Of a DNA stretch of 64,000 bases, positions 1-64,000 are shown one piece after another. This DNA is from Macrostomum lignano (Eukaryota). Below the pieces are notes generated by a model, which saw only the letters and a list, made by a program, of their open reading frames with translations, was not told where the DNA came from and made no database searches. The translations under genes were made by a program, and so were the position numbers. Numbering within the stretch: the first letter of the stretch is position 1; the number at the start of each line of letters is the position of its first letter. The stretch covers positions 1 through 64,000 of the forward strand of contig NIVC01000948.1 of the NCBI GenBank assembly GCA_002269645.1, read 5' to 3'.

Positions 1-230
1 CATGTTTGACCGGAGTCTGGAGGGGTCACAGATGACGCGAACAACTGCATCACTTTTTTCGAGCCTTCTTCCCCACGAATTCAGCTGTTTGACGCGAGGG
101 GCCGGCCGGACTGCTGACGAAATTCCCGGCGACGCTTGAATATTTATGTCCGCTGACCGGTGACTCACCGCGGTGCCGTTCGCTCGAGTGGCCAGGGTGG
201 AAAAAGAAAATGCCAGTTTTTAGCTGCGGC

Positions 231-1080
231 TTCTATCCCTCTCCCTACTCCTCTCTCCTACTCCCCTCTCCCTAATCCTCTCCCTACTCCCTCTCCCTAC
301 TCCCCTCTCCCTACTCCCCTCTCCCTACTCGCCTCTCCCTACTCCTCTCTCCCTACTCCCTCTCCCTACTCCTCTCTCCCTACTCCCCTCTCGCTACTCC
401 CTCTCCCTACTCCCCTCTCCCTACTCCCCTCTCCCTATTCCCCTCTCCTACTCCCCTCTCCCTACTCCCCTCTCCCTACTCCCTCTCCCTACTCCCCTTT
501 CCCTACTCCCCTCTCCCTACTCCCTCTCCTACTCCCTCTCCCTACTCCCCTCTCCCTACTCCTCTCTCCCTACTCCCCTCTCGCTACTCCCTCTCCCTAC
601 TCCCCTCTCCCTACTCCCTCTCCCTACTCCCTCTCCCTACTCCCCTCTCCCTACTCCCTCTCCCTACTCCCCTCTCCCTACTCCCCTCTCCCTACTCCCT
701 CTCCCTACTCCCCTCTCCCTACTCCCCTCTCTCTACTCCTATCTCCCTACTCCCTCTCCCTACTCCCTCTCCCTACTCCCTCTCCCTACTCCCTCTCCCT
801 ACTCCCTCTCCCTACTCCCTCTCCCTACTCCCCTCTCCCTACTCCCCTCTCCCTACTCCCCTCTCCCTACTCCCCTCTCTCTACTCCTATCTCCCTACTC
901 CCTCTCCCTACTCCCTCTCCCTACTCCCTCTCCCTACTCCCTCTCCCTACTCCCTCTCCCTACTCCCTCTCCCTACTCCCTCTCCCTACTCCCCTCTCCC
1001 TACTCCCCTCTCCCTACTCCCTCTCCCTACTCCCCTCTCCCTACTCCCCTCTCCCTACTCCCCTCTCCCTACTCCCTCTC
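231..1080. repeat. Pyrimidine-rich 13-14 bp tandem array (CTCCCTACTCC(C)CT)n
   Basis: Unit read directly; explains spurious ORF 160..1206. Confidence 0.95.
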
Positions 1081-1408
1081 CGTTTTCCAAGTTTTCTCTC
1101 TCTCCGAAACCTCAGTCAATGCTATGATCGATCAGACGTTCCTCTTTCATGCTTTTCAAGCCAAAAGCAAGCAGACTGGAAATTTTTGTTGAGAGCATTA
1201 AAATAACTGGAGTTATTATTTTGCCGCAGATAATTGGCCTCTGTCTACCATAAAACCGTAGGGCCCGTTCGAGAGCATAAATTGTGCTTGTAAACTACTG
1301 GTTGAATCTCCTGCTGTACCTGCGGCTACCCTTTATTGCTGGTCATTCGTATGCCCTCGCAACCCGGTGTGCAATTAGGGGAAGCTCAATTTATTACAGT
1401 TCTAGCTG

Positions 1409-1410
1409 TG

Positions 1411-1464
<54 letters not shown>

Positions 1465-1466
1465 GC

Positions 1467-1549
<83 letters not shown>

Positions 1550-1626
1550 GAGACAGATAGATAGATAGAGAGACAGATAGATAGATAGGTAGGTAGATAT
1601 ATAGATAGATAGATAGATAGAGAGAC

Positions 1627-1660
<34 letters not shown>

Positions 1661-1675
1661 GATAGATAGATAGAC

Positions 1676-1762
<87 letters not shown>

Positions 1763-1781
1763 GATAGATAGATAGATAGAT
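1409..1781. repeat. (GATA)n microsatellite
   Basis: Direct reading; occasional GACA/GGTA variants. Confidence 0.97.
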
Positions 1782-1839
1782 ACATGTCACTCTACTGTAA
1801 TGTCACTCTTGTACAATATCAATCACTGGCACACTGCAG

Positions 1840-4607
1840 AGAAGCCTCAACCGAGTCGCTGAAGGAGAGCATCAAGATGCTCTACATGAACATGGACGTC
1901 CCGGAGGTCAGTCCAACAGACGCATCCGGGTCTCTCAACGTTTCCATTGGGATTGGCGAAGTAGCCCGGCTGGAAAATAATGTAAGTGGCTCTGGGAGGT
2001 GTGGTGAACTCTTGTGTTTTTGTGTTTCCTGGTGCTGACTGCTGACTGCTCAAAGCCCTGTTGAAACCAACCGCTCAGGAGATTGACGTATCGTTCACCT
2101 TGGACCTGCGCTGGAGCCATCGCTTCCTGGAAATGATGTCCGACTCGCTGGAGGCCATCCCACTGAATAGGGACAAACTGTGGACTCCGAGGTTCGTGTT
2201 CCTGAACGCCCGGTCGCTCCGAGAAGAGCAAAACACCTTGTACATGACGCTGGCCGGGGGCCTCACTGCCAAGGCAATTGTGTACAGAGTCTGGTGAGTC
2301 GCTTGCTATCTGTCTACTCGTAACTGCTTCACCGAAATTCAAGCTAAAATGTGTTGTAAAAGCAAAAATTGCACTATTTTTTTCCAAGGCACCGAGCCAC
2401 CGTCCGGTGCGATGGTCCGGCCTTGCAGTACCCACTATCTGACACTCTGTGCAGCATCGTGTTCGAAGAAGGTGACTTGAATGTACATTTTAGGAGAGAG
2501 AAAATATTGGCCTAGACCTTAAGTTGAATGTACATTTCGTGGGGGTGGGAGAATCCAGGCCTAGACCTCAAGTTGAATGTACATTTCGTGGGGGGGGGAG
2601 AATCCAGGCCTAGACCTAAAGTTGAATGTACATTTCGTGGGGGGGAGGGGAGAATCCAGGCCTAGACCTCAAGTTGAATGTACCTTTCGTGGAGGGGAAG
2701 AATCCAGGCCTAGACCTCAAGTTGAATGTACATTTCGTGGGGGTGGGAGAATCCAGGCCTAGACCTCAAGTTGAATGTACATTTCGTGGGGGGGGGGGAG
2801 AATCCAGGCCTAGACCTAAAGTTGAATGTACATTTCGTGGGGGGGGAGGGGAGAATCCAGGCCTAGACCTCAAGTTGAATGTACCTTTCGTGGAGGGGAA
2901 GAATCCAGGCCTAGACCTCAAGTTGAATGTACATTTCGTGGGGAGAGAATCCAGGCCTAGACCTCAAGTTGAATGTACATTTCGTGGGATTGAAGAGAAA
3001 ATCCAGGCCTAGACCTCAAGTTGAATGTACATTTCCTGGGGGGAGAGAAAATCCTGGCCTAGACATCAAGTTGAATGTACATTTGCTGGGGGAGAAAATC
3101 CACGCCTAGACCTGAAGTTGAACGTTTTAACTTAAAGAGAATTCAAGCCTAAATCTATAAAAAGTAGCTGAGGAGAGCAGAGGAAATTTAAGCTCACCTG
3201 CGAATAACGCAAAGTTCAACTTCTAACCTACTCCAGCGAGTCCTCGCGGCCAAAGGTCAGTGCACATGTCACTGGGTCAGCATCATCAGCACAACTGCAG
3301 CTTCAAGGAGTCAGCTGGGAGGCATGCAATTGTCTATCGGCTGTCGAAGCCAATTAGTAGCGATGGTGAGCGCCCTTCCATAAGCCCTGACTTTTTTTCA
3401 TCGTCAGCCGTGGATCGTTAGCTATCTCAATGCCACTTCCCACCTCAACAAGGTCGCAAGTTCGAATTTTGGACCCGAATTTGCATTAAGTCGAGCCTGG
3501 ACGACATGAGCGACGCCCTGCGCCAGTACTGCCTGTCGCTCATTTTGTTGCTTCACTCCTTCGCCACTTTGTACTTCTTTGATCGAAGCACTCGGCTGCT
3601 CATCAACCTGGCCCTGCTGCACATCCTTCTGCTCAACTGGCAGCCAACTGCTCGCGGTCGAATTAGCGCGCTGGACATCTGGATGGCCAAGTGCACCCTG
3701 GCGATCTTTTGCTGTCTCGCCGTTGCCATGGCGACAACAAACGGACCGGCAAACGGCGAAGGCGGCTTCGGCGACGCCGGAACCCGACGGAAGCGTCGGC
3801 AGCAGCAGAGAGACGAGCAGCTGTCCGGCAGGCAGTCAGCCAAGGGCAGCAGCGGCAGCTGCAGCGGGGTGAGCCAGGCTGGCAGCCTGTCTTTACAGTA
3901 GTGCAGAATGTCTTTCTGTGGGACTAAGAAGCTATCAAAGTCAGCACAACCAATCTGTGCAAGTCACTCCTAAACAAGGGGTCACTCTAGTACAATGTCA
4001 CTCTAGTAAAATGTCACTCTAGTACAATGTCACTCTAGTACAATGTCACTCTAGTACAATGTCACTCTAGTAGTACAATGTCACTCAAGTGCAATGTCAC
4101 TCTAGTAGTACAATGTCACTCTAGTACAATGTCACTCTAGTACAATGCCACTCTAGTACAATGTCACTCTAGTACAATGTCACTCTAGTCACTCTAGTAC
4201 AATTTCAATCTAGTACATGAGTTCACCCTAAACAGTACAACAAATCCTGATCCTCTGCATCAAACGCTCAATTTCAGACCTTCCTGATGCCGCGCGATCC
4301 TCAAACTTCGTCATGCGGACTTCGCAACTCAAAGTGCACCACCATATCGGAGTGCAGCGACCACTTGGACCTGTTCCCGGCCGACGAAATTGTTCACCAT
4401 CATCACCATCACTCGCCGCCTGCTCAGCCGACCGGATCGTCGCAGAACGGCGGTCGCGGCTCGGCCTGGCAGACCGCGGCAAAGTCCACCGTGCCTGCCT
4501 GCTGGCTGATCTTGGCCGCCGCGTTCTGGGCCTGCCTGCTGCTGACTGCGGCCAGGTGCGACTCCCTGCTGCCCGAGTGCCACCAGAGAGACCGGCTGAC
4601 TGGCTGA
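1840..4607 (+). CDS. Divergent Cys-loop (pentameric) ligand-gated ion channel subunit; exons 1840-1981, 2079-2293, 2389-2471, 3237-3365, 3453-3868, 4278-4607; first (signal peptide) exon unresolved
   Basis: All five introns are GT-AG and phase-consistent. Protein has IDVSFTLDLRW, LWTPRFVFLN (loop A), C-x13-C Cys-loop CDGPALQYPLSDTLC, M1 QYCLSLILLLHSFATLYF, M3 ISALDIWMAKCTLAIF (like GABA/Gly KAIDxW), M4 VPACWLILAAAFW. Confidence 0.85.
2478..3130. repeat. About 50-bp intronic minisatellite (GGCCTAGACCTCAAGTTGAATGTACATTTCGTG + G-rich tract + AGAATCCA), about 13 copies
   Basis: Direct reading; fills intron 2472-3236. Confidence 0.95.
3988..4217. repeat. 16-bp intronic tandem repeat (TGTCACTCTAGTACAA)n
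   Basis: Direct reading; inside intron 3869-4277. Confidence 0.93.
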
Positions 4608-4744
4608 CATGCGGTCTGCGGCGTCCTGACAGCGACTGACATCAAATATACTTACTCACACAGTGCACTCTCCGCTGGAATTGTTTTACTCGATTTGATC
4701 ATTTTATTTTCTAGTTGTCTCGATCCTATTCGGCTTTTATGCAG

Positions 4745-5110
4745 ACTGTCACTCTTTCTAGCACTCTTACTAGCACTCTTAACAGGGCACATGTACTCTT
4801 TGAGGTGTCTATTTCTAGCACTCTTGCTGTCACTCTTCTTGACACTCTTACCGTCACTCTTGCTGTCACTCTTATTGTCACTATTATTGTCACTATTATT
4901 GTCACTCTTACCGTCACTCTTGCTGTCACTCTTGCTGTCACTCTTACCGTCACTCTTACCATCACTCTTACCGTCAATCTTACCATCACTCTTACCGTCA
5001 ATCTTACCATCACTCTTACCGTCAATCTTACCATCACTCTTGCTGTCACTCTTATCGTCACTTTTATTGTCACTCTTCTGTCACCCTTTACGGTCAGTCA
5101 CTCTTATTGT
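4745..5110. repeat. 12-bp tandem repeat (CACTCTTRCYGT)n, degenerate
   Basis: Direct reading; source of ORFs 4695..5180 and 4715..5161. Confidence 0.9.
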
Positions 5111-5729
5111 CACTCTATTGTTCTCATTCAGGTCTGTCACTCTCCCTTCCACTCTTTCTAGCACTTCTATCTTTCAATAATTGTCACCCACTGTTGTTAT
5201 TTATTACTCACTGTCACTCTATCCATCTAGATGGCACCCCTCCGACTGTCACTATCATTTTTGCACTTAATACTCGCCGCCACTCAGCTTCAATTATCAC
5301 ATTGTCAAACGCATTCACAAACTGCGCAAAATTAGAAAACAGCTCCTCCCACCCCAAATTTGCATAAACACAGAACGCGAACTGGATGGGAAAGTCAGCA
5401 GGGTGGGGGCAGTGCTGCTTCTCTTAGTTTAGCAATCCGGTCACGGATCTGCCCGACATCTGCAATTCACGCCACCGATCAAATGCACTTTAAAAGCCCC
5501 AGCTCCACACGGGGCTGCGCCACTTAAACCGAGATTCTTCCGTGTGCAGGTGATCGTAAAAAACAATTTTTGGAGGGGGGCACCGGGGTTCTTGGCAATA
5601 AAATTTCTGCCGACTGCAGAGCAAACAGTTTTGCGAATTCACAAAAATGGGCTTTGCTAGCCGGGATTCAAGTGTGGGGTGCGTCTGCCCATGCAATCTG
5701 CTGACTGCACTGCCGCCTGTGCCCCTCCC

Positions 5730-6420
5730 ACTCTGACTCTCACTCCCACTCTCACTCCCACTCTCACTCACTCTCACTCCCACTCTCACTCCCACTCCCA
5801 CTCTGAACTTCACTCCCACTCTCACTCTCTCTCTCACTCACTCTCACTCCCACTCTCACTCCCACTCTCACTCCCACTCTCACTCCCACTCTCTCTCTCA
5901 CTCTCTCACTCACTCTCACTCCCACTCGCACTCCCACTCTCACTCCCACTCTCACTCCCACTCTCACTCCCACTCTCACTCCCACTCTCACTCCCACTCT
6001 CACTCCCACTCTCTCTCTCTCTCTCACTCACTCTCACTCCCACTCTCACTCTCACTCTCACTCTCACTCCCACTCTCTCTCTCTCTCACTCACTCTCACT
6101 CCCACTCTCACTCCCACTCTCACTCCCACTCTCAATCCCACTCTCACTCCCACTCTCACTCCCACTCTCACTCCCACTCTCACTCTCTCTCTCTCTCACT
6201 CACTCTCACTCCCACTCTCACTCTCACTTCCACTCTCACTCTCACTCCCACTCTCACTCCCACTCTCAATCTCCCTCTCACTCTCACTCCCACTCTCTCA
6301 CTCTCACTCCCACTCTCTCACTCTCACTTTCAATCTCATTCTCACTCTCACTCTCTCACTCTCACTTTCAATCTCACTCTCACTCTCATTTTCAATCTCA
6401 CTCTCACTCTCACTCAGTCA
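5730..6420. repeat. (CACTCT/CACTCC)n 6/12-bp tandem array
   Basis: Direct reading; source of ORF 5679..6842. Confidence 0.93.
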
Positions 6421-7624
6421 ATCTCACTTTTTTATCAGTCTCACCCCCGAATAGCCCACAACCCACCAGTTCCCTGAACTCCCGAATCCGCCACTCTGGA
6501 ATGCTTAATTTGGCCCCAACTAACCCTCCCCAATGCCTTCCTTCCAGTCTCCCGCATTTTATCCTGCAAGTCGTTACAATTTGGTCTCACCACTCGGCAC
6601 CCCCTAAATTCTCCCGTATCTCTCTCAGTGTATTCATATCCCAATGCTGGTGGCCAGTGAGGCACAATTTATCTTGCTGTCTAGAAATCAGACACACGGC
6701 TCTTGACTGCAGTGGCCAGCCTGCCCTATCTATAAAAATATCCGCTCTTATCGTGCCTTTTTTTGGTTGCCTCCAAGGGCGGAAGGAACGGCCCAGCTGG
6801 GGCTTGGAGGCTGGAAACCGAGTCGGCCACATCCGTGATTGAGAGCTGGGCGGGGGAGCCTGGTGTGAGCAGGTCTCAGTCTGTGCGAGTGTCCCTTGCC
6901 CGTCACGCACACAGCAATTTCTGCAATTGAAAATCTGCCACCACGGTCTGGACTCGAATTCGGCCATCTGCACTGACCCGGGCCTCGCCAATTTAGTAAA
7001 ACTGTCACGTGATGTTTTAAATAGTTTTTAGACACTGAATTTTCTGTTCTCTTCAGTAAGTGGGTGGAGACTGTTGAATGACAGCTTAGGCCAGATTTCA
7101 CTGCCAATTGAAGTGCTGAGGGAGATTGGCGTGGCTTAAAAAGGGCGAACTGATTTTTTAACTGTCCACTGCAACTGGCAAGACTAGCTGATGCTTGAGA
7201 GACTAGCTGAGGATGTCCAGCAGTCGAGGCTTGCCCACTGTCGGGGCTTGATCAGCAAAACTAGAGAAATTCGCATCAGGGTGTTCATAGTCACCTGGTG
7301 CCTCCTGTTGAAGGTCCAGAAGCTCCACCGGGGTGGAAGCCGGTGACCAACCAAGGCAGAGGTGATGCAGACACATGTGGTGGACGTGCTGATGAAATTT
7401 GGAGACTTGACAAGACCGCACTGAGGCGCAGTGCTGATTGGCGCACAGAGGTGTACTGAATACACTGGCGCTTATGGGAAAAATCCGACCTTCTGGGAGA
7501 ATCGTTGAATATCTCGACGGTCCCGAGGGCTGGCGACTTGATTCTTGCTTGAGAAGGTGCGCAGCAAAATTTGAAACCATGTTCTTGAGTTTCGTGTTCC
7601 TGCGTTGCTCTGAAATCCCCCTGA

Positions 7625-9784
7625 CTTACTTGACTTAGCTGCAGGGCGGTCCGAAGACGCAGCGGGGAGGCGAGCGTCGCCCATTCCGCTAATCCCTGAA
7701 AGACCCGCAAAGGCTAGGGCGCGGGGCCGGTCAGGGAGGTCTGCCGGTCCTGTCTGCAGCGTTGTCTTCGGTGGCTCGTTTGGTAGCCCGGAGGAACCGG
7801 ATGAGCCGTGGGATGTTCTCGGGCCGGCAAACGTCAACCAGGGACGGGTTGGGCCCGAGGTGGTTGAGCCGGTCTCGGTTGAAGGCCGGGCAGTAGCAGA
7901 CGAAGTGCTTGGCATCTTCATTCTCGAGGCTGCAGAAGGGGCAGAGTTCACTCCGGCGAAAACTTCGGAGGAAACAGTGCCTGGCAAAGCAACCGTGACC
8001 TGTGAAGGTCATAGTGAGAGCGCAGATATCTTTTCGATTTTGATTCAAAAGGATTCTTCGCAGCTTGAGGGACGGATTGGGCACTGCCGCACGAGATTGG
8101 CGGCAGTTGGAGATACCATCCCATCTGCACAAGTGCAGGATGTCCGCCCAGTCGTTAATCTGACGATTAATGACCGTGGCGGGGATGGGGGCCAGGGGCA
8201 CGGGGCCAAGGGGCGAGCCGGAACAGCCTGCCTTAGCGAGGGAGTCGGCGAGCTCGTTACCTTTGAACCCAGCGTGTCCTGGGATCCACGTATGCCGGAC
8301 GGTGTTCCTCCGAGCCAGCTTGTTGAGCTGCCCGATACAGTCGCGGACTGTTCGGGAGTTCGTAGTGATGTGACACAGGGCCTGCAAAGCGGCTTGGCTG
8401 TCAGAGTGGAAGAAGATTCTTCTGTCCTTGAAGTCCCTGCAGTAGAGCTCAGCTGCACAGGAGCTGATGGCAAGGACTTCGTTCTGGAAGACGCTGGAGA
8501 GTCTGCCAGTGTGTTGGGCGTGAGTAGCGATCACGCGGCCGTTGATAAGGATACAGACTCCAAAGCCGGATAAACCGTCTTTGGAGGATCCGTCAGTGAA
8601 GCAGTGAGCCTCCTGAGGGGCCCAGCTGTCGTTGGCGTTCTCCCTAGAGGGGATAGTGACCTTGAAGCGTTGATTGAGGGAGCGCGGCTCAGCGTCCGAA
8701 AGGACAGCCGCATTCCCACTCTCCTCCAGAACTTTAAGGCTCAGGTCAGAGTGCGGCAGGAGCTTGCGCTCTTTGTGGCTTGAAGCTAACGCCAGCCTCG
8801 ATGAGCCGGCGGGTGGTTTTAGCAGCCTCGCGACGGACAAAGATGTCCAGAGGCGGGAGGCAGAGAAAGGCGTTGAGGCCGTCAAAGGGAGCAGAGAGCG
8901 GGCCATTCAGAATAATGCGGCACGCGCGTCCCTGCACCTTTTTAAGGGCTTCGTAGCAGGTTTTAATCTGCAAGGCGCTGGTCCAGTCCAGGCCGGCGTA
9001 AGTAACGGCCGGTCGGACCATTGCGGTGTAGATCCACCAGAGCCGTTTTGGGGTGAGGCCCCAGGTGGTGCCGACGGCTCTGCGCAGCTGCGCAAGAATC
9101 GCGAGGGCTTTTTTGGTTTTGGCCTGGACGTGGGTGGACCAGCTCAGCCGGTGGTCCAGCGTAACGCCGAGACACTTGGTTTGCTTGCAGGATGGGATTT
9201 CCACCCCGTAAAGCTTTAGTGGGCGAATACGCCAGTTGACCCTGCTGGTGAATATGATCGCGACAGTTTTGGTCTCAGAGAGCCTGAGGCCGCACCTGTC
9301 CGCCCATTGTTCAGCAGAGCGAATAAAGTTTTGCAGAAGATCCCTAAGGGTTTCGGGTGACGGTCCGGATGCTACGGCTGTAACATCATCGGCGTAACCG
9401 ACCTTAAGGATGAGGTCCAGATGGCTGTCCTGAAGGAGCTCATCGATGACCATGTTCCAGAGAACTGGAGAGAGGACACCGCCCTGGGTGCTGCCTTTGC
9501 AGACGGTTACCGTCCGTTGGTGGCCCAGCAGGTGTGGGGTGGCAGTGCGGTGGCTGATCATATACATGATCCACCGGGTGAGGTGCGGGTGGGTTCCTCT
9601 AGCACGTAGAGCTCTGTCAAAGGCCTCAAAGAGGACATTATCTAAGGCTCCAACAATGTCGAGGAAGACAGCGAGAGCGTAGCCATTACCAAGAACGGCT
9701 TTCTCCAGCATGTCGACCAAGGCATGAAGCGCGCTCTCCGTGGACCGGCCTGCCCGAAAGGCGTGCTGGTTCTCACTGAGCGGC
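7625..9784 (-). mobile_element. 5'-truncated non-LTR retrotransposon, LOA/Lian-like (RT + RNase H + CCHC finger)
   Basis: Flanked by exact 15-bp direct repeat CTGAAATCCCCCTGA at 7610-7624 and 9785-9799 (TSD); 3' end has short tandem tail TAAGTCAAGTAAGTCA; clade call rests on motif style (QGGVLSPVLWN, GYADD, WGLTPKRLWWIYTAMVRP) plus RNase H. Confidence 0.9.
7731..9784 (-). pseudogene. Disrupted LINE ORF2: reverse transcriptase (from QHAFRAGRSTESAL) and RNase H (FTDGS, SDSQAAL, WIPGHAGFKGNELAD)
   Basis: RT in ORF 8746..9720 and RNase H in ORF 7731..8906 are in different frames (frameshift near 8775); GSTQG and GALDN deviate from consensus GxPQG and GAFDN; CPFC..HFVCYC zinc knuckle. Confidence 0.9.
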
Positions 9785-10240
9785 CTGAAATCCCCCTGAA
9801 AAGTTCTACTGAATTATTAATAGTCAAAACCCAATGCACCAAAATGGTCTCAAAAATATGATCTGATTAACCAGACTAAAAGCACTTAAATCTTCCTCTC
9901 TCAAAACAGACAAAATTTACGATTGAATTTCAATACCCAAGCCCGTATTAAACTGGTGCAGCGGCAGGAAGTCAGGTCAGCAGCTCGGGATGCTTGGCCG
10001 GATGGTGCGCGTTTGCCATTGGAGAAATGATTTAATGCCGATGCCAAGTACATTCAACTGAGCACAAGCTAGGCGACCTTCAGGCAGGACCTGGAGAAAA
10101 TAAATTCTTTGTTAAACTGCTCTCATTTTAAAGCTGAATAAATCTGATGCATCTTAACTGAAATCAGGAGATTGGGGAGTTTTTTTTCATTTTTATAGGA
10201 ATTATGCTCTGTTTTCTGCTTAAAGTATGTGGAGGTAGAT

Positions 10241-11724
10241 GCTCCTCTCCTCTGATCTCCTCTCCTCTGATCTCCTCTCCTCTCCTCTCCTCTCCTCTCC
10301 TCTCCTCTCCTCTCCTCTCCTCTCCTCTCCTCTCCTCTCCTCTCCTCTCCTCTCCTCTCCTCTCCTCTCCTCTCCTCTGATCTCCTCTCCTCTGATCTCC
10401 TCTCCTCTGATCTCCTCTCCTCTGATCTCCTCTCCTCTCCTCTCCTCTCCTCTCCTCTCCTCTCCTCTCCTCTCCTCTCCTCTCCTCTCCTCTCCTCTCC
10501 TCTCCTCTGATCTCCTCTCCTCTGATCTCCTCTCCTCTGATCTCCTCTCCTCTCCTCTCCTCTCCTCTGATCTCCTCTCCTCTGATCTCCTCTCCTCTGA
10601 TCTCCTCTCCTCTGATCTCCTCTCCTCTCCTCTCCTCTCCTCTCTCCTCTCCTCTCCTCTCCTCTCCTCTCCTCTCCTCTCCTCTCCTCTCCTCTCCTCT
10701 CCTCTCCTCTCCTTTTCCTCTCCTCTCCTCTCCTCTCCTTTTCCTCTCCTCTCCTCTCCTCTCCTCTCCTTTTCCTCTCCTCTCCTCTCCTCTCCTCTCC
10801 TCTCCTCTCCTCTCCTCTCCTCTCCTCTCCTCTCCTCTCCTCCCTCTCCTCTCCTCTCCTCTCCTCTCCTCTCCTCTCCTCTCCTCTGATCTCCTCTCCT
10901 CTGATCTCCTCTCCTCTGATCTCCTCTCCTCTGATCTCCTCTCCTCTGATCTCCTCTCCTCTGATCTCCTCTCCTCTGATCTCCTCTCCTCTCCTCTCCT
11001 CTCCTCTCCTCTGATCTCCTCTCCTCTCCTCTCCTCTCCTCTCCTCTGATCTCCTCTCCTCTCCTCTCCTCTCCTCTCCCTCTCCTCTCCTCTCCTCTCC
11101 TCTCCTCTCCTCTCCTCTCCTCTCCTCTCCTCTCCTCTCCTCTCCTCTCCTCCCCTCTCCTCTCCTCTCCTCTCCTCTCCTCTCCTCTACTTTCCTCTCC
11201 TCTCCTCTCCTCTCCTCTCCTCTCCTCTCCTCTCCTCTCCTCTCCTCTCCTCTCCTCTCCTCTCCTCTCCTCTCCTTTCCTCTCCTCTCCTCTCCTCTCC
11301 TCTCCTCTCCTCTCCTCTCCTCTCCTCTGATCTCCTCTCCTCTGATCTCCTCTCCTCTGATCTCCGCTCCTCTGATCTCCTCTCCTCTGATCTCCTCTCC
11401 TCTGATCTCCTCTCCTCTGATCTCCTCTCCTCTGATCTCCTCTCCTCTGATCTCCTCTCCTCTGATCTCCTCTCCTCTGATCTCCTCTCCTCTGATCTCC
11501 TCTCCTCTGATCTCCGCTCCTCTGATCTCCTCTCCTCTGATCTCCTCTCCTCTGATCTCCTCTCCTCTCCTCTCCTCTCCTCTCCTCTCCTCTCCTCTCC
11601 TCTCCTCTCCTCTCCTCTGATCTCCTCTCCTCTCCTCTCCTCTCCTCTCCTCTCCTCTCCTCTCCTCTCCTCTCCTCTCCTCTGATCTCCTCTCCTCTCC
11701 TCTCCTCTCCTCTCCTCTCCTCTC
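10241..11724. repeat. (CTCCT)n pentamer array with interspersed CTGAT variants
   Basis: Direct reading; source of ORF 10220..11770. Confidence 0.97.
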
Positions 11725-12169
11725 TTACCATCCATCTGCTCTGTGTAAACTGCGGCACCCCAAGCTGCAACTCCAGGTCACATTCTCCTCGGCAAGATCA
11801 GTAATTGAAGAGGCGACGTTCGGGCTTCTCATCAAATAAGTTGCACGGAGAGAAGAGGTGATTCTAAGAAAGATTTATCAGTTTCGGAAGCGATGGAGAC
11901 TGGGAAAATTGTGGAGGGAAGCTGAGTTGCCGGCTCTACCAGATGAGCTCTTCATCATTTGGGCCGCTATTTTTAGATTGCCAACCAGGCACAGTTGAAC
12001 ACTGGTGCATTTTTAACTTTTCAAGTCATTGCAGTTCACGCGGCAATTTCATTTCAGATCGTAAACAAACATAAAGTACCCCGTGTTCTGTCATACCAGC
12101 GTAGTATTTTTTTGCCTTTTTCAGTTTTCTACGAGTAGGTAATTTTGACGTGTGTGTTTAAATTTATTC

Positions 12170-13290
12170 AGGGACCTCTAGCGATATATAGCTAGACTGG
12201 AAACGTACAACAACCATCCCGAACCTACCAGGGACCTCTGAATATACCTGGAATAGAAGTGGTCGAGTACTTACAGATATTCGGACTGGAGACAGATCTG
12301 CACCCATTCAAGATCAGCCAGGGACCTCTAAGTACTGGTGGGCCGGAAGCAAGGACCTGAAACCCACCCCAAAACCAGCCAGGGACCTCTAAATACACGT
12401 GGACTGGGAGGAGGGACCTGAAACCCGCCCAAAAATCAGCCAGGGACCTCTAAATACACGTGGACTGGAAGCAGGGACCTGAAACCCGCCCAAAAATCAG
12501 CCAGGGACCTCTAAATACATGTGGACTGGAAGGAGGGACCTGAAACTTGCCCAAAAATCAGCCAGGGACCTCTAAATACACGTGGACTGGGAGGAGGGAC
12601 CTGAAACCCGCCCAAAAATCAGCCAGGGACCTCTAAATACATGTGGACTGGAAGGAGGGACCTGAAACTTGCCCAAAAATCAGCCAGGGACCTCTAAATA
12701 CACGTGGACTGGAAGCAGGGACCTGAAACCCGCCCAAAAATCAGCCAGGGACCTCTAAATACATGTGGACTGGAAGCAGGGACCTGAAACCCGCCCAAAA
12801 ATCAGCCAGGGACCTCTAAATACACGTGGACTGGAAGCAGGGACCTGAAACCCGCCCAAAAATCAGCCAGGGACCTCTAAATACATGTGGACTGGAAGCA
12901 GGGACCTGAAACCCGCCCAAAAATCAGCCAGGGACCTCTAAATACATGTGGACTGGAAGCAGGGACCTGAAACCCACCCCAAAACCAGCCAGGGACCTCT
13001 AAATACACGTGGACTGGGAGGAGGGACCTGAAACCCGCCCAAAAATCAGCCAGGGACCTCTAAATACATGTGGACTGGAAGCAGGGACCTGAAACCCGCC
13101 CAAAAATCTGCCAGGGACCTCTAAATACATGTGGACTGGAAGCAGGGACCTAAAATCCACCCCAAAATTAGCTAGGGACCTCTAAATACACGTGGACTGG
13201 AAGCAGGGACCTGAAACCCGCCCAAAAATCAGCCAGGGACCTCTAAATACATGTGAACTGGAGGCAGGGACGTGAAACCCACCCCGAAAA
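12170..13290. repeat. 61-bp minisatellite, about 16 well-conserved copies plus degenerate leading copies
   Basis: Unit CAGCCAGGGACCTCTAAATACACGTGGACTGGAAGCAGGGACCTGAAACCCGCCCAAAAAT; 61-bp spacing checked (12376, 12437). Confidence 0.95.
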
Positions 13291-13845
13291 TATCTAGCCT
13301 CCAGATTTTGTCAAGGGCTGGGCGCAATACTGTATTTTTCTTAACAAAATTATGTGGGGCATAAGTTTTCGGATTGGAAAGCGCCGAGACCGCAGGGCGG
13401 TCACAGCCGTTTCTTTGGGACAATCAAAGCCCCCCCTCGCAGCTATGAGATTGAATTTTCGGCTGAGATGCCCGCAGTCTATTCGGGAGATCGGGGAGAA
13501 AATGAGATTTGCGCCGGGACCGCAAAGGCTTGGCTGCGAGGGGAAAAACTGAATCTTGACAAATCCCCCTCTGCTCAGCCTGATCCAAGGCCCGATCCTA
13601 ATCATTCTTGACTCCATGCGAGGAAGGGAGGCTTCCCAGCCGCGGGATTTTCCCACTAGGCATATGAGAGACCCACGTTTTTAGTGATTGACATTATTAT
13701 TATTAGTATAGACCAGATGAAGTGCAGGAAGGCTATATAGAAATTTACCATTCGTTTAATATTTCCTCTCAATTCTAGCTTTAATGGATTACTGGACTAA
13801 TTAGAAGAGAACTATGAGCCGTTTGAGCTATTTAGGTGTGTTAAA

Positions 13846-14090
13846 GGACAGGCATGGATTAGCAGTCCTGACTAACTCCAGCCAATCAGAAGCCGGAGCC
13901 GGGAAGGGGCAGGCAGAATTGGTTGGGTTGAGGGACAGGCATGGATGATCATTCCTGACTAACTCCAGCCAATCACAAGCCGGGAAGGGGCAGGCAGAAT
14001 TGGTTGGGTTGAGGGACAGGCATGGATGATCATTCCTGACTAACTCCAGCCAATCACAAGCCGGGAAGGGGCAGGCAGAATTGGGTGGGT
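13846..14090 (+). repeat. 81-bp repeat x3, each with AGCCAATCA (CCAAT-box-like)
   Basis: Copies start at 13846, 13933, 14014. Confidence 0.92.
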
Positions 14091-14123
14091 GATAGCAACT
14101 TTCTGGTGAGGTTAGAAAGCTTC

Positions 14124-14129
14124 TATAAA
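14124..14129 (+). promoter_or_regulatory. Candidate TATA box upstream of ORF 14258
   Basis: TATAAA directly after three CCAAT repeats, about 130 nt before the ATG. Confidence 0.45.
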
Positions 14130-14257
14130 TAAATTTAGACCACATCTATGGCAAAAAGCTTAAATCGAAAAACTTTGCTTTCCTTCTTAGCATAATTAAC
14201 AATCTCAGTTTTTTAAAGCTTTTTAAAATAGCGAGGAAGTCACAAGAAAGCACCGCC

Positions 14258-14878
14258 ATGCATGCCTTGAAGTCTGTTTTGCTCTGCTCTGGCAGTATCG
14301 TTCGGTCTATCCAGGGAACCTCGTACCTATCCATACTGATCATTCTGGTCTTGGCTGCCTACATTCTCCGACCCGCATTGCTGTACATCAACCGGCTGCT
14401 GCACACCACCGGTAGCAGTGGTCGGCATGCCACCCAGAGACTGCTAACATCGGTAATTGCCATGGTGATCAAGATATCCAGGGCCAACTATCGAACCTCC
14501 CGAGTCATACGCGAGGCGAGCAAGCGGACAGAGAATTTCCTGCACGCTCTGCTGGTGCTGCCGCTCATCTGCTTGCAGATATTCGACCTGTCATTCATAT
14601 TGTTCGACTTCTTTCGGGCAGTCATCATGGTGTTTGCCAACTTCATGGGCGTGGTGTTCTCCTACGCAATCTTCATATTCAACACCTACAAGATCGTGGT
14701 GATGTGCACAGCCAGCATCATGCTGTCAGTGTACTACACATCGTACTACTCAATCCTGCTCATCCGTAGCGGTCTCGCATGCCTGGACTCGTTCCGAGCC
14801 CTGATGCAGCACAACTCTCTCCGGCTGCTCCTCATCCGGTATAAGGAGCAGAAAATGCGAGTAGCCAATGTTCTGTGA
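14258..14878 (+). CDS. Intronless 206-aa hydrophobic (probably multi-pass membrane) protein, family unrecognised
   Basis: Non-repetitive open frame with C-ending codon bias; several long apolar segments (YLSILIILVLAAYIL; FLHALLVLPLICL; VIMVFANFMGVVFSYAIFIF; IVVMCTASIMLSVYY). Confidence 0.6.
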   Translation: MHALKSVLLCSGSIVRSIQGTSYLSILIILVLAAYILRPALLYINRLLHTTGSSGRHATQRLLTSVIAMVIKISRANYRTSRVIREASKRTENFLHALLVLPLICLQIFDLSFILFDFFRAVIMVFANFMGVVFSYAIFIFNTYKIVVMCTASIMLSVYYTSYYSILLIRSGLACLDSFRALMQHNSLRLLLIRYKEQKMRVANVL

Positions 14879-15044
14879 TTTTTTATTGATTTATAGAAAT
14901 TGCTTTTTCTGCCCTGTGTTGCTTTTGTTTGATCAATTGCTAATCTGTAGCACAAAATGCATCAACTTTGATTTGCCACAAGTTGCTGGCCGTTGTCATT
15001 TTTAAGGCTGTCTTGCATCGGAGCATAGCTAACAGAAGATTAGC

Positions 15045-15680
15045 AACTAAGGATTATCTTACAGAGGGTATCTACCAAAAGGTATCGACCAGAGGGTATC
15101 TACCAGTGGGTATCTACCAAAGGGTATCTACCAGAGGGTATCTACCAGAGGGTATCTACCAAAGGGTATCTACCAGAGGGTATCTACCAGAGGGTATCTA
15201 CCAGAGGGTATCTACCAGAGGGTATCTACCAGAGGGTATCTACCAGACGGTATCTACCAGATGATATATACCAGAGGGTATCTTACAGAGGGTATCTACC
15301 AGAGGGTATCTTACAGAGGGTATCTACCAGAGGGTACCTACCAGAGGGTATCTTACAGAGGGTATCTACCAGAGGGTATCTTACAGAGGGTATCTACCAG
15401 AGGGTATCTGCAAGAGGGTATCTTACAGAGGGTATCTACCAGAGGGTATCTACCAGACGGTATCTACCAGATGATATATACCATAGGGTACCTACCAGTG
15501 GGTATCTACCAGAGGGTATCTACCAGAGGGTATCTACCAGAGGGTATCTACCAGAGGGTATCTACCAGAGGGTATCTACCAGAGGGTATCTACCAGAGGG
15601 TATCTTCCAGGGGGTATCTACCATAGGGTATCTTACAGGGGGTATCTACCAGAGGGTATCTACCAGAGGTTATCTGCAAG
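15045..15680. repeat. 14-bp tandem array (AGAGGGTATCTACC)n with 15-bp variants
   Basis: Direct reading. Confidence 0.95.
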
Positions 15681-16140
15681 AGGGCGCGTTTATTCCAACA
15701 ACTCTGTGCAGAGACTTTGCACAGCAGACTGAACTGCAGATCCATCTGTGATTATTTTGCAGCTGTTTTAAGCGACTTAAACTTCAGACAGAGAGCCGAA
15801 CAGCTGTTATAAGTTGAAGCCGAAGTCGCAAACCAACCCGGTGTTTGGCTGTAATTAAAAAACACTTTTCGCAGATTGCGGAATCCAAAAAGCCTGCCTG
15901 GAAAGCTTTTGTCAATTTTCTGAAGTAGAAAGAGGGGCTTCTCTCCCTCACCAATTTTTTTACTTGGTGGACCATTTTAAAATTTGTGACGCCGAGCGGC
16001 TGCCTCTTGGTTGCAGCACTCTTGGTAACCCCTTGTGCGGCAGTCATTGAGTGCTGGGAGGCAAAAGGCAAGCCAAGTAGAGGCCAAGTAGAGCCCCGCT
16101 TAGGTTAGCGGCGTGTCGCAATCAGAGAGAACGCTTATTG

Positions 16141-16845
16141 GACAGACAGACAGTTGCTACACAAATTATTAATAAATAGACGGAGACATCAGGACAGACA
16201 GAGACTAAGACAGACAGACAGACAGACACTAAGACAGACAGATAGACAGACACTAAGACAGACAGACAGACAGACAGACAGACACTAAGACAGACAGACA
16301 CTAAGACAGACAGATAGACAGACACTAAGACAGACAGACACTAAGACAGACAGACAGACAGACACTAAGACAGACAGATAGACAGACACTAAGACAGACA
16401 GACAGACAGACACTAAGACAGACAGACAGACAGACACTAAGACAGACAGACAGACAGACACTAAGACAGACAGATACTAAGACAGACAGACACTAAGACA
16501 GACAGATAGACAGACACTAAGACAGACAGACAGTTGCTACACAAATTATTAATAAATAGACGGGCAGACACCAGGACAGACAGAGACTAAGACAGACAGA
16601 CAGACAGACACTAAGACAGACAGACAGACAGACACTAAGACAGACAGATGGACAGACACTAAGACAGACAGACAGACAGACAGACACTAAGACAGACAGA
16701 TAGACAGACACTAAGACAGACAGATAGACAGACACTAAGATAGACACTGAGACAGAGGGACACTAAAGCAGACACTAGAACAGACAGCCACTATGACTAC
16801 ACGAAGGCAGAAAAGACAGACAGACACAAGTACAGACAGACAAGC
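16141..16845. repeat. (GACA)n array punctuated by CACTAA, with a 380-bp internal duplication
   Basis: Unique segment CAGTTGCTACACAAATTATTAATAAATAGACGG occurs at 16151 and 16531. Confidence 0.92.
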
Positions 16846-18260
16846 TGTCATGTCTAATTCGGCAGTTTTCCAGCGCCAGTCTACTATCAGTAGCAATCGA
16901 TGCTTTCTAGCTCTTTTATCTGATTAAAATTGCAATGGCTTTTCAGTATCCCAGAAAAGCCTCATTTTAATTTCATGAATAATTGCACATGGCTGCATGG
17001 AATTTCACCTCGCCTAGCAGAAAATCTGCCACGCCAGGCAGGCCAGTGCTGACGAGGTCATTGTCCATTGAAAATCCAATTAAATTGCAGAGAAAGAGCC
17101 TGCCAGACCCGAGAGCTGTTCTATCATAGCACCTGGAAGCCGGATGATTGATTGCCCAGGTTCTCTTTGACAACTAATTTTCATTAAGTCAAACAAACGC
17201 GTGAACAGCTCTCTGTGGTAGTCAGCGCCACATCCGCATGTCAACAGCCCCGGACTTGCAGGGGTTGAGCACCTATTCAATCTTATAGCCATCTGAAGGT
17301 GTCAAAGTTCGCTCGCTCCAGTCGCTTCCTGAGCTCTGCTCATTGATCATTTCTGCCTGCTGATGTCCGCCAGTCTGAGAAGGTCTTCATCTAAAATAGT
17401 TGGTGATGAAGTTAGCTCCCAGTCCAGTTTACTCTGTTTGGTAGTCCTTGGCCTGTCAGCATAACTTGTCCTGCAGGTAATACTAATACAATAAATTCAT
17501 TCACTCGTGTTTTTGCCTATAGCCGATTGTCCGTCTGTCTGTCCGTCCGTCAGGGATAAATGGGCCAGACAGACCAAACAGACAGGACCTGATCTGTCAG
17601 ACTGGCCAAGGTCCCCAGATCTGCGTTGATCATTGTAGTCTGATTATGGCACAATAAGCTGGTATTACTAACGGAAGGTCCAGCGACTGCCACATGGTGT
17701 GTGTGTGTGAGAGAGAGAGCCTCCTAATCTTTAATCTGCAGACTGAATGGCACTGACAGAAAACAGTTTTCCCACTGAAGGGACAGGCGCCGATGCCTGA
17801 GAAAAAGTGCAAAGTTTACGAAAAGACGCCCCGTTGCTGTCTAAGAAGAACCTCGCTGCAGTTCTTCGCGCATGTTGAGGTTGGGGGGGAACCTCATGGC
17901 CTGGCCAGTACAAGCATGCCATGACCTCAGGCTCCCATTCAGAACTCCTGCTTTGCTTTGCCCACCAGATTTGTCAGCTGTGTGAGCTGCTCCATCCCCA
18001 ATGCCCCCCGTGGGCGGGACAATGGTCGATTGTGAATATTTGTGGGAATTTTTTGGGGAGCTGACATGGGGGGGGGGCGCGCTGCTCCCAGGGACCTCCC
18101 TAGACTGAGAAGAGATTTGAGACAGCGGCATGCGGTTGCAGTGCGTCACCCGTTTTTGCGGCTGCGACTGCCATAGGAGACTACAGGGAGGGGGGAGGTG
18201 ACAGGCAGACAGCCCGCAGAGACAGAGAAAAATGGGAAAGGGGAAATGAAAAATGGGCGA

Positions 18261-18294
<34 letters not shown>

Positions 18295-18959
18295 TCAGTT
18301 CCAGTCCTGTCTGGCCCGCAGTCGCGTACAGGCCGAGGTAATAACACAATGCAATCCTATTTTCAATGTGAGAAACATGCTGAGGGTTTAGAGTAAAGGG
18401 AAGGGGAGAGAATTTCGCTAATCCCCTTCTGTCCTAGGCAGATCTATCATTGGCCAGGTCCTCACTTACCCCTGTCAGCTCTACAGATCCCCCGCGCGTC
18501 TGTCTCGCCTTCCTACCCGCCTCCCGCTGTTTTCTCCCCGCTGTCTCTCTCCTCCCCTCACCTCAATGTTTAATGGCCTCAGCCAATGTTTGCCTCGACC
18601 ACAGAAAGCCTTTCTCCACCCTCAATACTCTCTTCAAGAGAGCAGTTCAGCTGACTCCGAAGCCTCAACTCATTATAAACTGTATTAACAGAAATCAGGC
18701 AGTGAAAAAAACTTGTGCAACAGACTAAAAGCATCGGACCAGACTTTCACTTCTCTCTGCCCTCGAATGAAACAGAAAGAACTCAAGTTTGTCAGGTCGA
18801 TGTCCTCACTGCTCCGGGCGCACCTTTGCCTGCTGGTCTGCACTCCGGTGATCATCGATTTTGGTGAGCCTAATTAAATGAGACTTCTGTGCTTATTGTT
18901 AGTAATAATTAGAAATTTTACAAAAATTCAATCGATTCTGCGCCCCTCCAGCTATGGGT

Positions 18960-19471
<512 letters not shown>

Positions 19472-20739
19472 GTGCCTCATCAGTCCATTAGCCGAGTCCC
19501 TATCCTTAAGCCTAGTCAGTTGAAATGCACAACACGGAGGTCAAAGTGTGCCGATTGCATGCTGTGCCGATAACAAAGAAAACTGACTGAGGTCAGGAAA
19601 AACACGAACGCATCTCGGATACCCCGTGACAGTCAGTTAAGTGAATAAAATGCTGGACAATCTTTATAACTATTGCGGCTGACTTGTCAGCGTGGCGGCG
19701 AGGTCGGTCGACGTCCCTCATAGTATCCATTTTCCCTGAAATCCTGCAGCAGGCCTTTGCTTCCCTGGACACGAGTTTCCTTCTAGCATGCATGCAACTA
19801 GAAGAGGCTGAGGGCAGAAGCTGTTTCTGATGGAAAGCAGAAAGCAGCTTCCCCGAGGCGGTCAGAAAAACATCAGAATGATAATTGAAAAAGCGTCTAA
19901 ACCAAGGAAGTTCTCTTAAAGTTCCAAAATTTTCAAAATCACATTGGAGTTTAACTTAGCTCTGGCTTATTTTGTACACCCTGAGTTTTTAACAGCATTG
20001 CTCATGGACTGCTGCTCATTAGCAGAAAAATTGATGTGTGTGTGTGCTTTATTAATCAGCCATGTGGGATCCTTATTCGCCTCGTTGTGAAAGATTCTGT
20101 GGCTTCCCATGTCAAACCAGTAACTTCATTTTGCTCGAGATCCAGACATGCTACAACTCTTTGTCTTAGGAGAAAAGCAAAGGATTTTTATGGAGTCTAT
20201 CTGTTGCGGGAGGCAAGCACGGAAGCAAAATGCGTTTACCTCCAGACGTCATTGCCATAAACTTACTTGAGCAATTAGCCACTTCAGATAGGGTGCACTA
20301 AACAAGACATTTAAAGAAAAATAGTCTCAACCAGTTTTTGAGAGATGAAGCTGTCCAGCGAAGGCTGTAATTATTGAAACAAAGAAAGCGCTCAACAACG
20401 CCGCCACAAATTCTGAGAGGCACTTGAGCGACACTGCGCGATACCAGTTTTTCCAGTAATCCGAGACAAATTACTACTCGCTATAACAATGTGAAGAGGT
20501 TTCGAAGTTCCAGACCAGCGCATAAGAGCAAATGCACCAATGTAGCACTAAAACACATTCTTGCAAAATATACCAACCAAACTGGACTGTTTAGGGCGGG
20601 ATTTAGGTTTAGTCCAAGCGAACTTGAAACAAGTGTCTGCATCGACAGTCTGGGACACTAATTACCGTGCGACAGACGATTAAGTACAACAAAACAACTT
20701 GACAACAAGTTTAATTGCTTTGCCAAACAAGCCGTTCTC

Positions 20740-20747
20740 TATAAAAG
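20740..20747 (+). promoter_or_regulatory. Candidate TATA box (TATAAAAG) for the temptin-monooxygenase gene
   Basis: About 80 nt before ATG 20822; GGGCGG box near 20593. Confidence 0.55.
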
Positions 20748-20821
20748 TGAGGAGAAAATTTAGAGTAGCCTTTTTATCCCGCATCTGTCCAAATTGACGA
20801 CACTGACTTGCCAGAGTGACC

Positions 20822-22723
20822 ATGAAGACTGTGCTCAAAGTTCTCGTGGCGGCACTCGTGCCGCTGCAGTTCGCGATGGCTCATATCGAGTTTGAATCCC
20901 GTATCCCGAACGGCGACCGCGTCCCGAACCCGTGTCGGGACGGCGCCGTCTGGTCCGACGACAAAAACCCCTTCGGCTTCGACTTCAAAGCCGCCGGACA
21001 ACAGTGGACGGCCGACCTGTGCCGCAAGGACTCGGACGGCGACGGACTTACGAATGGCCAAGAGCTCGGAGATCCCGACTGCGTGTGGACGGTCGGAGCG
21101 GCTCCGGCGAGGATGACTGGACTTTCTCACCCCGGCATCTGCCCGATCGACTCCGCCGCATGCAAGAACTCATGGACCAAGTGCCCGAAGGCGTTCAGCT
21201 GTCCAGCAATGGAAGAACCCGGTGTGACCGTGAGGAACTTTACCGTCAAACCCACCGCTGTGCCGACCTATGAGAAAATGCATCTTTGCCAGGCGTTCGA
21301 ACTGAACAACACCGCCTCTCCGGTTCACATGATCGGATCGCGGCCGATCATGGTCAACAAGAACGTCATAAGGCATATGGTTATGTACGGCTGCTCGCAG
21401 AAACCCGATCAGGCTCTGTTTGACTCACCTCAGCAATGCTACATGGGCTCCTACCCAAACTGCATCGAATTGATCAACCTGTGGGGCGAAGGCAACGAAG
21501 GCGAGTGCTTCAGTAGATTCTCCGGGTTTCGAGTCGGCGGAGAAGGATTTCAATACGGCATGCTGAGCCTGAAACCGGCGAAAACGAATGGCTTCATCAA
21601 CGAAGCTGGATTATCTATCTACTTCACAAGCAATCTACGACCCCACGATCAGGGAACGCTGACGTACGGTGAGCTTGAACTCATCCTGCCGCCGAGACGT
21701 ACTGTGGTCAACTATAACCACACCTGCCCGTCAGTGTGCACCAGATCGTTCCACAGTGAGACTCGGTACATTACCGCCGCATCAATTTACATGCAAAGTT
21801 ACGCTACGAAAGGCCGGCTTTCTCTATGGCGGAACGGAGCGCTTGTACAAGACCTGGTGCCGCTTCACGCTTACGAATACAACGTACCTAGGGTGCTTCT
21901 GTTCGACCCGCCAGTGGAATATCGCAGAGGAGACGAAATCAAGACTGAGTGCTACTACAGCACAAAAGGAAACAACCATTCGGTACTTTTTGGCTACGGC
22001 AGCAACGATGAAACGTGCCTATCATTTATGCACTACTACCCGAACAATATACACCTTAGTCCGCTAGCCAAGCTTGAGTTTTGCAACTCCATTCACGGCT
22101 ACAATCCTTGCTGGAATGACACAGGCATTACCCCTCATATTGAGAATGGCTGCAACATCACCGGTTTAATCACTGGCGATGGACTGAAGCCTGTGTACAT
22201 GGCGATGTGGAGACACCAATGCTTTGTCTCGATGGGATGCAGCGCCGCCTGCCAAGAGTACATGAGCAACACTCTGTTCCCCTCCAATGCCTGCTTCGAT
22301 CCGAAGAGGTCTCTGAAAGCGCTGGAGTACCTGTATATCCGATACCATAGTCCTCTGTCTCATCAGGCTAAAGGGTATATGAATTCCATGTACCCGATTT
22401 TAAAAAGCTGCCAGAGTCAGATTGAGACGCTGGCACTGCTGGATCAGGCGCGACTCGCCAGTAAGCCAGCTGTCAATCCGCCAGCGGTGAAGTCAATCCC
22501 GCCTGCTGATTGCAACACAGGCAAGCCGCATGAGGAGGTGCTGACGTCGAAGAACCTGCTGGTCATCATCGTTGTGTGCAGCTGCCTGGTCTTCGCTCTG
22601 CTGGCTGCCGTTCTGCTGCTAGTTGTGCGAATTCGCAAGCTGAGGCTTCGCGATTCGCCAACCAAGCTGCGAAATGAGCAAGATGAAGCTGGAAAGGAGA
22701 AGGTGTACAATGCGTATGGTTGA
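20822..22723 (+). CDS. Temptin-domain + DBH/MOXD-like copper type II monooxygenase-fold protein, type I membrane, probably catalytically dead (633 aa, intronless)
   Basis: Signal peptide; temptin motif RIPNGDRVPNPC..NPFGFDF..WTADLCRKDSDGDGLTNGQELGDPDCVW; monooxygenase N-domain (HMVMYGC, AGLSIYFTSNLRPHD) and C-domain (RGDEIKTECYYST, GYGSNDETCLSFMHYYP); TM LLVIIVVCSCLVFALLAAVLLLVV followed by RIRKLR. Confidence 0.92.
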   Translation: MKTVLKVLVAALVPLQFAMAHIEFESRIPNGDRVPNPCRDGAVWSDDKNPFGFDFKAAGQQWTADLCRKDSDGDGLTNGQELGDPDCVWTVGAAPARMTGLSHPGICPIDSAACKNSWTKCPKAFSCPAMEEPGVTVRNFTVKPTAVPTYEKMHLCQAFELNNTASPVHMIGSRPIMVNKNVIRHMVMYGCSQKPDQALFDSPQQCYMGSYPNCIELINLWGEGNEGECFSRFSGFRVGGEGFQYGMLSLKPAKTNGFINEAGLSIYFTSNLRPHDQGTLTYGELELILPPRRTVVNYNHTCPSVCTRSFHSETRYITAASIYMQSYATKGRLSLWRNGALVQDLVPLHAYEYNVPRVLLFDPPVEYRRGDEIKTECYYSTKGNNHSVLFGYGSNDETCLSFMHYYPNNIHLSPLAKLEFCNSIHGYNPCWNDTGITPHIENGCNITGLITGDGLKPVYMAMWRHQCFVSMGCSAACQEYMSNTLFPSNACFDPKRSLKALEYLYIRYHSPLSHQAKGYMNSMYPILKSCQSQIETLALLDQARLASKPAVNPPAVKSIPPADCNTGKPHEEVLTSKNLLVIIVVCSCLVFALLAAVLLLVVRIRKLRLRDSPTKLRNEQDEAGKEKVYNAYG

Positions 22724-23431
22724 TGGACAATTTCTGAATTTCCAAGTTAAACAAGACTTCACGTGATTCGACAACTTTGACGAATTGAAAACAGATTTTC
22801 CTGTATGTAGTTTAAGCAGTTTTAATGGCCTGTTTTGTAACCCTGACAATTACTATTGCACCTTTCCTTGCACAGAGACAACTATAGCAATTAGATAGAA
22901 AAGCACTTTAGTTTCACAGTATTCTTCGCGCAAGTTTTGGAATATTTATACGATTGAAAAAAATTCCTCTAAAATTACAGACTAATTTCCTTTGAGAAAA
23001 ATATATTCAACATCTCAAAAAACTGAAATGCTGGAATAACTCTTATAACTCTTATTTATTTCATATTTTTGTACCGAACACACGTACCGTGCATATAGCC
23101 CAGATGATTGCCCTTATACATAATTTTACAATCATCTGGGCTTTTGGTCAACCTTGGCTTGCATCGATTTACTGACCCAAGTGAATGATTTAGGGAGTAT
23201 AGTTATGCTGCAATTCTCAATTTAGAGATTTTGCCTGACACTCAGGCCTTTAACTGTCTCACCAAGAGCCACTGACAGAAAAGTGATGGCATTTCTTAGA
23301 TTCTTAGAAGCTGACCTCCAGTAGTGCATCTTCAGTCAGGTCTTTTGGTCCTTTGGGTCTGACCTGTCGTGACACAATGCCCTCCAAGACCAAGGCTACA
23401 GATGCAGTCTCAAATCTCAAATTCCTAACAG

Positions 23432-26400
23432 CTTCAGCCGCCTCAGAGACTTTGGGCGTCAACATCCGGGTGAACGTCACCCTGCCCAGCATCCAGCTGT
23501 CCTGCGACGTCACAAACGGAGGCGACGCCGTAGATGCGCACGAAGTCCAGTTCTACTGTCCGGCCGCCGCGCCCGAGGACGACTCGATTCGCAGCCAGAA
23601 ATGCTTCGGCGACTGCAACCCGATCTGCGTGATGCAGGCCGACGCCACCTGCAAGGTGATGCACCAGGAGCTTCTGCCGCCCAGAACGCAGTGCCGCAAG
23701 ATTCTGCCGCTAAATGGTGCCAAGACTGTTCAGCTTCTCGTTGACACGTCAGTCGAACGCTTGGCTGGCGAGTGGTACTGCAAGTTTCGCGGTCAGAGGA
23801 GCACCCCGGTATCGCTCAGCCATTACAAGATGCCACCGCCGCCGCCTCCGCCTCCGGTCACTGCTAAGGAGCCGACAACTACAGCCGTTGCGAAGACGGT
23901 GGAAATGATTACAACTACTGTTAGAGGTGAGTTCAGTTTGGTGCATTGCAAAGCAAGTTTGGGTTTTGCAGTGGGATTATATCAACCTCAGATATCAATC
24001 TGGTGCTTCGGGTATCAACCTTGCGCCTCAGATATCAATCTGGTGCCTCTGGTATAAATCTAGCGCCTTAGATATCAATCTGGCGCCTCGGGTAATAATC
24101 TGGCGCCTCAGGTATCAATCAGGCGCCTCAGATATCAATCTGGTACCTCAGATATCAATCTGGTGCCTCGGGTATCAATCTGGTGCCTCAGATATCAATC
24201 TGGCGCCTCAGATATCAATCTGGTGCCTCGGGTATCAATCTGGTGCCTCAGATATCAATCTGGCGCCTCAGATATCAATCTGGTGCCTCGGGTATCAATC
24301 TGGTGCCTCAGATATCAATCTGGCGCCTCAGATATCAATCTGGCGCCTCAGATATCAATCTGGTGCCTCAGATATCAATGTGGTGCCTCAGATATCAATC
24401 TGGCGCCTCGGGTATCAATCTTGCGCCTCAGATATCAATCTAGTGCCTTGGGTATCAATCTGACGCCTCAGATATCAATCTGGCGCCTCAGATATCAAAC
24501 TGGCGCCTCAGATATCAATCTCGCGCCTCAGATATCAATCTCGCGCCTCAGATATCAAACTGGCGCCTCAGATATCAAACTGATCGTCAGTAGATCAATC
24601 TGGCGCCTCAGACATCCATGCAGCGCCTCTGGTCTATCAAAAGTCCTCATTGACAGCTCAATGTCTATGAATCGTACGTGCGTTTGCTCATCGCCAAAAC
24701 TGCAAACTTTTTATTAAAGCAGTATTTTTCCAGTTTTTTTTCTGTCTGGGAGAAAAAAACGTCGCCCAAAAAGAAGATTCCTTACTGATTATTATTCATA
24801 TTTATGTCGTCTGGCTACCCATTGTTTAAGTCACGCCACCTAGAGAAGTCTGTCAATCACAGTGTTCCACCTGATTGTAAGGTTTATTATGATTAAAACT
24901 GAACCTTGTAAAGCAGTAAAAAGATCTTTAGCGGTAAAGCAAAGTCTAACTTCAAAAGAGTTGCCGCCAAGACAACAAGCAAGTTTAGAATGTCCCCAAC
25001 TGTTTGCACAGGTGTCCTACCGGATCGGCTGGGTAGCGCGTCTTATAACTAAACTTTTATGGCCCAGCAGTTTCTTTACTACGAGTACCTTCCATGATTC
25101 TATTTTTAGACTCTCATGGCTCACTTCTTTTAGCTCATCCTAGCTCATCCTAGTTTATTCTAGACCATCCTAGTTCATGCTAGTTCATCCTAGTTCATCC
25201 TAGTTCATTCTAGTTCATCCTAGTTCATTCTAGTTCATCCTAGTTCATCCTAGTTCATCCTAGTTCATTCTAGTTCATCCTAGTTCATCCTAGTTCATCC
25301 TAGTTCATCCTAGTTCATCCTAGTTCATCCTAGTTCATCCTAGTTCATCCTAGTTCATCCTAGTTCATTCTAGACCATCCTAGTTCATCCTAGTTCATTC
25401 TAGACCATCCTAGTTCATCCTAGTTCATCCTAGTTCATCCTAGTTCATCCTAGTTCATCCTAGACCATCCTAGTTCATCCTAGTTCATCCTAGTTCATCC
25501 TAGCTCATTCTAGTTCATTCTAGACCATCCTAGTTCATCCTAGTTCATCCTAGTTCATCCTAGTTCATCCTAGTTCATTCTAGACCATCCTAGTTCATCC
25601 TAGTTCATCCTAGTTCATCCTAGTTCACCCCAGTTCACCCCAGTTCATCCTAGTTCATTCTAGTTCATCCTAGTTCATCCTAGAATTCATCCTAGTTCAT
25701 TCTAGTTCATCCTAGTTCATCCTAGTTCATCCTAGTTCATCCTAGTTCATCCTAGTTCATCCTAGTTCATTCTAGTTCATTCTAAATCATCTTAGTTCAT
25801 CCTAGAATTCACACTAGTTCATTACTCCCAATTTATATGCCGGCCTGCACTTTTATCCTCAAATCCGTCGCAGCTGCCGCGGAATCGCACAGAGCAGACC
25901 GGAGATGCAGCACTCACTCAATTACCTGCGGGCAGATGGAAGTCAATATCTTAGTCGCAGTCCTCAGACTTGCATCATATACCGTACGTGGATAATGGCT
26001 AGCTTTAGTTTTTAAGTCTGTAAGCCTAACTAACTGAGCACTGCCTTAATCTGACGAGTTGATATAAAATATTAACAGTAAGTTAGCACTTGCAGTATTG
26101 GTCTTCGTACATACGCATAGAATTGTGTGCCTAGGCATCAGATATATAGCTAAGTACTTGGCCCAGACTCCTGGATGGGGAGAGGGTGCCTGGACAGAGA
26201 GCCCCAGCTGCAACTACAATGCTACGTCTGGCAGCGTAAAGGATTAGTCGGTTGTCAAGGCAACTTTTCTCGACTTTTTTCCTCTGCCTCTGGCCTCTCT
26301 TCTCTCTTTCTTCTCTCTGTCATCTCTCAATATGCAAGCCCAAAGCAGGTGAAGTTTGGTCAAGGTAGACGCTGCACTGCAGATCCCGGCCTCTCCTGCC

Positions 26401-29400
26401 CGCCGCACTTCCGCTTTCACTTTCATTCATTCTTTTCAGTTCTTTGCTGAACCCTCCACTCACTTCCTTCTGAGCGGCAAAAGCATATGCTAGTTTGTGA
26501 GCTCAGGGAACGCAGGACTTAGCGAACTGGTAGATATTAACAAGATGTTTACACTATTCTCTTAATTTAAACACCGGATACGCAATCTACCAGTCCGTAG
26601 GTCTGTTCCAGGAGTCCCTGAATGGGTTCCACTCCATGGATAGCATAAGGGTGAAGATAAAGCTTGAGACCTCCGCCTTAGATGACTCACTGCCCAGTGC
26701 TTACCAATTTTTGAAACCTTACTGTTTTAGTAAACTACTTACAATTTTCATGGAACAGTAGTGTCCATGAGTTTTTTTTAACTCGATACGCACTTTGCCA
26801 GTTTACTGAAAGGTTAGACAGCCAATTTAGTGCCAACAGACGAAACACCTCCATCTGTGCAATGTCCATCTAATTTTAAGTCAGTCCTTGTGCCTCCACT
26901 ACTGCTCAAGAACCACCCTCAAAGCATTGTCCAACGTCCTGCATTTGCCCATTCCCTTTTTCAACTGGGTAGCAACCATAATTCTTTAGCCTATTGAGAC
27001 TCTGTCCACTCTCTCCTTTCCAGTTTCTGTTGCACTTCTCCCCGCTCAATCTGTCTTACCCTCCTCTCTTTCACTCTCCCAAGTTGGCCTGCAGCCGAAC
27101 TTCTTGCTTGGGCACTAATTTTCCTCAGCGGGGGTTGGAGACTGGGAAGCAGATGATGCTTTGAGGGTCATTAGCGATGTGTGTAATAACCTTGCCCCAG
27201 GTGCGGGCCAAGCATACCCAGCCTTGCGTACCCTCTGGATGTTTCTTAGAATTCTGAAGTACTCTTGCGCCCGCTTCAGCCGGCGAACCGTTCGATTAAA
27301 AAAACAAACTTATCCATCAAGTTTTGGTCTGAGACAGTGTTTAGATTGCCACCTGATTCGCTTCCCTAAGCCCTTCGCTAATGAGGAATTCGAGGATCTG
27401 CCTAGCAAGCCAAGGGGATATAAGACAGCCAGTCTGTCCCTATAGCCAGGTAAAAAAGGTTGTTTCATCCGTCCGTCCGCAACCAGAACGCTTCTGGTTG
27501 TTGCATCTGTCTGCAGTTTGTCTTTCATTCTGGGTAAGCTGTGGTACCCACATTCTGGGTAAGCTGTGGTACCCACATTCTGGGTAAGCTGTGGTACCCA
27601 CATTCTGGGTAAGCTGTGGTACCCACATTCTGGGTAAGCTGTGGTACCCACATTCTGGGTAATCTGTGGTACCCACATTCTGGGTAAGCTGTGGTACCCA
27701 CATCCTTGGTAAGCTGTGGTACTTATTCTCAATTTTTAAATTATCAACAACGAAAATGATTTTTTAACGTATCTGCATCACATAGAATACTCGTATCTTA
27801 TAATTGTCTATAATAAGTAGTATTCATACTGATAACTAATCAGCCACCTTGATATTCCAACATTTTAAGCTGACGACACGACGTCCGTGGGCGGCTCCAC
27901 CTCTGAGAAGCAGCTGGAAAGTCCGGGTGGCCCGGCCGGCCCCATGCAGCAGCCGGACGGCACTCGGGAAGTGGATCCCAACTGTGAGCGGCTTTCAGTT
28001 GCTGGGTGGTTTTGCATTTGTCGTACTAGTACATGGTTTCAATATGCTTAGCATACACAGCTACCTGTACAAACTGTTTCAATTAGAGCAGGATTTAGAT
28101 AAATTACTGGTTTAAACAAACTATTAATTGATTTAAACAGACTACAAATAAAAAAATCTATATCGATTTAAACAAATTAACAAATAATTGGTTTAAATGA
28201 ACCATTGATTTAAGCAAACTATTGATTTAAACAAATTATTGATTCCGACAAATTTTTAATTGAAATAAAGTAACTTATACAAGTAATTTATACAAATTAA
28301 TGATTTAAAACTAAAGAAACTACTTATTGAAAAGCTATCGATTTAAACCTACAAACAAATTAACAAATTTTTGCTTGAAATAAACTAATTATTTAAACAA
28401 ACTAATGATTTCAACAAATTACTAATTGAAATAAACTAATAATTTAAACAAACTAATGATTTAAACAAATTATTAATTTTTATAAGCTATTGAATAAAAT
28501 AAATTATTTATTTTAAAAAGCTATTGCTTTGAACAAATGATTTATTTAAACAATTGACTGATTCAAACAAACTACTGATTGAAAGAAACATTATTAGTAT
28601 CATTATTAATATTAAACGCTTGTACATAATATCATTAATAAAATATATACTCTCGATTAAATTAAACAATTTGTTTAAACAAACTATCGCTAGTTAAATA
28701 ACAGTACATATTTTAAACAAAATTTAGACCTTGACCTAATTCTGATCCTAACCCTAACCTACTACTAGAATCATATTTTGCTGAGTTCAATCTCAACCGT
28801 TGAATTTTTTGCACCAATCTAAACTCATATTTCAGGGGGGCCGTAGCCCAGCGGTAGCGCAGCTACTCTGGTGTGCCAGCGACCCAGGCTCGATTCCAAG
28901 TGCAGTCACATTAATTTGGGGCTGAATTGGAATCTCGGCTTGGCTCTGCTCGTGCAATTAACGGCCTTGAGAGCCAACCCCCCAAGGCGCAGTGAAGTGT
29001 ACATGCCTAACGATAATATAAAGTTAGGGCCGCTGTACACTCCTGTGTGAGTGTGTGCCTGCGTACGTATCCGCGCGCTTGTGTGCCTGCTCAGGGGAGT
29101 CGGCGGAATGGGCAGTAATGCCTCTCGCCGGTTGTGTGCCTATGTCGCTTAAAGTGCTGCACACAACCCCCTGCCTCTAATAAAAAAAAATAAACTCATA
29201 TTTCCTCTTGAATGGCTTCCCTTCTTGTTCTACCAAAAAGCAACACGATCAGGGGTCGGGGGAGGACAGCGCGAACACGGGAAGCTCGATCTCATTTCCT
29301 AAACAACAGCGAGAGAGGAAGAGACCAGAGCTAGGTGGGGGAAAAACGTTAACTACATAAAACTCCCTGTTACTCATTGAAGCTCCCAGCCAGAGCGTCA

Positions 29401-32400
29401 CGCGAAGGAAGCCGCATCATTGCACAGAAATCCCCGCCCCGATTTCCCTCGCCCCAAAGCGCCCTCCGTCCTTGTACGCTTCGGTGAGTTCGTAAATAAT
29501 GGGCGCATTATGTTCCCCAGATTGAGGATTTATTGCCCTCAGTTGGGGTAGGCGAAACGGGCAGATTATATTGCGATTCGCTCCTTCCGCCAATTTGCTC
29601 ACTGATGAGGATCCTTCTGGGATCTCAGTCGACTGTGTTTCCCGTTTAACTCCCATTCACTGACTGAGCAATGGGATGTCTCTATCTCTCTCTGGCGTCC
29701 CTGTTACTCCCTTTCTGACCCCCTGTGACTCCCTTTCTGACCCCTGTGATTCCCTTTCTGACCCCTGTGACTCCCTATCTGACCCCCTGTTACTCCCTTT
29801 CTGACCCCTGTGACTTCCTATCTGACCCCTTGTGACTCCCTTTCTGACCCCCTGTGACTCTATCTGACCCTTGTGACTCCCTTTCTGACCCCCTGTGACT
29901 CCCTTTCCGACCTCTTTGACTCCCTCTCTGACCCCCTTTGACTCCCTCTCTGACCCCTGTGACTTCCTCTCTACCTTTCGCCTCTTTCAGTGCTGCAGTT
30001 CGCGCGGTCAGACTATGTGATCGGAATTCTGACTCTGCTCGCACTGTCACTGCTGATCAACATGGCCTTCTGCATTCGCTGCTTCCTGGCAAATTACTAT
30101 GTTGGTGAGTGCGCGGGCTGAACTGCGCCTTGTTGTTGCACTGTGATTAAGAAATTTCATCAGAACATACCGGTTGTCAAAATGGAGCTTAACAACAAAT
30201 TCCCGAGTTTACTATTCAAATTACAATAGCAATGTCAATATGCTGCGCAATTCACGACTCTGTTCTTGAACTCCAATACCCCGTTACACCTGCTCCTAAA
30301 TGTTAAAGCAAGCTTTTATGACGCCTCTTCATCAGACTAATAATATTAGTGCATTTATGACTATCCCCTAGACAAGCTCCAATCCTGTGTGTTGCGCATT
30401 CTCTAATCGATAAATAGCCTTTTATGGCACGACAAGAGAGACATAAGCGGCTCCGTAACTTGATTAGGTCTAGGCTGGGTCAAGCTTCATTCTTTCAATA
30501 AATTTAGACTTTATACAGCCCAATCAAGTATGGAATAAATATTTACAAGCCTAATACTAGCTAGCTAATTTTTTTGAGCTGCATAAAATAGTTGAGCGTG
30601 AGTTCGTTCTTCTCTACTAACAGTGATAAATAGTGATTTTAATACAGAAATTACTGTGTACGATGTTTAATTTCTATATTATTTTAGGAGTTGAGCCCGA
30701 AAACGCGAGTTTCTTTGAAGTGACGGAGCCATAAAAAAGAATTCCAGCCAATGAGAGACCAGAAAAGGGACAGGAGTTTATGGAGTAGCGTAGAAGCCCC
30801 TCAGCCAATGAGAGATCAGAAAAGGGACAGGAGTTTATAGAGTAGCGTAGAAGCCCCCCAGCCAATGAGAGACCAGAAAAGGGACAGGAGTTTATGGAGT
30901 AGCGTAGAAGCCCCCCAGCCAATGAGAGATCAGAAAAGGGACAGGAGTTTCGGCGTGCGGTAGAAGCCCCGCCAATGAGATTTAGCAAACAGCTAAGTAG
31001 AAAGTAAGCTCAAAGATAGAAGTAGAAAGGATAGTATTCTGTTTTGGTGGCAGATGACACTTTACCCTCAGCTAATCAATATGATCTTCGACCCATCACA
31101 GCGATGCGGCGCCGAAAACGGGAGCCTCCCGGTTGCCTGGCGCAGTGCCTCTGCATCACAACCGTCCAGGTGGATGAGAAGGCGTCCTCGGGCCAGGACA
31201 ATGACAATACGTACGAGGAGCTGCGCGCTCTGGGCCGGTCGGTCACGACAACAACGGGCGCTGGCAGCCTGATGACTCGGAGTGCTCAGCGGGCTTCTGT
31301 TGGCACGATGGAGAGCACGTATATGGAGCACGCCAGCTGCATTCCACGGTTGGTTGCTGGGATAAATTTAAGTTCCGCATCGTGTATAAACTTTAGTTAT
31401 GTTAGTTAGCATCGTAAATGGACTCTATTCACCCTTTCAGGTTAAGTTAGATCGCATCATCAATAGTTAAAATATTAAAAAATATGCATTCCAGCCATCC
31501 GAATCCAATCCGATAAGATCCCCACCCATCAGAATCCCCATTCCCCACGATCAGAATCCCCATTCCCCCACCCATCAGAGTCCCCATTCCCCACCCATCA
31601 GAATCCCCATTCCCCATCAATCAGAATCCCCATTCTCCACCCATCAGAATCCCCATTCCCCACCCATCAGAATCCCCATTCCCCACCCATCAGAATCCCC
31701 ATTCTCCACCCATCTGAATCCCCATTCCCCATCAATCAGAATCCCCATTCTCCACCCATCAGAATCCCCATTCCCCACCCATCAGAATCCCCATTCCCCA
31801 CCATCAGAATCCCCATTCCCCACCCATCAGAATCCCCATTCCCCACCATCAGAATCCCCATTCCCCACCCATCAGAATCTGTGAAAAGCTGGAATTACGC
31901 CAGAAAATCACCAAAACCTAGTCGGAAGCATCACGCGTCAGCTACTAACAGTAGCGAGTCGCAAAATCACGGAATATTTTGCAACCTTCAGGCCCTCAAT
32001 TCTCACTCACTGGACTCTCGCAGGTCGCGCACTCTGCCGCCGGTCAATAGCCAGCACTGCAGCCTCAGCTACCTTCAGGGCGTCTCAGACTCGATGTCGC
32101 GACTGCTGTACGACAGCGTCCCGCTGCAGGACTCGCGCCCAGCCTCTCGGCAGGGTTCGCTGCGTCACGCGGTCTCCGGCGGCGGATCTTCGCTTCGCCG
32201 ATCTCAGCTGCTGGCGTCAGTTCCCTCCGTGCCTGAGGAGTCGGTGCCCTTCATGTCGGCGGCGGCAGCGGCGCCGGGTCGTCCAGCAATGTCGATGATG
32301 TCGGACGCTGACCAGGAAACCGAGGATGCCGAAGTGGATTCCGAAGCGGACGAGAGCCGGCTGGAGCTGAGCAGGCAGATGTTGCACCGGGCTGACACGC

Positions 32401-32861
32401 TGCTGCGAGAAGCGAACTCGCTGCTGAGAGAGACTACTCACCAGCCGCAGCAGCAGCCGCAGCAGCAGCAGCAGCAACAGCAATACGTCTCGTATCAGCA
32501 GATTCAACAGCAGAGGCAGATGCAACAACGTCAAGCACAACAACAGTACCTGCTTATGCAGCAGCAGCAGCAGTACCAGCAGCAGTACCAGCAGCAGCAA
32601 CAGCAGCAACAGCACCAGCAGCAGCACCAGCAACAGCACCAGCAACAACAACACCAGCAGCAACAGCAGCAGCACCAGCAGCACCAGCAGCAACAACAGC
32701 AGCACCAACAGCACCAGCAGCAGCAACAGCAGCAACCGAAAAAACTACTAGAGAATTCAGATCCCGAAGAGGATACAGTACAGGATGGTTTGAGCAATCA
32801 GTCATCGCCAACCGATACCATTTCAGCTGTTGAAGATTCGTTGGCTAATGATCAGCAATGA
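23432..32861 (+). CDS. Single-pass Ig-like receptor; exons about 23432-23926, 27870-27983, 29991-30104, 31054-31348, 32024-32861; 5' end unresolved
   Basis: Phase-consistent GT-AG chain (1,1,1,2); LSC..GEWYC Ig-like cysteine pair, Pro/Thr stalk, TM YVIGILTLLALSLLINMAFCI, cytoplasmic Tyr motifs and polyQ; first acceptor could be 23432, 23438 or 23447. Confidence 0.7.
23985..24615. repeat. 20-bp intronic tandem array (GATATCAATCTGGYGCCTCA)n
   Basis: Direct reading; starts just after donor 23927. Confidence 0.95.
25128..25818. repeat. 10-bp tandem array (TAGTTCATCC)n
   Basis: Direct reading. Confidence 0.96.
27526..27722. repeat. 25-bp tandem array (TGGGTAAGCTGTGGTACCCACATTC)n, about 8 copies
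   Basis: 25-bp spacing checked (27541, 27566, 27591). Confidence 0.95.
28085..28690. repeat. Degenerate AT-rich repeat (TTTAAACAAA..ATTGA) region
   Basis: Recurrent TTAAACAAA motif, irregular spacing. Confidence 0.7.
28834..29190 (+). mobile_element. tRNA-derived SINE with 14-bp TSD and poly(A) tail
   Basis: A-box TAGCCCAGCGG, B-box GGCTCGATTCC, tail AATAAAAAAAAA; TSD TAAACTCATATTTC at 28820-28833 and 29191-29204. Confidence 0.88.
29695..29965. repeat. About 22-bp intronic repeat (TGACTCCCTTTCTGACCCCCTG)n abutting acceptor 29990
   Basis: Direct reading. Confidence 0.9.
30745..30980 (+). repeat. 57-bp repeat, about 4 copies, each with CAGCCAATGAG
   Basis: Copies at 30745, 30802, 30859, 30916. 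Confidence 0.93.
31525..31878. repeat. About 24-bp intronic repeat (CATCAGAATCCCCATTCCCCACC)n
   Basis: Direct reading; inside intron 31349-32023. Confidence 0.93.
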
Positions 32862-32979
32862 GCCAGTTCCCTGGTACAATATTTATGACTATACATTGTA
32901 TATGATCGATGCCACCAACGGTGACTTCTGGAATGTGGAGATGCCTACATTTCTCACAAATCTGCAGTCTGAATGCTCA

Positions 32980-34556
32980 CTCTCACTCTGAATACCCCTT
33001 ATCTCACTCTGAATACCCCTTATCTCACTCTGAATCCCCCTTATCTTTACTCTGAATACCCCTTATCTCACTCTGAATCCCCCTTATCTCACTCTGAATC
33101 CCCCTTATCTTTACTCTGAATACCCATTATCTCACTCTGAATACCCCTTATCTCACTCTGAATATCCCTTATCTCACTCTGAATTCCCTTATCTCACTCT
33201 GAATACTCCCTTATCTCACTCTGAATGCCCCTTATCTCACTCTGAATACTCCCTTATTTCACTCTGAATGCCCCTTATCTCACTCTGAATACTCCCTTAT
33301 CTCACTCTGAATACCCCTTATCTCACTCTGAATACCCCATTATCTCACTCTGAATATCCCTTATCTCACTCTGAATACTCCCTTATCTCACTCTGAATAC
33401 TCCCTTATCTCACTCTGAATACTCCCTAATCTCACTCTGAATACCCCATTATCTCACTCTGAATACTCCCTTATCTCACTCTGAATATCCCTTATCTCAC
33501 ACTGAATACTCCCTTATCTCACTCTGAATACCCCATTATCTCACTCTGAATATCCCTTATCTCACTCTGAATACCCCATTATCTCACTCTGAATATCCCT
33601 TATCTCACTCTGAATACCCCATTATCTCACTCTGAATATCCCTTATCTCACACTGAATACCCCATTATCTCACTCTGAATGCCCCTTATCTCACTCTGAA
33701 TACTCCCTTATCTCACTCTGAATACCCCTTATCTCACTCTGAATACCCCTTATCTCACTCTGAATACCCCTTATCTCACTCTGAATACCCCATTATCTCA
33801 CTCTGAATATCCCTTATCTCACTCTGAATATCCCTTATCTCACTCTGAATATCCCTTATCTCACACTGAATTCCCTTATCTCACTCTGAATACCCCTTAT
33901 CTCACTCTGAATACCCCTTATCTCACACTGAATACTCCCTTATCTCACTCTGAATACCCCTTATCTCACTCTGAATACCCCTTATCTCACTCTGAATACC
34001 CCTTATCTCACTCTGAATATCCCTTATCTCACTCTGAATATCCCTTATCTCACACTGAATTCCCTTATCTCACTCTGAATATCCCTTATCTCACTCTGAA
34101 TTCCCTTATCTCACTCTGAATACCCCTTATCTCACTCTGAATTCCCTTATCTCACTCTGAATATCCCTTATCTCACACTGAATATCCCTTATCTCCCTCT
34201 GAATATCCCTTATCTCCCTCTGAATATCCCTTATCTCCCTCTGAATATCCCTTATCTCACTCTGAATACTCCCTTATCTCCCTCTGAATATCCCTTATCT
34301 CACTCTGAATACTCCCTTATCTCACTCTGAATATCCCTTATCTCACTCTGAATACTCCCTTATCTCACTCTGAATATCCCTTATCTCACTCTGAATACTC
34401 CCTTATCTCACTCTGAATATCCCTTATCTCACTCTGAATACCCCTTATCTCACTCTGAATACCCCTTATCTCACTCTGAATATCCCTTATCTCACACTGA
34501 ATATCCCTTATCTCACTCTGAATATCCCTTATCTCACTCTGAATTCCCTTATCTCA
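32980..34556. repeat. 21-22 bp tandem array (TTATCTCACTCTGAATAYCCC)n, about 1.6 kb
   Basis: Direct reading; starts about 120 nt after stop 32861. Confidence 0.96.
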
Positions 34557-36779
34557 AGCTTTAACTACTAGCTTGCGTTCATTACTTTAATCGTGACTTG
34601 TTGTGTCTTTACGAAGAGTTAATTGATAAAGATTGACTAAAAGTACTCATTAGTAGCAATTCACTGCACTACAAAGATTTTCTAACGTATCTAATTAGTA
34701 TCTGCTTGCTAGCAATTAGAATCACATTACCTCAGTAGAGAGTATACTAGTACTTTCCTGCTCACAATGCAATCCTATGATTGACATTCAGTTAGTTCGA
34801 ACACCTCAGCTTTTACACTAAATTTAATTAATTTAATGCTTAGTACAGTAATTCTGTCCCCTATGCTTTTATAACCTTTCTTGGACACTTTGTTTTAAAA
34901 ATACCTTTGACATGGAGGATTAAATGCTCTGAAAGTATAAGTAGTGCATTAAACTGGCAGCTTGTAAAAGTAGTACATAGTGCAAATATATATTGTTTTC
35001 CCATCTTGATCAATTACTCATTTGACGATATGTATCGAAGAAAAACTTTGTAAGGCATCAATTCACCCTACGGTAAGTTTTTTTTAAGACAATGAGAGTC
35101 TGGCTGCGACCACAGATACTGGAATAGCCTCGTACTTGGCAAAACAGCCTTCTACTTTCAGTTCAGTAGCAAAGAAGAATACATAAGCTATTTTATAAGA
35201 ATAAAGGCAGTTGAAATGACTTTGATAAGTTCAGAAGCCCAAGCTTGCAGACGTAAACAGCTTGCTAATTGGTTTAGCCATAATGTACATTAGCCACTGA
35301 ATGTACAAGGAAGATTCAAGCTGGAACAACTGGGGAAAGTAATAAAAATTGGGTGGCGGGCAGGGGTAGAGGTTTTGTGTGGATTTTGAGCGTTTAAGCT
35401 TCGGGGGAGGGTAAGAGCCAATAAATAAGCCTTGTCTTTAAAAATACATTGAAATGCTTCAGTTAACTTACTACTGAACTAAAAGTAGCTTACACGCTAA
35501 TTTGCTGAGTTGCCCATCTAGTTCTTCTAGTATCTGTGGCTGTGGCCTGTGACCAGCGCTGCAAGCTTAGCTAGAGATTAGGCCGCTGGTGTCACCCCTC
35601 CAGACTTGGCCATAGACTATCGCCCAGGGACTTGAAGCCCTGTACCAGCTGTACACAGCCCTTGGATGCGCTGTACAATTACAGCAGCGGCTGTGCTGTT
35701 AAGCTGTCACACCTGACCAACCTTGCAGAGGGGGTTAAGAAGGCGTATTTCCATATATTATCCATTCGGCAGGCAGATAGATTCGCATGATTAGACAGGG
35801 GTTGACGCAAGCCCAATTAAACCGCGCACCGACTCTGGACCTGTAAGTTTAGACAACAGAAAACACACACACACGGTAGCTCTGGGAAGATAGAGGTAGG
35901 CAAAGATGAAGCATCTATGTTTAGGACATGGCCAGCCGCTGAAGGGCGGGGTGTGTTTGCCATTTCGACGCCAAGAAGTTGAAAGAAGACAGAAGGGGTC
36001 AGCCTCAGAATCAACCCGGCTAGGGAGGTCGCTTTGCAAACTTGGAAATCTTGCGGTGCAGAAGCACGAGAGTTTTACATAACATGCATGTAGACAGCTG
36101 AAGTAGAAGGATGCCGTAGGAACCTGTTAGAAAAGAGGCCGCACCAAATGAACTTCAATGTGATAAACTTTGTAATCATTTGTTTTAAAGCCACTCCCTC
36201 CAAAAAAAGACACTGGGGCCCGCAAAAGAGATCGGGGGACCGACTGACGATAGATAGCAGATCTCTATAGGCGGTCACGCACTTCTACAGGTCGGGCCGT
36301 ACTCTTTGCTGTGCAGTACGAGCTACCACCTGTGTCCCCCCGAGTGCTAAATACGTTTCTACAATAGGAGTCAGGATCCAGCTATTTACAATTCTAGTTA
36401 AGCTTTTGCGCTGTTTCCCGGAAATATATCGCCCAATTTAGTAAAGGAAATTCCTGCCCTCTCATTCCTAAGCCCAGCGCAACTCTCACTGCTCTCCCTG
36501 CTTAAGCCGTATTTACAGCTTTATAGATCTATGAATAATCCATTGATTTCTGCTGCCCCAAGAGCTGCAAGGCGGCAACGAGCTGCTAGCGAGCTGTAAA
36601 ACTGAGCACAGACCTGAGAGAGACGGACTGTGCTGGTCGGCTTTTTATGAGCGCTGTTGCTTCTTGGCTTTTCGATTCTGTTTGACAGTTTCGCACTTAC
36701 TTGAGGGGCGGCTCTGGCTGCCCGTGAATTGGCGCCACGATCTCTATTGATTGAGCTGCCTGTCCGTCTGACTGACTGC

Positions 36780-36844
36780 CTTTGTGTCTTAATGTCTTAG
36801 CGTGTGTCTTAGTGTCTGTTTTGGTCTGTCTTTGTGTCTGTCGA

Positions 36845-36919
<75 letters not shown>

Positions 36920-36920
36920 A
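36780..36920. repeat. (TGTC)n microsatellite with TTAGTG variants
   Basis: Direct reading; reverse complement of GACA/CACTAA type. Confidence 0.9.
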
Positions 36921-37231
36921 TATATGTGTGTGTTATTGTGCATATCCGTCCGTCAGTGCACACCACAGCCATTCCAATTCGCAATCAGACTTTGTGCCAA
37001 CATCTCCCCTCTCCCATTACCAGCGGTGAGCCGCCGCCCTCAGAGCGGAGAAGCTGAGGTCAGCAGGGTTGTGCTTGGCTGGCAGCAAGGCAGCAGCTGG
37101 GTCCCCGGTCCCTTCAGCCCCAGCCTAAATCATGGCGCTCCACGCCGATCGCCCATTGGCCAGAGTCCAGGGCAGCTCTATAATAAAACTGGAGCCAAAG
37201 TTTTAACAGTCTGGCCAGCCGCTCAGCCCAG

Positions 37232-43929
<6,698 letters not shown>

Positions 43930-44454
43930 CTCGGATTTGGAATCATCATCTTGTGTGACTCATCTCGCTTTGGCATATTGCACACTATGAATGAGTCCTA
44001 CTTACCTTTTATGATCGTATTTTTGTCGAGGAAAAGTTCGAAAAGTATTACTGGAGAGTGGCAAGGCTTCTAATACAGTAGCAAAGATTCAGAACCCGGC
44101 TACGGTCTAAAACTAAAAAAGTAGAAGAAAAGTCCTTCTGCTTGAGCGGTCCATGTAACTTTATCTTATTAATTGCAATGAAAAACTGGCAAATTGATCA
44201 TATTTTGCTATTCATAACGAACTGAATTCCGTGCCTACATTGATATTATTGTCGCTAACAAACTGCTTGTCGCTTATTGAAATTGCCGAAACTTGATAAA
44301 TTGCCGCATCAGTTTGAACTGACAGCTTATGGCTTATTTGTACTGCGTTGTCAGGCGCATGGAAGCTTTGAAGATATGAACCTTATAGATTTAAACTTTA
44401 TTATTTCTGTCTTACTTTTTTGGGGGGAGAGAAGAAATCAGGAAGGATTCCATT

Positions 44455-45340
44455 GGCGCTTGAAGACTTCCACAGGTGCTTGAAGGTTTCCACGGGTGTT
44501 AAAAGGTTTCCACGGGTGCTTAAAGGTTTCCATGGATGCTTGAATGTTTCCACGGGTGCTTAAAGGATTCCATGGGCGCTTGAAGGTTTCCACGGGTGCT
44601 TAAAGGTTTCCACGGGTGCTTAAAGGTTTCCATGGGTGCTTGAAGGTTTCCACGGGTGCTTAAAGGTTTCCACGGGTGCTTAAAGGTTTCCACGGGCGCT
44701 TGAAGACTTCCACGGGTGCTTAAAGGTTTCCACGGGTGCTTAAAGGTTTCCACGGGTGCTTAAAGGTTTCCATGGGTGCTTAAAGGTTTCCACGGGCGCT
44801 TGAAGACTTCCACGGGTGCTTAAAGGATTCCATTGGCACTTGAAGGTTTCCACGGGTGCTTAAAGGTTTCCATGGGTGCTTGAAGGTTCCATGGGTGCTT
44901 GAAGGTTTCCACGGGTGCTTAAAGGTTTCCATGGATGATTGAAGGTTTCCATGGATGATTAAAGGTTTCCATGGATCCTTGAAGGTTTCCATCGGTCCTT
45001 GAAGGTTTTCACGGGTGCTTGAAGGTTTCCACGGGTGCTTAAAGGTTTCCACGGGTGCTTGAAGGTTTCCACGGGTGCTTAAAGGTTTCCATGGGTGCTT
45101 GAAGGTTTCCACGGGTGCTTAAAGGATTCCATTGGCACTTGAAGGTTTCCACGGGTGCTTAAAGGTTTCCATGGATGCTTGAAGGTTTCCACGGGTGCTT
45201 AAAGGTTTCCATGGATGCTTGAAGGTTTCCACGGGTGCTTAAAGGTTTCCATGGATGATTGAAGGTTTCCATGGATGCTTGAAGGTTTCCACGGGTGCTT
45301 AAAGGTTTACATGGATTACTGAAGGTTTCTGCGGGTGCTT
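44455..45340. repeat. 20-bp tandem array (AGGTTTCCACGGGTGCTTAA)n
   Basis: Direct reading. Confidence 0.95.
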
Positions 45341-45829
45341 GCTTTTAAGGGTGTAGGATATAAGATTTATGGAGATGTACTGGTGATGGATTGTTTAAGT
45401 TTTGGTAAAGTAAAACAACGCAATCGGCAGATCTGAAGGACGGATGGCAGAGCAGTTAATTTCAGAATTGCCACTGTTCTCAATTCCAACCATTGGAATC
45501 GATAATACTACTCCACTGCGGCTATCCCAGTCTCCTTCATCTCCTCTTCCTGCCAGGCCTCACAGCATCCCCACAGCCCCGCGCCTGTCAATTCTGCTCA
45601 ATTGAGAACCTGCCGATTAAGTCTGACAGCTGTGACCACCTCTAACTCACCATCATTCCATTCTGTCTCTGGATCTATTTTTCTATCTGTCACACCGCTC
45701 GGTCCCTCTAATAGGTTAGCAGTAATTGCCCATGAAACTGGGCAAATCTTTTAGCGATAAACAGAGCTAGTAGGGGAAATGGCGCATGTACTTTTTAAGG
45801 CTGGTAAGGGCAAAATTGCAATTTCTTTG

Positions 45830-46275
45830 ATGGGATGAGACGTGACATATGGGATTGGATGTGGGATATGGGATCGGATATTGGATGGGATGTATGGGAT
45901 GGGATATGGGATATATGTGATGGGATATGGGATGGGATATGGGCTGAGATATGGGATATGGGATTGGATATGCGATGTGTGTATGTGGGTATATGTGATG
46001 GGATGGGATATGTGATTGGATATGGGATGGGATATGGAATGGGATATGGAATGGGATATGGGATGGGATATGGGATGGGATATGGGATGGGAAATGGGCT
46101 GAGATATGGGATATGGGATTGGATATGTGATGGGGTATATTGTCTTTCAATCCATATCCCATGTGAATGGATGGGATATGGAATGGGATATGGAATGGGA
46201 TATGGAATGGGATATGGGATGAAATATGGAATGGGATATGGGATGAAATATGGGATGGGATATGGGATGCGATAT
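45830..46275. repeat. (GGGAT/GGATAT) 5-11 bp degenerate array
   Basis: Direct reading; source of GYGM ORF. Confidence 0.9.
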
Positions 46276-46687
46276 AGAATTCTTAGTTAGAACAGATCCA
46301 GTTACATGTAAGCTGGTGGTGTCGGTGCCAATTCGGCAGCTCGAGCCGCATGTATTTGCCATTGGGTCAGAGACTTCCCCCTTGCAGTTAATTATTATTA
46401 TTTCAGAATCAAAGTTCAGCAGCTGGCGCACCTAAGTCCCTCGAGACTAATTCTAGGACTATTGTAACAAGTTAATGGACAAGCTGAGCAGAGTCAAAGT
46501 AAAAACGACGTCCTCAATGACTGAAAACTGACTTACTTCACCTCACGGCAGGATTTTATGACTTTAAGATCGCATTGGGAGGTGGCCATTGTGCTGTGAT
46601 CCGAAATTGACTCCCAGTAAGCACCCAAGCTGCAGGGTTTATAGAAACACTGGGTTGCCACTGCATTTGCAGACCTATTTTTAACCA

Positions 46688-46719
<32 letters not shown>

Positions 46720-47154
46720 GCTAAACGCTCAAGTTATGATTTATGAGTCTGTCTCCAGACACCATTAATATCAGTGATTTGCACCAGTGCTATTCTATAT
46801 TATATAATGCAGTAATCCAGCACCAAGCACAATAAAAATCCTTAGTTTTACTGCTCATCCCAACTTTGCACCAGCGATGCTTTTATTGTTTATAGTTTGG
46901 ATACCGGCTGGCCGGGTTATACAGGAACTGTGGCCATTGGGCTGGCGATATCAGGAATCAGTGGCGCAATGTTGACATTGCAATCTGGGCAGCAGACAGC
47001 AGTACCAAAATCTCGTATCTGGCCTGTTTAAGTTTAGCCTGATAGTCCTTATCAGAGTCTGCTTTTACAACCCGCCCCGAGCTTTGCATTGAATGGCATT
47101 TTTAAACATTTCCAGCTGCTTTGTGTAGAAGCGAGTTTCTGGATTCGATAACAG

Positions 47155-47592
47155 AACACAAGCCCCATCTGGATTGCATGGCGGTGCCAGCTAGAAGACA
47201 CAAGCCCCATCTGGTCTCCATGATGATGCCAGCTAAAAGACACAAGCCCCATCTGGTCTCCATGATGATGCCAGCTAGAAGACACAAGCCCCATCAAGCC
47301 CCATCTGGTCTCCATGATGATGCCAGCTAGAAGACACAAGTCCCATCTGGTCTCCATGATGATGCCAGCTAGAAGACACAAGCCCCATCTGGTCTCCATG
47401 ATGATGCCAGCTAGAAGACACAAGCCCCATCTGGTCTCCATGATGATGCCAGCTAGAAGACACAAGCCCCATCTGGTCTCCATGATGATGCCAGCTAGAA
47501 GACACAAGCCCCATCTGGTCTCCATGATGATGCCAGCTAGAAGACACAAGCCCCATCTGGTCTCCATGATGATGCCAGCTAGAAGACACAAG
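47155..47592. repeat. 42-bp tandem array, about 10 copies
   Basis: Unit AAGCCCCATCTGGTCTCCATGATGATGCCAGCTAGAAGACAC. Confidence 0.95.
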
Positions 47593-47761
47593 GCTACTCT
47601 GTTCAGAATTAACTAAACAACTCAATCAAAAGTGATTTCAGAGTGAAAGAGGTTGCATGTATAAAGAAATATTCAAGCGGCATTAAATAAAAACTCAAGC
47701 AGATAGCAAACTGGCTGACAAACTCGTAAAAAAACAATCCACCAGCGAGTTGCCAAGCCAG

Positions 47762-49261
47762 TCAGGTGTCAATGTTCACCGTTGGCAGGCTGATCTCTGC
47801 ATCGCTCGGATCGGCAGCCTTTGACGCCGCCAGAATCCGACGAGATTCGGCCTGCAGTTCGGCGATGATTTGAAGTCGCTTTGGCAGCAGCCGCGGCTCT
47901 GCGGATGCCTGCGGCGACTTGGTCGCGAGATCGTCGTCTCGGTGCATCGGAGCGTCGTCCGGATGGGCGTGAGGCCACGGCATCCGCATGGTGTGCAGCA
48001 CGGACAGCAGCTCGGGATCCCAGATCAGATCCGACTGGGCGTACAGCGGCGTCGGACTGACCCGACTCAGCCTGCTGAGGGACTCCAGCGGCACGGTTGA
48101 CTCCACGAGCGTCACTTCGTCCTGGTCCTCGTCCGAGCCGCTGTCCGAGCCAACGATTGTTGGCGGAGTTGCCCAGGCGTTGTCCGACCTCGGCGAGGTG
48201 GAACACACATCAGCGCTGACAACAACGGCAGTTGTTGACAGAGTGGACTCGCTGTGCGGCTCCTGGCGCTTTTGAAGCTCCTGATGAGCAGCAGGAGGCG
48301 GCGACTGGGAATCTTGTGGGGACAGGCGAGGTCGCAGACGAGTTGGCGGATGGCGACCAACTGGCAGAATGCTGCAGTCTGGCTGCCGCTGCCGCACGGC
48401 GGCGGTGCTCGCTACAGGCCGAGGTGGAGCTCGATTGGTTCTCGTCTTAGGAGACTCGGGAGGCGATATGGAGTCTTCCGGACAGGAGGTGGCCGCACTG
48501 ACGGCATCAACTTCGGTGGAGTCTGGAGAGCGTTTCGCTGGAGGATTGCACTCGGACGATAGGAAGGTGTCCTCCGGAGCTGGCAGCAGGGACAGCACGG
48601 CGAACACGGGGTCGAGGCTTTCGCAGCCGATGGCTGTCAAGTCCACCTTCGGGCGCTCTGCCGTGGCCTCGGCCGATCGAGGTTGAGTCAGACTGCTCTT
48701 CGGCACTTTGCCGTCTCTTGGTGTCGCATTTCTTGCGGCTTCGCCAGCTGCCTTATTTTGAATGCTTGCACCCTGATTTTCTGACTGGCTCCCCTTGCTC
48801 AGTGCTGTCCGCTGCTTCTCTGGCTTGCTTTCGAAGTTCCACAGAGTGTCTGACTCTGACGGGCCGCCACGAGGCCGCTGCTGCTTGGCGTTGATCGGAC
48901 AGATAACCGGAGGTGACGACGATATCGACGGAGATGGTCTCGGATACAGCAGCAGCATCGAGCTGTCATCGTCTGAAGCGGCTGGCCGCGAACGCGCCTG
49001 ACTCGTCAAGCAGCTGTCACCATGCACCGCAGCCGCTGCCGCCGCCACCACCGCCGCCTCAGTCGCCAGCTTGCATTCGGAAGGTCGCTGCTGCTGCTGC
49101 TTCTGTTGAGGCAGCGAGCCGCTGAAACTGGACGAAATGAAGTCGGAGTCGGTCTCAGCCGAGGTGCGGCGGCGTCGAGCGCCATCTTCAGTGAGACTCG
49201 ACACGTTGGCCGTCCGCAATGACGAGTCCGTCACCGTAGCTGCCTGGGCCGCTGGCTTCAT
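47762..49261 (-). CDS. 499-aa Ser/Pro/Ala-rich, probably disordered protein, no recognised domain
   Basis: 1.5-kb non-tandem open frame, in-frame stop just upstream of ATG, coding-like GC content. Confidence 0.7.
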   Translation of the reverse strand: MKPAAQAATVTDSSLRTANVSSLTEDGARRRRTSAETDSDFISSSFSGSLPQQKQQQQRPSECKLATEAAVVAAAAAAVHGDSCLTSQARSRPAASDDDSSMLLLYPRPSPSISSSPPVICPINAKQQRPRGGPSESDTLWNFESKPEKQRTALSKGSQSENQGASIQNKAAGEAARNATPRDGKVPKSSLTQPRSAEATAERPKVDLTAIGCESLDPVFAVLSLLPAPEDTFLSSECNPPAKRSPDSTEVDAVSAATSCPEDSISPPESPKTRTNRAPPRPVASTAAVRQRQPDCSILPVGRHPPTRLRPRLSPQDSQSPPPAAHQELQKRQEPHSESTLSTTAVVVSADVCSTSPRSDNAWATPPTIVGSDSGSDEDQDEVTLVESTVPLESLSRLSRVSPTPLYAQSDLIWDPELLSVLHTMRMPWPHAHPDDAPMHRDDDLATKSPQASAEPRLLPKRLQIIAELQAESRRILAASKAADPSDAEISLPTVNIDT

Positions 49262-49734
49262 TGCTCACCATCTGCCCAACGTGCGGTTGTTTTGATCATT
49301 CCATGCGCAGGGGCTTCAGTAGGTGGATCCAAATTCAATGTTCTACGAGATGCATCTGTCTGAGCTCGACTCATGTTTACCATAGACTTAAAGATTTCAG
49401 AAAACCTTAGATTAGCTCTCGTTGGCACTAACATAGCGAGCAGAGCAATCCAGGGTAAAAGAGCATGCTTTGTTTCAGATTGCACTTTAAAAGGCAGACA
49501 GCAGACTACTAAAATGATAATTCAAAGACAAACACCGTCAAAGAAAATTTTGACACAAAAAATAGCAAAAACCAAGAGTCCCCAGCCACTTTATTGTACA
49601 GAAAGCAGCATTCGCCGAATGCGCTCGCATTTTTGGTCTATTGATTGAACTTAATTTCAGATTCACTGTCAACTCGAAACAAATTCTGCTTCTTAGCAAC
49701 TGAACAGAAAAAGGAAAAGCAGCCGGGATCGTTT

Positions 49735-52158
49735 TCAGGCGGCTTCCTGCGCTGTTTCCGCTGCATCATCCTCTTCTTCTTCTTCTTCTTCCGTTGCTTC
49801 TTCAAACTCGACCTCCTGGATGACGGCCTCGGAAAGAGTCGCCGATGCGGCGCTTCGGCTGGCGTCGTCATCTTCCAGGCCGTCGCTGTCGACGTGTCGA
49901 CGCCCCCGGCGACGATGACTTTGCTGGCGTCGCTCATCGCCGTGCAGGCTGCATTCAGCCGACGCAGTCGCTGCCGACGAGTTTGCCGAGTTTTTTAACG
50001 AAGTCGCAGTTGAGCCCTGCTGCTGTCGCCGCTGCCGCTGTTGCTGCTGGCGCAGTTTCTTTCGCTGGTTGAAGGCCGTCTCCAGCAGCTCGAATAGTTC
50101 GAGAGCTTTCTCCGATATTTGCACGTGCATCGGACAGGACGACTCCAGGGAAGCTTGCTGCTTTTGCTGAACACGAGTCTGCTGCACGCTTGGCTCCGTT
50201 GCTGTCTTTGAATTCTTCGCAACTGCGGCAGTCGCTGCTGTTTCTCTCTTCTTGGCAAAGAATTTGCACACAGCAGCCACTGCTTCCGCTTTGATGCGCG
50301 CCAGTCTCTGTCTTTCCTCGCCTCGCTGCTGCTCCTGATCCTGCGACTCTACCGACTGACAGAAAGCGTCTTCCAGCATCTCCGAGGTGACGCTCTCGAC
50401 TGTTGACTGCTGGCTTGTTGGCTCATCGTCCGCGACATCCACTGTCTGGCTGGCTGAATCGGCTGACAGGGTCTCTTCCTCTTCGACTTCCTCTTCGACT
50501 ATTTCCTCGATCACTTCGACCTCCTCCGACGCTTGCTGCGATGGATTCTCTGTGTCGGATGAGGACCCGGCGGCCTGCAGCTGCTCGCTCTGTTCGGCAA
50601 CTGTGCTGCTGGGGTCATCCGTCTCTCTGACTGGCTCTTTGACTTCACCAGGCTGCTGATGCTGTGAACTCCCGGACGGCGGCGAATCCTTGATTGCAAC
50701 CAACGGTGGCGCCAGCTTCTCTCCCAAGCCGTCAACCGGAGCCGCGGCGGCTGTGTTGGCAAAATGCTCAAAGTCCGTGCACTCGCCTTTCGCCTGATGC
50801 GCCGCCAGTCGACGAGCCGCGGCCACCATCGGCTCCGCCGAATCGCTCGATGCCGCATCGAATGTCTCAGTCTCTGATGAGTTGATCAAGGCCACGTGAG
50901 CGTTCGATGTTGTTATCGCAGGTTCCGGAGCCTCGGGCGCTTTGTTGGGGACCTGGGGAAGCTTAGCCTTGGTGGCCTGGCCTTTAGCTTCATTCTTGAC
51001 CGGAACGGCAGACTGGTTTTTAGCCACATTTTTTGCTCCACTTTTAGCCGCTTTTTTGTCCGCATTTTTCACCGTGGGGGCCGCTTTTGCGTTTTGGGCA
51101 TTCTTTCCGCCATTCAAATTCTTTGCTGGCGTCGCCGCTTTCGCTTTGGAATCTTTTGCTGATTTCTTTGCGTCCTTCGCCGCCGCTGCAGACTTCTCAG
51201 GATTGGTGGCTTTTTCTGCACTTTTGGCTCCAGAATCCTGAGTCGGAGCTGCATCCTCCTCGCTGACAGGTTTTGCAGCAGCTTCAGCCTCCTTTAATTC
51301 TTCATCTGTATTGTCAGGCTTGGGATCGGTAGGCTCTGTAGCAGCGTCTTTCGGTGCGCCGGCTGTGTCGTCTTTTTGCTCCGACTCTGACGGTTTCGGC
51401 TCTGCAGCCTCTGCAGCGTCTGCCGGAGCGCTAGGGGCTGCTTTCGCATCGGTGGCCGCCTCCTTCACCGCTTTTGCTTGCTTCTTCCCGTCTTTGTTAC
51501 CAGCAAGTGCTGCAGCACTCTTTTTTGCATTTTTTTGGTTTTTTCCAGCATCTTTTATTGTTTTTTTGCCTTGTAAATTGCTTTTAGAAGGATTCTCTCC
51601 GGCTTTCTTGTCAGACTTGGTTGCTTTGGCGTCCTTTTGAGCTGCTGCTGGCTCCTTGCTGGCTGCGCAGGCCTCTGCATCGGCAGCCTCTTCCACGACC
51701 TTCTTCAGCCCGGCATCAGGAACTGACTGCTCAACAGTGGCAGCCTTGGCGTCTTCAAGTTTGGTGCCAGGCTCTGCCGTTTCCGCAGCGACCGTTGCTA
51801 CGCCCATTCCCTTAGCTGCTGGCGGAGGCTGCGGCAGTGACGCTAAAGCCTCTTTAGCATCATTAGTGTCTGAAGTCTTGACCAAGCTATCCTTGGAGTC
51901 AGCCCCTTTTTGGGGGGGAATTGCAGCAATTTTCTTCGCCGCGGTCGCCTTCACCGGCACCTTCTTGGCGGGCGCCTGTTTCTTCCCGGCGGCCGCATTG
52001 TTGCTGACAGGCACCTCCGACACGAAGCTGCTGTTGTTGCCGTGCGACCCGGGCTCCGGCGACAAGAAGCGCATGCAGGCCGGCACGCCGCTCTCCTCGA
52101 TGACAGTCAGCAGAGGCGACTGGCTGAGGATCTCCGTGTACACCAGCTTTGGTCGCAT
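49735..52158 (-). CDS. 807-aa Ala/Lys/Glu-rich, probably disordered protein
   Basis: 2.4-kb open frame, GCC-ATG context, AATAAA (plus-strand TTTATT 49590-49595) about 140 nt after stop. Confidence 0.78.
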   Translation of the reverse strand: MRPKLVYTEILSQSPLLTVIEESGVPACMRFLSPEPGSHGNNSSFVSEVPVSNNAAAGKKQAPAKKVPVKATAAKKIAAIPPQKGADSKDSLVKTSDTNDAKEALASLPQPPPAAKGMGVATVAAETAEPGTKLEDAKAATVEQSVPDAGLKKVVEEAADAEACAASKEPAAAQKDAKATKSDKKAGENPSKSNLQGKKTIKDAGKNQKNAKKSAAALAGNKDGKKQAKAVKEAATDAKAAPSAPADAAEAAEPKPSESEQKDDTAGAPKDAATEPTDPKPDNTDEELKEAEAAAKPVSEEDAAPTQDSGAKSAEKATNPEKSAAAAKDAKKSAKDSKAKAATPAKNLNGGKNAQNAKAAPTVKNADKKAAKSGAKNVAKNQSAVPVKNEAKGQATKAKLPQVPNKAPEAPEPAITTSNAHVALINSSETETFDAASSDSAEPMVAAARRLAAHQAKGECTDFEHFANTAAAAPVDGLGEKLAPPLVAIKDSPPSGSSQHQQPGEVKEPVRETDDPSSTVAEQSEQLQAAGSSSDTENPSQQASEEVEVIEEIVEEEVEEEETLSADSASQTVDVADDEPTSQQSTVESVTSEMLEDAFCQSVESQDQEQQRGEERQRLARIKAEAVAAVCKFFAKKRETAATAAVAKNSKTATEPSVQQTRVQQKQQASLESSCPMHVQISEKALELFELLETAFNQRKKLRQQQQRQRRQQQGSTATSLKNSANSSAATASAECSLHGDERRQQSHRRRGRRHVDSDGLEDDDASRSAASATLSEAVIQEVEFEEATEEEEEEEDDAAETAQEAA

Positions 52159-52569
52159 GGCCTCTTTTTTAGGTGCGTTGAGCTCTGAGCTCAGATTTTG
52201 CTCTGATTAGTAGGTGATGGGTCCAGCTGAGACAAAATCGAATGCATAAAGAACTTTCAAGGTGTCCCGCAGTTCACTCTTGGCCATAGAGTTCTATGCA
52301 ACTCTGGCGGCAGTAAATGGTTTTCATGAGATCACCATACCTTATTCTCTTCCTGCGCTTCAAATCTAGACTGGACTCTATTTCAAGATATCGTACCACT
52401 GTCGACATGATACGGCCTTTGGAATTTAGATTAATGAAAAAAATAATGAAAAAAAAACAAGCAAGACGGATATTGATTAAATTAAAATGAAACTTTTGAT
52501 AGTTTTTTGTCATCATTGTTTTAGGAAATGATAAAGAGAAATTAGATTAAGATTTCTGATATTTTCAGT

Positions 52570-53274
52570 CTACTTGTCCATCGGCTTGAACAGTTTTATC
52601 GGCTCCTCGTAGACGCCCTCGTCGTCGGAAATTCCTTGCGGCTGCGGCGGCGGAAGCGGCTGCGTCGGCTGATTCGAAGGAGGCGGAGGAGGCGGCGGCG
52701 ACTGCGGAGGCGGAGGAGGCGGCGTCACCGGAGGCGGCGGCTGTGACGGTCTCTGCACTGATGATCTCTGCTGCTGCTGCTTCCCAGACTTTGACTGCTG
52801 AGCTTCGGTCGTAGGTTTGTTCAGGCCGAAAAGCTCGGCTTCCATTTCGGCCACCGAACGGGCGGGAGCTTTCGGCTTGTCAAAAAATTTTTGCGTCGGC
52901 TGCGGCTGCTTTGACTGCTTTTTGCTGGCAGCCGCGGCCGCTTTCTTGCTGGTCGGCAGCGGCAGGTGGTTGTCGGCTTCGAAGCGCAGGATGTCCGCGT
53001 GCAACAGGCGCGATTTCAGCTGCAGATGATGAAGCACCTTCTGGCCAGGCAGCATCTCTGCATTGTGAGTTTTGGAATTTGCATAGGTCTGCGAGTATTC
53101 GTCAGAGGGCAGCGCGGGCAGCGGGCGCTGCGGCGTCGGCGGCTTTTGCTGCTGCTGCGCACTGATGCGGCCAGTCGGTCGGGCCAGATTGACCGGGGAA
53201 TTGTTGTTAGCGGACTTCTTTCCATTGGCGTCGGTGGCCGACTGTGAAGTGGCCGACTGCCTTGTCTTCTGCGT

Positions 53275-53309
<35 letters not shown>

Positions 53310-54579
53310 GTTGCTCTTGCTCTTGCTTCTGCTGCTGTTGCTGTTGTTGTTGTTGTTGTTGCGGTGGCTGCTGCGGCGTCTTCTGCGCCGACTGCTGCTT
53401 ATCAGGGGCTACAAGTGGCACGTTAAACCTGCCACCCTTCTTAGCCGTATCTTTCTTGAGCGCTGAAGTTGGCAGCGACGTCGCTCCTCGTCTGAACGGA
53501 GGCGCGTTCTGATTGGCTGGCTCCCTGCCGCTTGCGCCGCTCGGCTTCTGCTGCTGCAAGGTTGAACTCGGCATGGTCTGCTCCTGCTGCTGCTGCTCCG
53601 GCTGCGGCTCCAGCAGCTGAGCTGGCGCGCTTTCCATGAGCCGGCCGCTCTTCTTGGGCCGCTGCTGGTTGTGCGGGTTGTGCGGCGGCTCCTTACCTGG
53701 CGGTAGAAGATTGGAAGTGGCCAGCATGCGAAACGGGGTCGCATTGTAGCTGGTTGGAGTCTGACTGCCGGTGGCAACGGAGCTGCTGCCGCTGCTGCCA
53801 ATCACTCTCGGAGGAGACTCCATCGTGTTTGAGTTGTCCTCCTTTTGTTTTTTTAACTTTTTGTTTTCCTGACGCTGAGTGGAAGTTTCTGCACTGTTTG
53901 GCTTGTCTCTTGGTGGCTGCTGCGTGTTGTTTGCAGAGTCCAGCTGCTTCATTTTGCCGGGATCGGGAACAGCAGGAGCAGCAGTTTCGCCAGAATCCCG
54001 ATTGTCAGTTGTAGTTTTTCTGCTGCTTCTGCTCTCCTGACGCTGGGTCGAAGTCCCCGCACTCTTTGCTGACGGGGCATTGGTGTCAGGGTCGGACTTG
54101 CCTGTCCGCTGCTGGGTGTTGTTTGCAGAGCTCGGTCTGTTAGGGTCGGACTTGCCTGTCCGCTGCTGGGTGTTGTTTGCGGAGCTCGGTCTGTCAGGGT
54201 CGGACTTGCCTGTCCGCTGCTGGGTGTTGTTTGCAGAGCTCGGTCTGTTAGGGTCGGACTTGCCTGTCCGCTGCTGGGTGTTGTTTGCGGAGCTCGGTCT
54301 GTCAGGGTCGGACTTGCCTGTCCGCTGCTGGGTGTTGTTTGCGGAGCTCGGTCTGTCAGGGTCGGACTTGCCTGTCCGCTGCTGGGTGTTGTTTGCGGAG
54401 CTCGGCTGTCGGCCATGGTGACCGGGCTTGGGCACCGCAGCCACTACTGTCTGGACAGAATCCGTTCTGCTGCTGCTTTGCACAGCATTTTCGCCTCCGT
54501 TTGTTATTCTCATCATGGATGCTTCGGTGCTCTCCAGTTTCGAGCTCTCATTGCCGTTGTTGGCAGGTTTTGGTGACAT
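52570..54579 (-). CDS. About 670-aa Gln/Pro/Ser-rich protein with 18-aa repeats (RPSSANNTQQRTGKSDPD)
   Basis: 2-kb open frame (ORF 52570..54600; first ATG at 54579); in-frame 54-bp repeats, polyQ, poly-Pro. Confidence 0.75.
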
Positions 54580-54811
54580 TGCTGCTTGCTTTTTGGTCAA
54601 AGTCTGTTTGTTTTAGAATTTCAGACAGCTATGCCTGCCTGTCTGTCTGCCAGCCGCACAAGTGAAAATCGCTCCCTGCATGCTGCTTGGCCCCCTGCCA
54701 ACCAAGTCTGCAAATTCTGAACGCGACGATTTTCACAGTCTATGGCTTTCGCTTTGCACTTTTAAAATCGTTCGAGGCAGAATCTTGTCTAGTCGAAAAG
54801 CAACGCAGGAA

Positions 54812-54817
54812 TTTATT
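54812..54817 (-). promoter_or_regulatory. Candidate polyadenylation signal of the ferlin gene
   Basis: AATAAA on minus strand about 300 nt after stop 55111. Confidence 0.5.
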
Positions 54818-55110
54818 TAAAAAAGTACATCATGATATACGAGACGCTCGAATAGATTTAAAAATGACGTAAAACATGCACCAAGGTTGAGTAATCTGAT
54901 GAGGTACGTCAAATTACAGCGACTGATCGTCAAGAGTTCACTTAGAAAAATAATTTTGGGACTTCATTTCTGGAGGTCACTGACAACAGTTTAAGTACTG
55001 AGTAAGTAGTGTTAAAGGACGTACTTCGAACCTGAAAAATTCAAGATCAACAATCATCATGATTTTGGGCGTTCTGGGGGGTCGTTGACAGTTCAAACAG
55101 TTGGGCAGCG

Positions 55111-58100
55111 TCAAGCCCCTAGCAGCCTCTTAGCCGCATAGCCAGGTGCTGAGTACATGAAGAGCACGAGGAAGGCCGCCAGCAGGATGATGATAACAGC
55201 CCACAGCAGGTACCATTTGTACGGATCCCAGATTAGAAATTTCAGCGCTTTCAACGGGCTCAACAGGAAGTTGAATGACGTCTCCGGGCGGCTGTGTGGT
55301 GCATGTTGGAGTTGTGAGCATCACTGCCTGTTGTTGGCTCCAGGTTTTAAATGAATAAAATAAATATTTGCACGAGGGCTGCGGGCACCCTGCGCAATGC
55401 CTTCCGCGATATCGTCGCGTAACCTGCGCTGAGTGAATTCTAACTATTCCGCTCATACACTCGCTCACACAGGGTGTACCGCGGCCCTGACTTTCTAGTC
55501 GTCAGGCATGTACACTGTCTGTGCCTTGGGGGTTGGCCCTCATGGATGTGAATCCGACGACAACCTCCTTGACCAAATATACGTACTTTGCATACACTCT
55601 CAAAATGTCTTCACGACGAGGCTTAGATTGAACAGGAAATCGACTAAGGTATCTCGTATACTCGGCAACGTTTGAAAACTGCTACCCCGGACCCAGTGCA
55701 CCTGAGCGAGAGTTGGAAAACCCTGCGTCATTTGCAGCGCAATGAGCTGAAGTCAATCGCTCTGCTAATGCTCTGGGGCAGGGCTACCTCAAGGACATGG
55801 CAACTGCAGACCTGAGGAAGGAAGAGGAGAGACGAGAGAGGAGAGGAGAGACTGAGGAGGAGAAATAAGAGAGAAGAGGAGAAGAGAAAAAGAAGAGAAG
55901 AAAGAGGAGATTAGAGAGAAAAGACAAACCTTTAGCTATTGCTATTTTTTAAGTTTCAAAGGACCCGAGGGCCGGATAGAGGTTTAGCGCACCGCATTGC
56001 AGACCCCTGCTCTACGGTGATGATGGTTTTCAACTTCACTGAACAGATTAAGTGTTATCCATTCTGACTAGATAAACCGGAGAACCCTAACCCCTCTCTC
56101 TGTCGGAGAAGAAGAGACAGAGACATTTATCAATGTACATGTACAATAATGTACAGTGCCACCTAACCCATTATATAAGCCTCAGTGTAAAGTCAACGAA
56201 GGAATCAATTATCCACACGCAGGCGGTTTAACCCAAGCAGCGAGACGGATAAGATAAGCGAGAAGACAACAGCCAGATGTACACTGGGCCCTCCACTTTT
56301 AACTGGCCCGCTTACTTTGGCTCCGGCAAGGGTTGCGGCTCGCTGCGGCCCAGCCCAGCGGGATTGGCCTCCGCTTCGGCAGCCGTCAGTAGCTGCAGCT
56401 CCGCGTCAACTTTGCCCTGCGGGGTTTGAGGATGGAGGATTCAATTCAAACACTTTGTACTTTAGTTCGCTAATGTTTTTTTTTGGGGGGGGGAACACTT
56501 TACAGTGGAGCTGAAGCCATTTAAGTCCACTGAGTGTCAGTACATGTACACGCCAAGAAACATTGGTCATGCAATTTGCAAGAGAGTCACATCACTGACC
56601 CCTTCCGTGGGAGCTTTACGAGTCTCTTCTGACGTATTATACACTCAGCAACAGCTAACCCACTCCCCCCTGGCGCGGCGCGGCTCAGCAGAAGGCTGCA
56701 GCAGTGAAGTGCATCGTATCACTCAAAAGTGCACATGCAGACAGTCTCTCCACTAGAAGTCAGTGGCGCGTGTACTGCCAGCCGCAGTTACTACTACCCA
56801 CTCCCCTGAGCACGGACACAAACGCACGGATACGTACGCAGTCATACCGGTAGGCGAGGCACTTACGCCAAGCTCTGGTTCCCCCGGCTCATCCTCGGAC
56901 TCGCCGATGAAAGGCCACCAGCCACGGCAGCGCCGATTTCTAAAAATAGAAATAGCGCGCACGCCGCTGTCGCGCTCAAGCTGAAAAGCGCCGCACGCTT
57001 TAGCTGATTTAGCGCCGCGCGGCAGACGCGACAAGCGGAGGTCGAGACCGCCAAGGAAGTCGTCCGCTGAAACGATATCGGCATCCCAGACCTGCAGGTG
57101 CAACTGACAAGGCGCCTTGCGCTCCTCTTCATCGATGGCAAACGGACTGTCCTTCACTTTGTAGACGATTTTGTCTTCGGCTTTCAGGTACTCGAACTGA
57201 AAGATGAAGCGCCAGTTGAAATTGCCTTCGCCAGTTAGGGACCTGTCGGTGCGGGTAGATTGCGGTGCGGTGGTGGCGGTGTGTTTACTGGCGCTGAGGT
57301 GATAGCGGTGTGTTTACTGGCGCTGAGGTGATAGCGGTGTGTTTACTGGCGCTGAGGTGATAGCGGTGTGTTTACTGGCGCTGAGGTGATAGCGGTGTGT
57401 TTACTGGCGCTGAGGTGATAGCGGTGTGTTTACTGGCGCTGAGGTGATAGCGGTGTGTTTACTGGCGCTGAGGTGATAGCGGTGTGTTTACTGGCGCTGA
57501 GGTGATAGCGGTGTGTCTACTGGCGCTGAGGTGATAGCGGTGTGTTTACTGGCGCTGAGGTGATAGCGGTGTGTTTACTGGCGCTGAGGTGATAGCGGTG
57601 TGTTTACTGGCGCTGAGGTGATGACGGTGTGTTTTCTGGTGTAATATTACGGAGCTGATAAGCGATGAAGTCTTGTCCTCAGGACGCTTCAAATTATACG
57701 AGTATTAAATAAAAATCCCGATAATAATCAATGAAGATTTCCCAACTGGCACACCTGTAGTGCACATCAGTAACCTGCTCGTCAATTCCAAGGCCTTTCA
57801 TCCAGCCTTTGACAAAGATATCTGAGCAGGACGCCCCTGACAGGTCGGTCTCGTCCAGCTTCACCTCGGCCGTGTCCCAGATGATGACCCGCAGTTCGTA
57901 GGCTACGGGCTGCCTGGGCGAGATGTCCACCTGAGGTGGAGGCGACCCCAGCTCGGTAGGGAACAGGTCCACCCACATCTCCACTCGGCCCTGCTCAATG
58001 CCGGGCTTCTCTGGTGAGAACAACGGCCTGGACTCAACGTGCTCCGGCACGAGGGCGACTCCTGTCACTTGGTCCCAGTTGTTGAGAACTTTCAAAGCCA

Positions 58101-61100
58101 GCGGCTCGTTTGATTGAGTCTTGTTGCCTGAGAAGTGCCGAGGGAGAGCAGAGGGGCGAGCAGTTTTTTTAAAGACAGCCTTCTTGATTTCCTTGACTTG
58201 TGAAAAAATTAAGTGCGCGCTTGTAATCAAGACTAGCAAGACTAGGCGGAAGGGGAAGGGCGGATCAAACGGATTAGTGAGGGCGGATCAAATGGATCAG
58301 CGTGGGTGGCTCAAACGGATTAGTGCAGGGCGGATCAAATGGATCAGTGTGGGTGGCTCAAACGGATTAGTGAGGGGCGGATAGAGCGGATTAGTGTGGG
58401 TGGATCAAACGGATTAGTGAGGGGCGGATCAAATGGATCAGTGTGGGTGGCTCAAACGGATTAGTGAGGGGCGGATAGAGCGGATTAGTGTGGGTGGATC
58501 AAACGGATTAGTGAGGGGCGGATCAAATGGATCAGTGTGGGTGGCTCAAACGGATTAGTGAGGGGCGGATAGAGCGGATTAGTGTGGGTGGATCAAACGG
58601 ATTAGTGCAGGGCGGATAGAGCGGATTAGTGTGGGTAGATCAAACGGATTAGTGAGGGGCAGATAGAGCGGATTAGTGTGGGTGGATCAAACGGATTAGT
58701 GAGGGACGGATCGAATGGATTAGTGAGGGGCGGATCGAATGGATTAGTGTGGGGCGGATCAAACGGATTAGTGAGGGACGGATCAAATGGATTAGTGAGG
58801 GGCGGATCGAATGGATTAGTGTGGGGCGGATCAAATGGATTAGTGAGGGACGGATCGAATGGATTAGTGTGAGGCGGATCAAATGGATTAGTGAGGGGCG
58901 GATAGAGTGGATTAGTGTGGGGCGGATCAAATGGATTAGTGTGGGACGGATCAAATGGATTAGTGAGGGACGGATCGAATGGATTAGTGTGGGGCTTATC
59001 AAATGGATTAGTGTGGGGCGGATCAAATGGATTAGTGTGAGGCGGATCAAATGGATTAGTGTGGGTGGATCAAATGGATTAGTGTGGGTGGATCAAATGG
59101 ATTAGTGTGGGGCTTATCAAATGGATTAGTGTGGGTGGATCAAATGGATTAGTGTGGGGCTTATCAAATGGATTAGTGTGGGTGGATCAAACGGATTAGT
59201 GTGGGGCGGAAGCAATGGCGGGACCAGATCTCACCAGCCTCATCCTCAACCTCAGAGTGCTCATAGAAGGTGCGCCCATCCACAGTGACCCGACTGTAGG
59301 CGGGTTCGTACTTGGGCGGGTCCAGCTCGTTTTCGCGGCAGAGTCGAGCCAGTATTGTTGACGGCAGCTGCTGGTCCCGCCATCGGTTGTAGCCGAACCT
59401 GACGGGGATTAGCTTCGGAGTTTTGTCAGGAAGCATTATTTGAAATACACCTGACCGCTGTAAGGTGGCCAGGTGTGACGGCCAAATGACTCTTGGATTC
59501 CTCATGGAATCCTCATAGAATTCTCATACAATTGTCACGTAATCCTCATGGAATCCTCATGGAATCCCCATGGAATCCTCATGGAGTTCTCATGGAATCC
59601 TCATTTAATGCTTACGTAATCCTCACGGAATTCTCATGGAATCCTCATGGAATTTTCACGGAATTCTCATTCAATCCTCACGGAATTCTCACGTAATCCT
59701 CATGGAATCCTCACGGAATTCTCATTCAATCCTCATGGAATTCTTATTCAATCCTCACGGAATTCTTATACAATCGTCACTGGATTCTTATACAATCCTT
59801 ACAGAATCCTCATGGAGTTCTCATAAAATCCTCATGGAAGTGGAGAGTGAAGTTTTGGTCCCTAGAAAGTACAGATTAGCTCACGTTGAATACTCGATCG
59901 GCAGACCGCAGGTGGCTCTGTGCCGGCTGTACAGGCGGTTCTCCAGGTCGATCCTGGTCTCCCCGATGAGGTCATCGCCGGAGAGCAGATCCCAGTCCAT
60001 CACGAGCAGCTGGAGCCCGGAGTCTTGCGGGAATTTTGCTTCAAGCTCGAAGCACTTGCCGAACACGGGGTTGAGCTGCTTGGGGATGTAGTTCTCCTTC
60101 TCGTTGATTGTGGTGTTGCCGAGGCGCAGGATGAGGTAGGGATCGGACTTGCCGTTGGGGTCAGCTGGGTGCAAATCCACGCAGCGGACAATGTACACTC
60201 GGACCAGCACAGAGACCGGGTTGTTCGACGGCAGGTCTTTGTGCAGGGTGAACAGACTGGGTAGCGTGGGCTCGGGCGCCTCGAACTCTGCCTGGCTAAT
60301 CTGGTAGACGCACAGATTGCCTTTGAAGATGCCGACAGCCCGGCTTTCTGGCGGCGCGTCGTCGTCCTCTTGCTTGCCGCGGTACAGCGGGAAAGTCTGC
60401 GGCGTAAAAGGGGCGGCATATCAAAAGATCAAACAGAGCGGCATATCAAAAGATCAAACAGAGCGGCATATCAAAAGATCCAAAAGGGGCGGCATATCAA
60501 AAGATCAAACAGAGCGGCATATCAAAAGATCAAACAGAGCGGCATATCAAAAGATCCAAAAGGGGCGGCATATCAAAAGATCAAACAGAGCGGCATATCA
60601 AAAGATCAAACAGAGCGGCATATCAAAAGATCCAAAAGGGGCGGCATATCAAAAGATCCAAAAGGGGCGGCATATCAAAAGATCAAACAGAGCGGCATAT
60701 CAAAAGATCAAATGGGGCGGTATATCAAAAGATCAAAAGGGGCGGCATATTTAAAAGCTCAAACCGGGCGGCATATCAAAAGATCAAACCAGGCGGCATA
60801 TCAAAAGATCAAACGGGGCGGCATTTCGAAAGATCAAAGGCAAAAGTGCACACACAAATGGCAACCGGAGACAATAGACAAAAAGGCTCACATGGAAAGC
60901 ATGCGAAAATCCGCCGAAGTCCCGCACAGCTTCCAGAGGCTGGTGGTAGAGCTTCATCTGACTAACCCAGCCGTTGTCCTCGCCGTGCGGCCGGCCGCCC
61001 TGCTGCTCGTCGTCGTCCTCGTGCTTCTCGGCCAAGTAGGCGGCTCGGGCGTCTTTACGTTCGCCGAATGGCAGGCGGAACCGGCGCTCTTTGCGCTTCT

Positions 61101-62349
61101 TTTTCTTCAGCAGTTTCTGCCTCTTCTTGCGGAGCTTTTTTGCTTTTCTAGGCGCATGAAATGTTGGAGTTGAGGAGTCAGGAATGGTCGCTTTTGAAAT
61201 CGTGAGGCAATACCCATCAACAAAGAATTCTTAGGGAATCTTTTAAAAACTTTAAAGAATTCTCGGGAAATCCACAGGGAATCCCCAAGGAATTCTTAGG
61301 GAATTCACAGGGAATCCCCAGGGAATTCTCGGGGAATCCACAGGGAATCCCCAGGGAATCCCCAGAGAATTCTCAATGAGAGTCCCAATGAATTTTCTGT
61401 GAATCCACTGGGAATCCCTAGGGAATCCTTATGGAATTATCAAAAAATTCAAATGGAATTCTTAGATTATTCCGGCTATCCACAAAAAATCCTCAAGGAG
61501 TTCTCAGAAAATTTGCAAGAAACACTTGAAGAATTCTCAGGGAATTTGAAGGGAACAATACAGTAGAAATCACACAAATTGGTCTTACTTCTCTGCCTTC
61601 TTTTGCTTCTTCTTGTCCACCTTAACCTCCTCTACAGGAATGTCGACAATATTGTCTTCTACCGCTGGATCACCTTGAAAACAAGGAATGAGAAGTGTTA
61701 CAATCTGAGCTGATTTAGAGGATCTCCGTGAAATCATAGCATCAATGAGAACGCCAACCTTCGCTCCTGATTTCAACGTCAATATCCCTCAGGATGTCCT
61801 CATCTGTGTCCGAGTCGGACTCAGGGTCGGTCTATACAAATCAAAGAAGATAATTTTTGTTAAAAAACCCGTTTTTGGTGTCTGTTGCAGATGCTAGTTA
61901 AACTACTGAATAAGTAGGATGCTAAGAATTAAACTCGTAATTAATAAACGCAATAATAAAGCTATAAACAGTTAATTAATCGATTGTACAAAACATTTAA
62001 AATGTATAATGAAACAATTAAAAAGTCACATAATCAGTAAGCTATTTTGCTAAGCTAACTAGTGGGTACCTGATCGACAATCTGAAATGGGGAGAATTAT
62101 CGATGATAAAAATGGATACTTTCGTGATGAATTCTTCATGAAAAACCTGCATTTTCAAATTTCTATTTGTTTTGTCTAAATTACTTCGTCATCCAGGTTG
62201 TCAATAGCCGCGTAGAAGCGGCCCCACCAGTCCATTTCGAGCAGGTCTTCCCGACTCGGTGGCAACTTTTTCTGTGGCAGCTTCAGATCCATCGCCTGGT
62301 GATAATGGGATATTTGGTGAGGGGATTTCTGCTTTGAGTAGCGTTGTAA
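55111..62349 (-). CDS. otof: Otoferlin-like ferlin, 3' part; exons 62349-62185, 61831-61759, 61673-61589, 61147-60892, 60396-59885, 59398-59235, 58127-57755, 57242-56867, 56416-56316, 55291-55111
   Basis: Phase-consistent GT-AG chain; [10 protein letters not shown]2E ([24 protein letters not shown]), [25 protein letters not shown]2F ([22 protein letters not shown]), tail anchor ending [14 protein letters not shown] like otoferlin; orthology within ferlins not tested. Confidence 0.93.
55345..55720 (-). mobile_element. Retroposon-like fragment in the last ferlin intron, partly homologous to the SINE at 28834
   Basis: 55457-55541 (reverse complement) aligns by eye with 28969-29056; ends in an AT-rich TATTT tail; boundaries uncertain, no TSD found. 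Confidence 0.5.
55779..56009. mobile_element. Possible degenerate hAT/Charlie-type MITE
   Basis: Right end TTGCAGACCCCTG resembles a Charlie TIR; flanks CTCTGGGG and CTCTACGG match 6/8; left TIR poor. Confidence 0.25.
57278..57625. repeat. 29-bp intronic array (GGTGTGTTTACTGGCGCTGAGGTGATAGC)n, about 12 copies
   Basis: 29-bp spacing checked (57301, 57330). Confidence 0.96.
58255..59205. repeat. 23-24 bp intronic array (GGATCAAATGGATTAGTGTGGGGC)n with 4-unit higher-order blocks
   Basis: Direct reading. Confidence 0.95.
59495..59838. repeat. Degenerate 11-bp intronic array (GGAATCCTCAT)n
   Basis: Direct reading. Confidence 0.88.
60410..60835. repeat. 24-25 bp intronic array (GCGGCATATCAAAAGATCAAACAGA)n
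   Basis: Direct reading; ends about 12 nt from acceptor 60397. Confidence 0.95.
61240..61420. repeat. Degenerate about 12-bp intronic array (GGGAATCCCCA)
   Basis: Direct reading. Confidence 0.75.
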
Positions 62350-62372
62350 CTAAGGTTGTTTAGTTGTTAAAC

Positions 62373-62660
62373 TGAGGTGAGGTGAGGTGAGGTGAGGTGA
62401 GGTGAGGTGAGGTGAGGTGAGGTGAGGTGAGGTGAGGTGAGGTGAGGTGAGGTGAGGTGAGGTGAGGTGAGGTGAGGTGAGGTGAGGTGAGGTGAGGTGA
62501 GGTGAGGTGGGGTGAGGTGAGGTGAGGTGAGGTGGGGTGAGGTGAGGTGAGGTGAGGTGAGGTGAGGTGACGTGAGGTGAGGTGAGGTGAGGTGAGGTGA
62601 CGTGAGGTGAGGTGAGGTGAGGTGAGGTGAGGTGGGTGAGGTGGGGTGAGGTGAGGTGAG
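62373..62660. repeat. (GTGAG)n / minus-strand (CTCAC)n pentamer array
   Basis: Direct reading. Confidence 0.97.
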
Positions 62661-62689
62661 TTGAGATGAAATCAGGCACACTGCCATAC

Positions 62690-63358
62690 GCACAGTTCCT
62701 GGAATCGTCCCTTGACCGTTTTCGGCGGCGAGGTCCAGGGTTCGAGCCTCACTCGACTGCCCAACCTCGGATCCGGCTGCCTCAGCCGTGATGGCAGGCA
62801 GAGCAGCTTGAGCGGCCTGACTGGTGCCCGGTGGGTCTGCAGTTCCGGCCGGATGTCCCGCCAGAACTTCCGGTTCAGTCTCGGGCTCGGCTGCAAGTTC
62901 AGTTATGGTTGCTATGCTAAAATGAATCTTCGTTGATCTCCCTGCAGCCAAAATAAAATAAATGAATCCCTAATTTAAGCGTAAATCAGGTCGCGGGAAT
63001 AAAGCTGTCATAAAAGACGTCTTAGATAAAAAGACGAGTGCGCCCAGATCACGTGACACACTGGAATGTACATTTTGATATGCAATAAAAATCGATAATT
63101 TCTTCCACCAATCAGAGGGTTTTGAAGGTTCGCGCAACGCAGACAACTCAGACAACTCTGAATTCTTCAAAAAGCAGCGCCATTCAACCTAGTTATTGTG
63201 GGGATACTAACGAATGAACGAAGGATTGTCCACTCCTGCGGCGGAGGAGACGGCAGTTGGAGTCTTCGCTGTTTTGGCAGCCGTCAGCTGGTCTTTCCAG
63301 TGCTTCCTGTTGCCAATGTTGTTGGAAGCGGCAACAGACGACACAGTGCCGGACTTGT
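62690..63358 (-). CDS. Tentative upstream ferlin exons 63358-63212, 63157-63072, 62890-62690
   Basis: GT-AG boundaries give an in-frame chain (phases 1,1,0,0) into exon 62349, but no conserved motif supports them and one intron is only 54 nt. Confidence 0.5.
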
Positions 63359-63465
63359 CTTGAAGAGGATTTGAGAAAAATAAAATGTAATTAGATTTCT
63401 TAGAAATGACTAGATATGTCACGCGGAAATAAACTTTGAAAAAAACGGAGTGCCTACTCTCTGTC

Positions 63466-64000
<535 letters not shown>

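What the first reader, a model, noticed from the sequence alone, without database searches (positions are those of the whole stretch)
20822..22723. Copper-less temptin-monooxygenase: a membrane-anchored pseudoenzyme with five of six metal ligands replaced
Seen: intact 633-aa ORF with signal peptide, temptin domain, DBH/MOXD fold and C-terminal TM. Established: DBH/PHM/MOXD enzymes need CuH (His-His + His) and CuM (His-x-His + Met). Seen at the aligned positions: HH is RH (IRHMVMYGC, 21371), LxxHY is LSLKP (21572), HxH is YMQ (21788), EMC is ETC (22013). Cysteines and fold motifs are retained and there is no frameshift, which argues for selection on a non-catalytic role. Inference: a cell-surface binding protein or receptor, for example for amines, peptides or pheromone, given that Aplysia temptin is a pheromone component.
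Basis: partly seen in the sequence, partly recalled or inferred. Interest (0 to 1): 0.78.

Follow-up and report, generated by a model that had tools for sequence, protein, structure and literature searches.

The report
Copper-less DBH-like protein in flatworm
A flatworm (Macrostomum lignano) gene encodes an intact, membrane-anchored relative of the noradrenaline-making enzyme dopamine beta-hydroxylase that has lost five of its six copper-binding residues, so it is almost certainly a 'dead' enzyme kept as a scaffold, which is moderately interesting but not unusual for a gene family.

Summary
Window 20822-22723 (+) is an intact 633-aa single-exon gene of Macrostomum lignano (Mlig002911 group): signal peptide, temptin domain, DBH/PHM-type two-domain copper monooxygenase core, Cys-rich helical domain, TM anchor. 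In 120 homologues with this architecture about 115 keep all six Cu ligands; here only one survives (H184R, 3-aa deletion removing the third CuH His, H323Y, H325Q, M398T). New: the temptin domain has also lost its near-invariant GVGH loop (10-aa deletion), plus the ETTY and DSSG motifs, while all 24 conserved cysteines remain and the AF2 model superposes on DBH/PHM. 'Pseudoenzyme' is therefore well supported as loss of DBH-type chemistry. Evidence for continued selection is real but moderate: deep omega is 0.19-0.35 (2x faster than liganded paralogs), three genomic copies are all intact with no indels (5 expected, P=0.006), and the annotation is RNA-based. Between the copies, omega is 0.62-0.68 and not significantly below 1. 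The TM anchor and intronless structure are shared with liganded paralogs, so neither is special. The proposed receptor/pheromone role is untested speculation. New variant of a known kind; moderate interest.

The parts
20740..20747 (+). TATAAAAG, a candidate TATA box about 75-80 bp upstream of the ATG
   Evidence: Read directly from the sequence. Not tested functionally.
20822..22723 (+). Complete single-exon CDS (633 aa plus stop) of the copper-less temptin-monooxygenase. It is the third genomic copy of M. lignano gene group Mlig002911.
   Evidence: The window is NIVC01000948.1. The protein is P0121, and P0001 and P0122 are the other two copies.
20822..20881 (+). Signal peptide (aa 1-20, MKTVLKVLVAALVPLQFAMA, predicted cleavage before H21)
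   Evidence: Hydrophobic h-region and an A-x-A motif are visible in the sequence. It forms a helix in the AF2 model. No dedicated signal-peptide predictor was available.
20879..21139 (+). Temptin_C domain (aa 20-106). It keeps its cysteines, H103 (SHPG) and the DSDGDGxTNGxELGDP calcium-binding-like motif (aa 70-85).
   Evidence: Pfam hit of 98.7 bits, against 126-130 bits in the paralogs. Alignment.
20951..20956 (+). Junction W44|S45, the site of a 10-residue deletion that removes the near-invariant xGVGHxxxxG loop of temptin domains
   Evidence: The loop His is kept in 57/65 stand-alone and 71/75 fused temptin domains.
21242..21565 (+). Cu2_monooxygen N-terminal (CuH) domain, aa 141-248
   Evidence: Pfam hit of 51.6 bits, against 75-96 bits in the paralogs. 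AF2 pLDDT is about 90-98.
21275..21283 (+). K152-M153-H154. The family's ETTY motif is changed (T152K, Y154H). H154 aligns with PHM Tyr79, next to the CuH site.
   Evidence: PHM alignment.
21371..21376 (+). R184-H185. The CuH His-His pair is reduced to Arg-His. H185 is the only surviving ligand.
21569..21574 (+). L250-K251. A 3-residue deletion removes the third CuH His and the following Trp (family LQLHWNNP; here LSL---KP). Also N251K.
21599..21607 (+). N260-E261-A262. The family's DSSG motif is changed (D260N, S262A).
21677..22108 (+). Cu2_monoox_C (CuM) domain, aa 286-429
   Evidence: Pfam hit of 55.2 bits. Foldseek superposition on DBH and PHM.
21788..21805 (+). Y323-M-Q325...A328. The CuM His-x-His motif is replaced by Tyr-x-Gln, and the conserved trailing Gly by Ala.
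22013..22015 (+). T398. The CuM methionine ligand (D-E-M-C) is replaced by Thr.
22109..22492 (+). C-terminal Cys-rich, mostly helical ectodomain module (aa 430-557). All family-conserved cysteines are kept. It occupies the position of the dimerisation domain in DBH.
   Evidence: Conserved cysteines C430, C444, C467, C473, C477, C491 and C530. Helices at 446-547 with pLDDT 85-94. Homology to the DBH dimerisation domain was not shown: the Foldseek match covers only the core.
22556..22627 (+). Transmembrane helix (aa 579-602, LLVIIVVCSCLVFALLAAVLLLVV)
   Evidence: Kyte-Doolittle 19-mer score of 3.23. AF2 helix at 576-610. Shared by paralogs P0002-P0009.
22628..22720 (+). Short basic cytoplasmic tail (aa 603-633, RIRKLRLRD...YNAYG)
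   Evidence: Sequence. Low pLDDT.

Best explanation
The gene encodes a catalytically dead paralogue (a pseudoenzyme) of a flatworm and lophotrochozoan family of temptin-fused, DBH/PHM-type copper monooxygenases.

What the protein is. It is made with a signal peptide and has six N-glycosylation sequons. It sits in the membrane as a type I protein, with its ectodomain facing the lumen or the outside.

Why it is dead (shown by alignment). The O2-activating CuM site has none of its three ligands. The electron-transfer CuH site has one of three. It therefore cannot perform ascorbate- and copper-dependent hydroxylation.

What is kept (shown). The two beta-sandwich domains, all conserved disulfide cysteines, the Ca-binding-like temptin motif, the C-terminal Cys-rich helical module and the anchor are all retained.

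How it most likely works (inferred, not shown). The folded ectodomain is used non-catalytically. The most plausible role is as a partner or regulator that associates with the liganded paralogues, which share the same topology and C-terminal module. A ligand-binding or decoy surface protein is the alternative.

Evolution. The gene arose by an old duplication. It is sister to the liganded A/B/C paralogue clade. It has evolved about twice as fast as those paralogues at non-synonymous sites, but remained constrained overall.
For: Loss of chemistry.
- The ligand columns are HH/H/HxH/M in about 115 of 120 homologues but RH/deletion/YxQ/T here. The mapping to the PHM and DBH ligands comes from pairwise alignments.
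- Of 94 columns that are at least 90% conserved in the family, the query loses 17. All 17 lie in five active-site or temptin-loop clusters, and none of the 24 Cys columns is lost (P = 0.0037). Five of 8 conserved His columns are lost (P = 0.0044).

Fold kept. The AF2 model has mean pLDDT 84.5, with the core mostly 90-98. Foldseek matches DBH 4ZEL at E = 2.7e-23 (rmsd 3.2 A) and PHM at TM up to 0.80.

Constraint.
- Pairwise omega against the paralogues is 0.19-0.35. In the CuM domain pS is saturated (0.72) while pN is only 0.26.
- Three genomic copies on separate contigs are all intact, all 633 aa, and share every loss.
- The copies have 0 indels where 5.1 are expected from the unique flanks (P = 0.006). 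Six of the 7 flank indels would shift the reading frame.

Transcription. The GenBank annotation of this assembly is built only from RNA-seq and transcriptome evidence (PMC5730564). There is a TATA box upstream.

Not a retrocopy. The liganded paralogues are also single-exon genes.
Against: - Between the homeologous copies, the spectrum-corrected omega is 0.62-0.68 and not significantly below 1 (p = 0.07-0.12). The CDS divergence (2.63%) equals that of the unique flanks (2.69%). Liganded paralogue A gives omega 0.49 with p = 7e-4. So recent relaxation, or even the onset of decay, cannot be excluded.
- No orthologue was found in any other species. Long-term retention after the ligand loss therefore cannot be dated.
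- No copy-specific or tissue-specific expression data were found.
- The temptin region shows concerted evolution with the paralogues. Part of its apparent 'conservation' may be due to gene conversion, not selection.
- No evidence bears on any binding partner.
- 3-D distances in the model could not be inspected, so a residual 2-His site (H154 plus H185) is not excluded.
Confidence: 0.6

Rival explanations
1. A gene at the start of pseudogenisation. Constraint was lost fairly recently, shortly before the copies diverged. The ORF is still open in all three copies mainly because too little time has passed. The transcript is a leftover.
For: - Spectrum-corrected omega is 0.62-0.68 and not significant.
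- CDS divergence equals flank divergence.
- The probability of no stop codon under neutrality is 0.17, which is unremarkable.
- The query has the longest branch and twice the dN of its paralogues.
- Losses extend beyond the Cu ligands to the temptin loop and to the ETTY and DSSG motifs.
- No orthologues were found elsewhere.
Against: - There are zero indels in three copies where about 5 are expected (P = 0.006).
- The 17 lost conserved columns avoid all 24 cysteines and 10 of the 11 prolines plus 4 of the 5 tryptophans. Random decay would not do that.
- Deep omega is 0.19-0.35, and the CuM domain has pN 0.26 at saturated pS.
- The AF2 model of the core is confident.
Confidence: 0.25
2. One reading: a cell-surface receptor or binding protein for biogenic amines, peptides or a temptin-type pheromone, retaining the ancestral substrate pocket or the ancestral temptin function.
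For: - Type I membrane topology with a folded ectodomain.
- Temptin is a pheromone component or attractant in Aplysia and Biomphalaria (cited in PMC5685644).
- A Cys-loop ligand-gated channel gene lies 14.5 kb downstream on the same strand. This is adjacency only.
Against: - The anchor is shared with the liganded paralogues, so it says nothing specific about this copy.
- The temptin domain has lost its most conserved loop, which is kept in 128 of 140 temptin domains.
- The cleft-lining ETTY and DSSG motifs are altered.
- The substrate of the whole family is unknown. Nothing shows surface as opposed to secretory-vesicle localisation.
Confidence: 0.1
3. Still an enzyme. It uses a remodelled metal site (for example H154 plus H185, or Tyr323/Gln325 with another metal) or a different chemistry.
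For: - Y154H creates a new His at the position of PHM Tyr79, adjacent to the surviving H185.
- The fold is intact.
Against: - No His, Met or Cys occupies any of the five vacated ligand columns.
- CuM, where O2 is activated, has 0 of 3 ligands.
- The nearest new His and Met (M403, H404) align 5-6 residues down the strand from the Met position, too far to reach the site. This is inferred from the alignment and the residue list.
- From general knowledge, single-ligand mutants of PHM are already inactive or copper-depleted, as the titles of the H107A, H108A, H172A and M314I crystal entries suggest.
Confidence: 0.04
4. An assembly or annotation artefact: a chimeric or mis-assembled ORF.
For: The assembly is highly redundant and repeat-rich (PMC5730564). 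The locus is flanked by tandem arrays.
Against: The same 1902-nt ORF occurs on three independent contigs with 6-50 substitutions and collinear flanks.
Confidence: 0.01

Closest known systems
Liganded temptin-monooxygenase paralogues of M. lignano (Mlig017064/027408 = 'A', Mlig028174 = 'B', Mlig007919 = 'C', Mlig001173) and the wider lophotrochozoan family (molluscs, brachiopod, bryozoan proteins auto-named 'tyramine beta-hydroxylase-like', 'DBH-like', 'MOXD1 homolog', 'Temptin')
   Same: - Same architecture: signal peptide, Temptin_C, Cu2_monooxygen, Cu2_monoox_C and a Cys-rich C-terminal module.
- In Macrostomum, also the same C-terminal TM anchor and single-exon CDS.
- 51-55% identity to paralogues A, B and C.
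   Different: - They keep all six Cu ligands (C keeps five), the GVGH loop, and the ETTY and DSSG motifs.
- A, B and C lie in a tandem cluster, whereas this gene is alone at another locus.
- This gene has about twice their dN.
Human dopamine beta-hydroxylase (PDB 4ZEL), and by extension TBH and MOXD1
   Same: - Two-domain copper monooxygenase core: phmmer 1.2e-16; Foldseek 2.7e-23, rmsd 3.2 A over 298 columns.
- A glycosylated luminal protein with disulfides and a C-terminal helical module after the core.
   Different: - DBH has an N-terminal DOMON domain where this protein has temptin. No DOMON is found here despite the UniRef names.
- DBH has both Cu sites.
- DBH has no C-terminal TM helix.
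- About 21% identity.
Peptidylglycine alpha-hydroxylating monooxygenase (PHM) domain of PAM
   Same: - Same core fold (TM up to 0.80).
- PAM is likewise a type I membrane protein with a short cytosolic tail (established knowledge).
- The ligand mapping could be made residue by residue.
   Different: - No PAL domain here.
- The equivalents of H107, H172, H242, H244 and M314 are all lost.
- The Tyr79 equivalent is His.
Stand-alone temptins (Aplysia and Biomphalaria water-borne attractants; 2,486 temptin-domain representatives)
   Same: The N-terminal domain matches Pfam Temptin_C, with its Cys pattern, DSDGDG...ELGDP motif and SHPG His.
   Different: - Here the domain is fused to a monooxygenase core and membrane-anchored.
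- It lacks the G-V-G-H loop that 57 of 65 stand-alone domains keep.
Other degenerate members of the same family: P0035 (unnamed flatworm-clade transcript, RR / CMH), paralogue C (HxH changed to YxH), Mizuhopecten P0051 (HQ, M changed to A), Sinanodonta P0096 (YxH, M changed to I)
   Same: Sporadic loss of Cu ligands in an expanded family. P0035 belongs to the same flatworm clade (bootstrap 200/200).
   Different: - They lose 1-3 ligands, whereas this protein loses 5.
- P0035 is not its sister (0/200 bootstraps), so the losses are independent.

Membership tests
Copper type II ascorbate-dependent monooxygenases (DBH/TBH/PHM/MOXD) | Two-domain beta-sandwich core recognised by both family profiles | tested here: met
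   PF01082 at 51.6 bits (cut-off 30) and PF03712 at 55.2 bits (cut-off 23). Foldseek DBH E = 2.7e-23; PHM TM 0.7-0.8.
Copper type II ascorbate-dependent monooxygenases (DBH/TBH/PHM/MOXD) | CuH site: His-His pair plus a third His | tested here: not met
   R184-H185, and the third His is removed by a 3-residue deletion. One of three ligands is left.
Copper type II ascorbate-dependent monooxygenases (DBH/TBH/PHM/MOXD) | CuM site: His-x-His plus Met | tested here: not met
   Y323-M-Q325 and T398. None of the three ligands is left.
Copper type II ascorbate-dependent monooxygenases (DBH/TBH/PHM/MOXD) | Conserved intradomain disulfide cysteines | tested here: met
   24 of 24 family-conserved Cys columns are retained.
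Copper type II ascorbate-dependent monooxygenases (DBH/TBH/PHM/MOXD) | Copper binding and ascorbate-dependent hydroxylase activity | not testable with these tools
   Needs recombinant protein, metal analysis and assays.
Temptin domain (Pfam PF24784) | Profile match above the gathering score, with the Cys pattern and the DSDGDG...ELGDP motif | tested here: met
   98.7 bits against a cut-off of 27. Motif and cysteines are invariant in the alignment.
Temptin domain (Pfam PF24784) | Conserved [GA]-[VIL]-G-H loop | tested here: not met
   A 10-residue deletion between W44 and S45. The loop His is present in 128 of 140 other temptin domains.
Temptin domain (Pfam PF24784) | Secreted attractant or pheromone activity | not testable with these tools
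   Behavioural or biochemical assay required. Here the domain is tethered to a membrane protein.
Pseudoenzyme (dead paralogue retained for a non-catalytic role) | Homologous to active enzymes but lacking essential catalytic residues | tested here: met
Pseudoenzyme (dead paralogue retained for a non-catalytic role) | Intact and under purifying selection after the loss of the catalytic residues | tested here: inconclusive
   In favour: three intact copies; 0 indels against 5.1 expected (P = 0.006); cysteines spared (P = 0.0037); deep omega 0.19-0.35. Against: omega between the copies is 0.62-0.68, not significant, and the CDS is as diverged as its flanks. No orthologues are available to date the loss.
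Pseudoenzyme (dead paralogue retained for a non-catalytic role) | Expressed | tested here: inconclusive
   The gene models of this assembly derive only from RNA evidence (PMC5730564). No gene-specific expression value was found.
Processed or decaying pseudogene | Stop codons or frameshifts; intron loss relative to the parent genes | tested here: not met
   None of the three copies has a stop or a frameshift. The parent-type paralogues are also single-exon.
DOMON-containing DBH-like proteins (the name UniRef gives to the paralogues) | N-terminal DOMON domain | tested here: not met
   No DOMON hit in the query or in four paralogues at E <= 0.01. Temptin_C occupies the N-terminus.

The most novel reading that the evidence does not exclude
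The coordinated loss of both copper sites and of the temptin His-loop, in a scaffold that is otherwise preserved, suggests two things.

1. The temptin domain's conserved His pair (the GVGH loop His plus the SHPG His) may be a metal or redox site that works together with the copper core. It would be a functional replacement for the DOMON domain of DBH.

2. This dead paralogue may have been repurposed as a non-catalytic regulatory subunit or surface receptor of the liganded temptin-monooxygenases.

If so, the protein would be a natural 'knock-out' pointing to the mechanism of a large, uncharacterised lophotrochozoan enzyme family, and possibly of temptin pheromones themselves.
Probability: 0.15. 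Interest if true: 0.65.

Novelty: new variant of a known kind. Interest (0 to 1): 0.4.

Why it matters
- Dead members of the DBH/PHM copper monooxygenase family have not been described, as far as I could find. A search for 'DBH-like' plus 'pseudoenzyme' returned no papers, and nothing was found on this gene.
- The protein gives a clean natural contrast with its liganded paralogues in a flatworm where RNAi and transgenesis work. A non-catalytic role of this fold could therefore be tested directly.
- It draws attention to the temptin-fused monooxygenases. This is a large lophotrochozoan expansion with hundreds of genes, one of them abundant in abalone nacre (PMC6003135). Its substrates are unknown.
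- The two conserved temptin histidines have no known role. Co-loss of one of them here is a cheap hint that the temptin module is functionally tied to the copper chemistry.
- The practical importance is modest. The gene is lineage-restricted, and pseudoenzymes are common in enzyme families.

Tried and rejected
1. Retrocopy or processed pseudogene. Rejected: the liganded paralogues A, B and C also have a single-exon CDS, and the gene has its own TATA box.

2. The TM anchor as a special feature of the dead copy. Rejected: all Macrostomum paralogues have it.

3. My first dN/dS result. Plain NG86 gave omega 0.44-0.48 with p = 0.005-0.011, and my first flank estimate was 4.6% divergence. That flank estimate was inflated by tandem arrays. 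With unique flanks only and the observed ts:tv of 47:23, flank divergence is 2.69%, omega is 0.62-0.68 and significance is lost. I report the corrected figures.

4. P0035 as an orthologue of the copper-less lineage. It shares the first-His-to-Arg change, but it is never sister to the query in 200 bootstraps.

5. Is the GVGH loop specific to the fusion proteins? No. Stand-alone temptins keep it as well.

6. Does loss of the GVGH loop co-occur with ligand loss elsewhere in the family? No clear pattern. P0068 lacks the loop but has all ligands.

7. Gene-specific expression. No hit for Mlig002911 in full texts or in the supplements of three M. lignano papers. The exact protein is not found in Logan transcript assemblies.

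8. Literature on the temptin-DBH fusion. Only incidental mentions.

9. Rfam scan of the window. No matches.

10. Inspecting 3-D distances around the former Cu sites. Not possible, because the tools return no coordinates.
Full report
**Identity of the locus.** The window is the first 64 kb of contig NIVC01000948.1 of the Macrostomum lignano assembly GCA_002269645.1. M. lignano is a free-living flatworm. The ORF from ATG 20822 to stop 22721-22723 on the + strand is intact and encodes 633 aa. It is one of three near-identical genomic copies, each on a different contig: P0001 (BOX15_Mlig002911g1), P0122 (g2) and the window's own P0121. The locus is flanked by microsatellite and minisatellite arrays: (CAGA)n at 18960-19472 and a 20-bp array at 23986-24616. 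A TATAAAAG box lies about 75-80 bp upstream of the ATG.

- Pfam finds Temptin_C (aa 20-106, 2.8e-28), Cu2_monooxygen (141-248, 1.4e-13) and Cu2_monoox_C (286-429, 7.4e-15), all above gathering thresholds.
- The nearest solved structures are human DBH (4ZEL, 1.2e-16) and rat PHM.
- The printed pairwise alignments place PHM H107/H108 on R184/H185, H172 on K251, H242/H244 on Y323/Q325, and M314 on T398.
- In a 120-sequence family alignment about 115 members carry HH / H / HxH / M. The query carries RH / a 3-residue deletion (LQLHWNNP becomes LSL---KP) / YxQ / T.
- Given its background loss rate at other conserved columns (0.136), losing at least 5 of 6 ligands has P = 2.5e-4.
- The signal peptide (AMA|H21), six N-glycosylation sequons and a TM helix at 579-602 followed by a basic tail give a type I topology.

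- Of 94 columns that are at least 90% conserved in the other 119 homologues, the query misses 17. They fall into five clusters: a 10-residue deletion removing the temptin xGVGHxxxxG loop; T152K and Y154H in the ETTY motif (H154 aligns with PHM Tyr79, next to CuH); the CuH ligands plus W and N251K; D260N and S262A in the DSSG motif; and the CuM ligands plus G328A.
- None of the 24 conserved cysteine columns is lost (hypergeometric P = 0.0037), while 5 of 8 conserved His columns are lost (P = 0.0044). Full-length paralogues miss 0-3 columns.
- Pfam scores reflect this erosion. Temptin_C scores 98.7 bits against 126-130 in the paralogues, and Cu2_monooxygen 51.6 against 75-96.
- The GVGH loop is not peculiar to the fusion proteins. 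In 140 HMM-aligned temptin domains drawn from 2,486 representatives, the loop His is kept in 57/65 short (stand-alone) and 71/75 long proteins. A second His (SHPG), which the query retains, is kept at a similar rate.

**The fold is preserved.** An AF2 model built on a 79-sequence alignment has mean pLDDT 84.5 and pTM 0.72, and the catalytic core is mostly 90-98. Low confidence is confined to the deletion site in the temptin domain, the linker before the TM helix, and the tail. Foldseek against the PDB returns DBH (E = 2.7e-23, rmsd 3.2 A over 298 columns) and about 30 PHM entries (TM up to 0.80). Only weak hits to unrelated proteins follow.

**Family context.**
- The Temptin_C + Cu2_monooxygen + Cu2_monoox_C architecture is common in Lophotrochozoa: many molluscs, Lingula and a bryozoan. 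Members carry automatic names such as 'tyramine beta-hydroxylase-like'. One such protein is a major component of the abalone nacre matrix (PMC6003135).
- M. lignano has liganded paralogues A (Mlig017064/027408), B (Mlig028174) and Mlig001173, plus C (Mlig007919), which has lost one CuM His. A, B and C lie together in a tandem cluster, whereas the copper-less gene is elsewhere.
- All of them are single-exon genes with a C-terminal TM helix. Intronlessness and membrane anchoring are therefore clade traits. They are signs of neither retroposition nor a new role.
- In an NJ tree the query is sister to the liganded clade (A, B, C and two Logan transcripts). It shares 59-65% identity with them over 424 ungapped columns and has a moderately longer branch.
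- Another degenerate sequence, P0035 (RR / CMH; Logan run SRR30276804), belongs to the same flatworm clade (200/200 bootstraps) but is never sister to the query (0/200). Ligand loss has therefore happened more than once. Two mollusc members have also lost 2-3 ligands.

**Is it under selection?**

*Deep timescale.*
- Pairwise omega of the query against the paralogues is 0.19-0.35, compared with 0.11-0.19 among most liganded pairs.
- Three-taxon decomposition gives the query branch dN 0.24-0.27, against 0.08-0.17 for liganded branches.
- In the CuM domain, synonymous sites are saturated (pS 0.72-0.75) while pN is 0.26.
- The lineage has therefore been constrained overall but is clearly relaxed, at about twice the non-synonymous rate.

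*Short timescale.*
- The three copies differ by 6 substitutions (L001-L002) and 50 substitutions (either copy against L003). None of these changes touches a ligand column, so the losses predate the divergence of the copies.
- Plain NG86 gave omega 0.44-0.48 with p = 0.005-0.011, and I first took flank divergence as 4.6%. That flank estimate was inflated by tandem arrays. With unique flanks only (2,602 columns), divergence is 2.69%, the same as the CDS (2.63%), and ts:tv is 47:23.
- With that mutation spectrum, omega becomes 0.62-0.68 (p = 0.07-0.12). Liganded paralogue A gives 0.49 (p = 7e-4). Substitutions alone therefore do not reject neutrality over this short interval.
- What does reject it is the absence of indels. 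The flanks have 7 indels, 5 of them in non-repetitive contexts and 6 frame-shifting. That predicts 5.1 in the CDS, where there are none (P = 0.006). The probability of having no stop codon is only 0.17, which is uninformative.

*Transcription.* The GenBank annotation of this assembly was derived exclusively from RNA-seq and transcriptome assemblies (PMC5730564), so a model here implies a transcript. I found no gene-specific expression data.

**A complication noticed on the way.** Within M. lignano, the temptin-coding region has low synonymous divergence among all paralogues, the query included (pS 0.12-0.44, against 0.67-0.71 to the other-species sequence P5). The 5' flank and signal-peptide region of P0002 resemble the query's and not those of P0002's own close relative P0125. 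This indicates gene conversion or recombination at the 5' end of these genes. Part of the apparent conservation of the query's temptin domain may therefore be recent homogenisation. It also means the 30-nt loop deletion has either survived such exchange or arisen after it.

**Mechanism.**
- *Shown:* CuM, where O2 is activated in this enzyme class, has none of its three ligands, and CuH has one of three. No His, Met or Cys replaces them in the alignment.
- *Inferred from established knowledge of PHM and DBH:* the protein cannot carry out copper- and ascorbate-dependent hydroxylation.
- *Shown:* the folded, disulfide-rich, glycosylatable ectodomain, the C-terminal Cys-rich helical module and the anchor are kept.
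- *Inferred, with no direct evidence:* the protein acts non-catalytically. Because the liganded paralogues share its topology and C-terminal module, which sits where DBH has its dimerisation domain, I consider association with them (a regulatory or scaffolding subunit) slightly more likely than an independent ligand receptor.
It is weakened by the loss of the temptin loop and by the changes in the cleft motifs.
- I put about 0.9 on 'cannot do DBH-type chemistry' and about 0.6 on 'maintained by selection for a non-catalytic role'. I put about 0.25 on 'early pseudogenisation' and a few per cent on residual or alternative catalysis.

**Membership.** By homology and fold the protein belongs to the copper type II monooxygenase superfamily, and to the temptin-fusion subfamily. 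The defining functional features of the enzyme family, the CuH and CuM sites, were tested and are not met. It should be filed as a non-catalytic homologue and not as a DBH, TBH or PHM. The UniRef label 'DOMON domain-containing protein' on the paralogues is not borne out: no DOMON domain is detected.

**Novelty and interest.** The sequence is already public as a 'hypothetical protein', but its ligand loss appears undescribed, and I found no report of a dead DBH/PHM-family member. It is a new variant of a known kind. Interest is moderate. Pseudoenzymes are common, the gene is lineage-restricted, and selection after the loss is only moderately supported. On the other hand, M. lignano is experimentally tractable, and the co-loss of a conserved temptin His hints at how the uncharacterised temptin-monooxygenase family might work.

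Noticed in passing
window 20822-21200; L005 9700-10400; L004 6139-6800: Mosaic evolution among the paralogues. The temptin-coding region is 82-95% identical at nucleotide level between the copper-less gene and paralogue A (pS 0.31-0.35, against about 0.72 in the CuM domain). The 5' flank and signal-peptide region of P0002 resemble the query's and not those of its close relative P0125. This points to gene conversion or recombination at the 5' ends of these genes.
   Followed up: partly
window 37232-38899 (+): A 555-aa ORF with a strong Neur_chan_LBD match (3.6e-45), i.e. a Cys-loop ligand-gated ion channel gene. It lies about 14.5 kb downstream on the same strand.
   Followed up: partly
window 18767 to beyond 32723 (+): The assembly's annotation has a + strand gene model (620-aa product, no Pfam hit on record) whose range starts at about 18767 and runs past 32723. 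It therefore contains the temptin-monooxygenase gene. It is absent from the two other copies of the locus. It could be a polycistronic or read-through transcriptional unit, or the downstream channel gene with a far-upstream first exon.
   Followed up: no
window 7731-8906 (-): A 391-aa ORF with RNase_H and RVT_3 matches, i.e. a retroelement fragment.
   Followed up: partly
window 16193-16842, 18960-19472, 23986-24616, 25131-25822, 27526-27722: Dense tandem arrays around the gene: (CAGA)n of about 130 copies, and 10-, 20-, 24- and 25-bp minisatellites. They generate long spurious ORFs (for example 18878-19573 and 23927-24717). They also inflated my first estimate of flank divergence.
   Followed up: yes
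window 22076-22096 (aa 419-425): Four of the 28 amino-acid differences between the homeologous copies fall within 7 residues (E419V, F420Q, N422T, H425S), just after the CuM domain. This is either a hypervariable loop or a single multi-nucleotide event.
   Followed up: no
L008 10001-11818 and L009 10001-11818 (paralogue C, P0006/P0131): Paralogue C (Mlig007919) has the same His-to-Tyr change at the first CuM His as the query (IYMH against IYMQ), but keeps the other five ligands. It groups with A, so the change is convergent. C may be a second, partly disabled family member.
   Followed up: partly
temptin domains in general (P0132-P0263; query H103): Two histidines (the [GA][VIL]GH loop His and the SHPG His) are conserved in about 85-95% of temptin domains, whether stand-alone or fused. 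I found no described role for them. They could form a metal site.
   Followed up: partly
L010 (Logan SRR30276804 contig, 1458 nt), gene 191-1372: P0035 is a partial transcript from an unnamed organism in the flatworm clade. It has an independently degenerate Cu-site set: HH changed to RR and HxH changed to CxH, with the third His and the Met kept.
   Followed up: partly
window 14192-14878 (+); L001 3474-4094; L003 3098-3718: A conserved upstream neighbour gene (206-228 aa, no Pfam match) is present at all three copies of the locus.
   Followed up: no
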